DNA of 64,000 nucleotides from Oikopleura dioica (GCA_907165135.1 OU015566.1:11656001-11720000); one strand, 5' to 3'; positions 1 to 64,000 are shown, counted from the first letter of the stretch. Made by a program: numbers and translations. Notes: generated by a model not told the origin, from the sequence alone.

Positions 1-375
1 AACAGCGCATCTCTATAAGAATTGGGAAAAATACTAAAGCGTAAAAATGGTGCTGGTATTTGAGAGTCGACTAGATATGGCCGGTCGGAGCGCAGTCAGA
101 GCACCGTAAAGTAGGCGGAGAGCCCTGCGCCAAGGCAGGTCGCGGGGCAAGCAGCTCCACCACTGAACCGCGCGTAGGTTTGGCTTGAAAATTGACCGCA
201 AGCTGTGCACCGGACCATAGCAAATACAATTGACAATATGACACTTTTTTTGCAAGGAAAGACACGTAGCCTAAATTAAAGCGGAGAATTTGGACGGGGA
301 TTGTTGCATGTTTATTATTTTGAGTATTCTTGATTAGCACAAAATAATTATCAAAAAAGGGATGAGCTTGTAGAA

Positions 376-3300
376 TTAAACAGAAGGCTTCTTTACAATA
401 AGACCTTCATCTTCCATTTCTTTTTCCTTCTTCTCCTGCTCTGGAATCAGATCATCGAGCCAGCTCAATTCACGCTGATTGAAAAGTCTCGGGAAATAGT
501 CGAAAGCCTAAACAATTGTCAATGGTCGTTAAAGTCTACGTCAGACGGTAATTTGCATGTTTTTTACCTTACGTATGCCGACAATTGCGACTACCATGAC
601 GGGGAAGATGATTGAGATCGGTTTGTACGACTTGATGGCCCAGAGAACGGCCAGACCGCCGATTTGAATGATGGTGAAGAGGTGAACTTTGAGAACGGGA
701 ACGTGACGCAGGTAAATGTAGTCTAAATAAAGTGAATGTTTTAACTTGCTTAAGCAGATCAGTTATGGAGGGATAATCACCTGGGTGGTATTTCTTGGGG
801 ATGAAGAAAAGCTTGATGCGTTGGAAGAATTGAACACCGCGGAGAGAGCTGAAGCCCATGTAGAGAAAAACACCGTAGAGACAAGGCATCGGGATATTCG
901 ACAGCCACGGAGCCAGGAAAATTGAACAGCCTAAAGAAAAAGATAGGGGATCTGAAGAAAGGTTTGAAGCTTACCAATCAGAACGAAAATGCACAAACCA
1001 GTGAGTCGTTGCTCAATGCATCCGGAGAATGTATCAGGTTCACCTGGAATCTTCTGATGCGCATCTTGTTTGAGTGAGTTGACATGTGTGATGGACAAGA
1101 CAGTAGCAGCAATAAACCACGGAAGGCCGAACCAGGAACATATCATGAGCGCGATAGCGGCGACAAGCAAATCCAAGTGATAGCCGACGCCCTTTTTCAG
1201 CTTATTCTCCCTTCGATTAACAATGACAGCGGTGATTTGCTGATCCATGAAAATGAGAATCGTTCCCATAAGAGCAAACACGATGGCTAAACCGATCGAC
1301 CAGGCGGGGTTCTTGCCAAAGGGAGGAATGAACCAGCCACGATCAGACCGAGTCGGACGGAATTGATTAGGAACATGAAGTTTGGGCGTTTCCATTCCGA
1401 GAATCATGTCTACGGACACCATGGTAGCGATGGCGATTACGACGGCAAATTCGGAAATAAGGTTTCTAGCTCGGACGGAAAAATAACGCTTCTGTTTCAA
1501 TCCCTTGAGTGTGAAACTAATCGCTAGAGTTCCAAAGGCGAGGAATAGTGACACAAAGAACACATCAGGGACATAGATGTGGTTGAAGGTTTCAACTTGA
1601 TACTTCTCCAAAAAGCTCGCATCGTGAATTTGAACACCTTCATGGCTTGCCAAAGATGAAAGAATTTTATGATCAGCAGTTCCTGTGGCACTTTCTAGCG
1701 CTGCTTGATCGACTTTGTAAAGTGGGCATGATGAGCCATCGAGAACACCACAATGCATAAGGCAAGTATTGACATCTTTTTCTATCCAACTTGTTCCTTG
1801 AGTGAGGTTGACAAATTTGTAAGAGTTTCTGTAGATACAGTGGTAAGCGTTTTCACTTGCCCAAGTTCGCTCAGGTGCCGGATTCTTTCCATGCATGATT
1901 ATTCGACTAAGCGCGTCATTTTCCCAATCTTCTTCGGTCCTGTTTAGTTTCAGGTCGCTGTAATTACCAGTCGTTAGTGGTGCGTAGCAATTACAGTCGT
2001 ATGATAAAACGCCATTCCGCTCCCAGTCGAAGTTGATCTTGTTCGACTTGTAGATAGAAAAGAGCTTCTTGAATCCATCAGTGATGAAGATCAACGATAT
2101 CAGCGTTGAAAACGACTCTTCCGTAAACCGCGTTATGTACATCACAAGATAGGAAGCATCAGTAGCGACCAGAACGAAACACATTAGTCCTATAAATGTG
2201 CCGACCCAAAGCCGCAGTTCCAAGTAGTCAAGGCCAAAATCTTGCGAAATGTAGTACATGATCGTTTCAAAAACGAGGATCGGGCCTGTTGAGCCGATTA
2301 TGGTCAGTGGCTGCCCTGCGAACATGTGGAATATCGATCCGGCAATTGCTCCCCCAACCATGCTTTCCATCGCTGCGATGTTGTTGTGCGTTGCATCGGC
2401 AAGGAGACCGCCAAAAGTGATGATAGGAGTTATAACAGCAAAATACAAAAACATTATAGTAGCGATGCAGGAGGTATTGAAGCCATCGGTCCAATCAGAA
2501 AGGTACCAAGGCGCTTTTCGTCTGATATCGTTCATAAGGCCTCCAAAAAGACGTCCGGTTCGCTGTAGAGACTCATCAAGCTCATGGTCGGAGTTCTTCA
2601 ACCCTCCTGTTCCATAGCCAACGCCCTGAGAATGACCCTTGAATTCAGATGAAAACAGACGCTCCATCCCTTGATCCTTGACAACAGGTGGCTGAAGCCG
2701 GATTCGCGGATCCCACTGATTAGGCGACATGGCGACAGATGACGAAGAAAACTCATCGAATGCTTCTATAATGTGTCTGGCTTGGCTCGACGTGTACGCT
2801 ACGTTTTTCACGACCGGGTCGGCCATGATATTGCCAAAGACGCGGCCTATCTGGTGGAACTCGTCTTTGTACGATTCCTTCCCAAGGCAGACGATGACGA
2901 ATCGAGTTTCAATTGTTACTTCTGTGATTCCAGCGAGCTGTGCTGGTTTTGCAAGGCGGATGAACATGACAAGTGGTTTCTGGAGGAACTCGACGTTTCC
3001 AGTTAGAATGACGCATCCTTCTGCGCCTTCAGGAATCTTCTCGGCAAAGTGTCGCTTTACCTTCTTTTCCGTGTTCATATTGTGTTTCGTCAAGTGCTTG
3101 TAACATCGATCGGAGACGAGTTCAGACAATAAGTGAGACTATAAAAAAGTTTGATAAAAATGTTTAAATAGAAAGGGCAACATTGCGCAACGAATATCAA
3201 ATTAAAATCTTTACAAGTTTATTCAAAGATTTCGAAATAAACTCACCTTGGTGTCATCGCACGGAAAGATCTTCTCAGCATCGTGTTCGATGATGTCGTG

Positions 3301-4721
3301 TAAGTTGGTGCCTTCTTCGTCAAAGAAAAAATGCGCATGGTCGAGCATCGAACGTACTTTTTTCATGACCGAAATGGAAATTGTCCCCACGTGAGCTTTT
3401 GACCATCGAGAGCCTCCCTTCAATCAACGATTAGTTGATGAAAAACAGTCATGGGGTTTACCTGGTCGACGTTTTCTTCGAATTTGATCCACCGGGAAGT
3501 CTCCCTCCAGACGGAATCATTGTCCTTCCCTTTGGTAAGTTCCAAGAGCTCAATAAAGAGTGTTGGTGGTTCAACTTCATTTTTCTCAAGTAGATTTCGT
3601 AGTTCCAGAGATGCGACTGAAAACAATAAATTGAACCGTCAGCTCAAAAAAGTGATGAAAAAGCTGTTTTCTCTTGCATCATTTTACCATTATGGGCGTC
3701 GCCCCAGGGATTCAGCAATCGCCAGACCTTTTCTCTTGACAAAATATCTCCAACAACCATTTAGTAAAAAATACTATTCAAGCGAATGAAAAAATCGAAC
3801 TTTATCGAACATATAAATAGATATACATTTGTACCAGCCACAGAATTACTGTAGCATCAGGCTAAGCTGGGATTAACATGCCACCAAAATCTCGCCTTTT
3901 CAATGAATAAAATAGAAAACGAAGAAGAAGGGCTCTTGTCTCTTTTCAGCAGCTGTTTTGCATTCATGAAAAGGAATTAGCTTATATGCAGAGGAAATTA
4001 TTTTTCCCTGGCCATGTCATTAGGTAGAAAAAAGGATGATCTTAGATAATTTGACTGAAAATCAATTATGTTAGAATTATTAGTTTCTATATCTATTGAA
4101 ATCCTTCCCGGAGAAAAAAATTAATTCTTGAGTTACCGTATTTGTCGTAGATGCGTTGCATTTCTCTCTCTGTCTGGCAAACCCAATGAACTTCTCTTTA
4201 CTATGCAAGTCTGTATGCGAGAACAACAAATTAAATCCTAACAGGGGTATAATTCTCTTGTTAACAATGACCCATTCTTGCTCCTCGTCTATCCACCCCG
4301 ATCATAAAAACCCATAGATGGCGGTGTACTTATAATGATCACGAGGTACCTAAAGAACAAACCTTTCTTATCAAAGATCTCTAACCCCTCCGGGTGATCG
4401 TATCTCATGATTATCGGCCGGACAAATCAACTTGAATTGCCTTTGCTTTTGGCAAGATATTGTAATTACGAATATGTGAGCGGCAAGTTTGTGCTGCAAA
4501 TATTACCAAGTTAAAATGAATAAAAAAATCCATGAAAAATAATTTGCAGATATTCACGGTGGCAAACATCATCGGGCGAGGAATGACATCAATCAGCGAA
4601 AAACAATAAGGAATAAGTCTACAAGACACTCACAACTGTAAGACCACGGAATGCACCTCTGTTCCTCTTCGTTGATTTCACCTTTGGAATATTTTCTCAA
4701 AAAGCCAGTCTCTTTGATCAT
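376..4721 (-). CDS. SLC4A: SLC4 anion/bicarbonate transporter (NBC/NDCBE-like), multi-exon; 5' exons above 3630 uncertain
   Basis: Translated exons give LFIELLEL...WRETSRWIKFEE, GRLFGGLMNDIRRKAPWYLSDWTDG, GQPLTIIGSTGPILVFE, YITRFTEESF, LIFMDQQITAVIVNRRENKLKKGVGYHLDLL and YLRHVP...WLDDLIPE. Stop TAA at 376-378. All are SLC4 hallmarks. Confidence 0.93.
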
Positions 4722-5418
4722 TTCAGAATCAGATGGATTCTGACATGAATTTTCTTCAGAGTGAGAATTTTATAGAGCGCTTATACTACGGATAGGGGGC
4801 ACACTGGGTCACACCTTTGTCTCTTTGAGTGACAGCTCTGTAAAGGTCGATTACAGACCTGTTTTGGTGAGCTACTTATTTCCTATTTTGGACAAACAAA
4901 CACGAACTTAGGCTTCTGCGTCACATAATTTCCAAAACGGATACGATAATTACTGTCTACAGTTCTCGTTAAAGATTCAAGGTCGTGCCCGAAATTTCCA
5001 TACGGAAAATGCAAACCTTCAAAACACAAAACTACTCACAACCAAACTTGAACTCAACACCTATGCTTCGTCCCATTTTTATCTTGAAGAATAACAAAAA
5101 TGCTTTCATAGCTGGAACTTTGAGAACTGCGAGGTCTTTACTTTTATTGGGAAAGAATTTTTTCTTGTGTAGAAAGTTGGATCAGCTGAAATATGATCAA
5201 TACAAATCTGTAGCTTTGATGATTGAAGAATGAAGTTGTTGTCAAACAAGGATGAGTTAAAGAAAAAGGATTAAGAATAGAATCTTCACAATAAGGAGAG
5301 GTACATCCACGACGTAGAAAAAGTGCAAGAAGCACTTGTCTACCAGACAGAAATAAAAAATGTTTCTGGGGAGATAAAACGGATAAGAGGAGAGGGAGAA
5401 GGTCACATTGAATTCGCT

Positions 5419-7099
5419 TTAATTTCGCTTGGTTCGTGGGCGTCGCGATGCCGGACCTGCCGGCTTGGAGAATGCCTTAAATTTCCGTTATCAGGTGCTT
5501 TTGTCCGCTTTTTTTACTACATTTTCTTGATGAATGACCATTTTAAGCAAATTACCAAATTACTGCTACGAATAAAAATCATCACGTGGGCAAATTTTCT
5601 GTAGAAAGAAAACAACACCGATAAAGAGTAGTAAATAGCTACGGCGAGTACGCGCGATTTCATGAAATCACCATGAAAAGCTGTTAGTTAGCAAGGATGC
5701 TTGATGGATCATTTTGTTGTTGTATTTTTGGTACATTGTATGGTGATCTTTTACCAAGCTACTGCATTGTGCAACAAGGGCGTGATTTTTGATTTTCAGA
5801 ATCCTGGGAATTGTCTGATTCGGGGAGCTCTTTCTTGGCCTCCTAGAAAGTTAGACTACTGTTACAGTGTTAGACAATCCAAAATTAGATTGAGTTACAG
5901 TTACAGTTAGATGTTAATTTATACAAACTACAGATGCAATAAAACAATAAAAATAGACATAAAATACCTTTTTGACTTCAGTTTGCGGATGAAGATGCGA
6001 AATCAAAGCTTGCTGTGAGACCTCACTCGGTCCATCGATCTCGATCGAGAGAAGATTTTCAACTGGAATTCCGAAGTTGCCTAGCGCACTGACGAACGAA
6101 GCCTTGCAACTCGCGTAGAGCATCTTTTCCTAAATAGATCCTTCAAACTCGAATCACCTTTGGAATGTTTACCTTAATGGGCACCGTCACTTCAGAAGGA
6201 ATGGAGTAGACAAAGCAGTCTTTTTTATGGGACTTGCCATTATGCTCATATTTGAACTTGAAGAGATGATAGTTCGGCGAGGTCGTTGACACAGCGCCGG
6301 AGAACATGGTTGTCGAGCCCGCGAACTGGTCTGTCTGTTCAAGGCAAATATGCTCCTGCTTGACGTCAATCGCCAAGCGGACATAATCCACCTTTCCAGC
6401 GGCGAATTCCTTCAGCGCCGCTACCGCCTCCGAGGTCACTGGAAAACTAGAAGCTTTGATTGACTCACGCATTTTTATGCCGTTTCTTACGTAAGCCCAG
6501 CGACAGTTTCCTTCTTTGTTGTAACGGACGATGTTTCGAGGAGCTTGATCTCCGCTTTGATCTTTTCGGCTTCAGTTAATGGCCCATCTTCTTCATCGAG
6601 CTTCATTTGTTCTTGATGGCCCTTCCAAGTTAAATCGCTCGGCGAGTTGATGGTATACTCTCTCGAAATATATCCACCACCGAATGCTTGCTAGAACAGT
6701 TGTTTTCATGATGCTTTGAGGCGTTCGGAATACCTTGACTGTGGAAAGGGTTGAAGCATAAATCATCTTGTCCCTGACTGGAGCATTTTCAGAAATGTAT
6801 GAAAAGAGGATGAACTCGTAGCCAAGAGATGATTGAGAATCGAGGCGATAGAAAGCGTAGAAACACGGGTTGGATTCGGTGAGAGGAGCGAGTTGGCTAT
6901 CGAAGTCTTCCTGCCAGGTCTTTTTGGGCTTCAAGCATGCACCAGCTTTTAGACATTCATTTTCAATCACGATCTTAAAAAATTATACAAAATTGCAAAC
7001 TGAAAAAAATACCTGTAAGACGCGCAGATGACCTTGACGAGCATTGGTCATCTCATTTTTGATATCTTCTGAGACCTCGATTCCCGACCGATGTGACAT
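5419..7099 (-). CDS. TWF: Twinfilin (two ADF-H domains) with two candidate terminal exons (5759-5842 and 5419-5475)
   Basis: Starts MSHRSGI. Contains FILFSYISENAPVRDKMIYAST and FVYSIPSEVTVPIKEKMLYASCKA. The distal exon encodes AFSKPAGPASRR, the canonical twinfilin tail. Confidence 0.92.
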
Positions 7100-7555
7100 T
7101 TTTTTCTTGAAAAATTTATTTCCAGTCGTTTGTGATTGCTTTGAGGGATTAATTGCACATGATACTTTGTTACAATGAATGTCGGAGGCGAACTTTGAAC
7201 TAGTAAGTCAGTAGGGGTAGTAGTGGTTCTTTCTTTTTTGTTTGATTCAGAACATGAAGATAAATTTATATAAAAAAGAAGTTGGATAATGGTTTAGGTG
7301 ATCAGTAGGAAAAAGAAGGCATGGCATCTAAGAAAATTTAGCTAGAGTGTAGCAGTGAAAGTTGTTAGTAAAATGAGAAAGGGAAAAGAAGCTCAAGAGT
7401 AGTTGTTTCGAAAATGCTAGAGACTCAAATGGGTCAATTGAAAACTGAAGTTAAAGGCAAGATTGGGTTAGAGTAAATACAAATTACAATTAAAAAATAT
7501 TGGGTAAGGATAATAAAAGCAGATTTTGATAAAAAGAAGAAGCATGAAAGAAAAT

Positions 7556-10500
7556 CTAGACCCACGGACTGGGCACCCATTGCGGCCTTTGAAGAAGTTG
7601 TTCAAATAAGTCGTAAATTTTACTAGCGGTCGTCTCCGTCGAATTGTTCGGAATGATGACATCGAATGCGTGCGAGTATTGCTGCATGATCGCGCGGCTG
7701 TCTTCGAAGATGTGAGGGTTGCCCTAGAAAATCGCGGTAAACAACAGGTGGGAGGATGATAGGAGGCAATAAGGTCAATAAGAGAGGTCGATAAGATGGA
7801 ATTTTTGTCACTAGAGGTCGAATTATAGATATAATGTAAGGAAACTCTTTTGAGTTATCAAACTTTAAATGTTACAAAAAAATTAGCCGGACTCCGCCGA
7901 AGCCCATAACCTGAGTCTTAGTTCTTTTTGTAAATGAATCAGTAGACTGAGAATTTCCTATTTTTCAGGTACATGCTTTATTTTCAATATGCGATTTTCA
8001 ATGTGCTGATGATTCTGTGAAAGTAAGTACTAATAAATATCAGATTTACCAAATAAAATGCAAAACACATATAGTCTATATGATATAGACAAGAATTTAC
8101 CTCGTATCCCATTGTTCGATCACCACCATTTCCAGGCGCAACATAAACAACTAGAGGCGCGTAAACCTTATTTTTAAGAAGTCTAAGTGCAGTGGGTTCA
8201 ACGTCGAGTATTGCACATTGTCCGTTATTGATGATGTCTCTAATAGTACTGAGTTTTGTGCCGTAAAGCTGACCTTCGTGCTCTCCATACTCGAGGAATT
8301 CGCCTTTTTGTATTGAGAGGTTCATTTCTGAGTAGTTCATGAAAAAGTATTCTTGGCCGTGTTGTTCCCCAGGTCTGGGCGGTCTCGTGGTAGTTGGGAC
8401 TAAATAAGGCATTCAGTAAGAAGTCAAGAAGCACAATTCTCTACCTGGATAAGAGTACTGCGTCTTATTCATGCCATTCATCGACATGAGCATATTTTTG
8501 ATATTTCTCCTTCCAACACCGTGAGCGCCGATGAGAACGAGGCATTTGCGCCGAAAATTTTGAACCTTTTTGACTTCTTCGTAACAGAGAGTTTGGTTTT
8601 GAGGCGTCTGGGCAACGGGATTGAAGCCTTGAGTCGGCGTGGTTCCCTTTTTCTTGCGCATTTGTTCAAGCAAATGCTCAGAGTTTGCTTTCCATTCGCG
8701 GAATTGCGGACTATAGAAAGAAATCAAGAGCCCGATGAAATCAACGAAGACTCACCTTGGCACAAGACCAGTATTATCCGTGTCCATATTTCTCGCTTGC
8801 CACCAAAAATCATCGTCTTTGCATGATATCATCAAGACCTTATGTCCAATTGTCAGTGATTATCAATAAATACTGAAGTAAGTACCTCTCCAGTACTAAA
8901 GCGAAGACCAGCTTCTTTGCAAGGAATGTCTGATGACTGCATTGGGTCGAAATCAAACAGCGCTCGAACATAAATTTCACAGGTTGGACTAGCGACAGTT
9001 TCTGATGGTTGGATTGTGAAAGTGATTGTTCCGCGAAGTGACCGGAGCATCATTTGAAGATCACCAATTTCCTAGAGAATTGGAATCAGAAAGTTTGAAG
9101 ATAGAAAAATCACCTTGTATCGAACTGAAATGCCATTGATATCGAAGATCTCATCTCCCACGTTCAATAAGTTCTGTCGATGAATCATTCCACCGATAAT
9201 AACCCTCGCCACAAGGCACTTTCCCTGATCCATCCGGAGAGTGATTCCAAGAGGCTCATCGTGGCCCTTGTTGAAAGATATCTTCTTTAGGCTACGCCCA
9301 CCAGGTTGTTGATGTTGGTTATGCTCTGCTGAGTTCGTTATATTCGCAACTTCAGCTGAACCTGCTGAGCACGTGGTCCCGCTGGAAGATGATTTTGAAA
9401 ATTGTCCGACAGAAGAGGACTGCGGAGGGGGATTTAATCTGAATGAATTTTCGGATTAATATCGCGCCATGAATAAAAATTGTTTGTCCAAATTGTTTAC
9501 GTAAGAGACTAAAATTCTTGTTTACTGTACATAAATACACACATGACTGCCCATCATTATATTGTCACTCAAATTGAAGCGTAGTACCTGAGATTCGGTT
9601 GCTGATAAATTTGTGATGAGATTAAGTCGTGGGCAATAAGTAGCTTGGGAAAGTGTGGATTGAGGAGGAGAGAGGCGAATTCAGGTCCTGGACCATCTCC
9701 TGGCGGGAGAAACTTGAGATAATCGTATACTTCGGCGAAACGCTGTTCTGCGCACGGACTCGAGACTTTTTTCGATGATAGATCAAGACTAAATTTATGA
9801 ACAGCGAGTTATCTAAATTCGTTTACCTAGAGATTCCGTCAAAAATATCAAGCCATTTCTGCAGACTGGGATCATCAAGTCCAGCAGGATCATTATTTCC
9901 AATTGCGTCTATTTCATCGAGACTATCAAGAACTTCTCCAACACCTGAATTAGGTAGAACAGTTTCTTGCTGTGGAGGAAGTCGACTAGCAAATGCATCA
10001 GAGACGGCTCCCTTTAGTCGGCGACGAGCGTTGAATTTTGACAAGTTTGTGATGGTTTGATTGAGATTCTTAGAGTTGCAGACGCGTTTACGGTCGGCGA
10101 TCCAGGGATGTTGAAGAGCCTCAGTTATAGTGATTCGTTCTTGAGGATCAACTGTCAACAAGCGAGTGACGAGATTCTTTGCAGATTCGGAAATGCCCGC
10201 CCAAACAGGGGAATTCATCGGCACATGTGCTACAGAATCATTTTTAAAATAAGAAGGATGGATAGAAAGAACCTTTTTGTATGTTCTGAATCAGCTTTGA
10301 ACCTGAACCAACGAATGGAAGCATTCCCGACAGTAATAGATGAAGCATGACGCCGCAGCTCCACATATCGACTTGCTTGCCGTACGCTTCGCCGAGCGAC
10401 ATTTCTGGTGCCATAAAGTGGGGTGTCGTCACTTCCCCTGCTTGTAATGTCTGTCCGTCTTTACATTCGATTGCCAGACCGAAGCGACCGAGTTTCACAG

Positions 10501-13500
10501 GGGCCTTGATTTCTCGACTTTGAAGGAGGACGCACATTGGAGTCAAATCGCTAGAAAAGGACTTGATTGAACATTTTGACGTAAAAGAAAAATCCTCTAC
10601 CGATGAATAACATCATTATTGTGGCAATATCGGACAGCTTGGAGAATTTGATTCATGTAATGGGACACAACGGCTTCGGAAAAAACGTATCCATCGGATG
10701 CGCGTTTGATGATTTCGAAACAAATGTCGGCGCCGCTCATATATTCAAAAACCTAAAAAAATTGGCTGACTTATTTTGAAGAAAAGTCTCTAGAACATGT
10801 CTCGGCGATAACTATTGTTCACTATGAGTTTTTTAGTTCTGGTTGAAGGGGCCCAGCCACGGGACAGTTGTTATGCCGCGATATGAGTTTAGACGATCAA
10901 CGGGGACGAAAAGTCGACCTAAGAATGTTCCAGAAGGAATGAAAGTTCGGGATGGCGGCTTTTTGCCCAACATCAATGCTCAGACTACTTCTGCCGACAC
11001 TTACCGGTAAAGTTCTGATTAACGAAACTTGCTTGACAATAATGTTTATTAACTTAGCTCTGTAACAAGCTCATTCTTTCATTTGATTGCTTGTGAAAGA
11101 ATCAAATCTAAAGTAATCTCAAATTCTAACTCAAAACTTCAGAAACCCATCACAATTCATGAAGGGCCCAAAAACGTTTGCGCGAAACGGACCGTCATCG
11201 AACTATCAGGTTTGTTTTAGCCTGGTAAAGAAAGTACTTTACAATTTGTAAGTCGAGCGCAACGAAATCCTACATTCCACCAGTGTCCAGCCAGTCTGGT
11301 ATCATTGTCGGCGACAAATCAGCCAGCCCTTATTCGGTCAAGAAGTTCTCTCCTGAGGACTGGCATCGACGCAATCAGGTAAGAGCATATTTCAATCAGA
11401 TAAAGAGGGTAATGAGGATAATGATTATGGCATTCGCGAGCATCAAATAAAATTTTGACTGTTGAACTGAAATTTTTTTCTTCAACGCATCTTGAAATTC
11501 AAGGGTTTGAATAATAAAATCAACGAAGATTAATTAATAAATATTTTGTTCTAGAAAAACAACATTAAAAAAGCACCTATTCAGGATCATTTCGCTACCT
11601 CGGACGCTTTCCGAGCTTCCTCCGAGCGACTTAGAGCTGACACATACGCTCTCGTCCAGGAGCGCGACCAGCTGACGGCGAAAAATCAGGCCCACTCGAC
11701 AAAGAACATCGACGATCGAGCGAACGACATCGACTTCTGGAAGTCCGAGCTTCGACACGAGACTGAGCTCCTCATCTCTGAGACAAGCTCTCTTTCTCAG
11801 CAAAAGAAGCAGTTGGAACGCGCACTCGCCGAAACCGAGAGCCCACTTGGCATCTCCAAAGAATGTCTTTACAACAGAGACAAGCGAGAGGGCATCGATT
11901 TGGTCCACGACGCTGTCGAAATCCAGCTTAACCAGGAAGTCGAAGTCATCCGATTCTGCCAGGAAAAGATGAAGCGACTGATTGCCCGAGCTGAGAGACA
12001 GCTTCAACGCAACCGAGACGCCCAGCACGAGTTGGACAAGGATTCGCACGACAAAGTCTCCGCGGCATCTATTGATAACCGATGCTACCAGTTAAAGAAT
12101 ATCTCCGCTGGAATCAATTACTTCAGAGGAATTGAGGATGTCGACCGAACGTAACAAAGAATTCATGAAAATCATATATAAATTATAATTCTAGCCAGAC
12201 GATCCCATCCAGCTGGGCAAAGTTCTCCGATGACAACATCCGACGATCCCAAGCCGAACGAAATTCTTCCACTAGAATGCGAGAAGAAATCGAAACATGC
12301 CTCGCTGAGACGTCTAATCAGATGTGGTCACAGGTAACTATCTCCAAACTTATTGTTGAAAATTCAACTGTTATTTCAGTGGAACCGAGTCAACGTCGCC
12401 TTTACTCATCGAGTAGCTGAGCAGGTCGACACCAAGAACACCCTCCAATCGCATCTTAACCGAACTCTCCAAGAGATTCATGACGTCGAAACGACCATCA
12501 AACGACTCCACCGAGCGATTGCTGATAAGGAGCTTCCAGTCAAGGTCGCTGAGACCAGACTCGGTAAGTTGTAATAATAAATAGGAGCCTTGACAACGTT
12601 TTCCTTAGACGAGCGAACACGACGACCAAACCTGGAACTCTGCCGTGATCCCGCCCAGTTGATGCTTGTTTCCGAAGTGAAGCAACTCCAAGCTACACTC
12701 GCTAGCCTTCGTCAGCGATTAGACGAGGAGCAGCATCAGCTCCAGAAGTTGGTTACCGCTCGAAGCAAGATTGAGCACGAGATTCGAACAAAGGTACTTC
12801 AATTTCCTCTTAATCACGACCACTAAGTTTTTATAGGCGAACTCAATCTTCATCGATCAAGACAAATGCATGTCAATGCGAAAAACTTTCCCCACCACAC
12901 CAAGACTGTCTGGCTATTCTTATTGAGCAGAAATGCATAAAACTGTACCGTGGAATAACAAACTTCGTTGATAGAGAAGGCACAAATATATTTTACCAAA
13001 CAACCCATTTCCTTTTGGAAGCATTTCTTTCAAAGCAACAATTAGCCTCTAGAATTCTATGAGACCATAAATAGGCATGGTGGAATATAGAAATATTTTT
13101 CCAGAAGTCGGTGGTTTAGATCTAGTTTCGTTAACGGAAGAACAATTGGTCCAGTGGGCTAAGCTGTTCTCTCCATATAACCAGTGTCTGAGTTCGATTC
13201 CTCATGTAATCCTACTCTTTCCCAATTGGCAATTCGTTAGGGATCTGTTAAGTTAGGGACAAACTATACTCTAGGCGAATCCTTACCCAAGGAAGCACTC
13301 ATAAAAAACCCTCTTAAAGGGTTTCTTCCTCCTAAAGGAAGTTTTTGCTGTCTTACCATGTAGAGAAAGCCGGTGCTTGAGTAGACTTCTTTGAGTTCGA
13401 CAATGTGCTCGTGTTTGAGCATGTCGCAAATTGTCGTCTCTCGTTTTAGGTCGTCGATGGATAGGCCGGGGGATGAAGTGAATGCCACAACATCGACGAT

Positions 13501-13663
13501 TTTCACAGCATAGAGCTCACCGTCTTTAATTCTTCTACATCGACGGAGCTCAGAATGAGGCCCTAAAGATTAGGTTCAGAGAGAGAGACAGGGAAATATT
13601 TGAACCTCGGGAGATGACATCCAAGAGCTCGTAAACTTGGTCGAATAAATTGCCGTCCGCCAT
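7556..13663 (-). CDS. CASK: CASK/Lin-2 MAGUK: CaMK-like domain, two L27, PDZ, SH3, guanylate kinase-like
   Basis: [71 protein letters not shown] (L27), EPLGITL (PDZ), [10 protein letters not shown] (SH3), [12 protein letters not shown] (GuK); ends PQWVPSPWV*. Confidence 0.95.
10873..12926 (+). CDS. TEKT: Tektin (TEKT3/5-like), nested antisense within CASK intron 2 (10753-13356)
   Basis: Has the tektin signature RPNLELCRD plus [19 protein letters not shown] and [24 protein letters not shown] introns join exons in frame; stop TGA at 12924-12926. The first exon is less certain. Confidence 0.92.
13136..13351 (+). mobile_element. tRNA-headed SINE-like element, copy 1 (in CASK intron 2)
   Basis: A-box-like TGGTCCAGTGG and B-box-like GAGTTCGATTCC. 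Its 49-nt tail (AAAAAACCCTCTTAAAGGGTTTCTTCCTCCTAAAGGAAGTTTTTGCTGT) differs by one base from the tail at 14990-15038. Confidence 0.65.
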
Positions 13664-13851
13664 CAGTTCTTTCTCACGAATTCATTCTAAAATTGATGGG
13701 TTTACTTTTTGATTGAAAAGAATAATGTTCAAATTAGAAAAAATAAAAGTGTGTGTATCAAAAACAGATATGTGTGAGAAGAGTATCAAAAATATTTCAG
13801 CTAGACAGCGTTAGTACAGGTAGAGAAGAGTTAAAGCGGTCATAAAGCGTG

Positions 13852-15928
13852 CTATTGGGGCATTTTGTAGAGTGAAATTCGTTGAAAGATGTGGTTCAAA
13901 ATGCCGACGGGATTGTTTTCCTCCTCTGGCAGGTCTTTTGTGATTCCAAGTGCTTCGCCAGCAGATGTGAGCATGTACTTGAGGAAACAATTAATATTTC
14001 CGCTCTCCGTTCTAAATTTGCTTACCTCCAAGTCCTGTGTCTCTTCTGGATTGCATCTATTCGTTATTTGGGCGAGTCGAACTCTCTCTGAGCTCAGCGA
14101 CTCGTCAAGATCGAAAAGCTCAAACTGTGGTCCCTCTGGCTCGCTATGGAAATGTTTTATTATGAAATTGTTTAAAAAGTAAGTACTTATTTTCCTAAAG
14201 ATATTTTATTTTCAAGTTTTCTTTGAAATAAACATCTATCTCGATCTTTCTTTTTGGAAAGATAAATCGGTCACTTACCAAAACCTCGGGGGAATGGTTG
14301 CAGGGACAAGTTGCGGCAGTGGTGTCTCGAAATTCGGCTTAATAAGGGAGAGCTGATCGGCGGGCACGTCCAATTTCTCGAACGTGGCGTGCACCTCAGG
14401 AAAGGCCGCATTGTTGAGCCCGAAGAGCGGCGCGTCGAAGAACATTTGTTGCATCTCGGAGTTCGATACATCACCCTCCGCCTGCGAGAAGAAGAAATAG
14501 ATAAATGGGGGTGATTAGAGATCAAGGACGACCTGTAATGAGGATTTGAGGCGATCGGCAAGGGCAATCGTATCGGGAAGGATTACGTATTCGGGGAATT
14601 CGATATCGAAGTTTTCCATTTTTGACACAAAGCGACTGAATGAATCGTAATTATTTCAAATTTTTATTCTTAGAAGAAAGGCGCTGCGGAATATATTTCT
14701 AGATTCGAATCGGACCATAAATCAAGACGAAAAAGCTAAAATCCTTGAACGATTGAACCGGTGGCACAACTCTAGAGCCGAAATCGGAAGTACTCTTGGC
14801 CTAGTGGTCTGAGCTGTACTCTCCACATATCCATGGGCTAAGACCTTTCAGGTTCGATTCCCGTTTCACTCGTGTCTTTGACTTTATGAAACCTTCCCCA
14901 CCTCCACTCTGTAGGGCTAGATTTGGATGATAAGATCGTTAGGGCAATATTCACTAGAGGCGTTATGATAGGGTCCAATATGAAGATACAAAAAACCCTC
15001 ATAAAGGGTTTCTTCCTCCTAAAGGAAGTTTTTGCTGTTTCAACAACAGCCATTTACAGTTACTTACTTTGATTGTAAACAAGAAATAAGTGCGTCGGCA
15101 ACTTGTCCATTATCTTCTCTGTTAAGCCATTTGTCGGAGAACATTTTCGCTGACCCGACGACGGCCAATTTGCCTCTCCCTTTCTGAATGACTGTATAAA
15201 GGGGAAAGAAAAAGGGATAAAGAAATACCTGTGAGCAAAAAGCGGCGATGGGCCTATTCACTGGAAATGCGATTGGCGATGTCGTCATGAGAGGAACAGC
15301 AGGAGAGATGACGTTGAGCGAGGCCCCGTATGGATAGACAAATCCATTCTTTATTTGACAGAAATCATCGTGCACGACCCCCTGTTGCTGGATAAAGACC
15401 TCCTTAGGGTGGTAGTAAGGCTGAACGAAGGAAGTTCGGATCACACAATCATTGTTGACGGAGATGCCGAATTCTTCCAGAAAGAAGTTGATGTTGCTTC
15501 CTGACCCTTTTTCGCCATTTTCGCTGATTAAAATTTTGAATAAAGACACGGAGTAACAGCTTACCTTAGTAAAATCAGCAAAGAACCACCGTTGTCGTAA
15601 AATTTCTTTAGCTGCTCGAACTGGTTTGAAGAGAACTTTCTATTCGGATTCGGAATGATAAGGAGCTAGAAATAAAGACATGCGCAATTATTTATGAGGG
15701 TCACCTTTGAGCCAATGGATTCTGCAGATTCAAACTGATGCGCTTCAAGTGATTTTGCTTTGAGCCCGCGCTGCCGCAAACGCTTGTACCATGCTTTCAA
15801 GCCGTGCTGGATTGTTAGTGTCTCTGTGTTTCAACAATAATTATCCATCATAATCAGCATCTCTTACCTTTACGATCCGACGTTGAAAACTCAAGGAAGG
15901 TGACCTGATTCTCGGCCAACTCGACCAT
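13852..15928 (-). CDS. IFT52: Intraflagellar transport protein 52
   Basis: NINFFLEEFGISVNNDCVIRT...YYHPKE, GKLAVVGSAKMFSDKWLNREDN and PQFELFDLDESLSSERVRLAQITNKC. Stop TAG at 13852-13854. Confidence 0.93.
14786..15038 (+). mobile_element. tRNA-headed SINE-like element, copy 2 (in an IFT52 intron, 14638-15068)
   Basis: A-box TGGCCTAGTGG and B-box GGTTCGATTCC. The head aligns with copy 1 (TGGCCTAGTGGTCTGAGCTGTACTCTCCACATA vs TGGTCCAGTGGGCTAAGCTGTTCTCTCCATATA) and the hairpin tail is shared. Confidence 0.65.
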
Positions 15929-16854
15929 TCTACAAAAAACGAATAAAATCTCGACTTTGACTTCTCAGAAATTGATTTTTTTATTTTCATGGCTCGAATA
16001 TTATATAGACCAGTTGCGCTTATTGGAAACTAGAAGAGAAAAAGAGTCTTCTTTCAATTGATAGGAGAAGGAAAAAAATCAATAGAATAAAGAGAGAGAG
16101 AAAGAGGGAGAACAATATTTATTGCTTGAATAAGAGGATAGACAAATAATAACATGGAAATACATGGTAGAATATGCTGAACTTTGATGGGATTAAATAT
16201 AATGAACGGGACTGAATAATGAACAAATATTTAAGCTAACGAATTTTAGACTGTAAAGAGGGGAGTAGAAAGAGAAGTAGGTCAATAAATAACTGAAAAT
16301 GTAAACAAGAAAAAGTGCTTTAAAAATGGCACGGTCGGGAAAAACGGTAGAATATGAACATCGCTAGAACCTGCGTTGAAGTTGAGTGTAATAATGGATA
16401 CTAGTAAAAAGGGTGTATAAAAAGGTTATGACATGCAGGCCTGAGTGACATGATTAAAAGTGCCTTAATTGACTAAAAACGCCTGCTCTTTCTGGTGAAA
16501 TCAAGGAAAAAACAACCGATCAAACCGCCTTTTACTTTATATATATACTCTGGAGGGTTTTCATCAGGTGAGAGGAGGATAAAAAGAATGAACATGTAAG
16601 AATGTGTTAAATGCAAGTGTCGAATTCAAGTCTTGGATTATGAAAAGAACAACACCGGGAATAAGAACATTTTTTGTTGTGGATTGAAGAAATTCATAGA
16701 ATCGGGATTGTATACAAAAAAGAAGAATAATAATATTCGAATCGACTCGAGGAGTAGCGAAATTAATCAAGTGAAGGGATTAATTTATCAAATATATTCA
16801 TGTATATTTTTTAAATAAATACACGATAAAGAAAAGTAAAAGAGTAAAAAGTTA

Positions 16855-19800
16855 TTATTGCAAATGACTTTGAAGAAGGCGACAGATGACTTTGCTCGCA
16901 GCAGGCACGGAAGATCGGATCGTTAGACGATACATTGAGGACTAAAATGAAGAATAGATCGAGTACAAGAGGGTTGACTTACAGGGGCATTGGGTTCGAG
17001 ACGCAGTAAGACTCCAATCGTAGCCGTGCTGTGTATAATACCAGCCGCTACGTGATTATCTCCATTTGGATCGACCCCTTCCAACACCGTCAGCCCACAA
17101 CTCGACAGTATTCCAGACGCTACAGGCAGATAAGTACAGTAGGACAATTTTGTAAATAATCAATGAAACATACCAGCTTCGCGGTCAATAGAGGCCGTTT
17201 TAAAGACAGACTGGCTCTGTTGATCTGGCTTTTCAAGGCCACGCCATCTCTGGAAGAACTGGTTCGCATCCATCGTGGCAGTTGCAGCGAATTTTGTCAT
17301 GTAAAGCGGAACGGCAATTCTGAGCGCGAGATATTTACCTCCGTAGAGACCGGAAATATTCAACACTGGGAAGTTGTCGAAGTCCTTAATTTTTCCAATA
17401 AGTTTTATCGAAGATATAGTTTTCTTACTTTCATGGATTCTATGTTTATAATATGTTGAAATTGACTTCCAACTGTTATCGTATTCGGCGCTTCTTGATG
17501 TGTGGAAATTTTTAAACCCTCGATGCTTCAAAAACTGATTAAAAGCGGCCAAAAGATGAAGCAAACCTCTCAACATTAGCTTTGAAATTCGAAATATCAA
17601 CAGACGATGATTTGTTGCCATAGAAAAGTTGTACGCGCCCGAGTCTTTCCCTGAATTCCATCTTTATTCCGATCTGTAAGTTTTCGTCTTCGAAAAGGAC
17701 GCCCGAGTTTTTGAGGAAGAATTTTTGGCAATGAGAGTCGATGAGCGGAGGTGGCTCTGAAGGAGCAGCTGCTGCAGTGGGAGGAGCAGCCGGAGAGGAG
17801 TTGATTCCAAAGGGATCATCCACTAAAAGTAAATGAATAGATTGATTTTCATGGGAACCTTACTGTTTGTGAGTCCATAAGCGGGCTCGGCAGCAGCAGG
17901 AGCCGCCGGAGCAGCAGTATTCGGTGTTGCAAAAATATCAACGAGCAAGTCTTGCGAGCTCTGCTGCGGCGCTGCTGCTGGCATAGGTGGATCATTGGAC
18001 ATCTTCGCAACAGGAAGAGACTTTGCCTTGTCGTCTCCGTGTCCATTTGTTGGCGATTCGATAACTTTAACAGCAGCTGGCTTCTTCTTTTTCAATTTTG
18101 CTAAGATTGAGCTCTCTCGCTCGGGGAAGGGCGGCATTTCTTCTAAAACTGTGGCCAACATTTCTGTGTTTGAAGCTGAAATTGCAGAGAGCTAGAAGAC
18201 AAATGTTTTTAAAGAAAGGAAGGGCAAGATTACCTTGAAATATTCTAGGGCTCGTTGTTGGAGCTCAATATCCGAGTTCTTCTGCAAAACGTCCGAGCGT
18301 AGAACATCTTCGATATTGGTCTTGATTTCAGGGAACAAGTTGATCATTTTAATGTAAGCCGAGAGAATAAGAGAGCGCGTTGTCGATGAGCTAGAATTAT
18401 TTATTATTCAAAGAGTTGAGAAAACAATAGCTGACCATAAATGGAATCGCGTCTGCAAAAGTTGGAACTGAACAAGTGGTGCGGATCGTTGATCGCCAGC
18501 GATCAAGTTGCCGAATTCACCGAGAATGTAGCCCCCAACGCGCACCATGTTCTCATGGCAGGCTGGTTGCTGGAGAGCATCGAAACATGTTTTAGCCGCG
18601 TAGCCTTGAATATCTTCGCGATTGGTGACGACTTGGATGACTCGATGCCAGACTTCTTCGGAGACGTAATCGCCGGCGACACGGATAAGCTGGAGAATGA
18701 CGTCAACGTACCAGTTGTAGTCAGTCGCGTATTTTTCCGATAAAATCGCCGTTTTGAGCACCATTTCTTCCCTGATCGAATAATCCGCGGCCTCAAGATA
18801 AGCAAGCATTTCCTGGACGATTCTCTCCGCATTCGATCGATCGCACATTGCATACAGCAAATCGACAGCGCGCTGTCTAACGGACACATCTCGTTCAGTT
18901 TTCAGCGCCTGAATCACCGTATCCAAATGTTTCTTCACAGCTTCACGGGAAAAATCGCATTGAGCAAGCTGCGCAAGCGATTCTAGAGCCAAATAGCGAA
19001 GATTTGTCTCTCTGTGATTCAAAAACTGGCCAAGCTGGTTCGTCGCGCGCACTAGCAGTGGGCAAACAGCATCGTTGTCCAAGTGGATGATAAGATTGAT
19101 GGCTTCGAGCAAGACACTGTTCTTCGCGTTGGAGTGTTGGATCTTCTTCGACTTTGGCGGCTCCTGTGCTTTGTTGAGAATAACCTCTAGACATTCAATC
19201 AATCGGGCTTGCTCGCTCGGCGGTGGGAAAAGCTGGAGAAGACGGAGAAGCTTGCAGGAAAGCCAAGGAGCTGGAACAAAGTAATAAGTGTAGTCTTGAA
19301 GATCCTGGTAGGTGCTCGTTACGATTCGAGAGAGTCTTTATGTGGGATTATACGGAGTTCAATTATAAATTAATGAGAGAAACTTCCGCATTGTCGAATA
19401 TGAATTCAGGACGAGCAATATAAAGTTTACTAATCAGCCGTAAAAAAGATAATCACATTGAAAATGATTATGCAGTTGTTTACTTTATCCGACAAAAAGA
19501 TTGCAATCGATTTGTCTTGCGACAAAATTTAATTAATTAACAGCTATTTGTCTGAAAGGATTATCTTTTCTTCTCGTTATTATAGAAGATTCTTGCGTAC
19601 TGTCTCATATTCCAGACAAATAAAAAAATTCATCTTTGCTCCCACTTTCCTGTTGATCGCGAAACCAACTGCCGAAGCATACGCATCAGGATTTCCTTCG
19701 GCAAGAGCGTGAATCAAGCTTGACGCAGCGGTAACAACTCCAAGATGAGAATCATTGAGAAGATGGACAACGCGATTTTGCCAGTCGCCGCTCGGCAAGA

Positions 19801-20473
19801 GATCGGGAGCGGCGCGATATAGGCGCAGCATACACAATGCTGCAGATTGCTTTACTTGGTCGATATCTTCCTTAGAAATCAATAACTTCGGAATTTCGTT
19901 GAAGAAAGCCTTTGAAACTTATGTTGAAATAAGGAAAATATGATTGAGTCTAACCTCGGCCATCTCTCGAGTCCCAACATTGGCGATGCAGTGTAACGCC
20001 AAGTTGACATGAATTGGGTTTCTTGAGCTCAAGTCATTTTTGATATTTTGAATGATAAGATTGACTAAATCATTGCCATCGTTCAGCAACACGGAGATGA
20101 ATAAATATCCGATTTGTTTTTCAGTGTACTTATTTGATGATAACAAATTGACAGCTAAATTGACAAATTAAGAAATTGAAATCAAGGAAGAGAACCGTAC
20201 CTTCAATATGTCCAAAGTCGACGTCATGGCCGAGTAAAAAGATGAATAATAATTTGCACACGTACTTCTTTTTGTGGTAGCCATCCAGTGTCTTGTCGCC
20301 TTTGAATTTACTCCTGATATTTGCTAATTCCTAAAGACAATGAATTCCATTATGTTAACTTGTGTAAGTACCTTGTTTATTCTCTTGGTCTCGGCCTCTT
20401 TACTCTTGCAGTTTCGGATGTCGGAGATGAAGACGGCGAGGCCCCTCATTCCGTCCTTCGCCACAGTCGGCAT
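16855..20473 (-). CDS. AP2A: AP-2 complex alpha subunit (alpha-adaptin)
   Basis: [61 protein letters not shown], and an appendage domain ending LLRLEPNAP...YRLTIRS. Contains a GA-AG intron at 19336-19649. Confidence 0.96.
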
Positions 20474-22205
20474 GGCTGTGGTAAGTCTGAATTGAAAAAC
20501 GAAAGGTTACTTTCTGCCTCGAATCGACAGGGAAAGAGCTGTCTCGAGGATTTACTTGGATTGAACTGATCGACCGGAGAGGACGGTTTTCCCCGACAGC
20601 CCTGGAATATTTTGCGTTAGGGAGCTTTGTACCAGCCAACAGACTTCTGCTGCAGCAGCTCCTTTGTCTGTCTGACATAGGATTTTACAAAAAATAATTT
20701 TTTACGAGTCCTTATGTAAATTTATTTAAGTTGGAGTAAAAATGATACGCTTCTTCTGCGTAGAATCTATTCCGTTACAATCAATCTTTCCGAATTATAT
20801 TCAATGCACCAGTGACACACCTGAATTTTGGCCATTTCATGAGTTCCTTGCTTTATGAAAATTAGATTTGAGCATCAGTTCATGGTACCGATTTAACTAA
20901 ATTACGATCAATCAAACCTTTTTATGATCCGTTTTTATTCTAGAAAGTCAGTTAAGAATGTTAAAATCCTGGTGACAAAGAATTGAGCCAATTCGGTCCT
21001 TGATTTCCCTCTTTATCTTTAGCTTTGCTCATGGCTTGAAATTGAAAAAAGCAATTTTTAAACGCTCTAAATGAAGGGTGAAATCAGGTTTGATATCACT
21101 CTCCTCTGCTTCATAAGGTGGGGAAGTAAGGGATGGACTTAACCGAGAGCTACACGAGTGTTCCCTCGGGAGGATGACTATTTACACCACAGGGAAAATG
21201 TTTCCCGCACGTCCGATCGATCACCAATTCAAATTGAGCACATTTTCATTGAACCAATTTTCAATCATCGATAATAAAATTTCCATACAAATTATTATTT
21301 TTTCGCAGAATTTATTCTTTTGAACTTTTTTGATTTTTATGAATATTTATAAATTGTGAGCGAGTCGTTTTTTGTTAAATACATAAGAATAGTTTAAAGA
21401 AAATAATCATGAGCGAGAGCATTACTTTTAAATTTTGTACAGTTGGTTTCGATGTTCTCGTTTATGTTTTCAGAAAGTGAAGCTACGATACTGCGAGATG
21501 GATAAGAAAGAAATTGAATTCCATGTTCTTGAAATAATATTTCATGCCCCAGTTGATAAAAAAAAAGTTAAATGTGATATAATATTTCAGACTGAAAAAG
21601 GGATTTAAGAGCGCCATAAAAGTCGACTCAGAACACAGCTCAGAGTTCAGCAAAAGTTTTTTCGGATTTTCTGATAAGAAAAGGACAAAATAAATTTTAT
21701 TTATTTGAAGTTTTAAATCAAACTTGATTTACTTATTAAATTTTTCTAATATTTCATCCCGGAAAAGTGATTTCCAAAATTGTGCACCAGACGCGTTTTT
21801 GGGCAAATGGTTGTCTGATATTAAATGAATATTAAATGAGCTATGCGAGCAAAAAACGAGTCATGGATATTTTTGAATTTTGATTCAAGCTCTCTTACAG
21901 TTATTGTACCACAACGAATGGGTACAGAAATAATATTGGCCATCTAAATACCACGGAAAAGAATTGACTAAAAGATCGGGTAAAATTGCTACTAAAAGAA
22001 AAACCCACCTCGATTCAAGATAAATAACAATAGAGAAGATGGTAGTCACAAGTTCAAGTAGCAGCCAGATGAGTTGTAGAGGGGGATGAAGAGATGATAG
22101 TAGTTGAATGTTACATTCAGTGGCAGTAGGTTCAAATTTAGAATTCGTTCTCTCTTTTAGAAAATTTTCACTTCGCAGTTTTTCGTTTCTCGGTGATTCT
22201 TTTGG

Positions 22206-24389
22206 CTACTCGGGCGGGGCGCCGCTGTTTCTGAAAAAACAACATCAGGAAAGAAAGAATCTTTGACGAATGTTGTTGTTCTCGGCTCTAATGGAATATC
22301 TGGGTGAAAATAAATGAACAGTTCTGTGACTCCCAATACGGCCGAGTCCAGAGGCCATAAAAGCTCATTACTGTCCCGGCGTGATCGGGTTCTCGATCAA
22401 TAAGTAAGGATGAATGATATTTTCGAACTAATCTGAAAAGCTTTAATCTAAAGTCTAAGTAGCCGCCATTAGAAATTAAAGAGAGAGGACTTGAATTTTA
22501 CCTGGGCGTGTTTGCTTCGCTCTGACCGCCTTGTTGGATAACTTGGGATAACTGAGATGGATGAGCGTAAACCGGTTGATAGTAGTGTGCCATGTTCACG
22601 GGGGATGCAGCAGTTTGGGGAACTCCATTCTGGTGGGGGTGGGGATGATAGGCAATCTGTTGTTGTTGAGGTACGCCGTGAATAGTCTTGAAAACAAGTT
22701 ATATATTATTCCGAATAAAATCCCCGTTTTATAGGATTCATTTAGAAAATTTGTGATTCTTTACCATGTGATGCGGTGGGATACTATAACCATGAGGAGC
22801 TGCCGGACCAGCTGATTGAGCATACGCCCCTGAGAAATGCTGCTGATATTGAACTGCTTGTGTATGAGGATGAGGTTGTCCGAGCGCGGCATGAGTATTC
22901 GGAGCGTAAGACGTATAAGTAGTAGCTGGATTTTGCACCCGAAATCTCGGCACTTGCGTTGTCGGGACAAACCGCTGCGGCTACATGTAATAATTAGCAT
23001 AAGAGAATCATGGTTTTTTGACGCTGTGTTGTTTTTATAAACGAATGAATCAACAGGGTATTTAATATTTTATATATCTTTTATTTACAGTTGTATTTGA
23101 TGAGTTTTGACTGCCATTAACTTCTTTGTAATTATTTGTGTATTGAGCATCGCTTGAAGATTTGTGATCATCCTTTCCCCAACGACATTTCACCGTGCAG
23201 CCACTGATAGAAGCACCATTCATTTCGCAAATTGCATTTGTAGCAGCTTGATGCGTCTGCATCTTAACGAAACCGAAGGTCTCGAAAGTTCTCACTTCTG
23301 AAAGAGCGATAAACAAAAGATAATGATTCCGAATGCCTACCTTCTACAGCGCCGAAGCGACTAAAAGAGGCTTGTAGAACTTGTTGCGTGTGGACATCTT
23401 TGGTAATTCCACCGACATAGACTGTTGTATTTGATGGAGACGCAGCTTGAGCAACCTTATGCGGGTCGATGACTGTAGGAGGCTAAAGAGACTATGAGGA
23501 ATAATCGCTTTCTGCGCATTTTACCGGGAGTTTCCTCGACGTAGCCCAGTTCGTCCTCACTTCCCTCCCACCAATCGATTTGTTGTTCATTTCTGAGATC
23601 GCCTTCTCCGCCGATTCTTTCTTCAGAAACGCCACGAAGCCGTATCCTTTTGATCGGTTGGTCTTAGTCGATAAGATTCGGAGTTGAAACAGTTCTGTAC
23701 CTGTGCATCACGAACCACTCTCGCTTCCGAGATATCGCCAAACTTCTCGAACTCCTTTTGCAAATCGAGGGTCGTCAGTTCCTGCGCCAGATCGCCGACA
23801 AATATGTGATGGTCCTCTACGAATTGGAATTTGCATTCATAAATAACGAAAGGACAATTACTTGAAGTATCTTTTTTGATCCCGTCGGGTCGGGTGGCCC
23901 AATTGACCTTTAGCGGCATTTTGTAAACCTCACGGCCGTTCATGGCGGCAAGAGCGCGCTGAGCGCAGATATGCGTTTCATAAGTTATGAAGCAGTAATG
24001 ATTGGCGGACAGGGCAGCGTCGTTGATCATTTTCACATCAACAACGTTACCGATGACGGCAAACAGGGCTTTTAGAACGCTTTCGGTTGCGTTTTTGTGG
24101 AGATTTCCAACGTATCTAAAGAAGAAATTAATGAATGGAAAAGTAAATTTACAAATCAAGCCCTTTTTCATTGAGAGATTGAGCCATTTCCTCCGAATTC
24201 AAGAGGCAAAGAGGGGGAATTCGCTTGGTAAGGCAGACGTGTAGGAAAAGACTCAAGTACTTACAGTGTTCTTTTAAAAAGCTCATCATCCTTTGCCTGA
24301 TCCGAATGCGACCTCGATGTATTTTCAGCATGTGTCGGTTGCTGGAAATGGTACTGCGTTGGCGTGAAGGGGACAACGTTTGACCCCAT
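22206..24389 (-). CDS. TIA1: TIA1/TIAR RNA-binding protein (three RRMs plus Q/P/Y-rich tail); last exon uncertain
   Basis: RTLYVGNL, LKVNWATRP, HHIFVGDL, RVVRDAQTNRSKGYGFVAF, RTNWATSRK, NTTVYVGGI, VKCRWGKD, followed by a prion-like tail. Confidence 0.92.
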
Positions 24390-24654
24390 CTGAAAATATA
24401 AACTGTTTTAATTTCCGAAAATTTTTTGCAAATTTCTCGCACTTCATATTATTAAGAAAAGAAAAGGCAGTATGTTCGGTCAGTGACACAATATACAATA
24501 GAGTTTAAATTAAGAAAAAGTATGAATGGAATTTTTTCGTTGTTGATCATCAACTAGAATCTGGGTTAGTTCTTATGCTCACGTTGGACGTGAATGCGCG
24601 CTGGAAATAGTTGGTTGTCTTTTATTTATAGAATCAAATCAATTGTTTTTTTTT

Positions 24655-27041
24655 CTAAAATTCGTCAAGCAGTCCTTGCACCGCTTGTTCGTTCTCGTTG
24701 ACGTAAGACTGATTGGCTGCTTGTATGTCGGAGCCAGAGTCACCGTTTACAGTCGGGCCTGCGTGTGGCGTCACTGGCAGTTGCTGACCGCTACTGACTG
24801 TTTGATGCATGTGGGCGCTCGGATCGGATTTTGTGATGGGTTGGACGTTCATGTTCGGGTGGATCCGCTGTTGATGCCCGCGGATCTGGCTGCTCGCGAT
24901 TTTCAGATTCGCGGGTTGGATCGGCGTGCCACTCCCTGATGATGGAATTGTGATCATACGCATTACAGGACGCCCGTTTGATAGCGCTACATTGGTAGCT
25001 CTGCTTATTGGCTACAAAATTCAGTCAATTTAAGCCCCAGCTTATGATTGAAATGGAAACAAGCAAACTTACAATTTTAGCTTGTACTTTTCTGAACTTT
25101 GCCTTTTCCCTCTCTTCCTTCATTTCAGCCTCTTCACTTTCCGTAAACAGCCTGTTCACCAGAAAATCTTCGCAAAACGACATATCCTGAGTATCCTTTA
25201 GAAAACGCTCTCTGAATTGCTCTTCCAGATTTCTCTTTCTATGGAGTATTCTTTCGCATAAAGGTTCCAGAACAACATCTTCTGATAGTTGGTCGTCTCT
25301 TTTAGAGATTTCGGGGTAGGAGAAACAATGAAATGGGAGAAGGCGCGATGTCGCGTCTTCTATCGACGAGAAAGGTTCTGTAAGAAATAGTTAGGGTAAC
25401 AGACGATTGGATTTTAACGGCTTCATTACCATTAATATTAAGATCATCAGTAACATTCCTCTGATCTTCTTGCATCTTTAGAAAAATTGGTGTCTTCTTA
25501 ACGGGTTCTACTTTGAGTTTCGTTTCTGGCATTGGCAATTTGATGCCGACTTCGCTTTGCCCAGTATCTGGAGGCGCTTGTTGCACGATCCGCGTCACGA
25601 TGGGCCTTGGATTGCTCGAAGGTGATCGGTTTTGTCTTGGCATGACGATCGGCTGAACAGCGTTGCTTCTAGGGCTGTTCTCGTCAGATGACCGGAGAAA
25701 CTGCTCCAAGGGGATGTAGTCGACTCCGTTGTGCGTCGCCTTGACGTTGTCCAGCATCTTGAGGGGATTTCTTGAGAGGTAGTTCCGGTAGTTCGTATCG
25801 GACTACGAAGATTTACCACGATGTCTATTAGGTAGAACATACCTTTCGATAAATATCCTTCAACTTCTTTATCAAGGCATGTTGATCATCGTCCATCTCC
25901 AAGATGTCCGTATATAACGTAGAAAAGCATCGCTGCAACTGGGAAAAGGTACTTCGGAGGTTATCAACCGAATCCGAAGAGAGGACAATAAAGCCAGGTC
26001 TGCTTCCTTGCGGCTCATGGCATTGAACTAGAAATATCTTACACGAGAGATAAAATTTATCAAGTTACCTGAAACACGGGCAGGATTTTGTGGTGGTCTT
26101 TGCGGCGTAATCGTACTTTGAGGATGCTGTGAGATGATTCTCCTAGGCGTCGCTCCAGGAGTACCAGAGACTTGCTGAAGCCGGACGGGTCCATTTCCAT
26201 CCCCTCCTACTCTTACAACTCTGATCGTCCTCGGTGGATTGCTCGGTGTCCCACCAGCACTTACGGGTGTTCTCTAGAGAGTCAAAAAATGTTAATATTC
26301 CGTATCGGTGGGAGATGAGCCATCATGGAAAAAAGGTCATAAACTTACGGAAATTATCCTCTGTCCCTGAACGGGCGTTCCCCTGTTTATTGGCAGCAGC
26401 GGGCGGCCGTTTCCGCCAGAAGCGACATTTGGAGATTGAGAGTTTTGTACAACGCGAATCGGTCTGATCATTGGACGACCATGCCCAGAATTCGGCTGAT
26501 TCGGACTATCGGAATGAGAAGCCCGAATACTTCCGGGGACATTGCTTCCAGATCGTTGAGGATTCTGTATAAGAATCGTTCTCCCATTCAGATTGGAAAC
26601 TGAACGGTGTTTGTTCATTCCATCTGGAATTCTTTGAACTCGTGTACCTTGGCCATTGACAAGGATTATGTTCTGATTTGGCCGAGATGGAGTTCCATCG
26701 CTTCCCGTCCCCTGGCCTCCTCCCTGGTGATGGGCCTGGCCAGAAGGGGCATTAGTTCCGGGCGGACGGGGCCTGACAAGAACCCGCTGCGTTGTTGGAG
26801 TTCCGGGAGCTGGGGAGGATTGGAGTTGGATGGGACGGGCTTGAGGTCGGGACTGATTACTTGCAGTCGACGGTATTCTCGCGATCGCTACTGCCTGGTC
26901 TACATTTTTGGTTCAAGTAATTCCGCTAATTATCGAATCGAAGCTGATCTGATAACTTGAGCATGGAAAAGAATTTCAGACTTCATTTAGTATGATTTCT
27001 AACCAATTTCCTAGTAAATCGTCCATTGGTTCCTCATCCAT
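24655..27041 (-). CDS. Uncharacterised multi-exon protein, largely low-complexity (P/Q/R/G/N-rich) with two helical-looking segments
   Basis: About eight exons join in frame from MDEEPMDDLL (27041) to ...GLLDEF* (24655). The 24655-24963 ORF is this gene's last exon, not the start of TIA1. No family recognised. Confidence 0.7.
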
Positions 27042-28075
27042 AAACTTTACTCCATTGGAAGATTTCTGCTTCTACCACGCTTTTACAAGACCTTGTTCAC
27101 AAGCTTAGTCCCAACTTCGATCTTCTGAAATGAAAAATTGATAAAGAAAAAAGTCGAAAACTTGCAAATTGCGAATATTCTTCAGATGGAACGAACTTGC
27201 TTGGTGATTTTTGGAGCGTTGTTGAATATTCAATGAAACATGTTATTCATATGGATGCAAAAAAGTATGGGAAGGTCAAAAAGTGAAAGGCAAAAGTTGA
27301 AACATAAAAATCACCTGGATCATTGATCAAGACAAAATATCTCATGCACTTGGGTGTTGAATGCACTTATCGGTTTTTTCTTCCACTAAAGGGAGGAATA
27401 ATATATTTGCTGGAATCCTCAAAAGCTACAGTAGGTTACAGACAGATATTGAAACATGTTGATTTTCGTAAAAAAGGAAGAATAAGAGAACTCTTTGATC
27501 ATTTGTTGAACGAATTGATAATGATTTTTATGAGAAGATGACAAATGCACGATTACTAGGCAGATCATTATTGCTGATTATCGTTGATTACATAATTTAA
27601 TCTTCGTGAACTTACAATACATCAAAGTTAGTTATCTCAAGCTGTTATTATTCAGTGGAATGATCGTTTTGTAGTTTTATTCGACTTTAAATACCGATGT
27701 AAATTACATCGGTAAAGACATCGGATTAACATCAACCAGAGTGAGCAAGCTGATGGACAGCGAGGATGGGGAGGGGGTAGTGGCGAATCAAGTCCACAAT
27801 TTTCGGAAAAGGCCAATCATAGACAAACATTCCCCTCTTTACCCACCTAGTTGCTGATAAAAACAATTACAACTTATAATTGATAAGCCGTCTCAAGCTG
27901 CTTTTAGTATCGATAAATGGAATAGATATTAGAATCGAATGTTAAGATTTTTTCGGTTAATATGTGTGGTGTATTTACAGAATAGGACATTATACTTTAA
28001 GTAATAAAGGAATAGTTTGTACAATATGTTTCAAAGTTAAAAGATTTAAAAAGTGGAAGATACAGGTTTTTCAAT

Positions 28076-31000
28076 TTAAACAATCGCGGATCGAACTCTT
28101 GATATCGTAGATGCGCTGGACATGGAAATATTATCGTCTTCGATTTGTTTCTGGCGCTGGGCGGCGCCGACTTGAGCGACTATTCTATCCCGAACGGACA
28201 TTTGCGAGACGGAGGACATAACGGAGCTGGAGGCAATAGACATGGCTAAAAGAAAGTTAGAGGAGTAGGAAGGATTTCCGACTTACTGTCATAGTCTTGG
28301 TGGTAATACTGGTTAGGTGTGCTTGGTCTAGCTCGAGGAAGTGCGCCCATTGATCGACAAGTATCAGTAGATATATCGGAGTTGGAATCAGTCAAACTCA
28401 TGTTGACCATTTCTGAGAAGCAAAAGTTATAAGGAGCGAAAGAAAGGTCACTGACTCACCTCTTGGCAAACTTGGTACGTTGTTTTGATCACCAAAGACA
28501 TAGTAGCACTGTTCGGAAAAACTGGTCTTGTTGACCGTGTGCTTGATGTAGTTCGCCTTGAGCATTGAGCTTGCGTACTTGCGCGCGTCCCGTCGATCCT
28601 GGAGACCTTCGACCTTCGAGTGTAGCCAATCAACAAGTTCAGAGCCAATAAACGCCATCGGAATCGTGATCTTGAGCCATTGGCGATCCTTGATGTCCAG
28701 GCCAGAGTTGGGAAAGCGCATCATTCGCACTACAGTGGACATTTCTAAAAGAAAAAATTGAAAAATTCATTCAAAGAAAGACGTTTTTACCGGAATGAAT
28801 AGTTAATTGGATCCTATTGAAATGGGGATAGTTGAGTTGGTCAGCCTCTGGAAGCGACGAAGCGAACGTGTCTGAGCTCGTTTCCGTCAGTTGCGACATG
28901 CTATCGTATCTGTGATCGCCGCCGTAGCCCTGCTGACTGGCGACCCAGGCCGCTGGATCGATGGGTCTTATCGGCTCGTTGAGATTGTTGCGAGGCAGGG
29001 AGTTGTGATGCGGGGTAGGGGACGGGTCCCAGCACTTGGCAATCATCAGCGTTATCTTCTTGCTCGGGTCGTTGACCACTTTGCGCAAGAAATCGACCGC
29101 TTCGTTGTTCGTCATTTCCTCAAAGTTAACATCGTTGACTTGCAGTAACATGTCTCCGGCTTCGATTCGGCCATCGGCAGCAACAGCACCGCCTTTCATA
29201 ATTGAGCCAATGTAGATTCCACCGTCGCCAGACTCGTTATTCTGCCCGACGATTGAGATGCCCAAGAACTTATGTTTTTCTAGATCGAGTTCTACTGTCA
29301 TCACATTGAGCGACATCGTCGAGTCCGTCACGGAAGAGGAGTAGTTTGACGTCTGAAAAGGAAAATGTTAATAGACATTTGTGGCGAGTAGACAGATGGC
29401 GTCTGAGATTTGATTGACTCCGGGAACGCAATTCTTTACGGGACAATCGATGCGTTCAATTTCCGCGCTCTGCTGTTCTAATACGGAGTGGCTGTCATTA
29501 TTGACTTACCGTATCGTCAAGCTTGGTTGGTCGTTTCTTCCGACGGACTTGGCGGCGGGGGCGACGCTGACGTGAAACACTCGACATGTCTGTGACTGTA
29601 CTGTAACTAAAGAGAACAATTTAGGGGATGAAATGAAAAGGGGAGACTTACGCAATGCTGGAAGCATCATCAAATTCACTGTCGAAGGCTGTTCTATCGG
29701 AGAGCTCTGAGCTCATGATCGTGCTCTGTGAGCCAAAACGATCCGCCATTGGAGGTGGTCTTCTAGCGCGACGAGAGCCGCTAGAACCAGAGCCGTGGGA
29801 TCGCGGTGGAGGCGGCGCGATAAATTCTGAAGGAATAAATGTCAAGTTAAGTCTCTCTACGTAGAATTGCGTGATCTGTTTGAAGAGGGCTTTACGAAGG
29901 AACATTTTTGAAATTTGTGCTTGTCAGAACTCGACTCTTTCTTGCTCTTTCTGCTACTTTGACTGGAGCACTTGAGCGAGGACAGGAAGTGCCAGGCGAT
30001 AAGATTGTTTATTTTTATGATCATTTTGCAAATAAAGAATCGAGCTCTGACTCCTATTTGGCCTGTTTGAATTGATAAGGGCGCGTTTCTTATCACCGTG
30101 GAAATTTAAATGAGAAAGCATGATGCTAATCGCTTTTTCCCGTGAATAAATTAAGGCGCAAATTTAGGACCTGACTACCCCTCAATCACCCGGGTTGCTG
30201 CACGGGCATTGTGTACTGTTCCCTGGTGGGTGGTGGGAAATACGAGTTAGGCGCCGTATTTAGGGCAGCAGCAGGGGGCCGCAAATTTTGTGACTTACCA
30301 TCGGGTCGGTGACGCACAGTGGAATCTACACGCTCCGGTGGGGTTGGCTTTTTCTTTTCCGGTTCCTGAAAATATGAGATAAGAAACTGCGAAATCAAGT
30401 GGCTGCGAATTCATCCGTGGCCGAATGGACTCTCGACCAGCCGGTTTTTAAAATCCTCAGAATTCGATCGATTTCGGATGTTTTCAAAAATTACCTTTTC
30501 GCAAGGAGTGAGGAAACAAACAATTTTTCCTTCTTGCGTTTGCGGTAGGATCGCCTTGTCGTCAGAAATCTCCTCCTTTACGAGGCCGAAATCTTCGTCG
30601 TAGGATTGAAAGAAGAACTTGTAGTTGCTCTTGTTGATGCATTTTTTGAAATCCGCAAAAGTGATGGCCTCCTTAGCCACTGGAACCTAAAAACAAAAAT
30701 CAATACACTGAATTTCCAAAATTCTCAAAACGTCAAAACTTGGGCATGAGAAAGTACTCCAATCTCAATCACTTTCTCATACAAGAAGTGCTTTCTTTTT
30801 TGGTACAAAAGGGACTTGCGTGATTTAAATGATCAATTAGGGACTCCTAAACGATATCTCAAGACCCAGGTATCTATTGTGAGAGCCTTAATCGTTTATT
30901 GTGAAGATGATCATTCTGGCAAACTCTCTTTTGTGCCCAAAAATGACCACAAAGTTTCCTGTACTAAAAACTGTACGAAAAAAGCATTGTCGAGCTTCAT

Positions 31001-31745
31001 TTTGATCCGCATCATTTTTAAGAAAAGAAAGAAAGTTGTCAGGACGACCGAGGGGCGAGTTTCTTTCCCGTCAATCAATCAATCAAAGAAAAGTCTTCAA
31101 GGTTTTCAAAATCGCGAAAGTCGAAAGTTTTTCACAAGCTCGATCAAGTGGAAAACGCATCATTTCTTTCTCCTCCGAGGAGGATCGAATTCTTTGATCA
31201 TTTGACAGCGGATCAAACAGAAAACATCATAAAAATACATCAATTAACCTTACAAACCGGACTTTAAGGGGGTAGAACTAGATTTTTCGAAAAACCGTGA
31301 TTTTCGAGATGCACTTTAAATAAGAAAGACCTGTTTTTACTTATGCTAACGAAATTTCCTCATAGATGTTGCTAGAAAAAGGGTTAAACTATCTTAAAAT
31401 GAGATTTAAAAAATTTGGCTAGTCACGTGACTCGAGAAATTTGAGGACGCGAATACGCTAAAATTGCGATTTTCGAAGAGGTGGGTTGACGTTTCGCTCT
31501 CTAACGCCAAAATGTGTTGACGAAAAAAATTTTTAAGAAAAATTTTGTTAGATCTAAGTTTGTTTTATCTTCAGCCGAAGAGAGAATTTGAAAATCTAAG
31601 CTCTCCTGGCTTTGAGCGCCGGCCTAGAATCGGCTATTTTCGAAAAACCTAGTTCTACCCCCTTAAAAGCGAATAGACGTACCTTAACGAGATAGGGCGT
31701 ATCTTCGTCGCCGATATAATAAACAACTTTCGTCTGGGTAGCCAT
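28076..31745 (-). CDS. DVL: Dishevelled (DIX, PDZ, DEP)
   Basis: [40 protein letters not shown] (DIX), FLGISIVGQ...[30 protein letters not shown] (PDZ), [28 protein letters not shown] (DEP). Confidence 0.96.
31268..31662. mobile_element. MITE with TTAA target duplication and GG...CC termini (Kolobok-like), in Dvl intron 1
   Basis: 26-bp TIR GGGGGTAGAACTAG(A/G)TTTTTCGAAAA with 1 mismatch, flanked by TTAA at 31264-31267 and 31663-31666; no ORF. Confidence 0.85.
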
Positions 31746-33351
31746 GATTCGGGAATGATTGTCTGGATACTGTATCTGTTAATCTACTGACGTATCTTCC
31801 TTCGTTTTGTTTTTTTCTTTTCAATCTCTGTTATAACATTTTCACAATATCAAATCTCTCGTTTTTCGATTTTCTGAAAAGGAGAAAACGATTTAGTTGA
31901 GTTTTGAAATTCGAATTTTTCTTTAAAAACTTCCGTGGCTTTTTTGGTGGCAGTAACACTGGGAGGCCAATGGGGCGCGTTATGCTGCCCAGAGTGGCCG
32001 CGACGGGGCGCCTAAGGGCTCCGTAGGTCCTCCTGTCCGACCACCGAATTATGCCGGATCGGGCGGAGGCGCGCAGATGCACCACCAGCTGACCATCACC
32101 CGACCTTCCGCGAAAAAACAAGCAACGCAGCAGCTAATTTCAAGAAGCGAGTATGCAGCCAATTATAAAAACATGGTGCAGGACGGATTCAAGTAATATT
32201 GTAGATTCTCGGTTCTTAGGTACACTCTTATGTGTAGTTAAAGTAAGGTTAGATCGGTAACTGAAGTGAGCCAGAATGTTGGAAGGGTGATCAGATATTC
32301 AAGAGCGTACCGCTACGCTTTACAGAAAATGACAAGGCTCTGTAGAATAGGTCGATAGAGTTGAATAAATTAAATCCAGAAATATATAAACAAAATTTTA
32401 CTTATGATGTTCTTCTTTTCAATTTTCAAAAAAGATAATGTAACAAGCGAAGAGAATAATGATGAAAAATGATAGTCATTCATATACAGTACTATAATAA
32501 CTGTTGAATGCTGACTTTTATTTACAGACTTTGAAAAACCGAACAAAAATTCTCTCTCCGTTTCGTATGCAAATAGGTCAAAAAATGCATTCCAATCCTT
32601 ATCAAAACTAAAAATCTCACCCCAGGAGCCCTCCTAGCTGCCCTATCAATGTTTATCATCGTGCGAAGGGGTCGCGAAAAAATAATGGCAAAATTTAGAA
32701 ATTTCCTGCCAGAGGCTGGAAATCGGGGTCATCGCAAATTTTCAGATTCGAGACGGGCGTGAATTTTCTAGCCTAAAAATTTTACGCCAGTAATTTTGCG
32801 ACTGATAGAGAAATTATAGTGTTTTTCGACAATTGATTTTTAGCCACTAAAATTTTCTCTAAAACGAAAATTCTTCTAGATTTTCAGGAAAAGTTCACTT
32901 CTCTAGAATTCGCGCGATGAGTTTTTACGCAAGATTACAGTGAAAGAAGCGATGAATCAGCGGTGGAGATGATCCGCTTGTTCGGGAGTTATTCACTGCG
33001 TCGTTGAAAACCGCGCGAATCGTGGATCATTGGACGCCGCGGAGCCAATAACTTTGTCAGCTCGGCCAGGCCAGCTCGAGCTCAAGCGCTCGGCGAGGGT
33101 CAGATGCGCACACCGACCTTGATCTCTCCCCATTTTCGTGTTCTTCGCGGTAATTCTTTTTATCATCACTTGTTTTTCCTGATGAAAAAAAAAAAAAACA
33201 GTGAGCCAGGACAATCATAGAGCTTTGTCAGAAAGCTGCTTTTACTCTGGACTTTTCAGAAACCTGACTCAGGTTTTTACAATAAAAGACTTTTATTTGA
33301 CCATCCCTTTGAAAAGAACACTGACTTATATATTTGAAAAATAATTTAATA

Positions 33352-33558
33352 CCGCGATTGGCATTTCTGACTGACTGATTCTGATTTTCGAGTGAAATAG
33401 CTAATCAACCAATTAAAATTTGACTCTAGTGTCTCTTCTTTGAGAGTTCCGTCAAACCAGTGACGCCTACGCAATCTACGTTACAAATCTCCTATGTTTT
33501 TAGCATGGAGAATTGTAACGTCAAGCTCTTTTCAGTCAGTCAGGACTGCCAATCGCGG
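33352..33558. mobile_element. Small TA-flanked MITE (Tc1/mariner/pogo-type signature)
   Basis: Inverted repeats CCGCGATTGGCA(TTT/GTC)CTGACTGACTGA at both ends, with TA on each side. Confidence 0.7.
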
Positions 33559-33642
33559 TATTATGTTATATTCAGTAATTTAATAGAAAGCTCTTTTTAC
33601 AGTTTCAGCAATTACTTTTTTTTATTCAGGAAAATTTGAATT

Positions 33643-36600
33643 TTAATCGTCGTAGTTTTGATTTTCAACGGATTCTTGGTTTTCGTCTTCGATCTGTCTT
33701 CTTCGGCCAATGATGTACGCAACGACTACGACGATGACGAGCCCGCCAAGGACGGAACCGACAATGACGGGAATAAGCCAGTCGTCTTTCATATCTTCTT
33801 TGCAGTCTTCAAACGCACTTTTTGAGGATGAAGAACGAGTTGGGTTTTTTGAACAAAATGGGCTGAGGTCAATTTAGCCTTGACCTTATTTTACGCAACT
33901 TCTCAGCCTTGCTCGTAAATTTTCAATTAACTGTAACCTGTAATGCGTAAATTAACCCAATTGACGGGATGAAAAAGTATGAAATCGCAGGACAAAAAGG
34001 CGAAATTCTGAATGAGAGAAGGGGATTTTCACGGAATTGCCAATTTCTGCCCATTCATCCATAATCCTGGTTAGTGAGATTGAACGGTTGGATTGTGACA
34101 TCTTCGATCTGCATGTACCACGTGTCAGTAGCGTTGATCCAGTGTTTATCGTGGCACTAAATATTTTTACAGGCTTAGGACGAGAGGCGAAAGTGCACAA
34201 ATAGGATTCGGTTCCGCGAAAATCTCAATCGACAAAATAACTAACCACCTGCTCATTCTACTGAAAGAATATTAAATTCAAATTTTAATTTGAAAAATAA
34301 ATATTTCTTAAATTCAAAACTATCATAAAAAATGATCCCCCATCAAACTTTTAAAAAGCCATAATAAGCAAGCACTTTGCAAACAATCGCTGGGATCAGC
34401 AGGCCGCAAATTCGGATGGAGCTTGGAGTTGTTTGCTCAAGCCTATAAACGGGCTAAGACAACATCTCGATGCCCGGCCAGTTGTTGGCAAAATATACAA
34501 ACTGCCCAAAAAGAAGACAATAGAACCTTCAAAAAATCAAAAAAGAACCATCAACGCTCGATTTTTAGCCTTGAAGGTCATCTTCGAGGGGTTCAGCCTG
34601 CTTGGCGGCTTTCAAGTTGTTTTGGAAAAATAGCGATAGGCTAATTGAGGAAGAATACCGCTCTTGGATTGTTTCATCAACCGGCCGGTTTGTATTGATA
34701 GCGCGGTAAAAGTGGGATTGTCTCGAAAAAATTCCAAGAAAATTTGTAATTCCTGGCAAGATTCCAGAACCGTAAATCTGGCGCTCTTTCATCCACGCTT
34801 TCTCATTATCATAAATGCATATCTGGAGCTATGCACCATTGATAACGCTAATCTCAAGGCCCGTGGAGCGGAAGGGATCAGTCGGGATTATGCCTTACCA
34901 TAAATGCACTTCCGTAGGTTGTGTTGAAAAGCGTCGCGTTTGAAGATATCGTCGTCACACCGGCGTGGACGTTCGTGTTTGGGAAGAGGGGATTTCCGCC
35001 GTTACTACAAACGAGGGATTAAGTGATTTTTCGACACCTTGGCAGGTTGAAGTTGATATTTTTTAGTTTTTTTAACAAAAAACCTATTAACAAATTTTAC
35101 AAAAGAACTTGTTTTTCTTGCTCTTTTTGGTGGGAAAAAAGTACATCCGGTAATTTTCTTCTTCGCGGATTAGCAAGAATTTCATCGGGATTAGAATATG
35201 GGAAATTTTGGATAAACTTGGATAAGATGGTGGCTAATCGTCCGTGTGAGCGAACAAAACGCTGATTTTAATCATTTGTGACTTTTTTTTTACGTTGCTG
35301 ATTTCATGGACTCACGGGTAGCTGAGAGTCGCATGCGAAAGCGACCAAAATGTTCCATTTGTATTGGTGGTAAAGTCCATGGTGATATTTGCCGCGTTGA
35401 AGTCGAGCTCTTTGATCCAGAATGTGACGCTCAACGAGTCGTTGCTGCAAGTCTTGCTCATGCTGTGGGTGATTTCGGTTGTGTTTGAAATGGCGAAATT
35501 GGCGACCATGTCCTGAAATTTTAAGAAATTGTTACTTTTCTATTTCATTTTTTGCCGGCAAGTTTGGCAAGCTGAAGACGGCAAGACAAATCCGCTCGGC
35601 TCTGATGAAATTTTATTTCAACAAATGTTTTCGAGTTTCTCGAAGTAGCTTCCTTTTTATTATGTAAAGAATTAGTAAGTATTTCAATTAGGCACATGAA
35701 AATTGAATTTCAAGCTCAGGTGATCAATGGAAGCATGAAATCACGTGACAAAAGAACCTTCCGACATCGAGTCGCTTATCTTCTTATAAGCGCATGTCAC
35801 GGGTCGTTCTTGAATTGACATTGATATTCGCCCTATCCCACTTTCAATCAACATGTTTTTAATCAGCTTACCTCGCCTAGAATCGAAGTATAATTGACAT
35901 TAACGAGGGTGCTCATCGCCAGTTTGCCGCACACTGTGGTATTCTTCCCATCAGTCACGGTAATGTTCCAGCTGACCTCTTGACCCTTAATACACACGTG
36001 ATTCTTTTTTATGCTTCGTTACTTTCGGGTGTGACGTCGTTGAAATCAAAAAGGCATTCATCGGTGTTGTTGACGACAGTGCGATTTCCGAAGTCGGAGA
36101 ATGCTTCCCAAATTGCTGGCTGGATCTTCAAACCTACAAAAATCAGAAAAAAAGGAAAATGAGTCTTTTCACCTTGAATTTGCTTTTCTTCAGTCGCTAA
36201 CTGAACTTCCGCCGCAGCTTGGCAGTTGTAAGCTTTTCCAGCGGGAACTGGGTATCCGTGGATTTTGTCATTTCTAATTTGGGCCGTCAAATATTTTTGG
36301 AAAAGAAAATTTACCGAATTGTTTTCTTAGTTGTGTCGTTTGATCCTTCGAAGTTATTCCACGAAAAGGTGACGGAAACGTTTTGTACAAAGTAGTCCAC
36401 GCTGAACACTTTTTGATTCTGCGTATTTTTGATGTTTTCTTACCCGTTATTCTTCAAGACGAGTTCCATTTCTTTCGTTTTGTTGCCCGCGGTTTCGTTG
36501 AACATCACGGATACCCACTCATCGCCATCGAGAATCAAGTGCTTGGCTGTTACTTTTTTGGTATCTGCGAAGTCGAGGGCGCCTGGGCAATATCCTTTGT

Positions 36601-37180
36601 GGGGCGCGTATTCGAATTTAGTCCAAACGCGGAAAGAAGCGTTTGCGATGAATTGAGTTGTGTTTGTTGAATCTTGGGCTACCCAGGTCTGATTTGCTGG
36701 TAAAGCTGGAACTGCTGGACAGGGAGCGAGAGTAGTTGTTGTGGCGGTTGTCGTTGTTGGAGCTTCGGTGGTGGTGGTGTTTGCGGTTGTTGTAGTTGTT
36801 GGTGGGGTGGTTGTTGTTGTGGGCTTGGTGGTTGTTGTTGGTGCAGTTGTGGTTGTTGTTGGTGCAGTTGTGGTTGTTGTTGACGCAGTTGTGGTTGTTG
36901 TTGAAGCAGTTGTAGTCGTTGTCGCCTTTGTAGTCGTTGTTGTTTCTTTTGTGGTTGTTGTTGTAGGGACAGTTGTCGTTGAAGTGGTGGTCGAGGCTGT
37001 GGTTGTAGTCGTGGAAACAGTTGTTGTCGACTGTGTTGTCGTAGTAGTTGAGGCTGTCGTGGTTGAAGCAGTACTCGTTGATGCAACCGTCGTAGTACTT
37101 TCAATTTTGGTAGTAGTGGTGTCGTCAGAAAGGGATATCCTTCCGGCAAAAGCAGCCGCAAATAAAACTAACAGCTTCAT
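33643..37180 (-). CDS. LAMP-family type I membrane glycoprotein: signal peptide, Thr-rich mucin segment, two LAMP domains, TM, acidic tail
   Basis: Signal MKLLVLFAAAFAG. LAMP-like motifs PAGKAYNCQ, WNITVTDGKNTTVCG, LFPNT...TYGSAFMC and MQIEDVTIQPFNL. Then EDCKED and TM LIPVIVGSVLGGLVIVVVVAYIIGRRR, which closely resembles the LAMP TM. Confidence 0.8.
36730..37120 (-). repeat. ACN-codon low-complexity tandem repeat encoding poly-Thr mucin segment
   Basis: Repeated GTTGTTGT/GTGGTTGT on the + strand; translates as TTTTTASTTTTTAP... on the - strand. Confidence 0.9.
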
Positions 37181-37576
37181 CGCCCTTCTTCTTTTTACGT
37201 TCTCTCTTCAACTTTCAAAATTTACCCACTCTTGAAGATTCTGCAGCACAGAATGGCCCGCGAAGGTGCGACAATTCGCCAGAGAAATAATTTGTTCGAC
37301 TTTGTTTAGATTTGAGCGCGGTTGCGGTAGTGTGTGAAGAGGAAAAATTCGTTTCATAACAACTATACACGCTGCTCGTGATTGTTCTAGTCATATGTGT
37401 TTTATTTTCATATAATTTATTTGCGTATTTATTAATTTCCTTGTTTATCAACCATTTTGTTATTAGTCATTAAAATAGATTCCAAATTAGAATCGCGATT
37501 TTTTCAAATGTCAGCGAATTTGACCGGCCTCAGTAAAAGATGCTTCCTTTGATTATACTCACCTGAACTTTTCAAA

Positions 37577-39274
37577 ATGTTTAAATTTTCCATTTTTAAG
37601 AATTTCAGGCAGTATTTTGGAGCACTTCTATTTATATATGGAATTTTTACTCTGTTCGTCGACTGTATATCGAGTCAGACTCAGACGATCCCGAAGGACA
37701 ATGCTCCAAGAATCGCTAAAGAGATAATGAGAGACCATGAAGATACACGGTGAGTTCTTTTTTTTGTCATTTGGGATTGATTTTTTTCATAGAAGTTTTT
37801 TCAACTTTGAAAATGGCAAGTTCGAGCAGCCGCTAGAGCATCTAAATGCCTTTTTAAACTTTGAATTCGGCTATTCCTGGCCAGTTCTTCATACGCCAAC
37901 GAATTGTACCAAAGTTGCGAATTTCAATCAAACAACGATTCTGATCGGCGTGAAGTCTCACCCATCGGCGCTAGAAAAGCGGAATCTTATTCGAAGAACA
38001 TGGAGTCGAGGTTCGACTGAATGATTGTTTTAAAAATTGTATAATTCAGCTAGATACTGGACTAATACAATTCTCGGTAAAGTCCCGATTCAACTAAAGA
38101 CTATATTTCTGATTGGAAGCACCTCTGGAGTTGATATCAAAGAGGAAGCAGAGAGAAACGAGGATATTTTACAGTGGGATTTCAACGAAGATTTGTTTAA
38201 TCTTACGAATAAAGGAAAGTCTAGGAAACTCGTTTGCCAAGAGAGAATATGATTTTCGTAGACCAAAAAGATCATCAACTCATAAACTTCTTCGAAAACC
38301 ACTGCTCCTTTGCAAATTTTATAATCAAAGGAGACGACGATATCTACTTGAATCCAAAAGTCATCCAGCGCCTAATCGTGAAGAATATCTTCGACCCGAA
38401 TCGTAACGTCACTGGAACGTACAGACAGATGCCAGCGGGCCAGTTGATCAGTTTCAAATCACCGATTGAGATGTTCGGAAGTATGGTGATCGGCGCAAAG
38501 CCTTACCGCGACCCACTGAGCAAGTATTTTATTCCGAATTCGTTTTACTCCGACGCTTTTGGGTCATATCCGAGATACTTTTCTGGTGCCCTTTTTGTAA
38601 TGACAAATAAAGCTCTGTCTCAAATTGGACCAAAAGCGCGAGAAACACCAGCTTTTCCGATTGACGATGTCTGGGTCGGAATGGTCCTAGAAAGAGCGGC
38701 TCTTGATGACCATCTCACACATGATCATCTGATGTATATTGGCCTAATGAATCAAGAATGGGTTCAATTTTAATGTCTCATTTTTTGAAAATTTCGAAAT
38801 TCAAATTATTAGAAATCCAAAACGTTAGTTTACCTCGATGCTGCGAACTTGAATACGACCTGCTATTTGGCTGGAATGCCGGTCTACCATAAAATGTCGC
38901 TTGAAATGATAGAAATGACTTATAAAATGATCTACTCGATGAATCTGGAGAAATGCATGGATGAGACGATTCTCGACGATGTGGTCCAAAAACTTTACAA
39001 GAAGTCGCAATTTCTTGCTCGAGAGCTTATTCAAGAAAATGATCAAAAATGTAAACTACAAAGTAACAATCGTATATCACGGAGCATTTTAAAGATTATT
39101 GCGAAAGAATGGTGCAGCAATATTCAATTTCACATCGGAAATACGTTCACTTCAAACTGCATAATGAAATCGTATCAATTGCTTTTAAAACTAAAGAAGT
39201 TCGGACCGAGAAGCAACGGAAAAGGAGTTAACAGACATTTAGCCAGGCAATTGCCTCATGATTCCCTGACTTAA
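37577..39274 (+). CDS. GT31 beta-1,3-glycosyltransferase (B3GNT/B3GALT-like), type II membrane
   Basis: N-terminal TM (YFGALLFIYGIFTLF), ILIGVKSHPSALEKRNLIRRTW, DILQWDFNEDLFNLTNK, IIKGDDDIYLNP (DxD), YPRYFSGALFVM, FPIDDVWVGM. The 3' end is less certain. Confidence 0.9.
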
Positions 39275-39451
39275 AAAAACTATCACTTAAATAAACACAG
39301 AAGACTTAAGCATTTTTTTTGATGTTTTATTGATAGAAATGAGAGAGAACGAATGGCACTGAGAGTAGGTTTTCTCCCAATGAGAAAATGTAAACATGTT
39401 TCGGAAAGAGATTTTTGTACGAATTCTTCGTTTTGCGAGTCGGATTCGAGT

Positions 39452-40384
39452 TTAGCAAGTCAGGGCGTTGCTTTCGACAGTTCCGCCAGCGGTATTGATC
39501 GTATCAACTGCGCCGTCAAAGTCGCTGTCCAACGCCGCTGATGCAAGACCACTGTCGTTTTCGAGGCCGATGAGTACGTTGCATTGGAGGTAAGCAGTCT
39601 CGTCGTTCGCGTTGTACTTGAAGGCCTCGAAAGAAATTCCGGTGGTAAGCTTGCTGTAAGTCGAGTCAGCCGTGACCGAAGCGCCGACAGCTTCTTGAAC
39701 GCACTCTCCATAAGTGATGGTGATTGGATTGTTGGTGTATGAGTTTTCGGAATAGGCGACGCAATCTTTGACTGTGAGGAAAGCCCAGGTAGGTCCTGTG
39801 AACACGACATTGACTGTTTCGCCAAGCACCCAGGTGCTTGCGGTAGAGCCCGCATTGTCTTGGAGTTCGGCAGTGACCAAAGTATTGGTGTTGGAGTCAG
39901 AATATCCATCGAATGTCTCAGAAGCGGCGATGCCAACGTTGCCGACGTTAATGGAGAATTCGGTATCGTAAGTGCATGTAATGTCGAAAGAGAGAGCCCT
40001 AGCGACATCGATGACTTCATTTCCAGTGCCGAGCGTACGTTGAGCCCAAGTCTGTTGGCCTGCAACGGTGTATGTGCCGGTAATTTCGGTGGATGAAGTT
40101 TGGCTCATGGTGAGGTCATCCGTTATAGAGAAGTAGTCGTTGTTTTCGTGAGTCCAGCCGGCGGCTACGATCAAGGTCGCTACATTGGCAGCTAAATCGG
40201 CAGGCATCGCGTCGAAGAAATGCTCCATATCGGCTTCAATGGAAACAGTTCCATCATCATTGCAGATGAAAGAGAAGCCTGTACCAGGCTCGCAGCTACC
40301 GCTGCCAGTGGGGTCTGTCCAGCCAGTGGGGCAGGCAGCAGAAGCAAGACCAGCGACAAGGGTGAGACCGCCGAAAAGTTTCAT
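39452..40384 (-). CDS. Secreted ZP-domain-like protein, single exon, 310 aa
   Basis: Signal peptide, then ZP-like elements: LSFDITCTY, LGETVNV, LTVKDCVAY, ISFEAFKY, YLQCNVLI. No TM segment. Confidence 0.75.
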   Translation of the reverse strand: MKLFGGLTLVAGLASAACPTGWTDPTGSGSCEPGTGFSFICNDDGTVSIEADMEHFFDAMPADLAANVATLIVAAGWTHENNDYFSITDDLTMSQTSSTEITGTYTVAGQQTWAQRTLGTGNEVIDVARALSFDITCTYDTEFSINVGNVGIAASETFDGYSDSNTNTLVTAELQDNAGSTASTWVLGETVNVVFTGPTWAFLTVKDCVAYSENSYTNNPITITYGECVQEAVGASVTADSTYSKLTTGISFEAFKYNANDETAYLQCNVLIGLENDSGLASAALDSDFDGAVDTINTAGGTVESNALTC

Positions 40385-40718
40385 TTTTCTCTTTCTTTTT
40401 CAAAAAGAAATTCTAGCGAGCGAAAAAGAGTTTTTTGTTGGAAGGCTTAGAAGCGATGGTTGATGCATTTCGATAAACTCTCGAGGTTTTATACCACTGC
40501 TCGATTCGCTTGAGCGAACGGTGGTGGCGGAGGTAGAGGGGAATGGGGACGCTTGAGTGAGTAAAATTCCTCAAATTTGGTTCGACCTCTTTGCGCCTCA
40601 CTGACTGCTTATCAAGATGGACTCTTTTTTTAATTTTCTGCTTACTATGAGTGCTACTGTATTATATTCTCTCTTATTTCTATAAATACAGGCATCAAAA
40701 ATACATTTTATATTTCAA

Positions 40719-42422
40719 TCAGTCAAGAAAGTAATCGTTGAAGTATCTACCGAGAATAATTTTACGGACCTCAGTCGTTCCTGCACCGATTTCCATTAGT
40801 TTTGCATCTCTCATGTATCTGTTCACAGGATAGTCGTTCACGTAACCGTTACCACCAAGGATTTGAATGCCTTCTAGGGCAACTTTTGTGCATGTATCGG
40901 AGACAAACATGATGAGGGAGGCGCACTCGTGGTTCGTAATTGCTGTCAAAGAAGGTCAAAATGACTAAGTTTATTTGATAAAAATGTTTTGTAACCTTGT
41001 CTTCTGGATCTTGATCGGCACTCTTTAGCATACTGTAAAGATAAGCTCGACAGGCGGAGAGCGACGAATACATCTCGGCCATTTTTCCTTGCATTAGTTG
41101 AAACTTGCCGATCGGGCGCCCGAACTGCTTCCTTTCGTGAGCATAAGGAAAGGACTGATCAATCACAGCTTGCATAATACCAACGGGCATTGCTGAGCCC
41201 AGCAGTCTTTCAACATTCAAGCCTCGCATCAGAACAAAAGCTCCTGCCCCTTCGCCCAGAAGAATGTTTTCTTTCGGGACCTTTACGTTGTCGAAATGAA
41301 GATCACCGGTGGGAGAGCCTCGCATGCCCATTTTGTCGGGAATATGATTGGCAGTAAATCCTTCAGTTTCTTTTATCGGTTTTTGGTTCGAACTGGCTCA
41401 CTCGAGGTAAAAGATTCTGGATGAGCGAGCATGCTTGTTTTAGAAAATTCAAGCGCTACGGGTCACAGCCCGTTCCGAGAAAAAGCCGTTCCGGTGTCGA
41501 TTATAAACGCAGTGATGGAATTCCCCGCATTTGAAGATGGATCGGTCTTGGCGTAGCAGATAAGAGTATCGCAGATGGGTCCGTTTGTGATCCAGTACTT
41601 GTTCCCGTTCAAGACGTAGTAATCTTTGCCCGCTGGCTGAACAGCAGTAGTCCTCATACTCATCACATCAGATCCAGCACTTGGCTCGGTCATGGAAAGA
41701 GCGCCTATCTTTTCCCCAGAGATCAAATCTAAAGCATTAATCAAGAGAAACTCGGAAATAATGCCGGAACTCACCGGGTAGAAATTTCAATTTTTGTTCA
41801 TGAGTTCCATTTGCATCAAGAACACGGATATTAAGTGCGTTATGAGCTCTGTTAAAATGTCAATATTATTTCTATTTTCTCTACTCTACTAGAATAATAG
41901 ACACTTTCCCGTAAGACATAGAGATTGACGCAGACTTTCTGCTCAATTCCTCAGCAATTATCGCGGCAGACAAGAGCTCCATCGGGCCACTTCCTCCATA
42001 TTCTTCTGAGATGCCCGGACCATTGAGTCCCATTTTGCCCATCGTTTTCATAAAATCCCTGAAGCCGGGAAAGTCGTCATTTTTGTCAACATCGCGCAAT
42101 AAGGACTCGGGAAGCTCGCTTTCGAAAAATTTTCGAAATTGGTATCTCAGTGTGGCTTAGCTAGTAGCAGTTGGCCGCTAGCTCAATCTATTTTTAATGC
42201 TGTATAAATTTCAATCTGCTGTATAATTTATACAGTATAAATCAAGCTAGTAAGCTTTTCAGCAAGTCAGTTCCTAAGATCAATTTGTTCCTCGCTGACT
42301 CCGAACATCTTGTCCTCAATCGGAACATAATTGCTGGCGGCGCGCCTTAATCTGTGCTCCTTATTATTCCGAGATTTGAGGCGGAGAGGATTATTCAATA
42401 AGAATATTATCCGTTGCTCCAT
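40719..42422 (-). CDS. IVD: Isovaleryl-CoA dehydrogenase (acyl-CoA dehydrogenase family)
   Basis: [100 protein letters not shown]. Three GA-AG introns restore the alignment. Confidence 0.92.
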
Positions 42423-43048
42423 TTGGTACATTCAAAACGAAAACAACGTCTAAGAGACATGAGATAAGGAACACAATTCCTATATGTCGTTCGCGTGATT
42501 CTTTTCAACATCTCTCTACAGACTGTACTTATAAAGTACGAAATTTCCAATGCAGGGCGTTCACTTTGATAAACAGAAGAAGGATTGTTGACTTTATGAC
42601 ACATTTCATGCCTTTCTGATATGAAGATATTAGAAAAAACTAGAGTTTCCAACACATATGTTTTTATTCTCAATTTTTTTGACAATCAAATCGAAAAGAA
42701 AGATGAAAACAAAATAAAGTCAATGAGTGCAGATATAACTTGACGAAAATATGAAAAAATCGAGAAGGGATTTTCGGATGAAAGAAAAGAAAATCCTATT
42801 TACGTACGAACTTTTATATCGAAAAGAAAGCTGGTAAAATAAATCAATACTGCGCAAAATAACCTTTAGGGCGGAAATATGGAGGCACGTAGAAAGGGTA
42901 AAAGGCATCAGTGCAAAAAGGAAAAGGAGGCACTAAACATCAACGAGGAAGGAAGAAGTAAAAGTGGGAGGCAGTAAGAACAGGACTAGAGGAATGGAGG
43001 CACATAGAAGCGGTGAAAAAGGCATCGCGGAAAAACAGCCTGTTTTCC

Positions 43049-43733
43049 CTAAAAATTGCCACACTTGATTTGAGATGGCCTTCCGCAGATGCAGTCTTTA
43101 ACAATAAGATGGTCGAGGAACTTGTGCTCGTCGCTGTTGGAGTCTGCAATGAATCGCAAATACTTCGTGGGGTCTGTAACGGCAAAGCAGCTGTGCTGAA
43201 CCAACCTTAATTCCGGTTTCAGAAACTGTTTTTGTTAGAAAAATGAAGCTTACCCTATCTGATTGTGGACTTGTCGATGATGAAATGTTGATTGACATGT
43301 TCCGGCGCATGTTCCGATGTCAATGATTTTTTCAGCTTTTTTGACATCATTGGTGAGCCAGTTTGATAAAGAGTAGCTCGTATACTTCTCAATCACCTTC
43401 AAATATATTTTAGCTACATTTTTTATTAATAGTGTTTACATCGATTCTCAAGAAACGCTCATAGCGTTTGCATTCAGCGCTACACATCTGTTTTTTGGAT
43501 GATGGAAAAAGCAAAACATGACTGCGTCTTGCTCGTCGAATTCCAGAGTCCGCATCTGGAGTGAATCCAAAAAGAGTCTCGTAGCAAATTTTGGGAACAT
43601 GGCCATTGGTCTCAAGGCCTAAGATGTCGCCGCATGCGAGAATCGCCTGGATCGACTTTTCCAAGTCAACTTTTGCGAACACCAAGCGGGTCATTAAAGG
43701 AATCATCATCCTTAGAGTCATCGTGGGGAGCAT
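43049..43733 (-). CDS. Small secreted cystine-knot protein (TGF-beta/GDNF-like fold), three exons, about 197 aa
   Basis: Hydrophobic N-terminus and furin site RRARR. Two GT-AG introns (43398-43440, 43207-43252 approx.) join in frame to give C...CAGTC...C...CIC. Confidence 0.75.
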
Positions 43734-44824
43734 GTTTTATTATTTGTATTAAACTTATAAACTATACCAATATTTACTTTTCGACTCGCTTTTATGTGGT
43801 TACAGCGCCTTAATGCGCCCTCGATCGACGGTCGATAAGACAAGAGTTGTCCCCGATCCTTATGTTCAAATGATTACAAAATGACATGTAATCATTTCAT
43901 ATATTAACCATCGTTTGGCAAGTAATTCTTGTTTTATTGACTTTTGAAATCATGGAAGAGTCAGGAGTTGTGCTTGATTATATTCGATGTCAAATTCAAG
44001 GGCGGCGCTGCATCCCACTTGCACAAAAAAAGAAGCATACGAGACAATATTTCCACTTCAGTAAGAGACGTCCGGGCTTATTATTTTGTCCCGACCACAT
44101 GGTGTGTTTTCGATTTATCATTAATCCGGTTTAATGAAAATATTTTGAGTATTAGCGTAACAATCAAAATTTCCGCTTCAACTTCGTTGATTTCAGATGA
44201 AATCAAAATACTGTATCCTTGATACAATCATGAAGGAATACTACTCATCATGCCTGTAACAAGTAGGTTACAGGTAGAATCAGACAGGAAGGTACTGAGG
44301 TAGTTTGAGATATTTTCTTTTTTTCTCTGAGCCCCGTCGCCGATTTCATCATATGAAGGAGCATATAATATTTTCGCCACATTTACGCAACAGCGCCTTA
44401 TTTCCCCGTGGAGGACACTTGTCCCAACGACAGATATTTTGTAGAACTCATCAGAACTTGACGGGCCGAGTTAAGATTTATTGAAATATATTCTTATTGA
44501 CATTTAGTTCTATTAAAGGCGATATATGTATACGCATTAGGAAGAAATATCAAATTATTCATGCATCCGTATTGTCCGTGAAGACGACTGTCTTGACCAA
44601 TTATATTCACATGAACAATCTCAATAAAAGGTTGCACATGCAACCACTAAGCCATACAGACGACTGTCTTTTTTAGCTTCTTTTTGTCGCAGTTATATTC
44701 TGAATATAATTGTCTGTAAAACTGCTTCTACGGTATTCTAGGCAGCTTAGTTTATTTACAGATACTAGTGTAGGGCTCAAACACGTCGAACCCTTATGGT
44801 CAAAAGTATAAACTCTCTGATTAA

Positions 44825-45210
44825 GGGGGTAGAAACAGCTTTCTCGATTTTGGACTGTAGCTACATAAAAGAAACCGTTAGATTTATTTATGTTAACGGT
44901 TATTCCTCATAAATGCTCCTAGAAAAGAGGTTGAGGTTCACAAAACTATGAATGAAATTTGTTTAACTATCAGCTGACTCGAGATATTCGTGTTTGAAAA
45001 GTGGCGAAAATCGAGAATTTCGGAGAGATGAGTTGCTTCTTAGCCAGCTTACTCAAAAAATTGATGACTAAAAAAAATTTTGAGGGAGATGCTCCTAGAT
45101 CTAAGATGTTTCTATCTAAACCTGAAGAGAAAATTTGAAAATAAAAGATTCTTTTGTCTGTAACACCGGTCAAAAATCGCCTTTTTCGGAAAAAAGCTGT
45201 TTCTACCCCC
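44825..45210. mobile_element. MITE with TTAA target duplication (Kolobok-like), same family as 31268-31662
   Basis: 18-bp perfect TIR GGGGGTAGAAACAGCTTT, TTAA at 44821-44824 and 45211-45214. Internal blocks align with the first copy (e.g. TTTAYTTATGYTAACG...TTCCTCATARATG...CTAGAAAA; AGATCTAAG...GAAGAGARAATTTGAAAAT). Confidence 0.85.
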
Positions 45211-46429
45211 TTAATTTGAAAATTTAGTTTTTCCGAATAGTCCGAATCTTGTTAATCTTGTTGAGAGTCAGTTGGAGCACAGCTTATAAGTTGGTGGTAA
45301 ATGGTACTGCATAGTCTATGCAGCATAGAGACGCCCCTGGTGACCAGAGGACTGTGGATCGACTTATCGAACCCCAGACAAGTAAAAACTACCATTACCA
45401 CTAGGTATGAAACTTTCACGCTGAGAGGTAGCCGGCCCTTTCCCTGGACGCCATATTTAATTGTCCTCATCAAAAATAAAACTCGCCTAATTTCGTCAAT
45501 ATTTCAGTTGTTACGAATTATTGACGAAACGAGACTGGAACGCTAGAGGAGCATGGTACTAAAGGCTCGTCTCAGAGACGATGCCCTTCATTCGAATTAA
45601 GAAAGAAATTGTCGTTTATGTCTGAATTCTCCGTCGTTACAAAATCATCTGGAAATAGATAAATGCTCTTGATGCAATAGGAAATAGATGGGACTGCATG
45701 GAAGCACCGATCTCGCAATGCAACGATTCCGATATATCGTCCATATTTCGAAAAGAAAATGTAACTACGAAAGTCCTTTTCATAAATATGAAAATGAATA
45801 GAACAAATAATCTTCGAGAGCTCGACCGGCTTTTTGCTGAGAGTATTCTCCGACCCTCCACTCGCCAGGAAACGCTCCATATGAAATGGAGGATGTAACA
45901 TCCTGGATGTTCTAACAAATTTGTTCATGATACCAATATAAAGCATAACACCACTATCGGCTCAAAAATTTTAACCAGCTTTAATCCCAACCGGTAGTTT
46001 ATAGCATGAATTTTGAAGTTTTATTCCAATTAGCAGTCAAGTTAGTTGGGAGTTATTCAAATTATTCATCTTAACAGCTTCTATGGGAACCGAACATGAA
46101 TATGTGCTGAGATACGTTTATCGTATTGCATCAGCAATCTCCCATTAAAATAAATCCGAGTCTATCATATCAAGCATTCAACCAAAGACAAAGAAGTGAC
46201 AGAGAGCATGAACAGCAAACTTTATCCAAGATTTGTTATGAATATTTTTAACAAGAAAAGTGCATTTCAACCCATTTCGAGTAGAGAATTTTGAATAAAA
46301 GCTTTTCCCTAACCCTAGAGATAGAGAGAGAATGCACAGAGTCAAAATGAAACCGTGGCAGATATAGTAACTAAGATAGTCTCATAGATCAACATAGTTC
46401 CGAAGATTTTTCAATAATTTTGAATAACA

Positions 46430-46803
46430 AGGACAAAGCTGGACCCGACTTATGGGCTTTATTGGCGCATTTCTCGGATACATGAGCTACCTCGCTCTGC
46501 TTACTCACCATGTAACTCCCATTTTGTCCTTTCACAGCAGACTAAGACATTTTTTTCAGTCATCATCGGAAAGAGGCAACCGCAGAAACTTCGTCGGATT
46601 CAAGGAGATCGCCCTGGTATACGCGCCTAGCTGCATCCTCATGACATCACTCGCCAGCCTGCTTATCATGCAAATCGTGAGTGATATATGAATTCAAACC
46701 ACCGAGCTATATTTATAAAGACAAAACTTGGAATGAACAACGTTTTCTGGCGAATCCCCTGCTGCAGACTCCCAAATGGAGCCATCAACGAACGCGTCCT
46801 TTG
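46430..46803 (+). CDS. Possible orphan membrane protein exons (5' part unresolved, may include 45660-45897)
   Basis: Three GT-AG-joined segments read WTRLMGFIGAFLGYMSYLALLTHH|SSSERG...IALVYAPSCILMTSLASLLIMQI|TKLGMNNVFWRIPCC...*. Two hydrophobic stretches; no family recognised. Confidence 0.3.
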
Positions 46804-47235
46804 AATTCTTACTTCGAATAAATTTCCGATTTCATTAGATATGATTTCAGATCAAATATAAAGATAAAAGCGAAGAAGGATCCTTGAAAAAATGCTGATG
46901 CTGAAAATTTGATCCTCTTGCATTATGAAACTAATAAAGGAAGACAAAGCGCGGTAGGCACTCGAACTCTTCCCGGCATGCTCGAGTGCCATGGTGATGG
47001 ATCCTCGATTTCATCGTCTTTCTTTCATGCAACTTCGAGTAAAGAACACTTTTCCAGAGCCTTACTAATGAAGAGTTGTTGTTGAGATTGAGATTTTACT
47101 CCGCCCGATGTTTTAGAAAAGTATCGTTGTTGTTTTCAATTCTCCGATTTTTCTAGAACGTCATCCCAAGAGCGCGTGTTTTCAAAAAAAGGGTTCATTC
47201 GCGAAATCGCTCCCTGAACGACACAGTACGGTGCG

Positions 47236-50200
47236 ATGGGGGATCAAGACCCTAGGTAAGTACAGGTTCAAGCAGTTTATATTGAATATCAATCATTTTG
47301 GGAATTTTGGGACAATGGGATTTTTTTCAATGGGTATTTTTCAGATGGGATTTTTTCCAAGACTTTACGTTACGAACACTCAATCTCAAAGCCGACAAGT
47401 GGGGCAAGCTCGTCGGCAATGACGATCAAAAGCAGTTAATCCTCGATTTCCTCGAGAAGAAGGACAAACTCTGGCTCATTATTACCGCTCAGGGATCTGG
47501 TGCGCTCACTGCTTCCGAAATCCCCCCTGAGAGCTCAAAGACCAAGGGCGTCTTCTTCTTCAAGGTAAGATAACAGAAAGCGCTCTAGAAACTCAGCCTC
47601 TTTTTCAGCGCGAGGAAAAAACCATTCCAAAAGATAAAATCGCCGAATTGGTCTCCTTTGGTGACCTCTCCCAAATTCCACTTGACCATCTTTCCTCGTT
47701 CGTTGACGATGTCGTCGATGGCATCCTCTCATACAATGACAACTTCGCTACATGGCCCTCTGTCGTCTCCAGTGACGTCCAAGCTCATGTTCACAAGCTC
47801 AAATCTGAGGTTTATGAAATCAGCGGCAGTGTCAAAGGTAAACTTGCATTACAGACAATAAACAAATTTTGTTCTAGAGATCTTTTTTGACAAAATTTTT
47901 TCAGGACGAACTCTGCTTCCAATGCCAGCTGGAGTTGAAAATGTAAGCAGCGACGGCGATCTCTCGCACGTTCTCCACAAAATCGAAGGAATCATCATCA
48001 AATGGACTCATCAAGTAAAGAGCGTTTTGGAGCTCAAATCGGGACAGGCACTTATCGACGGAAAAAATCCAGGTAATTCTATACTATAGAATCTATAGTC
48101 TTTGAGCAAATTGAGAAAATTAATTGCAAAGTGAAAAAGCACGAGTTTCGATACTTATTGAAAATTTAAGGTCCCCAAGAAGAATTGAAATTCTGGGCTG
48201 ATCTTTCATCAAATCTCAACTGTATTTACGAGCAACTCGTCTCCTCCAAAGTCAAGAAAATGGGTCGCATCCTCAAGGAAAAAGACTCATCGTACTTCCA
48301 GTCGCTCATCGCTATGTACGACGATGTGCGCATTCACCTCGAAGAAGCTCGCGACATTTCCATGCATTTGAAGCCACTCAACTCCTTGTTGGACGATATC
48401 GAACAAACTGACATGTCAGAAGTCGAAAGAAAACTCTCTGCGCTGTACCATCTTATCGCCCTGATCTGGCGATCATGCGACTACTACAGAACACCCGCGC
48501 GAGTTGTCGTCCTCCTGCAAGAAGTCTGTAACTTCATCATCGAAATCACGAAGACCTTCCTCGACCCTGAAAACATCTTGAAAGGAGAGCTTGACGAATC
48601 CTTCGAACAAGTCAAAATCGCACAGAAAGTCCTCACCGACTTCAAGCGGCTGTACTTTGAATATCGCGAAAAATTGCCCACCTACTTCACTGATGGCGCC
48701 GAGCCTGTTCTTTGGGACTTCCGACCCGTCCTTGTCTTCCACCGATTTGACCGCTTCGCTAAGCGTGTCGACCTTCTTGCTGAGTTCTTCCAATCCTCAC
48801 TGATGCTGATGAATTTGGAGAAGGTTGAAATTGGTGGTACCCGTGGACAAACCCTTTCAGCTCAAGTTGTTGTACTCTTTGAAGAATTCCAGGAAAGGAT
48901 ATAATATTATATCATTTTAGAATAACGTACTCTTCCTTGATATCAACTCATATAAATCACCATAACTTGATTTTTATTACATTTCTAGTAATTAATTTGG
49001 TGTGCTTATTCATTCGAATTTTAATCCTTTTCGAAGGAACTTCACAAAAAAATGTCAGAAACCACTTTTGACCCTCTTGACCCAGATGATAATCAATTCG
49101 GAGGTCTTTACGCAATGTTCAAAGACAAACTTTACGATATGGACCGACGACTTGCATCGATTCTTTGCCAGGCCTTCGACGACTGCGCTAGTGTCGACCA
49201 GATGTTCAAGCTTCTTGCCATCGCTGGCAACTTGATCGAACGACCAGTTATCGCCGAAGACTTCAATCCTAAGTACAAGATTCTTCTTGAAACTTTCGAT
49301 GAAGAACTCAACACTTGCAAAGAAATTTACGACTGCTGCTATGAAGACCCACCTCTTCATAAGAATCAACCTCCAACCGCTGGCAAACTCAAGTGGGCAA
49401 ATGAGCTTCTTCGACGAATTCAAGAGCCAAGAGATCGATTCAATTTGGTTGACACTCCTCTCGTCCGAACTGAAGACGCTCAGATCATTTTCAAAAAATT
49501 CGAGCAGATGGTTGACCTCATCAAAGAATTCAAAAAGGAAACGTACGCAAAATGGATCGCTACCGTCGACGACGATTGTCAGTTCAATTTGTCGAAGCCT
49601 CTTCTCGAGCGTGATGCTGAAACGAATCTCATCTCAGTCAATTTCAACCCCAAGTTGGAAGCTGTTCTCCGCGAAGTCCGCTACTTGAACTTCATGGGCG
49701 AGGAGACCATTCCTGACTCCGCAGCCAAGCTTTACGAAAAGCACGACATCTTCCGACAGTGGATGTCTTCTCTTCGACAGACAGTCCACTGGTACAACAA
49801 AGTTCGAAAGACTGTCTTGGAAGTGGAATTCCCTCTTATCTCATCGCAACTGGACGAGATTGATCAAAAACTCAACCAGGGTGAAACCACTCTCGACTGG
49901 TCAGGCGACGTCTACGCTTACATCACTGAAATCTACAACGCCGTTTCCGATCTTGAAATTCGAGTTCAAAAGGCCAAGGATAATGTCATCAAGATCCAAG
50001 ACATCATGGATGTTTGGGCTCAAAGTCCTATCTTCGAAAGAAAACACGATTCGAAAGAACCTGGCCTTCTCAACCTCGGCGATCGAGCTGATCGACTCAA
50101 GAAACGTTACGACGCTATTACAGCTGATGGTCAGATGATCCACAGTCTCATCACTGAAAATGTTGGTTTCTTCAAAGCTTCTGAAGATTCCGACGAATGG

Positions 50201-53200
50201 AAAGCGTACAAAGAATACATTGATGAGATGGTCATCGATGGTTTCTTCAACGGCATTATCACTTCTCTTGAATTCATGCAAGAAAACATGTGCAAGGAGG
50301 TCTCACCATTCTTTGCTTCTGAACTTGAATTGCGATCGCCCGACATGGTCTTCCAACCATCTCTTGACGAAAAGGTGCACAATGGCTTCTACGATCTCAT
50401 TGAAGGTCTTCTAGCTGACATTTACCACATTGCATCTCTCGTCACCCGAGTTGCAGGAGAAGACAATTACCAGAACTTGATGGAAGATAATGATATGCTC
50501 AACGATCTTCGCAGCGATATCATGGGCCGAGTCACGAAGGTCATGAACGACGCCAACAATTTCTGCGACAACTTTGAAGTCTACTCTAATCTCTGGATTG
50601 ACGATCGACAGGAATTCCTCAACCAGTTCCTTACCTACGGTCACATTCTCACCCAAGAAGAGATCGAAGCGCACGGAGCCGAAGGTGTTCCAGAAAATCC
50701 ACCAGAGCTCAGCCAGTTCAAAGAACAAATCGACTCTTACGAAGATCTTTACTCTCAAGTCTCGGCATTCTCTGCTATTGAAATCTTTGATGGTTGGTTC
50801 CGAGTCTCGATCAAGCCTTTCAAACAGTCTCTCCTCAACATCATCAAGAAATGGTCTTACATGTTCAAGGAGCACCTTATCAGACACATCGAAAACTCTC
50901 TTGCCGATCTTCAAGAATTCATCGTCAAGACCGACGAAGGACTCAAGAGCGAAGTCGTTGAGGGTGACTTTGACGGATTGGTCAACATCATGGGCTACAT
51001 CATTGCTTGTAAAGACCGTATCGAATCTACCGACAATATGTTTGCTCCATTGAAGGCAACCATCGAGCTTCTTAAAACTTACAACCACGAAATGCCGGAA
51101 TCTGTCTACAAACAGCTCTCGGATCTCCCAGAAAAATGGAACAACACCAAAAAGATCATGGTCTCGACCAAACAAGAAGTTGCTCCTCTGCAAGCAGTCG
51201 AAATGGCTGACATTCGAAAGAAATGTGCTGCCTTTGACGTTAAGCAATACGAACACCGAGAAGTCTTCCGAAAGCTTCCTATGTTCCAGTTCTCTTGTGA
51301 CGCACCATATGATGAGATCAACATTGCCAACAGAGAACTCAATGCTATGGAAGAATACATGGCTCAGCTTAGCCAAAACGCCAATCTCTTCGAGGTGAAT
51401 GTTCCTGAGTTCAAACAGCTCAAACAATCGCGAAAAGATATCGGTCTCGTCAAGGAAGTTTGGGATCTTACCAACATCGTTACATCGTCAATGACTGAAT
51501 GGAAAAAAACCCTTTGGGCTGACATCAATGTAGAAACTATGGAAACTGACACGAAGAGATTCGCGAAAGATATCCGAAAAGTCGACAAAGAAGCACGATC
51601 ATGGGATGTGTTCAACGGCCTTGAAACTGCTGTCAAGAATATGATCACTTCTCTACGAGTTGTCGGTGAGCTCCAGAATCCATCCATTCGAGATCGACAT
51701 TGGCATCAGCTCATGAACGCCACTGGCGTCCGATTCACTATGGACGAGAAAACTAATCTCAACGATCTTCTCAAGCTCAATCTGCACGAGTTTGAAGACA
51801 CTGTCCGAGAAATTGTCGACAAATCCGTCAAAGAATTGGGTATGGAGAAGATGCTTCAAGATCTCGAGGCCACCTGGTCAGTCATGGTCTTTGAAACCGA
51901 TGAGCACACTCGAACCAAAACTATTCTTATCAAGTCAACCGAAGAACTTGTTGAAACTCTTGAAGACAACCAAGTTCAGCTCCAAAACTTGATGACATCG
52001 AAATACATTGCTCACTTCCTCGAGGAAGTCTCTGGATGGCAGAAGAAACTCTCGACTACTGATTCCGTTATGACAATCTGGCTTGAAGTCCAGCGAACCT
52101 GGTCTTACTTGGAGTCAATTTTCATCGGCTCTGAAGATATTCGTCGACAGCTTCCCGAAGATTCTCAGCGTTTCGATGGAATCGACAAGGATTTCAAAGC
52201 TTGCATGGAAGACGCAAAGTCAAATCTCAACGTTGTCTACGCTACTAACAAGGCTGGCCTTTATGAACAACTCGAGTCAATGCAAGATCGACTTACACTT
52301 TGTGAGAAATCTCTTGCTGAGTACCTTGAGACCAAACGATTGGCTTTCCCTCGATTCTATTTCGTCTCTTCTACAGATCTTTTGGATATTCTTTCCAATG
52401 GAAACAACCCAAGAGTCATCGCTGGTCATCTTGCAAAACTGTTCGATAATACCACCGATTTGAAGTTTGCAAGTGACACCTCCAAAATGGCCGTTGGTAT
52501 GTACTCCTCTGAGCGAGAATATGTCGATTTCAACGAAGAGTGCGATTGCGATGGACAAGTTGAGATCTGGCTCAACAGAGTTATGGCTAGTATGAGAGCA
52601 ACCATTCGAGCTCTTCTTTCTGATGCTGTTCAAACTTACGAAGAAAAACCTCGAGAAAAATGGCTGTTCGACTACGCCGCGCAAGTCTCTCTTACTGTCA
52701 CGCAAATTTGGTGGACAACTGAAGTCGGTCTGGCTTTCGGTCGACTTGAAGAAGGTTATGAAAACTCGATGAAGGACTACAGCAAGAAACAGATTCAGCA
52801 GCTCAACAATCTCATCACTCTTCTTCTCGGTGACTTGACCAAGGGTGATCGACAGAAGATTATGACTATCTGTACCATTGATGTGCACGCTCGAGATGTC
52901 GTCCTTGGTTTGATTGCAAACAAGACTGAAAATTCTCAGGACTTCATTTGGCAGCGACAGCTTCGAGCTCGATGGGCTGATGCCGAAGGCCATGCATACA
53001 TCAACGTCTGTGATGCCCAGTTCTTGTATTCTTATGAATACCTTGGTAACACTCCTCGACTCGTCGTCACTCCTCTTACCGATAGATGCTACGTTACCCT
53101 TACGCAGTCACTTCACTTGATCATGGGTGGTGCTCCTGCTGGTCCCGCTGGTACCGGAAAGACCGAAACAACCAAGGATCTTGGTCGAGCTCTCGGTATC

Positions 53201-56200
53201 ATGGTCTACGTCTTCAACTGTTCCGAACAGATGGATTACAAATCCGTCGGTGCCATTTACAAGGGTCTCGCACAGGCTGGTGCCTGGGGATGCTTCGATG
53301 AGTTCAACCGAATTTCCGTCGAAGTGTTGTCTGTCATCGCCGTCCAGGTCAAATGTATCCAGGATGCCATTCGAGACAAGAAAGAACGATTCATCTTTGA
53401 AGGATGCGATATCAGCCTTGTCCCGTCCGTTGGTATTTTCATTACTATGAACCCTGGTTACGCCGGTCGAACGGAATTGCCAGAAAACTTGAAGGCCCTT
53501 TTCCGACCATGCGCTATGGTCGTCCCCGATTTCGAGTTGATTGCCGAAAACATGTTGCTTGCTGAAGGTTTCTTGGACGCCAAGTATTTGGCGAAGAAGT
53601 TCATCACACTTTACACTCTTTGCAAAGAATTGCTTTCCAAGCAAGATCATTACGATTGGGGTCTCCGAGCTATCAAGTCTGTCCTCGTCGTTGCTGGTGC
53701 CCTCAAGCGATCTGATCGTGGCCGACCTGAAGATGAGGTTCTCATGAGAGCCCTTCGAGATTTCAATGTTCCCAAGATCGTCACTGATGATATGCCCGTC
53801 TTCCTTGGTCTTATCGGTGATCTTTTCCCATCAATGGATGTCCCAAGAAAGCGTCTTCCAGAACTCGAGGCGATGGTCAAACAATCCGTCACAGATCTCA
53901 AGCTTCAGGCCGAAGACTCCTTCTGCCTCAAGGTCGTCCAGCTCGAGGAATTGCTCAACGTCCGTCACTCCGTTTTCGTCATCGGTAACGCCGGTACTGG
54001 TAAATCGAAGATTCTTGCTTCACTCCAAAAGACATACGCAAATATGAAACGAAAACCAGTCTGTGTTGATTTGAACCCCAAGGCCGTCACAAACGATGAG
54101 CTTTTCGGTGTTATTAATCCAGCCACTCGAGAATGGAAAGATGGTCTCTTCTCTTGCATCATGCGAGATATGGCTCTCATCGCTCACGACGGTCCAAAAT
54201 GGATTCTCCTCGATGGTGATATCGATCCTATGTGGATTGAGTCTTTGAATACTGTTATGGACGATAACAAGGTCTTGACGCTTGCGTCTAACGAACGTAT
54301 TCCTTTGAACAGCACAATGCGACTGCTTTTCGAAATTTCCAATCTTCGAACTGCTACTCCCGCTACTGTCTCACGAGCCGGTATTCTCTTCTTGAACCCC
54401 GCTGATTTGGGTTGGAATCCTATCGTTACCTCTTGGATCGACACACGTGAAGTTCAAGCTGAGCGAGCTAACATGATCATTCTCTTTGAAAAATATGTTC
54501 CACCATGTATTGAAGCTCTCCGTACCAAATTCAAGACAATCACTCCCATTCCAGAAACCGCCTACCTCAACTCTCTGTGCTACCTGCTCGAGTGCTTGTT
54601 GACTCCTGAAAATGTTCCTGATGGGTCACCAAAGGATATCTACGAGCTTTACTTTGTCTGGGCTTGCGTCTGGGCTTTTGGTGGAGCTTTGTTCCAGGAT
54701 CAGATCGTCGATCATCGAGTCGAATTCACCAAGTGGTGGGCTGCAGAATTCAAAACCATCAAATTCCCCTCTCAGGGAACTGTTTTCGACTACTACATTG
54801 CTGAAGACAAGCGATTTGTTCACTGGTCTGAGATGTCAGCTGAAGAAAAATTCGTCTTCGATCCGGATATGCCACTCCAGGCTACAATGGTTCCAACAGC
54901 CGAAACTACTCGAGTTCGATTCTTTATGGACATGCTAATGGAACGTAAACGGCCCGTCATGTTGGTCGGTAACGCTGGTTCTGGTAAGACTGTATTGATT
55001 CAGTCCAAGCTCAACTCTCTTGGCGATGACTTTGTTGTTGCCAATGTTCCCTTTAACTTCTACACTACATCTATGATGTTGCAAGGTGTTCTCGAGAAGC
55101 CTCTTGAAAAGAAAGCTGGTCGAAATTTCGGTCCTCCTGGATCAAAGCGACTTGTCTACTTCATTGACGATATGAACATGCCCGAAGTCGATACTTACGG
55201 CACTGTGCAGCCTCACACTCTCATTCGACAACACTTGGACTACTCTCACTGGTATGATCGAGCCAAGCTTTCTCTCAAAGAAATCCACAACTGTCAGTAC
55301 GTTTCGTGTATGAACCCTACCGCTGGTTCTTTCACCATCAATCCTCGACTTCAACGACACTTCTCCGTTTTCGCCATCTCTTTCCCTGGTCTCGATGCTT
55401 TGGAATCGATCTACAAGCAGATCTTCGACCAGCATTTGAGCATGAACAAATTCAACGCTAACTGCACGAAAATTGTCGAGCCTCTTATCAAAGCGGCACT
55501 TGCTGTTCACACGAAGGTTTCTACTACTTTCCTTCCAACGGCCATCAAGTTCCACTACATTTTTAACCTTCGAGATTTATCAAACATCTTCCAGGGTATG
55601 CTTTTCTCTGGCACAGATGTGTTCAAGACTCCTGCCTCCATTGCTCGACTTTACATGCACGAAGCGACTCGAGTCTACTGTGATAAATTCACGGAGAAGA
55701 CCGATATCGAAACATACGAAGGCCTTCTCCAGGAAATCTGCAAGAAAGAATTTGGCGATCTCGATCAAGAGGAACTTTTCGCTCAGCCTCTTAAATTCTG
55801 TCACTTTGCTCAAGGAGTCGGAGAGCCAAAATATGCTGCCATTGATAGCTGGGAAGGAATCAATAAGATTCTTACCGAAGCTCTCGACAGCTACAATGAT
55901 GTCAATGCCGCCATGAATCTTGTTCTTTTCGAAGACGCCATGAGCCATATCTTGCGAATCAGTCGAATCTTGGAAATGCCTCGTGGAAATGCTCTTCTCG
56001 TTGGTGTTGGTGGTTCAGGAAAGCAGTCGCTTTCACGACTAGCCGCCTTTATCTCAAGTTTGGACGTATTCCAAATTCAATTGCGAAAGGGCTACAGCAT
56101 CTCTGATCTCAAGGTCGACCTTGCATCTCAGTATATCAAGGCTGGTGTCAAGAATCAACCTGTTATGTTCCTCATGACAGACGCTCAAGTGCCTCAGGAA

Positions 56201-59200
56201 GATTTCCTCGTCCTTATCAACGATTTACTGGCTTCTGGTGAAATTCCGGATCTGTTTGCTGATGATGAATTGGAAGAAATTATTTCTGGCGTCCGAAACG
56301 ATGTAAAAGCAACTGGAATGGAAGATTCAAGAGAAAACTGTTGGTCATTCTTCATTGAACGAGTTCGAAGACAACTCAAGGTCGTTCTTTGCTTTTCACC
56401 AGTCGGTGTTAAACTTCGAGTCCGAGCACGAAAGTTCCCAGCTCTTGTCAACTGCACTTCGATTGATTGGTTCCACGAGTGGCCCGCTGATGCCCTACGA
56501 TCTGTATCACTTCGATTGCTCAATGAAATCGAAGAAGTACCCGCGGAACTCAAGGTCTCGGTATCTGAATTTATGGCATTCGTCCATACGACTGTGAATG
56601 AAAAATCCAATCAGTATCTTGAAAACGACAGAAAATACAACTACACGACTCCAAAGTCGTTCTTGGAGCAGATCAAACTCTATGAAAATCTTTTGCGAGC
56701 GAAAAAGAAAGAACTTCTCGCAAAAATGGAACGTTTGGAAAATGGTCTCCAGAAACTTCAATCTACTGCTGCTCAGGTCGACGATCTCAAGGGAAAACTG
56801 GCCTCGCAAGAAGTTGAGTTGAAGATCAAAAACGAAAATGCTGATAAACTTATTGTCGAAGTCGGTATCAAAACCGAAATTGTCGAGAAAGAAAAGGCCT
56901 TCGCCGAAGTTGAGGAAGAAAAAGTCGCTGTTATCAACAAAGAAGTCTCCATCAAAAGAGAAGATTGTGAACGTGATCTTGCCGCCGCCGAACCAGCCCT
57001 TGTTGCTGCCCAAGAAGCCTTGAACACTTTGAACAAGAATAACTTGACTGAGTTGAAGTCCTTCGGTTCTCCACCACCTGCCGTTGTCAACGTCGTTTCT
57101 GGTGTCATGGTCCTTCTCGCTCCTGGCGGAAAGGTTCCAAAAGATCGATCATGGAAGGCCGCCAAATCTACCACCATGGCTAACGTTGGTCAGTTCCTCG
57201 ACGCCCTTGTTAATTATGACAAAGAAAACATCCCCGAGACTTGTCTCAAGGCTATTCAGCCTTACCTCGACGATCCTGATTTCAACCCTGAGTTTATCAA
57301 GGCCAAGTCATCTGCTGGTGCCGGTCTTTGTTCGTGGGTCATCAATATTGTCTCTTTCTACCGAATCTTCTGTGACGTCGAGCCCAAGCGTAATGCGCTC
57401 GCTCAGGCCAACGCCGATCTCGCTGCTGCTACTGAGAAACTCGAAGGTATCAGAGCTAAACTCAAGGAACTCAACGACAACATGGCCGAGCTTAACGCCA
57501 AGTTCGAAAAGGCAACGAACGATAAACTTCGTTGTCAGCAAGAAGCCGATGCAACTCAAGCTACCATCTCTCTCGCCAATCGACTTGTCGGTGGTCTCGC
57601 CTCCGAAAATGTCCGATGGGCCGAGTCCGTTGCTCTTTTCAAAGAACAGGAGAAAATGCTTCCTGGTGATGTCTTGCTCATTACAGCTTTCGTCTCTTAC
57701 TTCGGTTACTTCACCAAGAAATATCGAGTTGAGATGATGAACGAGTGTTTCTTGCCCTTCATCGGAAAACTTTCAACTCCTATCCCTATCACTCCAGATC
57801 TCGACCCAATTTCTATGTTGACCGATGATGCTGATGTCGCTTCCTGGAACAACGAAGGTCTCCCAGCCGATCGTATGTCCAAAGAAAATGCTACCATTCT
57901 TTGCAACTGTGAGCGATGGCCACTTATGGTTGATCCTCAGCTCCAGGGTATCAAGTGGATCAAGAAACGATATGAAGGAAAACAATTCCAAATTGTTCGA
58001 CTTGGAACACGAGGTTACCTCGAAACCATTGAAAGATCAGTGTCAAATGGTGATGTGGTTTTGATTGAGAATCTTCCTGAATACACCGATCCCGTCCTTG
58101 ATCCTTTGCTTGGACGAAACACCATTAAAAAGGGTCGATACATCAAAATTGGTGACAAGGAAGTCGACTACCATCCCAACTTCAAACTCATTCTTCACAC
58201 CAAATTGGCCAATCCTCATTACCAGCCCGAAATGCAGGCCCAGTGTACTCTGATCAACTTTACCGTCACTCGAGAAGGTCTTGAAGATCAGCTCCTCGCT
58301 GATGTCGTCCGTGCTGAACGTCCTGATCTCGAAGAGCTCAAGGCTGAACTCACCACACAACAGAATGAGTTTAAGATTACTTTGAAGAGACTCGAAGATG
58401 ATCTCCTCGCTCGTCTGTCTTCTGCTTCTGGAAATTTCCTCGGCGACACTGCACTTGTCGAAAATCTCGAAATTACCAAGAAGACTGCTACAGAAATTGA
58501 GGTGAAAGTCAAGGAAGCAAAGGTTACCGAACAGAACATTAACGAAGCTCGTGAGCACTATCGATCTGCTGCTAACCGAGCCTCGCTTCTCTATTTCATT
58601 CTTGATGATCTCAACAAGATTCATCCCATGTACCAGTTCTCTCTCAAGGCCTTCAACGTCGTCTTTGCCAAGTCCATCGAGAAAGCCGAAAAAGCTGAAC
58701 AGGTCAAACAGCGAGTCAACAACCTTATTGACTCCGTCACCTTCTCCGTTTACGTCTACGCCACTCGAGGTCTCTTCGAAAAGGACAAGCTTACCTTTAC
58801 CGCGCAAGTCGCTTTCCAGATCTTGCTCAACAAAGGTGAAATCAACCCAGCCGAGCTGGACTTCCTTCTCCGATTCCCTGCTAAGCCCGATCAAGGATCA
58901 CCAGTTGATTTCTTGTCCAACATTGGTTGGGGCGGTGTCAAGACTCTGTCTGACATGGAAGAATTCCGCGGTCTCGATCGAGATATTGAAGGATCTGCTA
59001 AGCGATGGAAGAAATTCATCGAATCTGAATGTCCCGAGAAGGAAAAATTCCCTCAAGAATGGAAGAGCAAGTCATCACTTCAGAAACTCTGCATGATGCG
59101 TTGCTTCCGACCTGATCGAATGACATACGCAGTAACCGAGTTTATCGGTGAGAAACTTCACCCCAAGTACACAGAAAATCGAGCTGTTCCTTTCGCTACT

Positions 59201-61038
59201 TCATATGAAGAAACCGGTCCTGGAACTCCTTGCTTCTTCATTCTCTCCCCTGGTGTCGATCCCCTCAAGGATGTCGAGGCTGTCGGTAAGAAAATCGGCT
59301 TTACTTTCGACAAGCGAAACTTCCACAACGTCTCTCTTGGTCAAGGTCAAGAAATCGTCGCTGAGCAGGCCATGGAACTTGCTGCTAAAGAAGGTCACTG
59401 GGTCATTCTTCAGAACGTCCATCTGGTCTCTAAGTGGCTTCCAACTCTTGAAAAGCTCCTTGAAAACTACGCCATCGGATCTCACCCTGATTTCCGAATG
59501 TATCTTTCTGCTGAGCCTGCTGGTACTCGAGAGTCTCACATTATGCCTCAGGGTATTCTTGAGAACTCCATCAAGATTACCAACGAACCTCCAACCGGTA
59601 TCCTTGCCAATCTCCACAAGGCCCTCGATAACTTCGATCAAGAAACCATGGAATCTTGCTCGCGAGAGAACGAGTTCAAGTCAATCCTCAACTCAGTCTG
59701 CTACTTCCACGCTGTTGTTTGTGAACGACGAAAGTTCGGACCTCAAGGTTGGAACCGACCATACCCATTCAACGTTGGTGATCTTACAATTTCCATTGAC
59801 GTCCTTCGAAACTATTTGGAGGTCAACTCCAAGGTCCCATGGGACGATCTTCGATACCTCTTTGGCGAGATTATGTACGGTGGACATATTACTGATGATT
59901 GGGATCGACGTCTTTGCCGAACCTATCTTCAGGAATACATGCACCCCGATCAGCTTGAAGGTGAGCTCTACCTCGCTCCTGGCTACGCTGTTCCATCTAA
60001 CATGGACTACAACGGTTACCACGCTTACGTCAACGAAAACTTGCCTCCAGAGTCTCCATACTTGTATGGCCTTCACCCCAACGCTGAAATTGGTGTGTTG
60101 ACGAAGACTTCCGAAGAACTCTTCCGAACATTGCTTGAAATGCAGCCTAAGGATTCTGGCGGATCTGGTTCTGGCGCGATGACCATGGAAGAAAAGGTCA
60201 AACAAATGCTTGACGATATCATGGAAAAACTCCCCGACGAGTTCAACCTCTACGAAATGCAAAGCAAGGTCGAAGAAATCACTCCATACACTGTTGTTGC
60301 CCTTCAGGAATGCGAGCGTATGAATCTTCTGATCAACGAAATCCGTCGATCGCTCAAGGCCGTGAACTTGGGTCTCAAGGGTGAACTGACAATCACTCCT
60401 CAAATGGAAGCGCTCATGAATGCCTTTTTCGTCGATCAGGTTCCCGAAACTTGGCAGAAACGAGCCTACCCATCTATGCTTGGTTTGACCGCCTGGTATG
60501 GTGACTTGCTCAACAGAATCAAGGACCTCGACGCTTGGTCCGCTGACTTCGTCATGCCCAACTCTCTCTGGCTTGGTGGTCTCTTCAACCCTCAGTCCTT
60601 CCTTACTGCTATTATGCAGTCGATGGCGCGAAAGAACGAATGGCCTCTGGATAAAATGGCTCTGTCCGTCGATGTCCTCAAGAAAGCCAAGGACGATATC
60701 AACGCTCCTCCACGAGAAGGTGCTTACATCCACGGTTTGTTCATGGAAGGTGCTCGATGGGATACTCAAGCTGGTTCGATCAACGAGTCCAAACTCAAGG
60801 AACTCACCCCAGCCATGCCTGTTCTCTTCGTCAAGGCTGTCCCCATTGGTAAGTTTGTCGCATGAAATGAAGTCTCATTTTGATTTTAGACCGTCTTGAA
60901 ACCAAGAACATGTACGAGTGCCCCGTCTACAAGACCCGAGACCGAGGACCAAACTACGTCTGGACCTTCAACCTCAAGACCAAGGAGTCCGCAAACAAGT
61001 GGGTCCTTGGTGGCGTCGCACTTCTCCTCGCCGACTAA
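47236..61038 (+). CDS. DNAH9/11/17: Axonemal outer-arm dynein heavy chain (DNAH9/11/17 beta-type), 7 exons
   Basis: P-loops [33 protein letters not shown]; [12 protein letters not shown]; C-terminus [26 protein letters not shown]...[11 protein letters not shown]. The N-terminus [25 protein letters not shown] fits the DNAH9/17 clade. Confidence 0.97.
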
Positions 61039-61400
61039 AATTTCTATATATTCTCTATCTATTTAAAGCTTATTATTTAATCTCTAAACCTGTACTCTCT
61101 TTTTATCACCATAATTAACCCAATTTCGGCCTCCAAATTTTCTTCAATTCGATTTAATAAATTCCAAATTCATAAAAACTCCCGCTCAAGGGATAAGCCC
61201 TGTTCACGCTTATGGCTAATCCTTTGAGCTCGTATGGCATTATTGGTAGATTTAGGTGTGATTGTGGTTCGTTCGTAGTTATGTCGTTTGATGTTATATT
61301 TGATGGGATGGACAGAACGAGAAGTAATTTGACAGTTGTGTAACAAAGTTGAGATGTCATATCCTAATGATGATGAGATCTGGAGGCGGACTCTTCTATT

Positions 61401-61758
61401 TTATGAACCAAGTCTGTTGTATTTTGACCACATGTGCATTATGAAGACTGAACCGATGAAAAGGAGTGATACCACTAGAACTGGAACCGGTCCAATCTTA
61501 ATTCGATTCAAGATTAAAATTCATTTTTGCTTGTAATAAAAAAAAAGAAAAAAGTTTACCTTCATTCCAGGAGAATCTCCAGAGTAAAATTTCCACATGC
61601 TCTCTTGAATGTTTCCTTGATTCGCATTTGGGGTTCCTCTGTTCGCATTTTGCACTCGTTTCCTTATCTGTGCTTTGGTTATCGCTGGTGATGGTTCTCC
61701 TTGACTCTCGCTAGAAATTTATTTAGTTGTTGAATAATAACGAGGCGAAAAACCTCAT
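61401..61758 (-). CDS. SEC61B: Sec61 translocon beta subunit, three exons (missing from the ORF track)
   Basis: [20 protein letters not shown]...[13 protein letters not shown]|[31 protein letters not shown]. Matches the Sec61-beta motif [39 protein letters not shown]. Confidence 0.93.
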
Positions 61759-62299
61759 TTTTGCTGAAAAAAGTAAAGCCGCTACGGGAAAGAAAGCAAA
61801 AGTGGGAAAGAAACCGGGTTGAAGTCGGACAAAGAAATCGATAATCACGTAGGCCAATTTGAAAGCCAGCGATAGATCTATATCCATCTTCTGGCAACGT
61901 GTTTGCCCATGGTCCATCGATATAAGTGCATTTCCGTCCAGCGAAAATTAAAGCCTTAAAATCCTTATAAAGAAAAAGTCCTTCCGGAATCCAGACCACC
62001 CACGTTTAAAATTTGAGTGCTTCATTTCCGGACATAACGTGTTGATATTTTTGGGCAATCCAATATAATCCTCCTTCGAATTCTATTAAATCATGAAATA
62101 TAATCGCAGATGATCATAGCGCCCTCCATCAATCCTTCAGTGCTCTATTGAAGAAAGGGTGAGTTAAAATTTTCATCCGAACTTTTCCGAAGAGAAATTC
62201 ATTTTTTCAACGATGAGAATTCTCCTTTTGCTTTTTCTGATCGGTAAAGAAAATAATATTTTTGTCGACAATCATAATTTTTAAGCTCTTGGGCAAAAA

Positions 62300-63319
62300 A
62301 TGGACAAGGAAACAAAGCTCCAAAAGAAAGAAGAGAGGAAACGCCTAAAGAAAGAACTCAAAGAAAAGGTTGAACAGCGATAAATCTTTGTGCAAACAGT
62401 TTTTTCAGGAAAAATTAGCGAAGAAGGCGAAGAAAAAAGGACCCAAGTTCCAGGTCAATCTAAAGTCTGCTGATAGCATACCAACCCCAGTGGAAGAAGA
62501 ACAGGCTATTGATGAAGCCGAAAGCAGGCTCAACTACACAGAATTTGTCAAGCAATATTCTAAAGCTGTCACGGATCTGGGGATGCGAGAAACGATGACG
62601 AATTATTTGATAAATGAGGGCTCGGAAAGAAATATGCTCTGGTCCCTACGAAACAAGGTTTTTCTCTATACTTGCTTTCAGCTGTCTTTACTTTTTAGTT
62701 TGAGCTTCAAAATCAAGCAAAAAGCTTTCTTCTGGGAAAACGCATTCCCGTTCCTTTTGCTCAGGGAAAAATTGACGTAAGCAATTGTTAATTTTCAACT
62801 TCAAAATTTCACTTTTCCAGCGATTTCCAACCGACCCAACGATGAGCTGCTTCCAGTGCGATGAAAAGGACACCGATGCTTGTTGGAGAAAAGGTAAGGA
62901 GCAAATCTGCCACGGCGCAAATCACGTGTGCCAGATCGAGGTAAGAAAGCGCTTCGGCAGAACGGAGCGCATCAGCATGGGATGCAAGCAGCTCAAAGCT
63001 TGCCAGGACAACAAGTTTCAAAATTTCAACCAGAAGCCGGACACGCCAACGAAAGATATTGGGCTGATTATTGACTATCAGTGTAATCCGATTGACTATG
63101 GAAGTGAAAGTACTTGCAGGTAAAAGTTTCTCCGATAGTCAAAAAAGAATAGCTGATAAATCATAAGCTATACTTGCTACACTCTTTCTTAGCCTTCAGA
63201 AAAGTTCTCAAGAGTTCTATTCATAATTCAGACAATGCTGCACGACGAAAAACTGTAATCGTTACTACAATTGGGACAGTTTCCTGACGATGTACGATTG
63301 GGACACGACTCTTCCTTGA
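62300..63319 (+). CDS. Protein with Lys/Glu-rich N-terminal part and C-terminal 12-Cys three-finger (LU/Ly6)-like domain; true start uncertain
   Basis: Four exons in frame: CFQC...C...C...CQIEVR...GCKQLKAC...QC...CRQCCTTKNCN. The terminal CCxxxxCN is the three-finger motif. Confidence 0.7.
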
Positions 63320-63509
63320 TTCCAAAAATCGCTCTTCCAAAATCTTCTGTACAAAGCTTGATAGATTATTTCTGTAAAATAAAATAGCGCTGAAAATTAT
63401 GACAATCATCATGAACTTTATTTTGGTGTTGTCCTGGGGCTGAGATTTACAGTATAGTTTCAAGTCAAGGCACGTGCAAAATTAAATGCTCGGGAGTTGT
63501 AAATAACAG

Positions 63510-64000
63510 TCAGTATTGCTGCGGCGCGACCGATGATTTTACGAAGCGGTTCCTTTTCCAAAACGGCCGCAAGAGGCGAAAATTATTCGAATCATAGCGC
63601 AAACCTAACAAATTAGAACAAAATTTTCTTGTCCAAATTTTACCTTTAGTATCGACGATCGGCCCGTGATCGAAAATCGAGGGAACATTAGGCGGAATAA
63701 CTGTTTCACTTGTATCAATACTCGGCCTGTCGAAACAGAAGACCATCACGGGAAATTCGTTTTGTGGCAAATTTTCTGACACCGTAATAATATGATGGTC
63801 TGAGCTTCTTCTAGCAGTTTTGTAGGCTTCGGAGTCTTGATTTTCAGGAATATAAGCTTTTGTAGGGCGAATTGGTATTGGACTTGAATTATGAGGAGTT
63901 ATGGGCGTTCGAGGAACATCGAGACTAGAAGACTACGATAAATATCCTTTTCATTACAAAAAAAACGGTACCTGAGAGCACCAAAACTATCCACTGATTC
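63510..64000 (-). CDS. 3' part of an unidentified gene truncated by the window edge
   Basis: GT-AG-joined exons read ...FGALS|LDVPRTPITP...GPIVDTK|GLRYDSNNF...APQQY*. Confidence 0.45.

What the first reader, a model, noticed from the sequence alone, without database searches (positions are those of the whole stretch)
5419..5967. Twinfilin has two alternative last exons: canonical tail versus a CaaX (prenylation) tail
Seen: the phase-0 donor at 5967 (after ...HPQTEVKK) can join two acceptors in frame. The proximal exon 5759-5842 encodes EAKKELPESDNSQDSENQKSRPCCTMQ*, and the distal exon 5419-5475 encodes AFSKPAGPASRRPRTKRN*. Established: the distal peptide resembles the conserved twinfilin tail (F.KP.GP..R) that binds capping protein and phosphoinositides. 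CTMQ fits a farnesylation CaaX box, and an adjacent upstream Cys is often palmitoylated. Inference: splicing may switch this actin regulator between a capping-protein-binding form and a lipid-anchored form. I know of no prenylated twinfilin.
Basis: partly seen in the sequence, partly recalled or inferred. Interest (0 to 1): 0.8.

Follow-up and report, generated by a model that had tools for sequence, protein, structure and literature searches.

The report
Conserved CaaX cassette exon in twinfilin
The Oikopleura twinfilin gene carries a small optional exon, conserved in every related larvacean-like lineage examined, that swaps the protein's capping-protein-binding tail for one ending in a lipid-attachment (CaaX) signal, which would give a membrane-anchored form of this actin regulator not described in the papers searched.

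Summary
On the minus strand, a five-exon, two-ADF-H twinfilin core (7099-5968) ends at a phase-0 donor. It can join 5842 (…KSRPCCTMQ*) or 5475 (AFSKPAGPASRRPRTKRN*). The distal form equals the annotated O. dioica protein CAG5107167.1, and two independent metatranscriptome contigs carry its junction.

The CaaX segment is best read as a stop-containing cassette exon (5842-5755), not a second last exon. A GT donor sits 4 nt after its stop, and no poly(A) signal follows before the distal exon.

No O. dioica RNA junction into it was found. The comparative evidence is strong:
- Three diverged O. dioica lineages keep the frame (84, 81 and 78 nt), both splice sites and …SRPCC[T/A]MQ*.
- Six further unnamed relatives have the same element at the same position, ending CCQIQ, CCVIQ (two species), CCTLQ, CCAIQ or CCGIQ. 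They form a 100%-supported clade with O. dioica.
- Spliced transcripts containing it exist in three of those species. Two of them also have canonical-tail transcripts.
- The motif occurs once in the 64 kb window, against 0.02 expected.

Prenylation is inferred from the invariant C-x-[M/I/L]-Q terminus. No paper found describes a prenylated twinfilin. The closest analogue is INF2-CAAX versus nonCAAX. The scan had not noted this before on other DNA.

The parts
5968..7099 (-). Twinfilin core: five coding exons (7099-7013, 6973-6734, 6690-6491, 6446-6173, 6129-5968), 321 aa, two ADF-H domains
   Evidence: Splice model and translation; Pfam Cofilin_ADF hits in exons 2, 4 and 5; exon 4/5 junction seen in contig X1; core plus distal tail equals CAG5107167.1
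5843..5967 (-). Intron A (125 nt), from donor AAAAAG|GTATTT to acceptor ctaactttctag|
   Evidence: only 57-62% identical between O. dioica lineages, with indels of arbitrary length
5755..5842 (-). CaaX cassette exon (88 nt): 27 codons EAKKELPESDNSQDSENQKSRPCCTMQ, TAG stop at 5761-5759, then CTTG before the donor
   Evidence: orthologous exons in 8 other lineages; 77-78% identical between lineages with length changes in multiples of 3
5762..5776 (-). CC-aaX codons TGT TGC ACA ATG CAG (C-C-T-M-Q). The CaaX box is CTMQ and the upstream Cys is a candidate palmitoylation site
   Evidence: Only occurrence of CC-x-[ILMV]-Q-stop in the window; C-C-x-[M/I/L]-Q-stop invariant in all 9 lineages
5476..5754 (-). 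Intron B (279 nt), from donor cttg|GTAAAAG to acceptor aaatttaag|. Contains blocks (5712-5698, 5691-5659, 5623-5604) that are nearly invariant between O. dioica lineages
   Evidence: no AATAAA or ATTAAA inside it
5419..5475 (-). Canonical tail exon coding part, AFSKPAGPASRRPRTKRN* (CPI-like tail). Becomes 3' UTR when the cassette is included
   Evidence: Junction 5968>5475 in contigs from two studies, X1 and X2; tail resembles those of other twinfilins; CPI-motif role from PMC6249002
5143..5418 (-). 3' UTR up to the first AATAAA (5148-5143)
   Evidence: Contigs X1 and X2 cover 5222-5470, and Bergen-type reads cover the conserved block 5200-5237; sequence

Best explanation
Window 5842-5755 (minus strand) is a conserved, alternatively spliced cassette exon of the twinfilin gene that carries its own stop codon. 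When it is skipped, exon 5 joins 5475 and the protein ends in the canonical basic tail, which in other twinfilins binds capping protein. When it is included, translation ends 27 codons later in ...KSRPCCTMQ, and the canonical tail exon becomes 3' UTR. The stop lies 4 nt from the last junction, so by the usual 50-55 nt rule the mRNA should not be an NMD target. The new C-terminus fits a farnesyltransferase-type CaaX box (Cys at -4, hydrophobic a2, X = Gln) with an adjacent Cys that could be palmitoylated. The included isoform would then be a membrane-anchored twinfilin lacking the capping-protein-binding tail. Shown: the exon anatomy, its conservation in 9 lineages, the canonical junction in O. 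dioica-type RNA, and inclusion and skipping in relatives' RNA. Inferred: inclusion in O. dioica itself, lipidation, membrane targeting and loss of capping-protein binding.
For: Anatomy.
O. dioica lineages: the Okinawa-type window, Bergen (L007, L008, L012) and a third lineage (L003, L013) keep the acceptor, a frame of 84/81/78 nt...SRPCC[T/A]MQ-stop and a G|GTAA donor 4 nt after the stop. The flanking introns are 57-68% identical with arbitrary indels.
Other lineages: six further genomic lineages have AG | short ORF ending CCQIQ, CCVIQ, CCTLQ, CCAIQ, CCGIQ or CCVIQ-stop | GT donor, between exon 5 and the canonical tail exon.
RNA in relatives: L001 (species B) and L011 (species D) are spliced exon 5 + cassette + tail exon. 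L010 (species C) is spliced exon 5 + cassette. P0024 is a full-length 338-aa CaaX isoform, and P0061 from the same species has an identical core with the canonical tail. P0009 is the canonical isoform of species B.
Clade: 100/100 support for grouping with O. dioica.
Chance: the motif occurs once in 64 kb against 0.02 expected.
Poly(A): no signal in the window's intron B.
Outside the clade: none of about 35 twinfilins retrieved has a CC-aaX tail.
Tail function: the canonical tail carries a CPI motif that binds capping protein (PMC6249002).
FTase acceptance of X = Q, as in yeast Ydj1 CASQ and LKB1 CKQQ, is my own knowledge.
Against: No O. dioica RNA record shows the 5968>5842 or 5755>5475 junction. 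The two near-identical metatranscriptome contigs carry only the skip form. All 9 O. dioica transcript-derived or annotated proteins retrieved are canonical. The JGI scan for the cassette core returned only genomic contigs. The three Bergen-type RNA reads over the exon are collinear with the genome across the acceptor, so they could be pre-mRNA. Contigs drop minor isoforms, and the raw-read runs came from a lineage too diverged to map junctions, so absence is weak evidence. L001 also retains two upstream introns, so it is not a clean mature mRNA. No lipid modification has been tested, and the NMD rule is not established for Oikopleura.
Confidence: 0.7

Rival explanations
1. The cassette is real and translated, but the CC-x-x-Q end is not prenylated. 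It could be S-acylated only, bind metal, sense redox state, or act as a C-terminal docking motif.
For: No lipidation test was possible. a1 varies (T, A, V, Q, G). Two adjacent Cys residues could by themselves be palmoylation sites. The upstream basic patch is weak and the linker is net acidic in several species.
Against: What is invariant across roughly 45-50% protein divergence is what CaaX recognition needs: Cys fixed at -4 from the stop, hydrophobic M/I/L at -2, and Gln at -1. Linker length and sequence vary freely (10-27 codons). A docking or metal site would not need to sit an exact distance from the terminus.
Confidence: 0.15
2. One reading: the CaaX segment is an alternative terminal exon with its own 3' end, rather than a cassette.
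For: In species C the one CaaX transcript (L010) runs on unspliced from the cassette through intron B, so the cassette donor is not always used. Bergen has an ATTAAA 16 nt into intron B.
Against: The window has no AATAAA or ATTAAA in intron B. A GT donor 2-17 nt after the stop is conserved in all 9 lineages. In species B and D the cassette is spliced on to the tail exon. L010 itself continues through the tail exon and its 3' UTR, so it does not end early.
Confidence: 0.08
3. The cassette works in relatives, but in O. dioica it is an unused relic, or its conservation reflects a non-coding role such as a splicing or structural RNA element.
For: No inclusion junction was found in any O. dioica-type RNA record. 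Intron B also holds nearly invariant non-coding blocks, and an invariant 7-bp complement to the cassette (AAAUCAC/GUGAUUU) is predicted.
Against: Three O. dioica lineages, whose flanking introns are largely unalignable, keep the open frame with indels only in multiples of 3, the stop at the same place, the CC-x-M-Q codons and both splice sites. A relic would decay at these divergences. Conserved flanking intron blocks are typical of regulated alternative exons.
Confidence: 0.06
4. The exon is a 'poison' exon whose only role is to lower twinfilin output through a premature stop, or it is a chance ORF in an intron.
For: It introduces a stop upstream of the normal one.
Against: The stop is 2-17 nt from the last junction, too close for EJC-type NMD. 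The peptide end, not merely a stop, is conserved. The motif is expected 0.02 times per window and recurs in 9 lineages.
Confidence: 0.01

Closest known systems
INF2-CAAX versus INF2-nonCAAX (mammalian formin splice isoforms)
   Same: An actin-dynamics regulator whose alternative C-terminal splicing gives either a CaaX-ended, membrane-bound form or a non-CaaX form, with different sites of action. [quoted passage not shown]
   Different: A different protein family (formin versus ADF-H protein). In twinfilin the switch also removes a defined interaction module, the capping-protein-binding tail. Here a stop-containing cassette does it, and no localisation data exist.
Canonical twinfilin (TWF1/TWF2, yeast Twf1, Drosophila twf)
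   Same: Two ADF-H domains plus a short basic tail. The window's skip isoform is an ordinary member, and its tail matches the F-x-K-P-x-G-P...R-R-P-R pattern of other twinfilins. The tail holds a CPI motif that binds capping protein (PMC6249002).
   Different: No described twinfilin isoform ends in a CaaX box. None of about 35 non-clade twinfilins retrieved has a CC-aaX tail. Mammalian TWF2a/b isoforms differ at the N-terminus (own knowledge).
CC-aaX proteins with tandem prenyl and palmitoyl anchors (RhoB CCKVL, paralemmin CCSIM; brain Cdc42 CCIF versus canonical CVLL by alternative last exon)
   Same: A cysteine directly before the CaaX cysteine. In those proteins it is palmitoylated after prenylation. 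In Cdc42 alternative splicing changes the lipidation type. All of this is my own knowledge and was not checked here.
   Different: Those are small GTPases or dedicated membrane proteins. X = Q predicts farnesyl rather than geranylgeranyl. Nothing was tested for twinfilin.

Membership tests
Twinfilin | Two tandem ADF-H (cofilin-like) domains | tested here: met
   Pfam PF00241 hits in exon 2 (7.4e-10), exon 4 (9.1e-10) and exon 5 (6.9e-4, below the curated cut-off); spliced model of 321 aa core
Twinfilin | Short basic C-terminal tail with a CPI-like motif (canonical isoform) | tested here: met
   AFSKPAGPASRRPRTKRN lines up with the tails of insect, annelid, vertebrate and fungal twinfilins; identical to annotated O. 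dioica twinfilin CAG5107167.1. Capping-protein binding itself was not tested.
CaaX farnesylation substrate | Cys exactly four residues from the C-terminus | tested here: met
   CTMQ-stop in the window; the same spacing in all 9 lineages
CaaX farnesylation substrate | a2 aliphatic or hydrophobic, and X among the FTase-preferred residues (S, M, A, Q, C) | tested here: met
   a2 = M, M, I, I, L, I, I, I and X = Q in every lineage. The preference rule is my own knowledge.
CaaX farnesylation substrate | Isoprenoid actually attached, followed by aaX cleavage and methylation | not testable with these tools
   Needs labelling, inhibitor or mass-spectrometry experiments
Alternatively spliced cassette exon | Own acceptor and donor, flanked by constitutive exons | tested here: met
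   ctttctag|G ... cttg|GTAAAAG in the window; AG and GT conserved in all lineages
Alternatively spliced cassette exon | RNA records with the exon both included and skipped | tested here: inconclusive
   Relatives: both forms in species B (L001/P0005 versus P0009) and species C (P0024 versus P0061), and inclusion in species D (L011, P0027). O. dioica: only skipping seen.
   No AATAAA or ATTAAA in window 5754-5476; relatives' transcripts continue into the distal exon
NMD-targeting poison exon | Premature stop more than about 50-55 nt upstream of the last exon junction | tested here: not met
   Stop to junction is 4 nt in the window and 2-17 nt elsewhere (corrected for species B and D with L001 and L011)
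Rab-type CCXXX double geranylgeranylation | Rab GTPase fold presented by REP to RabGGTase | tested here: not met
   The protein consists of ADF-H domains only. The REP requirement is my own knowledge.

The most novel reading that the evidence does not exclude
Appendicularians as a group make a farnesylated, and possibly also palmitoylated, membrane-anchored twinfilin. It has given up the capping-protein-binding tail, so barbed-end depolymerising and monomer-sequestering activity is placed at a membrane independently of capping protein. A regulated stop-containing cassette toggles the two forms. In at least one species (D) the lipid-anchored form may be the main transcript, since both assembled transcripts carry the cassette.
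Probability: 0.55. Interest if true: 0.72.

Novelty: new variant of a known kind. Interest (0 to 1): 0.62.

Why it matters
Twinfilin is a universal regulator of actin filament ends, and current models of its cellular action centre on its tail's interaction with capping protein. A natural isoform that replaces exactly that tail with a lipid anchor, maintained across a whole fast-evolving chordate clade, would be a ready-made separation-of-function variant. It asks what twinfilin's ADF-H domains do at a membrane without capping protein. It would add a second case, after INF2, of an actin regulator relocated by CaaX-toggling splicing. It also shows that current O. dioica annotations (CAG5107167.1, CBY21441.1, CBY36938.1) miss a conserved coding exon. 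Larvacean biology, with its specialised house-secreting epithelium and rapid morphogenesis, offers a tractable setting to test the isoform, but no link to any particular tissue has been shown.

Tried and rejected
1. Read laying. The 2026 raw-read runs of 'organism A' turned out to be the Bergen-type lineage, 90-95% identical in exon 4 and less elsewhere.
2. JGI scan for the cassette core. It returned only two genomic contigs and no spliced O. dioica transcript.
3. Word search with the 27-aa cassette peptide alone. The exon 5 + tail profile A3 replaced it and found genomic ORFs of more relatives, but no O. dioica inclusion fragment.
4. Exhaustive profile search. The 70-position profile gave only 25 hits, so it is a weak survey of twinfilin C-termini in general. 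Representatives at 50% identity can also hide isoforms.
5. Internal non-canonical (GA) donors inside the cassette that would keep the canonical tail in frame. I considered these because GA-AG introns were noted in this genome. I rejected them as weak matches, and the Bergen-type reads run collinear through the site.
6. Conserved RNA structure in intron B. All predicted pairs are invariant and none covaries, so the data say nothing either way.
7. Further possible exons at the conserved acceptor-like sites in intron B (ctaacag|cttttcatgg, ttctttctacag|aaaattt). The downstream reading frames are not conserved between lineages, so I did not pursue them.
8. Naming the relatives. They come from unlabelled metagenome and metatranscriptome assemblies. 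I can only say they form a clade with O. dioica.

Full report
**1. What is in the window**

The minus strand between 7099 and 5419 holds a compact gene. A script that joins the GT..AG-bounded exons 7099-7013, 6973-6734, 6690-6491, 6446-6173 and 6129-5968 gives an open 321-aa core ending ...HPQTEVKK, with introns of 39-44 nt. Pfam finds Cofilin_ADF in exons 2, 4 and 5, so there are two ADF-H domains.

The last core base is 5968 and the phase-0 donor GT is at 5967-5966. Two acceptors follow:
- ctaactttctag|G at 5842 opens EAKKELPESDNSQDSENQKSRPCCTMQ* (5842-5759).
- aaatttaag|G at 5475 opens AFSKPAGPASRRPRTKRN* (5475-5419).

The core plus the distal tail is letter-for-letter the annotated O. dioica protein CAG5107167.1 (OKI2018_I69 chr1 g3185). 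The first AATAAA is at 5148-5143.

Four bases after its TAG there is a good donor, cttg|GTAAAAG, so the exon ends at 5755. Intron B (5754-5476) contains no AATAAA or ATTAAA.

**2. RNA evidence on this sequence**

I had one run search and one read-laying run.
- Two marine metatranscriptome contigs from different studies (X1, 99% or more alike; X2, 95-99% alike) both skip 5476-5967. This is the canonical junction 5968>5475. X1 also shows the exon 4/5 junction.
- Neither contig contains the cassette. Contigs drop minor isoforms.
- The 2026 raw-read runs labelled with the species (X6, X9) come from a diverged lineage. Their differences and loose ends match the Bergen genome exactly (compare). Only exon 4, a 3' UTR block (5200-5237) and about 50 nt around 5814-5865 reached 90% likeness.
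- Three X9 reads lie on that last stretch. They are collinear with the genome across the acceptor and continue through the cassette. They show that RNA (or DNA carried over in the library) covers the exon, but they are unspliced at 5842/5843, so they do not show inclusion.

Direct support for the 5968>5842 junction in O. dioica is therefore absent. I could not test it properly.

**3. Relatives**

A word search with the exon 4 ORF returned P0005, from a relative about 51% identical. It is spliced at the exon 4/5 junction and ends ...ERRCCQIQ.
- Its contig L001 and the matching genomic contig L002 show exon 5 ...cacag|gtaaat, a 49-nt intron, and an exon NTESGEFVVKEAERRCCQIQ-TAA plus 23 nt ending gtagttg|gtaatg.
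- A roughly 410-nt intron follows, then ttttcag|PFAKPPGPARRPRTKPRA*.
- L001 joins exon 5 + cassette + tail exon, so the element is a stop-containing cassette.
- L001 also retains two upstream introns, so it is not a fully processed mRNA.
- The same cluster held P0009, a full-length canonical isoform.

Using P0009 as the query, and looking inside the clusters, gave the following:
- P0024 is a full-length 338-aa twinfilin ending ...KRPCCVIQ. P0061 is its canonical-tail partner, with an identical core (zero branch length).
- P0027 and P0064 are two transcripts of another species ending ...DSSCCTLQ.
- All O. dioica entries are canonical: CAG5107167.1, CBY21441.1, CBY36938.1 and six JGI/Logan transcript-derived proteins.

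Transcript-to-genome comparison shows:
- In species D (L011 versus L019), introns A and B are both removed around a 45-nt cassette.
- In species C (L010 versus L022), intron A is removed and intron B is retained.
- In Bergen O. dioica (L009 versus L007), the transcript is the skip form.

A profile search and the remaining contig look-ups added genomic loci. At the same place, every one has an AG acceptor, a short frame ending CC-x-[I/L/M]-Q-stop, and a GT donor 2-17 nt later:

| Lineage | Cassette peptide |
|---|---|
| Species C | DFEESQKDSKRPCCVIQ* |
| Species D | AQSKQDSSCCTLQ* |
| Species E | DFETTESKKARPCCAIQ* (TGA stop, read as W by the depositor's gene caller) |
| Species F | TRGSICCGIQ* |
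| Species G | DFEESKKDQKPCCVIQ* |

**4. Within O. dioica**

Bergen (L007, L008, L012) encodes EPKKENLESETQAESKKSRPCCAMQ*. A third lineage (L003, L013) encodes EPKKGEILESETQAESKKSRPCCAMQ*.

Against the window:
- The cassette is 77-78% identical. Exon 5 is 80-85%, intron A 57-62% and intron B 65-66%.
- Cassette lengths are 84, 81 and 78 nt, so net indels are multiples of three. Intron indels have arbitrary lengths.
- The stop, the 4-nt spacer and the G|GTAA donor are kept.

The middle of the peptide changes freely. The end ...K-S-R-P-C-C-x-M-Q does not.

**5. Chance and clade**

CC-x-[ILMV]-Q-stop occurs once on both strands of the 64 kb window, at 5776. The expectation is 0.02, or 0.005 with a flanking AG and GTA. 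Recurrence at the orthologous position in nine lineages rules out chance.

A maximum-likelihood tree of the cores puts all cassette-bearing sequences with O. dioica in a 100/100 clade on a long branch. Pairwise identity within the clade is 51-66% between species, against 31-38% to insect or vertebrate twinfilins. The relatives are unnamed, because they come from environmental assemblies. I call them larvacean-like on this basis only. Synteny supports orthology: a guanylate-kinase-domain gene lies upstream in the window, in Bergen and in species D.

**6. How it most likely works**

*Shown.* There are two mutually exclusive C-termini, decided by skipping or including a cassette with its own stop.

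*Established elsewhere.* The canonical tail carries a CPI motif that binds capping protein (PMC6249002).

*Inferred.*
- The included isoform loses that tail and gains a farnesylation-type CaaX box. What stays invariant is what CaaX recognition requires: Cys at -4, a hydrophobic a2 and X = Gln. FTase acceptance of X = Gln is my own knowledge.
- The adjacent Cys is a plausible palmitoylation site, by analogy with RhoB and paralemmin (own knowledge).
- The stop is too close to the last junction for EJC-type NMD. That is the mammalian rule and is untested in Oikopleura.
- The nearly invariant blocks in intron B look like the conserved flanking elements of regulated exons. A predicted 7-bp pairing between the cassette and one block shows no covariation, so it remains untested.

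**7. Comparison with what is known, and novelty**

Full-text searches for twinfilin with farnesyl or CaaX found no paper describing a prenylated twinfilin. The co-occurrences are mostly INF2 papers and proteomics lists.

INF2-CAAX versus nonCAAX is the nearest functional analogue.

Among about 35 non-clade twinfilins retrieved, none has a CC-aaX tail. One arthropod-like representative ends in CSIS after a normal tail, which is within chance. That survey is limited: it rests on a short profile, on representatives at 50% identity and on word-search reach.

I rate this a new variant of a known kind, namely CaaX-toggling splicing in a known protein family. The scan had not noted it before on other DNA.

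**8. Limits**

- Inclusion in O. dioica is inferred, not observed.
- Lipidation is inferred.
- The relatives' transcripts are assembled contigs from environmental RNA.
- The relatives are unnamed.

Noticed in passing
window 5712-5698, 5691-5659, 5623-5604 (minus strand, intron B): Three intronic blocks are nearly invariant between O. dioica lineages whose coding exons differ by 12-20%: ATGATCCATCAAGCA, CTAAC.AACAGCTTTTCATGGTGATTTCATGAA and TATCGGTGTTGTTTTCTTTC. The second contains a TTCATG...CATGAA inverted repeat and a branch-point-like CTAAC followed by CAG. They are likely splicing-regulatory elements for the cassette.
   Followed up: partly
window 5788-5782 and 5671-5665 (minus strand): RNAalifold pairs AAAUCAC, just upstream of the Cys codons, with GUGAUUU in the conserved intron block. 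That would loop out the cassette's 3' end and donor. All pairs are invariant in four sequences, so there is no covariation evidence either way.
   Followed up: partly
L010:1031-1540 versus L022:2027-2538: In species C, the only CaaX-isoform transcript retains the intron between the cassette and the tail exon, while the upstream intron is removed. The cassette donor is therefore not always used.
   Followed up: partly
P0027 and P0064 (L011); genomic L019-L021: In species D both assembled transcripts carry the cassette and no canonical-tail transcript was retrieved. The CaaX form might be the major isoform there.
   Followed up: no
P0089 (264 aa, arthropod-like twinfilin representative): It ends ...RGARRITKDEKSRHCSIS. 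That is a normal twinfilin tail followed by a C-terminal C-S-I-S, formally a CaaX box. It is one case in about 35, which is compatible with chance.
   Followed up: no
P0069 / L014:1144-1473: The depositor's gene call reads the cassette's TGA stop as Trp (…CCAIQW…). This is an artefact of the genetic code used for that metagenome, not a missing stop.
   Followed up: yes
window 7984-8727 (minus strand); L007:1-2574; L019:358-594: A guanylate-kinase-domain (MAGUK/CASK-like) gene lies directly upstream of twinfilin in the window, in Bergen O. dioica and in species D. In Bergen a Band3/HCO3-transporter gene lies downstream. The conserved synteny supports orthology of the loci.
   Followed up: partly
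window 5200-5237 (minus strand, 3' UTR): A 3' UTR block (cttcattcttcaatcatcaaagctacagatttgta) is conserved at 90% or more between Okinawa-type and Bergen-type O. dioica and is covered by reads in X6 and X9. It is more conserved than most of the coding sequence.
   Followed up: no

What the first reader, a model, noticed from the sequence alone, without database searches (positions are those of the whole stretch)
43049..43733. Unannotated small furin-processed cystine-knot ligand (divergent TGF-beta/GDNF-like)
Seen: the ORF track shows only fragments, but two short GT-AG introns join them. The product has a signal-like N-terminus, a short prodomain and RRARR. The mature part of about 127 aa reads ...QMCSAECKRYERFLRID VIEKY...IIDIGTCAGTCQSTFHHRQVHNQIGLVQHSCFAVTDP...HLIVKDCICGRPSQIKCGNF. 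Established: C, CxGxC, C, CxC is the growth-factor cystine knot. A single C instead of CC marks TGF-beta members lacking the dimer disulfide (Lefty, GDF3/9, BMP15). Unusual here: a very short prodomain, a longer first finger, and two extra Cys. Inference: a lineage-specific signalling ligand that similarity searches could miss.
Basis: partly seen in the sequence, partly recalled or inferred. Interest (0 to 1): 0.75.

Follow-up and report, generated by a model that had tools for sequence, protein, structure and literature searches.

The report
Small divergent TGF-beta-like ligand gene
A real, conserved and apparently unannotated three-exon gene of the planktonic tunicate Oikopleura dioica encodes a small secreted, furin-cleavable cystine-knot protein. 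It is one of at least nine stripped-down TGF-beta-like genes in this genome, which have no dimerisation cysteine and, where it could be measured, a shortened receptor-binding 'heel'.

Summary
On the minus strand, 43733..43049, three exons joined by 43-nt and 48-nt GT-AG introns encode 197 aa: a signal-like start, a ~49-aa pro-region with two Cys, RRARR, and a 127-aa mature part with C-x3-C ... CxGxC ... C ... CxC-x7-C.

Four other Oikopleura-like lineages keep the frames, both intron positions and phases, all ten Cys and the R-x-[KR]-R site. dN/dS is 0.12-0.28.

The gene gives no exon-wise Pfam match, and its exon 2 and 3 profiles give no relevant PDB match. It is, however, a paralogue of eight more genes in this genome. 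One of these, the public but unnamed OKI2018_I69 g1017 (152 aa), matches Pfam TGF_beta over the whole domain (E 5e-5, 24.5 bits, below the cut-off of 27). It also matches only TGF-beta ligands in PDB, by sequence and by fold. A family finger-2 profile likewise hits only TGF-beta chains.

So the TGF-beta reading is the best one, but it rests on transitive, below-threshold evidence. No fold of this gene's own product was made, because the joined model was left out by rule, and no transcript was seen.

This scan had already flagged similar genes elsewhere in this genome (s1-400311, s1-338598, s1-322974, s1-352924, s1-534557).

Verdict: new variant of a known kind; interest 0.6.

The parts
43440..43733 (-). 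Exon 1 (98 codons): start codon, signal-like N-terminus, pro-region with 2 Cys, RRARR, and the first 28 mature residues including C-x3-C-K-R.
   Evidence: Conserved in L012, L014, L018 and L022. Exon-1 ORF fragments P0001, P0002, P0003 and P0007 are in public assemblies.
43671..43733 (-). Signal-like N-terminus (about residues 1-21, MLPTMTLRMMIPLMTRLVFAK).
   Evidence: Hydrophobicity scan. The window copy is weak; orthologues and paralogue B have clear hydrophobic cores. The cleavage position is inferred, not predicted by a tool.
43524..43670 (-). Short pro-region (about residues 22-70), the best-conserved part of the protein. It holds two invariant Cys (C34, C50) and ends in the basic site.
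   Evidence: Alignments A11 and A15.
43524..43538 (-). RRARR (residues 66-70), a furin-type R-x-[KR]-R site.
   Evidence: Present as RRARR or RRGRR in all gene A orthologues and as RGRR, RGKR or RAKR in gene B.
43397..43439 (-). Intron 1, 43 nt, GT...AG, phase 0.
   Evidence: Same position in all A and B genes. The same junction is used in the public Bergen model P0004 of paralogue B.
43254..43396 (-). Exon 2: second half of finger 1, the IIDIGTCAGTC ring motif, and the start of the short heel.
   Evidence: hhalign against P0009 gives P 1.5e-7.
43206..43253 (-). Intron 2, 48 nt, GTAAG...AG, phase 2.
   Evidence: Against L014 it is 67% identical with a 3-nt indel, while the exons are 78-82% identical.
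43049..43205 (-). Exon 3: the single Cys at the 'CC' position, finger 2, ...HLIVKDCIC, a 7-residue spacer, the final Cys, GNF, and the stop (43049-43051).
   Evidence: hhalign of gene A finger 2 against the rest of the family gives P 4.5e-5.
42990..43048 (-). Conserved block just 3' of the stop (probable 3' UTR), beginning with a near-palindrome.
   Evidence: 88% identity to L014, against 78-82% in the exons. Part of a motif repeated at 42879-42918 and 42994-43035. Function unknown.

Best explanation
The locus is a functional three-exon gene ('gene A') of Oikopleura dioica (Okinawa assembly OKI2018_I69, chr1) for a 197-aa pre-pro-protein of a larvacean family derived from the TGF-beta superfamily.

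Proposed mechanism, with each step marked:
1. A signal peptide directs secretion (inferred).
2. The short, highly conserved pro-region with its own Cys pair helps the knot to fold (inferred by analogy with TGF-beta and NGF pro-domains).
3. A furin-type convertase cuts after RRARR. The site is shown and conserved; cleavage is inferred.
4. The 127-aa mature domain folds as a growth-factor cystine knot: C88 pairs with the single Cys, and the CAGTC ring pairs with CIC. The pattern is shown; the pairing is inferred.
5. A fourth disulfide between the extra N-terminal Cys (C84) and the extra C-terminal Cys staples the two ends (inferred).

The interchain Cys is absent, and the segment between CxGxC and the next Cys is 19 residues instead of about 30. 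The protein should therefore not form the covalent dimer, and it should lack much of the wrist/heel that builds the type I receptor site. I take it to be a monomeric or non-covalently associated ligand that acts as a modulator or antagonist, or signals non-canonically.

Odds: about 0.7 for a secreted TGF-beta-derived cystine-knot protein; about 0.3 for the monomer/antagonist mode in particular.
For: Gene reality:
- Frames, splice sites and phases, ten Cys and the basic site are kept in five lineages. dN/dS is 0.12-0.28.
- The acyl-CoA dehydrogenase neighbour is syntenic.

Family:
- A DNA pattern for D-[IV]-G-x-C-x-G-x-C gives 11 sites in the genome against 0 for the reversed control. Nine of the sites are genes with the same single-Cys and CxC-x5..8-C layout.
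- Paralogue B shares all three exons and both intron positions.
- Profiles built from the gene A and gene B exons align colinearly to paralogue C (P0009) at residues 39-54, 62-92 and 137-152, with P 0.0049, 1.5e-7 and 0.011. This includes the identical CxC-x7-C end.
- Gene A finger 2 against the rest of the family gives P 4.5e-5.

Link to TGF-beta:
- P0009 against Pfam TGF_beta gives E 5e-5 over profile positions 2-104.
- All 9 PDB sequence hits are activin or GDF5; the best is 4mid at E 6.8e-4, with CQRHPKQVD aligned to CKRHPLYVD.
- Foldseek on two AF2 models of P0009 gives a top 50 made up entirely of TGF-beta ligands, best E 2.4e-3 and 3.4e-3. Finger 2 is modelled at pLDDT 81-85.
- The family finger-2 profile hits 14 of 14 TGF-beta-family chains (E 0.025). 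Without the gene C rows it hits 6 of 6 TGF-beta2 chains (E 0.052).
- The ESM Atlas model of P0004 has TGF_beta clusters as its nearest structures. This is a lead only.

Mechanistic analogy and receptors:
- Engineered mmTGF-beta (C77S plus heel helix deleted) is a monomer that binds TGFBR2, cannot recruit TGFBR1 and inhibits signalling (bioRxiv 10.64898/2026.03.23.713733).
- The genome has at least one GS-domain type I receptor.
Against: - Gene A's own exons give no Pfam match at E <= 10. Its exon 2 and exon 3 profiles (with B) give no relevant PDB match; the only PDB hits are short chance-level matches to ferredoxins, cullins and a luciferase subunit.
- PF00019 run over the genome does not light up this locus.
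- Every link to TGF-beta is below curated cut-offs (24.5 against 27 bits; no Foldseek E <= 1e-3) and passes through a paralogue.
- Both AF2 models of P0009 are poor outside finger 2 (mean pLDDT 42 and 47), so no knot was actually modelled.
- No model of gene A's product was made.
- No spliced transcript or full-length protein for gene A was found in the databases.
- [VI]-D-[IV]-x-x-C-x-G-x-C also recalls C-terminal cystine-knot (CTCK) domains such as vWF. This is from my own knowledge and was not tested.
- The window copy's signal peptide is weak.
- Receptor binding, monomer state and antagonism are pure inference.
Confidence: 0.7

Rival explanations
1. It is a secreted cystine-knot protein of another class (CTCK, DAN/gremlin or glycoprotein-hormone type) or an independent knot family. 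The TGF-beta-like motifs of paralogue C would then be convergence or chance.
For: - The heel is short (19 residues in A, 14 in B, 5 in D), as in hCG-beta or DAN-type knots rather than TGF-beta (spacings; the comparison is from my own knowledge).
- An extra Cys follows CxC, as in CTCK domains.
- The xIDIGxCxGxC motif resembles the vWF/mucin CTCK ring region (own knowledge).
- Gene A itself has no TGF_beta Pfam hit.
Against: - Pfam scans at E <= 10 of every exon and of P0009 return TGF_beta only; Cys_knot, DAN and hormone families never appear.
- The informative PDB sequence and fold hits (gene C and the family finger-2 profiles) are all TGF-beta ligands.
- Finger 2 has the same length as in BMP2 (31 residues) and ends in ...IVKxCxC as in TGF-beta2.
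- The C-[KQ]-R-x-P...D start and the upstream R-x-[KR]-R site fit TGF-beta precursors.
Confidence: 0.12
2. It is TGF-beta-derived in origin but no longer a receptor ligand. It would be a structural or defensive secreted protein, for example a component of the larvacean house or mucus, or an antimicrobial or toxin-like knot peptide. That would explain the large, fast-evolving family.
For: - At least nine divergent paralogues have different finger and heel lengths, a pattern common in effector or structural families.
- The type I receptor-binding heel is lost.
- A ZP-C domain secreted-protein gene lies 3 kb away. This is only a neighbourhood hint.
Against: - Single-copy orthology with moderate-to-strong purifying selection (dN/dS 0.12-0.28) and a strongly conserved pro-region and cleavage site fit a processed signalling molecule.
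- There are no repeats and no extreme composition.
- No expression data point either way.
Confidence: 0.12
3. It is not a functional gene: a chance arrangement of ORFs or an unexpressed relic.
For: No transcript, EST or annotated product containing exon 1 was found.
Against: Open frames, splice sites, phases, ten Cys and the basic site are conserved between lineages whose synonymous sites are saturated (pS 0.73-0.91 in the window versus L018/L022 comparisons). Third-position bias is clear and dN/dS is 0.12-0.28.
Confidence: 0.03

Closest known systems
TGF-beta superfamily ligands without the interchain cysteine (GDF9, BMP15, GDF3, Lefty)
   Same: A basic convertase site precedes a C-terminal knot domain. 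It has C ... CxGxC ... C ... CxC with a single Cys at the CC position, finger 2 of the same length as BMP2, and ...IVKxCxC as in TGF-beta2. Like Lefty (own knowledge), the chain continues beyond CxC.
   Different: The pro-region is about 49 aa instead of about 250, with no TGFb_propeptide match. Finger 1 is about 11 residues longer and the heel about 11 shorter. An extra Cys pair sits at the two ends of the mature domain. There is no Pfam hit for this gene.
Oikopleura dioica Oidioi.mRNA.OKI2018_I69.chr1.g1017 (P0009) and the other paralogues B and D-I
   Same: The same 8-Cys frame: C-x3-C-[KQ]-R, xIDIGxCxGxC, and CxC-x7-C at the end. All are secreted and small.
   Different: g1017 has no pro-region or furin site and has four exons with introns at other positions. 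It is publicly annotated but unnamed, whereas gene A appears unannotated. Identity to gene A is only about 16-25% in finger 2.
Engineered mini-monomer mmTGF-beta2-7M (PDB 5TX2, 5TX4, 5TY4)
   Same: It has no interchain Cys and the heel is removed or shortened. These chains are the top PDB hits of the family finger-2 profile. The engineered protein is a monomeric competitive inhibitor, and its folding is helped by a pro-domain.
   Different: It is man-made from TGF-beta2. The natural family is far more divergent, and its receptor binding is unknown.
GDNF-family ligands
   Same: Small precursors (about 200 aa) with a short pro-region and an R-x-x-R site (own knowledge).
   Different: GDNF ligands keep the CC pair and a full heel helix. 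No search here returned a GDNF-family protein.
CTCK, DAN and glycoprotein-hormone cystine knots
   Same: CxGxC ring, short loop after the ring, and an extra Cys after CxC (own knowledge).
   Different: No Pfam or PDB match to any of them at E <= 10. They lack a convertase-cleaved pro-region and usually carry more Cys.

Membership tests
TGF-beta superfamily (Pfam PF00019 TGF_beta) | Match to the family profile above the curated cut-off (27 bits) | tested here: not met
   Gene A's exons scanned one by one give no hit at E <= 10. The genome-wide PF00019 search does not hit the locus. Paralogue C (P0009) reaches 24.5 bits, E 5e-5, over profile positions 2-104. The joined product of gene A was not scanned (rule).
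TGF-beta superfamily (Pfam PF00019 TGF_beta) | Six knot cysteines: C ... CxGxC ... C ... CxC near the C-terminus | tested here: met
   C88; C30-A-G-T-C34 of exon 2; C6 and C38-I-C40 of exon 3. All are invariant in five lineages and in the paralogues.
TGF-beta superfamily (Pfam PF00019 TGF_beta) | Convertase site R-x-[KR]-R between pro-region and mature domain | tested here: met
   RRARR or RRGRR in A; RGRR, RGKR or RAKR in B. Cleavage itself was not tested.
TGF-beta superfamily (Pfam PF00019 TGF_beta) | Large latency-type prodomain (TGFb_propeptide) | tested here: not met
   The pro-region is about 49 aa and has no Pfam match.
TGF-beta superfamily (Pfam PF00019 TGF_beta) | Interchain cysteine (first C of CC) for the covalent dimer | tested here: not met
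   A single Cys (...QHSCFAV...) in every orthologue and paralogue. Also absent in GDF9, BMP15, GDF3 and Lefty (own knowledge), so this does not exclude membership.
TGF-beta superfamily (Pfam PF00019 TGF_beta) | Two-finger plus heel-helix fold with the knot at the base | tested here: inconclusive
   Gene A's joined product was not folded (rule). Paralogue C: AF2 mean pLDDT 42 and 47, with only the finger-2 hairpin confident (81-85). The Foldseek top 50 are all TGF-beta ligands, but the best E values are 2.4e-3 and 3.4e-3 over about 40 columns. The heel segment is 19 residues against about 30.
GDNF-family ligands | Seven Cys including CC, full heel helix, similarity to GDNF, neurturin, artemin or persephin | tested here: not met
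   There is no CC, and no GDNF-family chain appears among any PDB sequence or fold hits.
CTCK / DAN / glycoprotein-hormone knots (Pfam Cys_knot, DAN, Hormone_6) | Match to those family profiles, and 9-11 Cys patterns | tested here: not met
   No such family appears at E <= 10 in any scan of exons or of P0009. Only 8 Cys are in the mature part.
Larvacean small TGF-beta-like family (genes A-I, defined here) | C-x3/4-C-[KQNA]-R start, [IV]D[IV]GxCxGxC ring, single Cys, CxC-x5..8-C end, small secreted precursor | tested here: met
   hhalign gives P 1.5e-7 (exon 2 against P0009) and 4.5e-5 (finger 2 against the rest of the family).

The most novel reading that the evidence does not exclude
Larvaceans have evolved and expanded (at least nine genes) a class of natural 'mini-monomer' TGF-beta ligands. 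These have no interchain cysteine, a truncated heel, ends stapled by a new disulfide, and in part a miniature Cys-containing pro-region. They would act as endogenous competitive antagonists or as ligands for non-canonical receptors. Candidates for such receptors are the kinase-less and dead-kinase TGF-beta-receptor-like genes noted elsewhere in this genome by this scan (s1-390078, s1-331769, unchecked). This would rewire TGF-beta signalling in an animal known for heavy loss of developmental genes.
Probability: 0.2. Interest if true: 0.8.

Novelty: new variant of a known kind. Interest (0 to 1): 0.6.

Why it matters
Oikopleura is a chordate model known for losing developmental signalling genes. 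An uncounted family of tiny, highly divergent TGF-beta-like secreted proteins would change the inventory of its signalling ligands, because most of them are invisible to Pfam and this one seems to be missing from the public annotation.

Their architecture has no dimer cysteine and a shortened heel. It mirrors an engineered TGF-beta monomer that works as a receptor antagonist, so they offer a natural test of whether monomeric knot ligands can regulate the pathway.

The practical result is a corrected gene model plus eight paralogous loci for annotation and for expression and knock-down studies.

Tried and rejected
- **Pfam on each exon** of gene A and its orthologues and paralogues: blank.
- **PDB sequence search** with the exon 2 and exon 3 profiles of A and B: blank, or chance hits to ferredoxin and cullin.
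- **Word search and the all-against-all HMMER search** with exon 1: only family ORF fragments and one spurious repetitive bacterial protein, P0006. No spliced full-length product turned up.
- **JGI metagenome scan:** only two loci of an already known lineage.
- **Fragment MSAs for AF2:** one MSA mixing all exon fragments with P0009 was misaligned by MAFFT, which stacked finger 1 on finger 2, and was discarded. MSAs holding only finger 1 or only finger 2 were used instead.
- **AF2 of paralogue C:** poor outside finger 2, so the knot and the proposed end-to-end disulfide could not be checked.
- **Weak exon-1 look-alike at C4:1978523** (L011, E 2.7): no matching ORF, dropped.
- **Pattern sites L034 (in-frame stop) and L035:** not family.
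- **Literature searches:** no paper describes such a family in Oikopleura.
any search, Pfam scan or fold of the joined (spliced) product of gene A or of its spliced paralogues.

Full report
**What is in the sequence**

The gene lies on the minus strand.
- Exon 1 is 43733..43440 (98 codons).
- A 43-nt GT-AG intron follows (43439..43397).
- Exon 2 is 43396..43254 (47 codons plus 2 nt).
- A 48-nt GTAAG...AG intron of phase 2 follows (43253..43206).
- Exon 3 is 43205..43049 (51 codons plus TAG).

The product has 197 residues. It starts with a signal-like stretch and a pro-region of about 49 residues holding two Cys, then RRARR at residues 66-70. The mature part of 127 residues has this Cys spacing: C-x3-C, 39 residues, CAGTC, 19 residues, C, 31 residues, CIC, 7 residues, C, 3 residues.

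The genome has 64.28 Mb in 19 contigs. A paralogue's public name shows that it is Oikopleura dioica OKI2018_I69. The window is G000:C4:11656001-11720000.

**Is the gene real?**

Exon-1 ORF fragments occur in public assemblies (P0001, P0002, P0003, P0007). Their contigs carry the whole gene.
- L012/L013 are about 94% identical in DNA.
- L014 is about 80% identical.
- L018-20 and L022-24/L026 are about 55-58% identical in protein.

All of them keep the three open exons, GT-AG introns at the same positions and phases, all ten Cys and the R-x-[KR]-R site.

Against L014, intron 2 is 67% identical with an indel, while the exons are 78-82% identical. Against L012, differences in exons 2 and 3 fall 0/1/5 and 0/1/8 on codon positions 1/2/3. 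Nei-Gojobori estimates, computed exon by exon and summed as counts, give dN/dS of 0.12, 0.28 and 0.22. Synonymous sites are saturated in the deepest pairs. An acyl-CoA dehydrogenase gene lies downstream in the window, in L012 and in L023.

The gene is therefore under purifying selection as a protein. No transcript was seen.

**Annotation state**

Searches able to see proteins of 59-224 aa returned only raw ORF fragments for this gene. The same tool returned the OKI2018_I69 product of a paralogue. 'Unannotated' is therefore likely, but not proven.

**Direct family searches on the gene**

The joined product was never built, searched or folded. I say so here because it limits the verdict.

Exon-wise, Pfam is blank at E <= 10. 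PDB sequence searches with the exon 2 and exon 3 profiles are blank or show chance hits. PF00019 run over the whole genome hits three canonical TGF-beta genes and one weak locus, but not this one.

**Paralogues**

- **Gene B.** Exon 1 finds a paralogue on C5. It has the same three exons, the same intron positions, RGRR and the same eight mature Cys. Its Bergen orthologue is the public 'unnamed protein product, partial' P0004, which joins exons 1 and 2 exactly where I place the junction.
- **Gene C.** The weak PF00019 locus is annotated as Oidioi.mRNA.OKI2018_I69.chr1.g1017 (P0009, 152 aa). It has C-x3-C-Q-R, KFIDIGACGGIC, a single Cys, and CSC-x7-C as its last residues. This is the frame of gene A, but without a pro-region.
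- **Genome-wide pattern.** A DNA pattern for D-[IV]-G-x-C-x-G-x-C gives 11 sites in the genome against 0 for the reversed control. Nine of them are genes of this type: A, B, C, D (C4:4054052), E (C1:6599035), F (C1:11515939), G (C4:10073342), H (C5:3028772) and I (C5:9790125). For E to I an adjacent finger-2 exon ends in CxC-x5-C; in D the single Cys lies in the ring exon and a short last exon ends in CxC-x8-C.
- **Shared architecture.** F and I also show a signal peptide. F has a short pro-region with two Cys, and I has an RRKR site.

hhalign places the A/B exon profiles colinearly on P0009: exon 1 at residues 39-54 (P 0.0049), exon 2 at 62-92 (P 1.5e-7) and exon 3 at 137-152 (P 0.011). Gene A's finger 2 matches the finger 2 of all the other members at P 4.5e-5.

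**Link to TGF-beta**

- P0009 matches Pfam TGF_beta over profile positions 2-104 at E 5e-5 and 24.5 bits. This is under the 27-bit cut-off.
- All nine of its PDB sequence hits are activin or GDF5. The best is E 6.8e-4 over residues 40-144, aligning CQRHPKQVD with CKRHPLYVD.
- Two AlphaFold2 models of P0009 are poor overall (pLDDT 42 and 47). With a finger-2 alignment of the family, residues 107-146 form a confident hairpin (pLDDT 81-85).
- In both Foldseek searches the 50 best PDB chains are all TGF-beta-family ligands. No E value reaches 1e-3 and most alignments cover only about 40 columns.
- A finger-2 profile of 14 family sequences hits 14 PDB sequences, all TGF-beta2/3, BMP10 or activin (best E 0.025). 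Without the gene C rows, six of six hits are TGF-beta2, through ...IVKxCxC (E 0.052).
- The ESM Atlas model of P0004 has TGF_beta clusters among its nearest structures at TM 0.24-0.34. This is a lead only.
- No scan ever returned CTCK, DAN, glycoprotein-hormone, PDGF, NGF or GDNF-family proteins.

**Reading**

The most likely account is that gene A is a member of a larvacean expansion of very small, very divergent TGF-beta-derived cystine-knot proteins. Compared with BMP2 (own knowledge of its sequence), finger 2 has the same length (31 residues), finger 1 is about 11 residues longer, and the heel is about 11 shorter (19 against about 30). The interchain Cys is missing. A new Cys pair sits four residues before the first knot Cys and seven after the last, where the chain ends meet, so an end-to-end disulfide is plausible.

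The conserved basic site and the pro-region suggest a processed precursor whose pro-piece helps folding. The pro-region is the best-conserved part of the protein.

A protein without the dimer Cys and most of the heel resembles the engineered mmTGF-beta. That protein is monomeric, binds the type II receptor, cannot recruit type I and so inhibits signalling, and its folding is improved by a pro-domain (bioRxiv 10.64898/2026.03.23.713733). The genome has at least one GS-domain type I receptor.

The antagonist or modulator mode is my preferred mechanism, but it is inference only.

**Rivals**

- **Another knot class, or an independent family.** The short heel, the extra C-terminal Cys and a ring motif reminiscent of CTCK argue for it. 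All profile and fold hits argue against it.
- **A TGF-beta-derived but non-signalling secreted protein.** The size and diversity of the family argue for it. Selection on the cleavage site and pro-region argues against it.
- **A non-functional ORF.** Conservation contradicts this.

**Novelty and earlier notes**

Searches of the paper library found no description of such a family in Oikopleura.

This scan had already flagged look-alike genes elsewhere in this genome (s1-400311, s1-338598, s1-322974, s1-352924, s1-534557). I did not see their coordinates, but my pattern search independently recovers a family of that kind. They are leads, not support.

I rate the finding a new variant of a known kind, with interest 0.6. 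The gene model and family are solid. The TGF-beta assignment is probable but below threshold. Function is open.

Noticed in passing
window 39452-40384 (-): An intronless 310-aa ORF with a signal-like start. Pfam Zona_pellucida (ZP-C) gives E 6.4e-6 and 26.7 bits, above the cut-off of 24.6. It is a small secreted ZP-C protein gene about 3 kb from gene A.
   Followed up: partly
window 42879-43048: The block just 3' of the stop (42990-43048) is better conserved between lineages (88% to L014) than the coding exons, and starts with the near-palindrome GGAAAACAGGCTGTTTTTCC. A two-part motif of 25 and 19 nt is repeated 115-117 nt apart at 42879-42918 and 42994-43035. It may be a 3' UTR regulatory element; this was not tested.
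   Followed up: partly
window 40719-42099 (-): Exons of an acyl-CoA dehydrogenase gene lie immediately downstream of gene A. The same neighbour occurs in L012 and L023, so synteny is conserved across lineages.
   Followed up: partly
G000:C4:4054052 (L031/L037), C1:6599035 (L032), C1:11515939 (L033), C4:10073342 (L038), C5:3028772 (L040), C5:9790125 (L042): Six further small genes of the same family (D-I). Gene D is a miniature of about 127 aa with only 5 residues between the ring and the next Cys. Their full gene models and annotation state were not worked out.
   Followed up: partly
L017 (Bergen O. dioica FN656909.1) 2582-3211: The public model of paralogue B (P0004, 'unnamed protein product, partial') stops after exon 2. 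Exon 3, with the CxC end, is present at 3080-3208, right at the end of the scaffold.
   Followed up: yes
G000:C2:10921305-10921364: This is the only TGF_beta_GS (type I receptor) match found in the genome by the six-frame family search (E 1.1e-5). The search gives lower bounds only.
   Followed up: no
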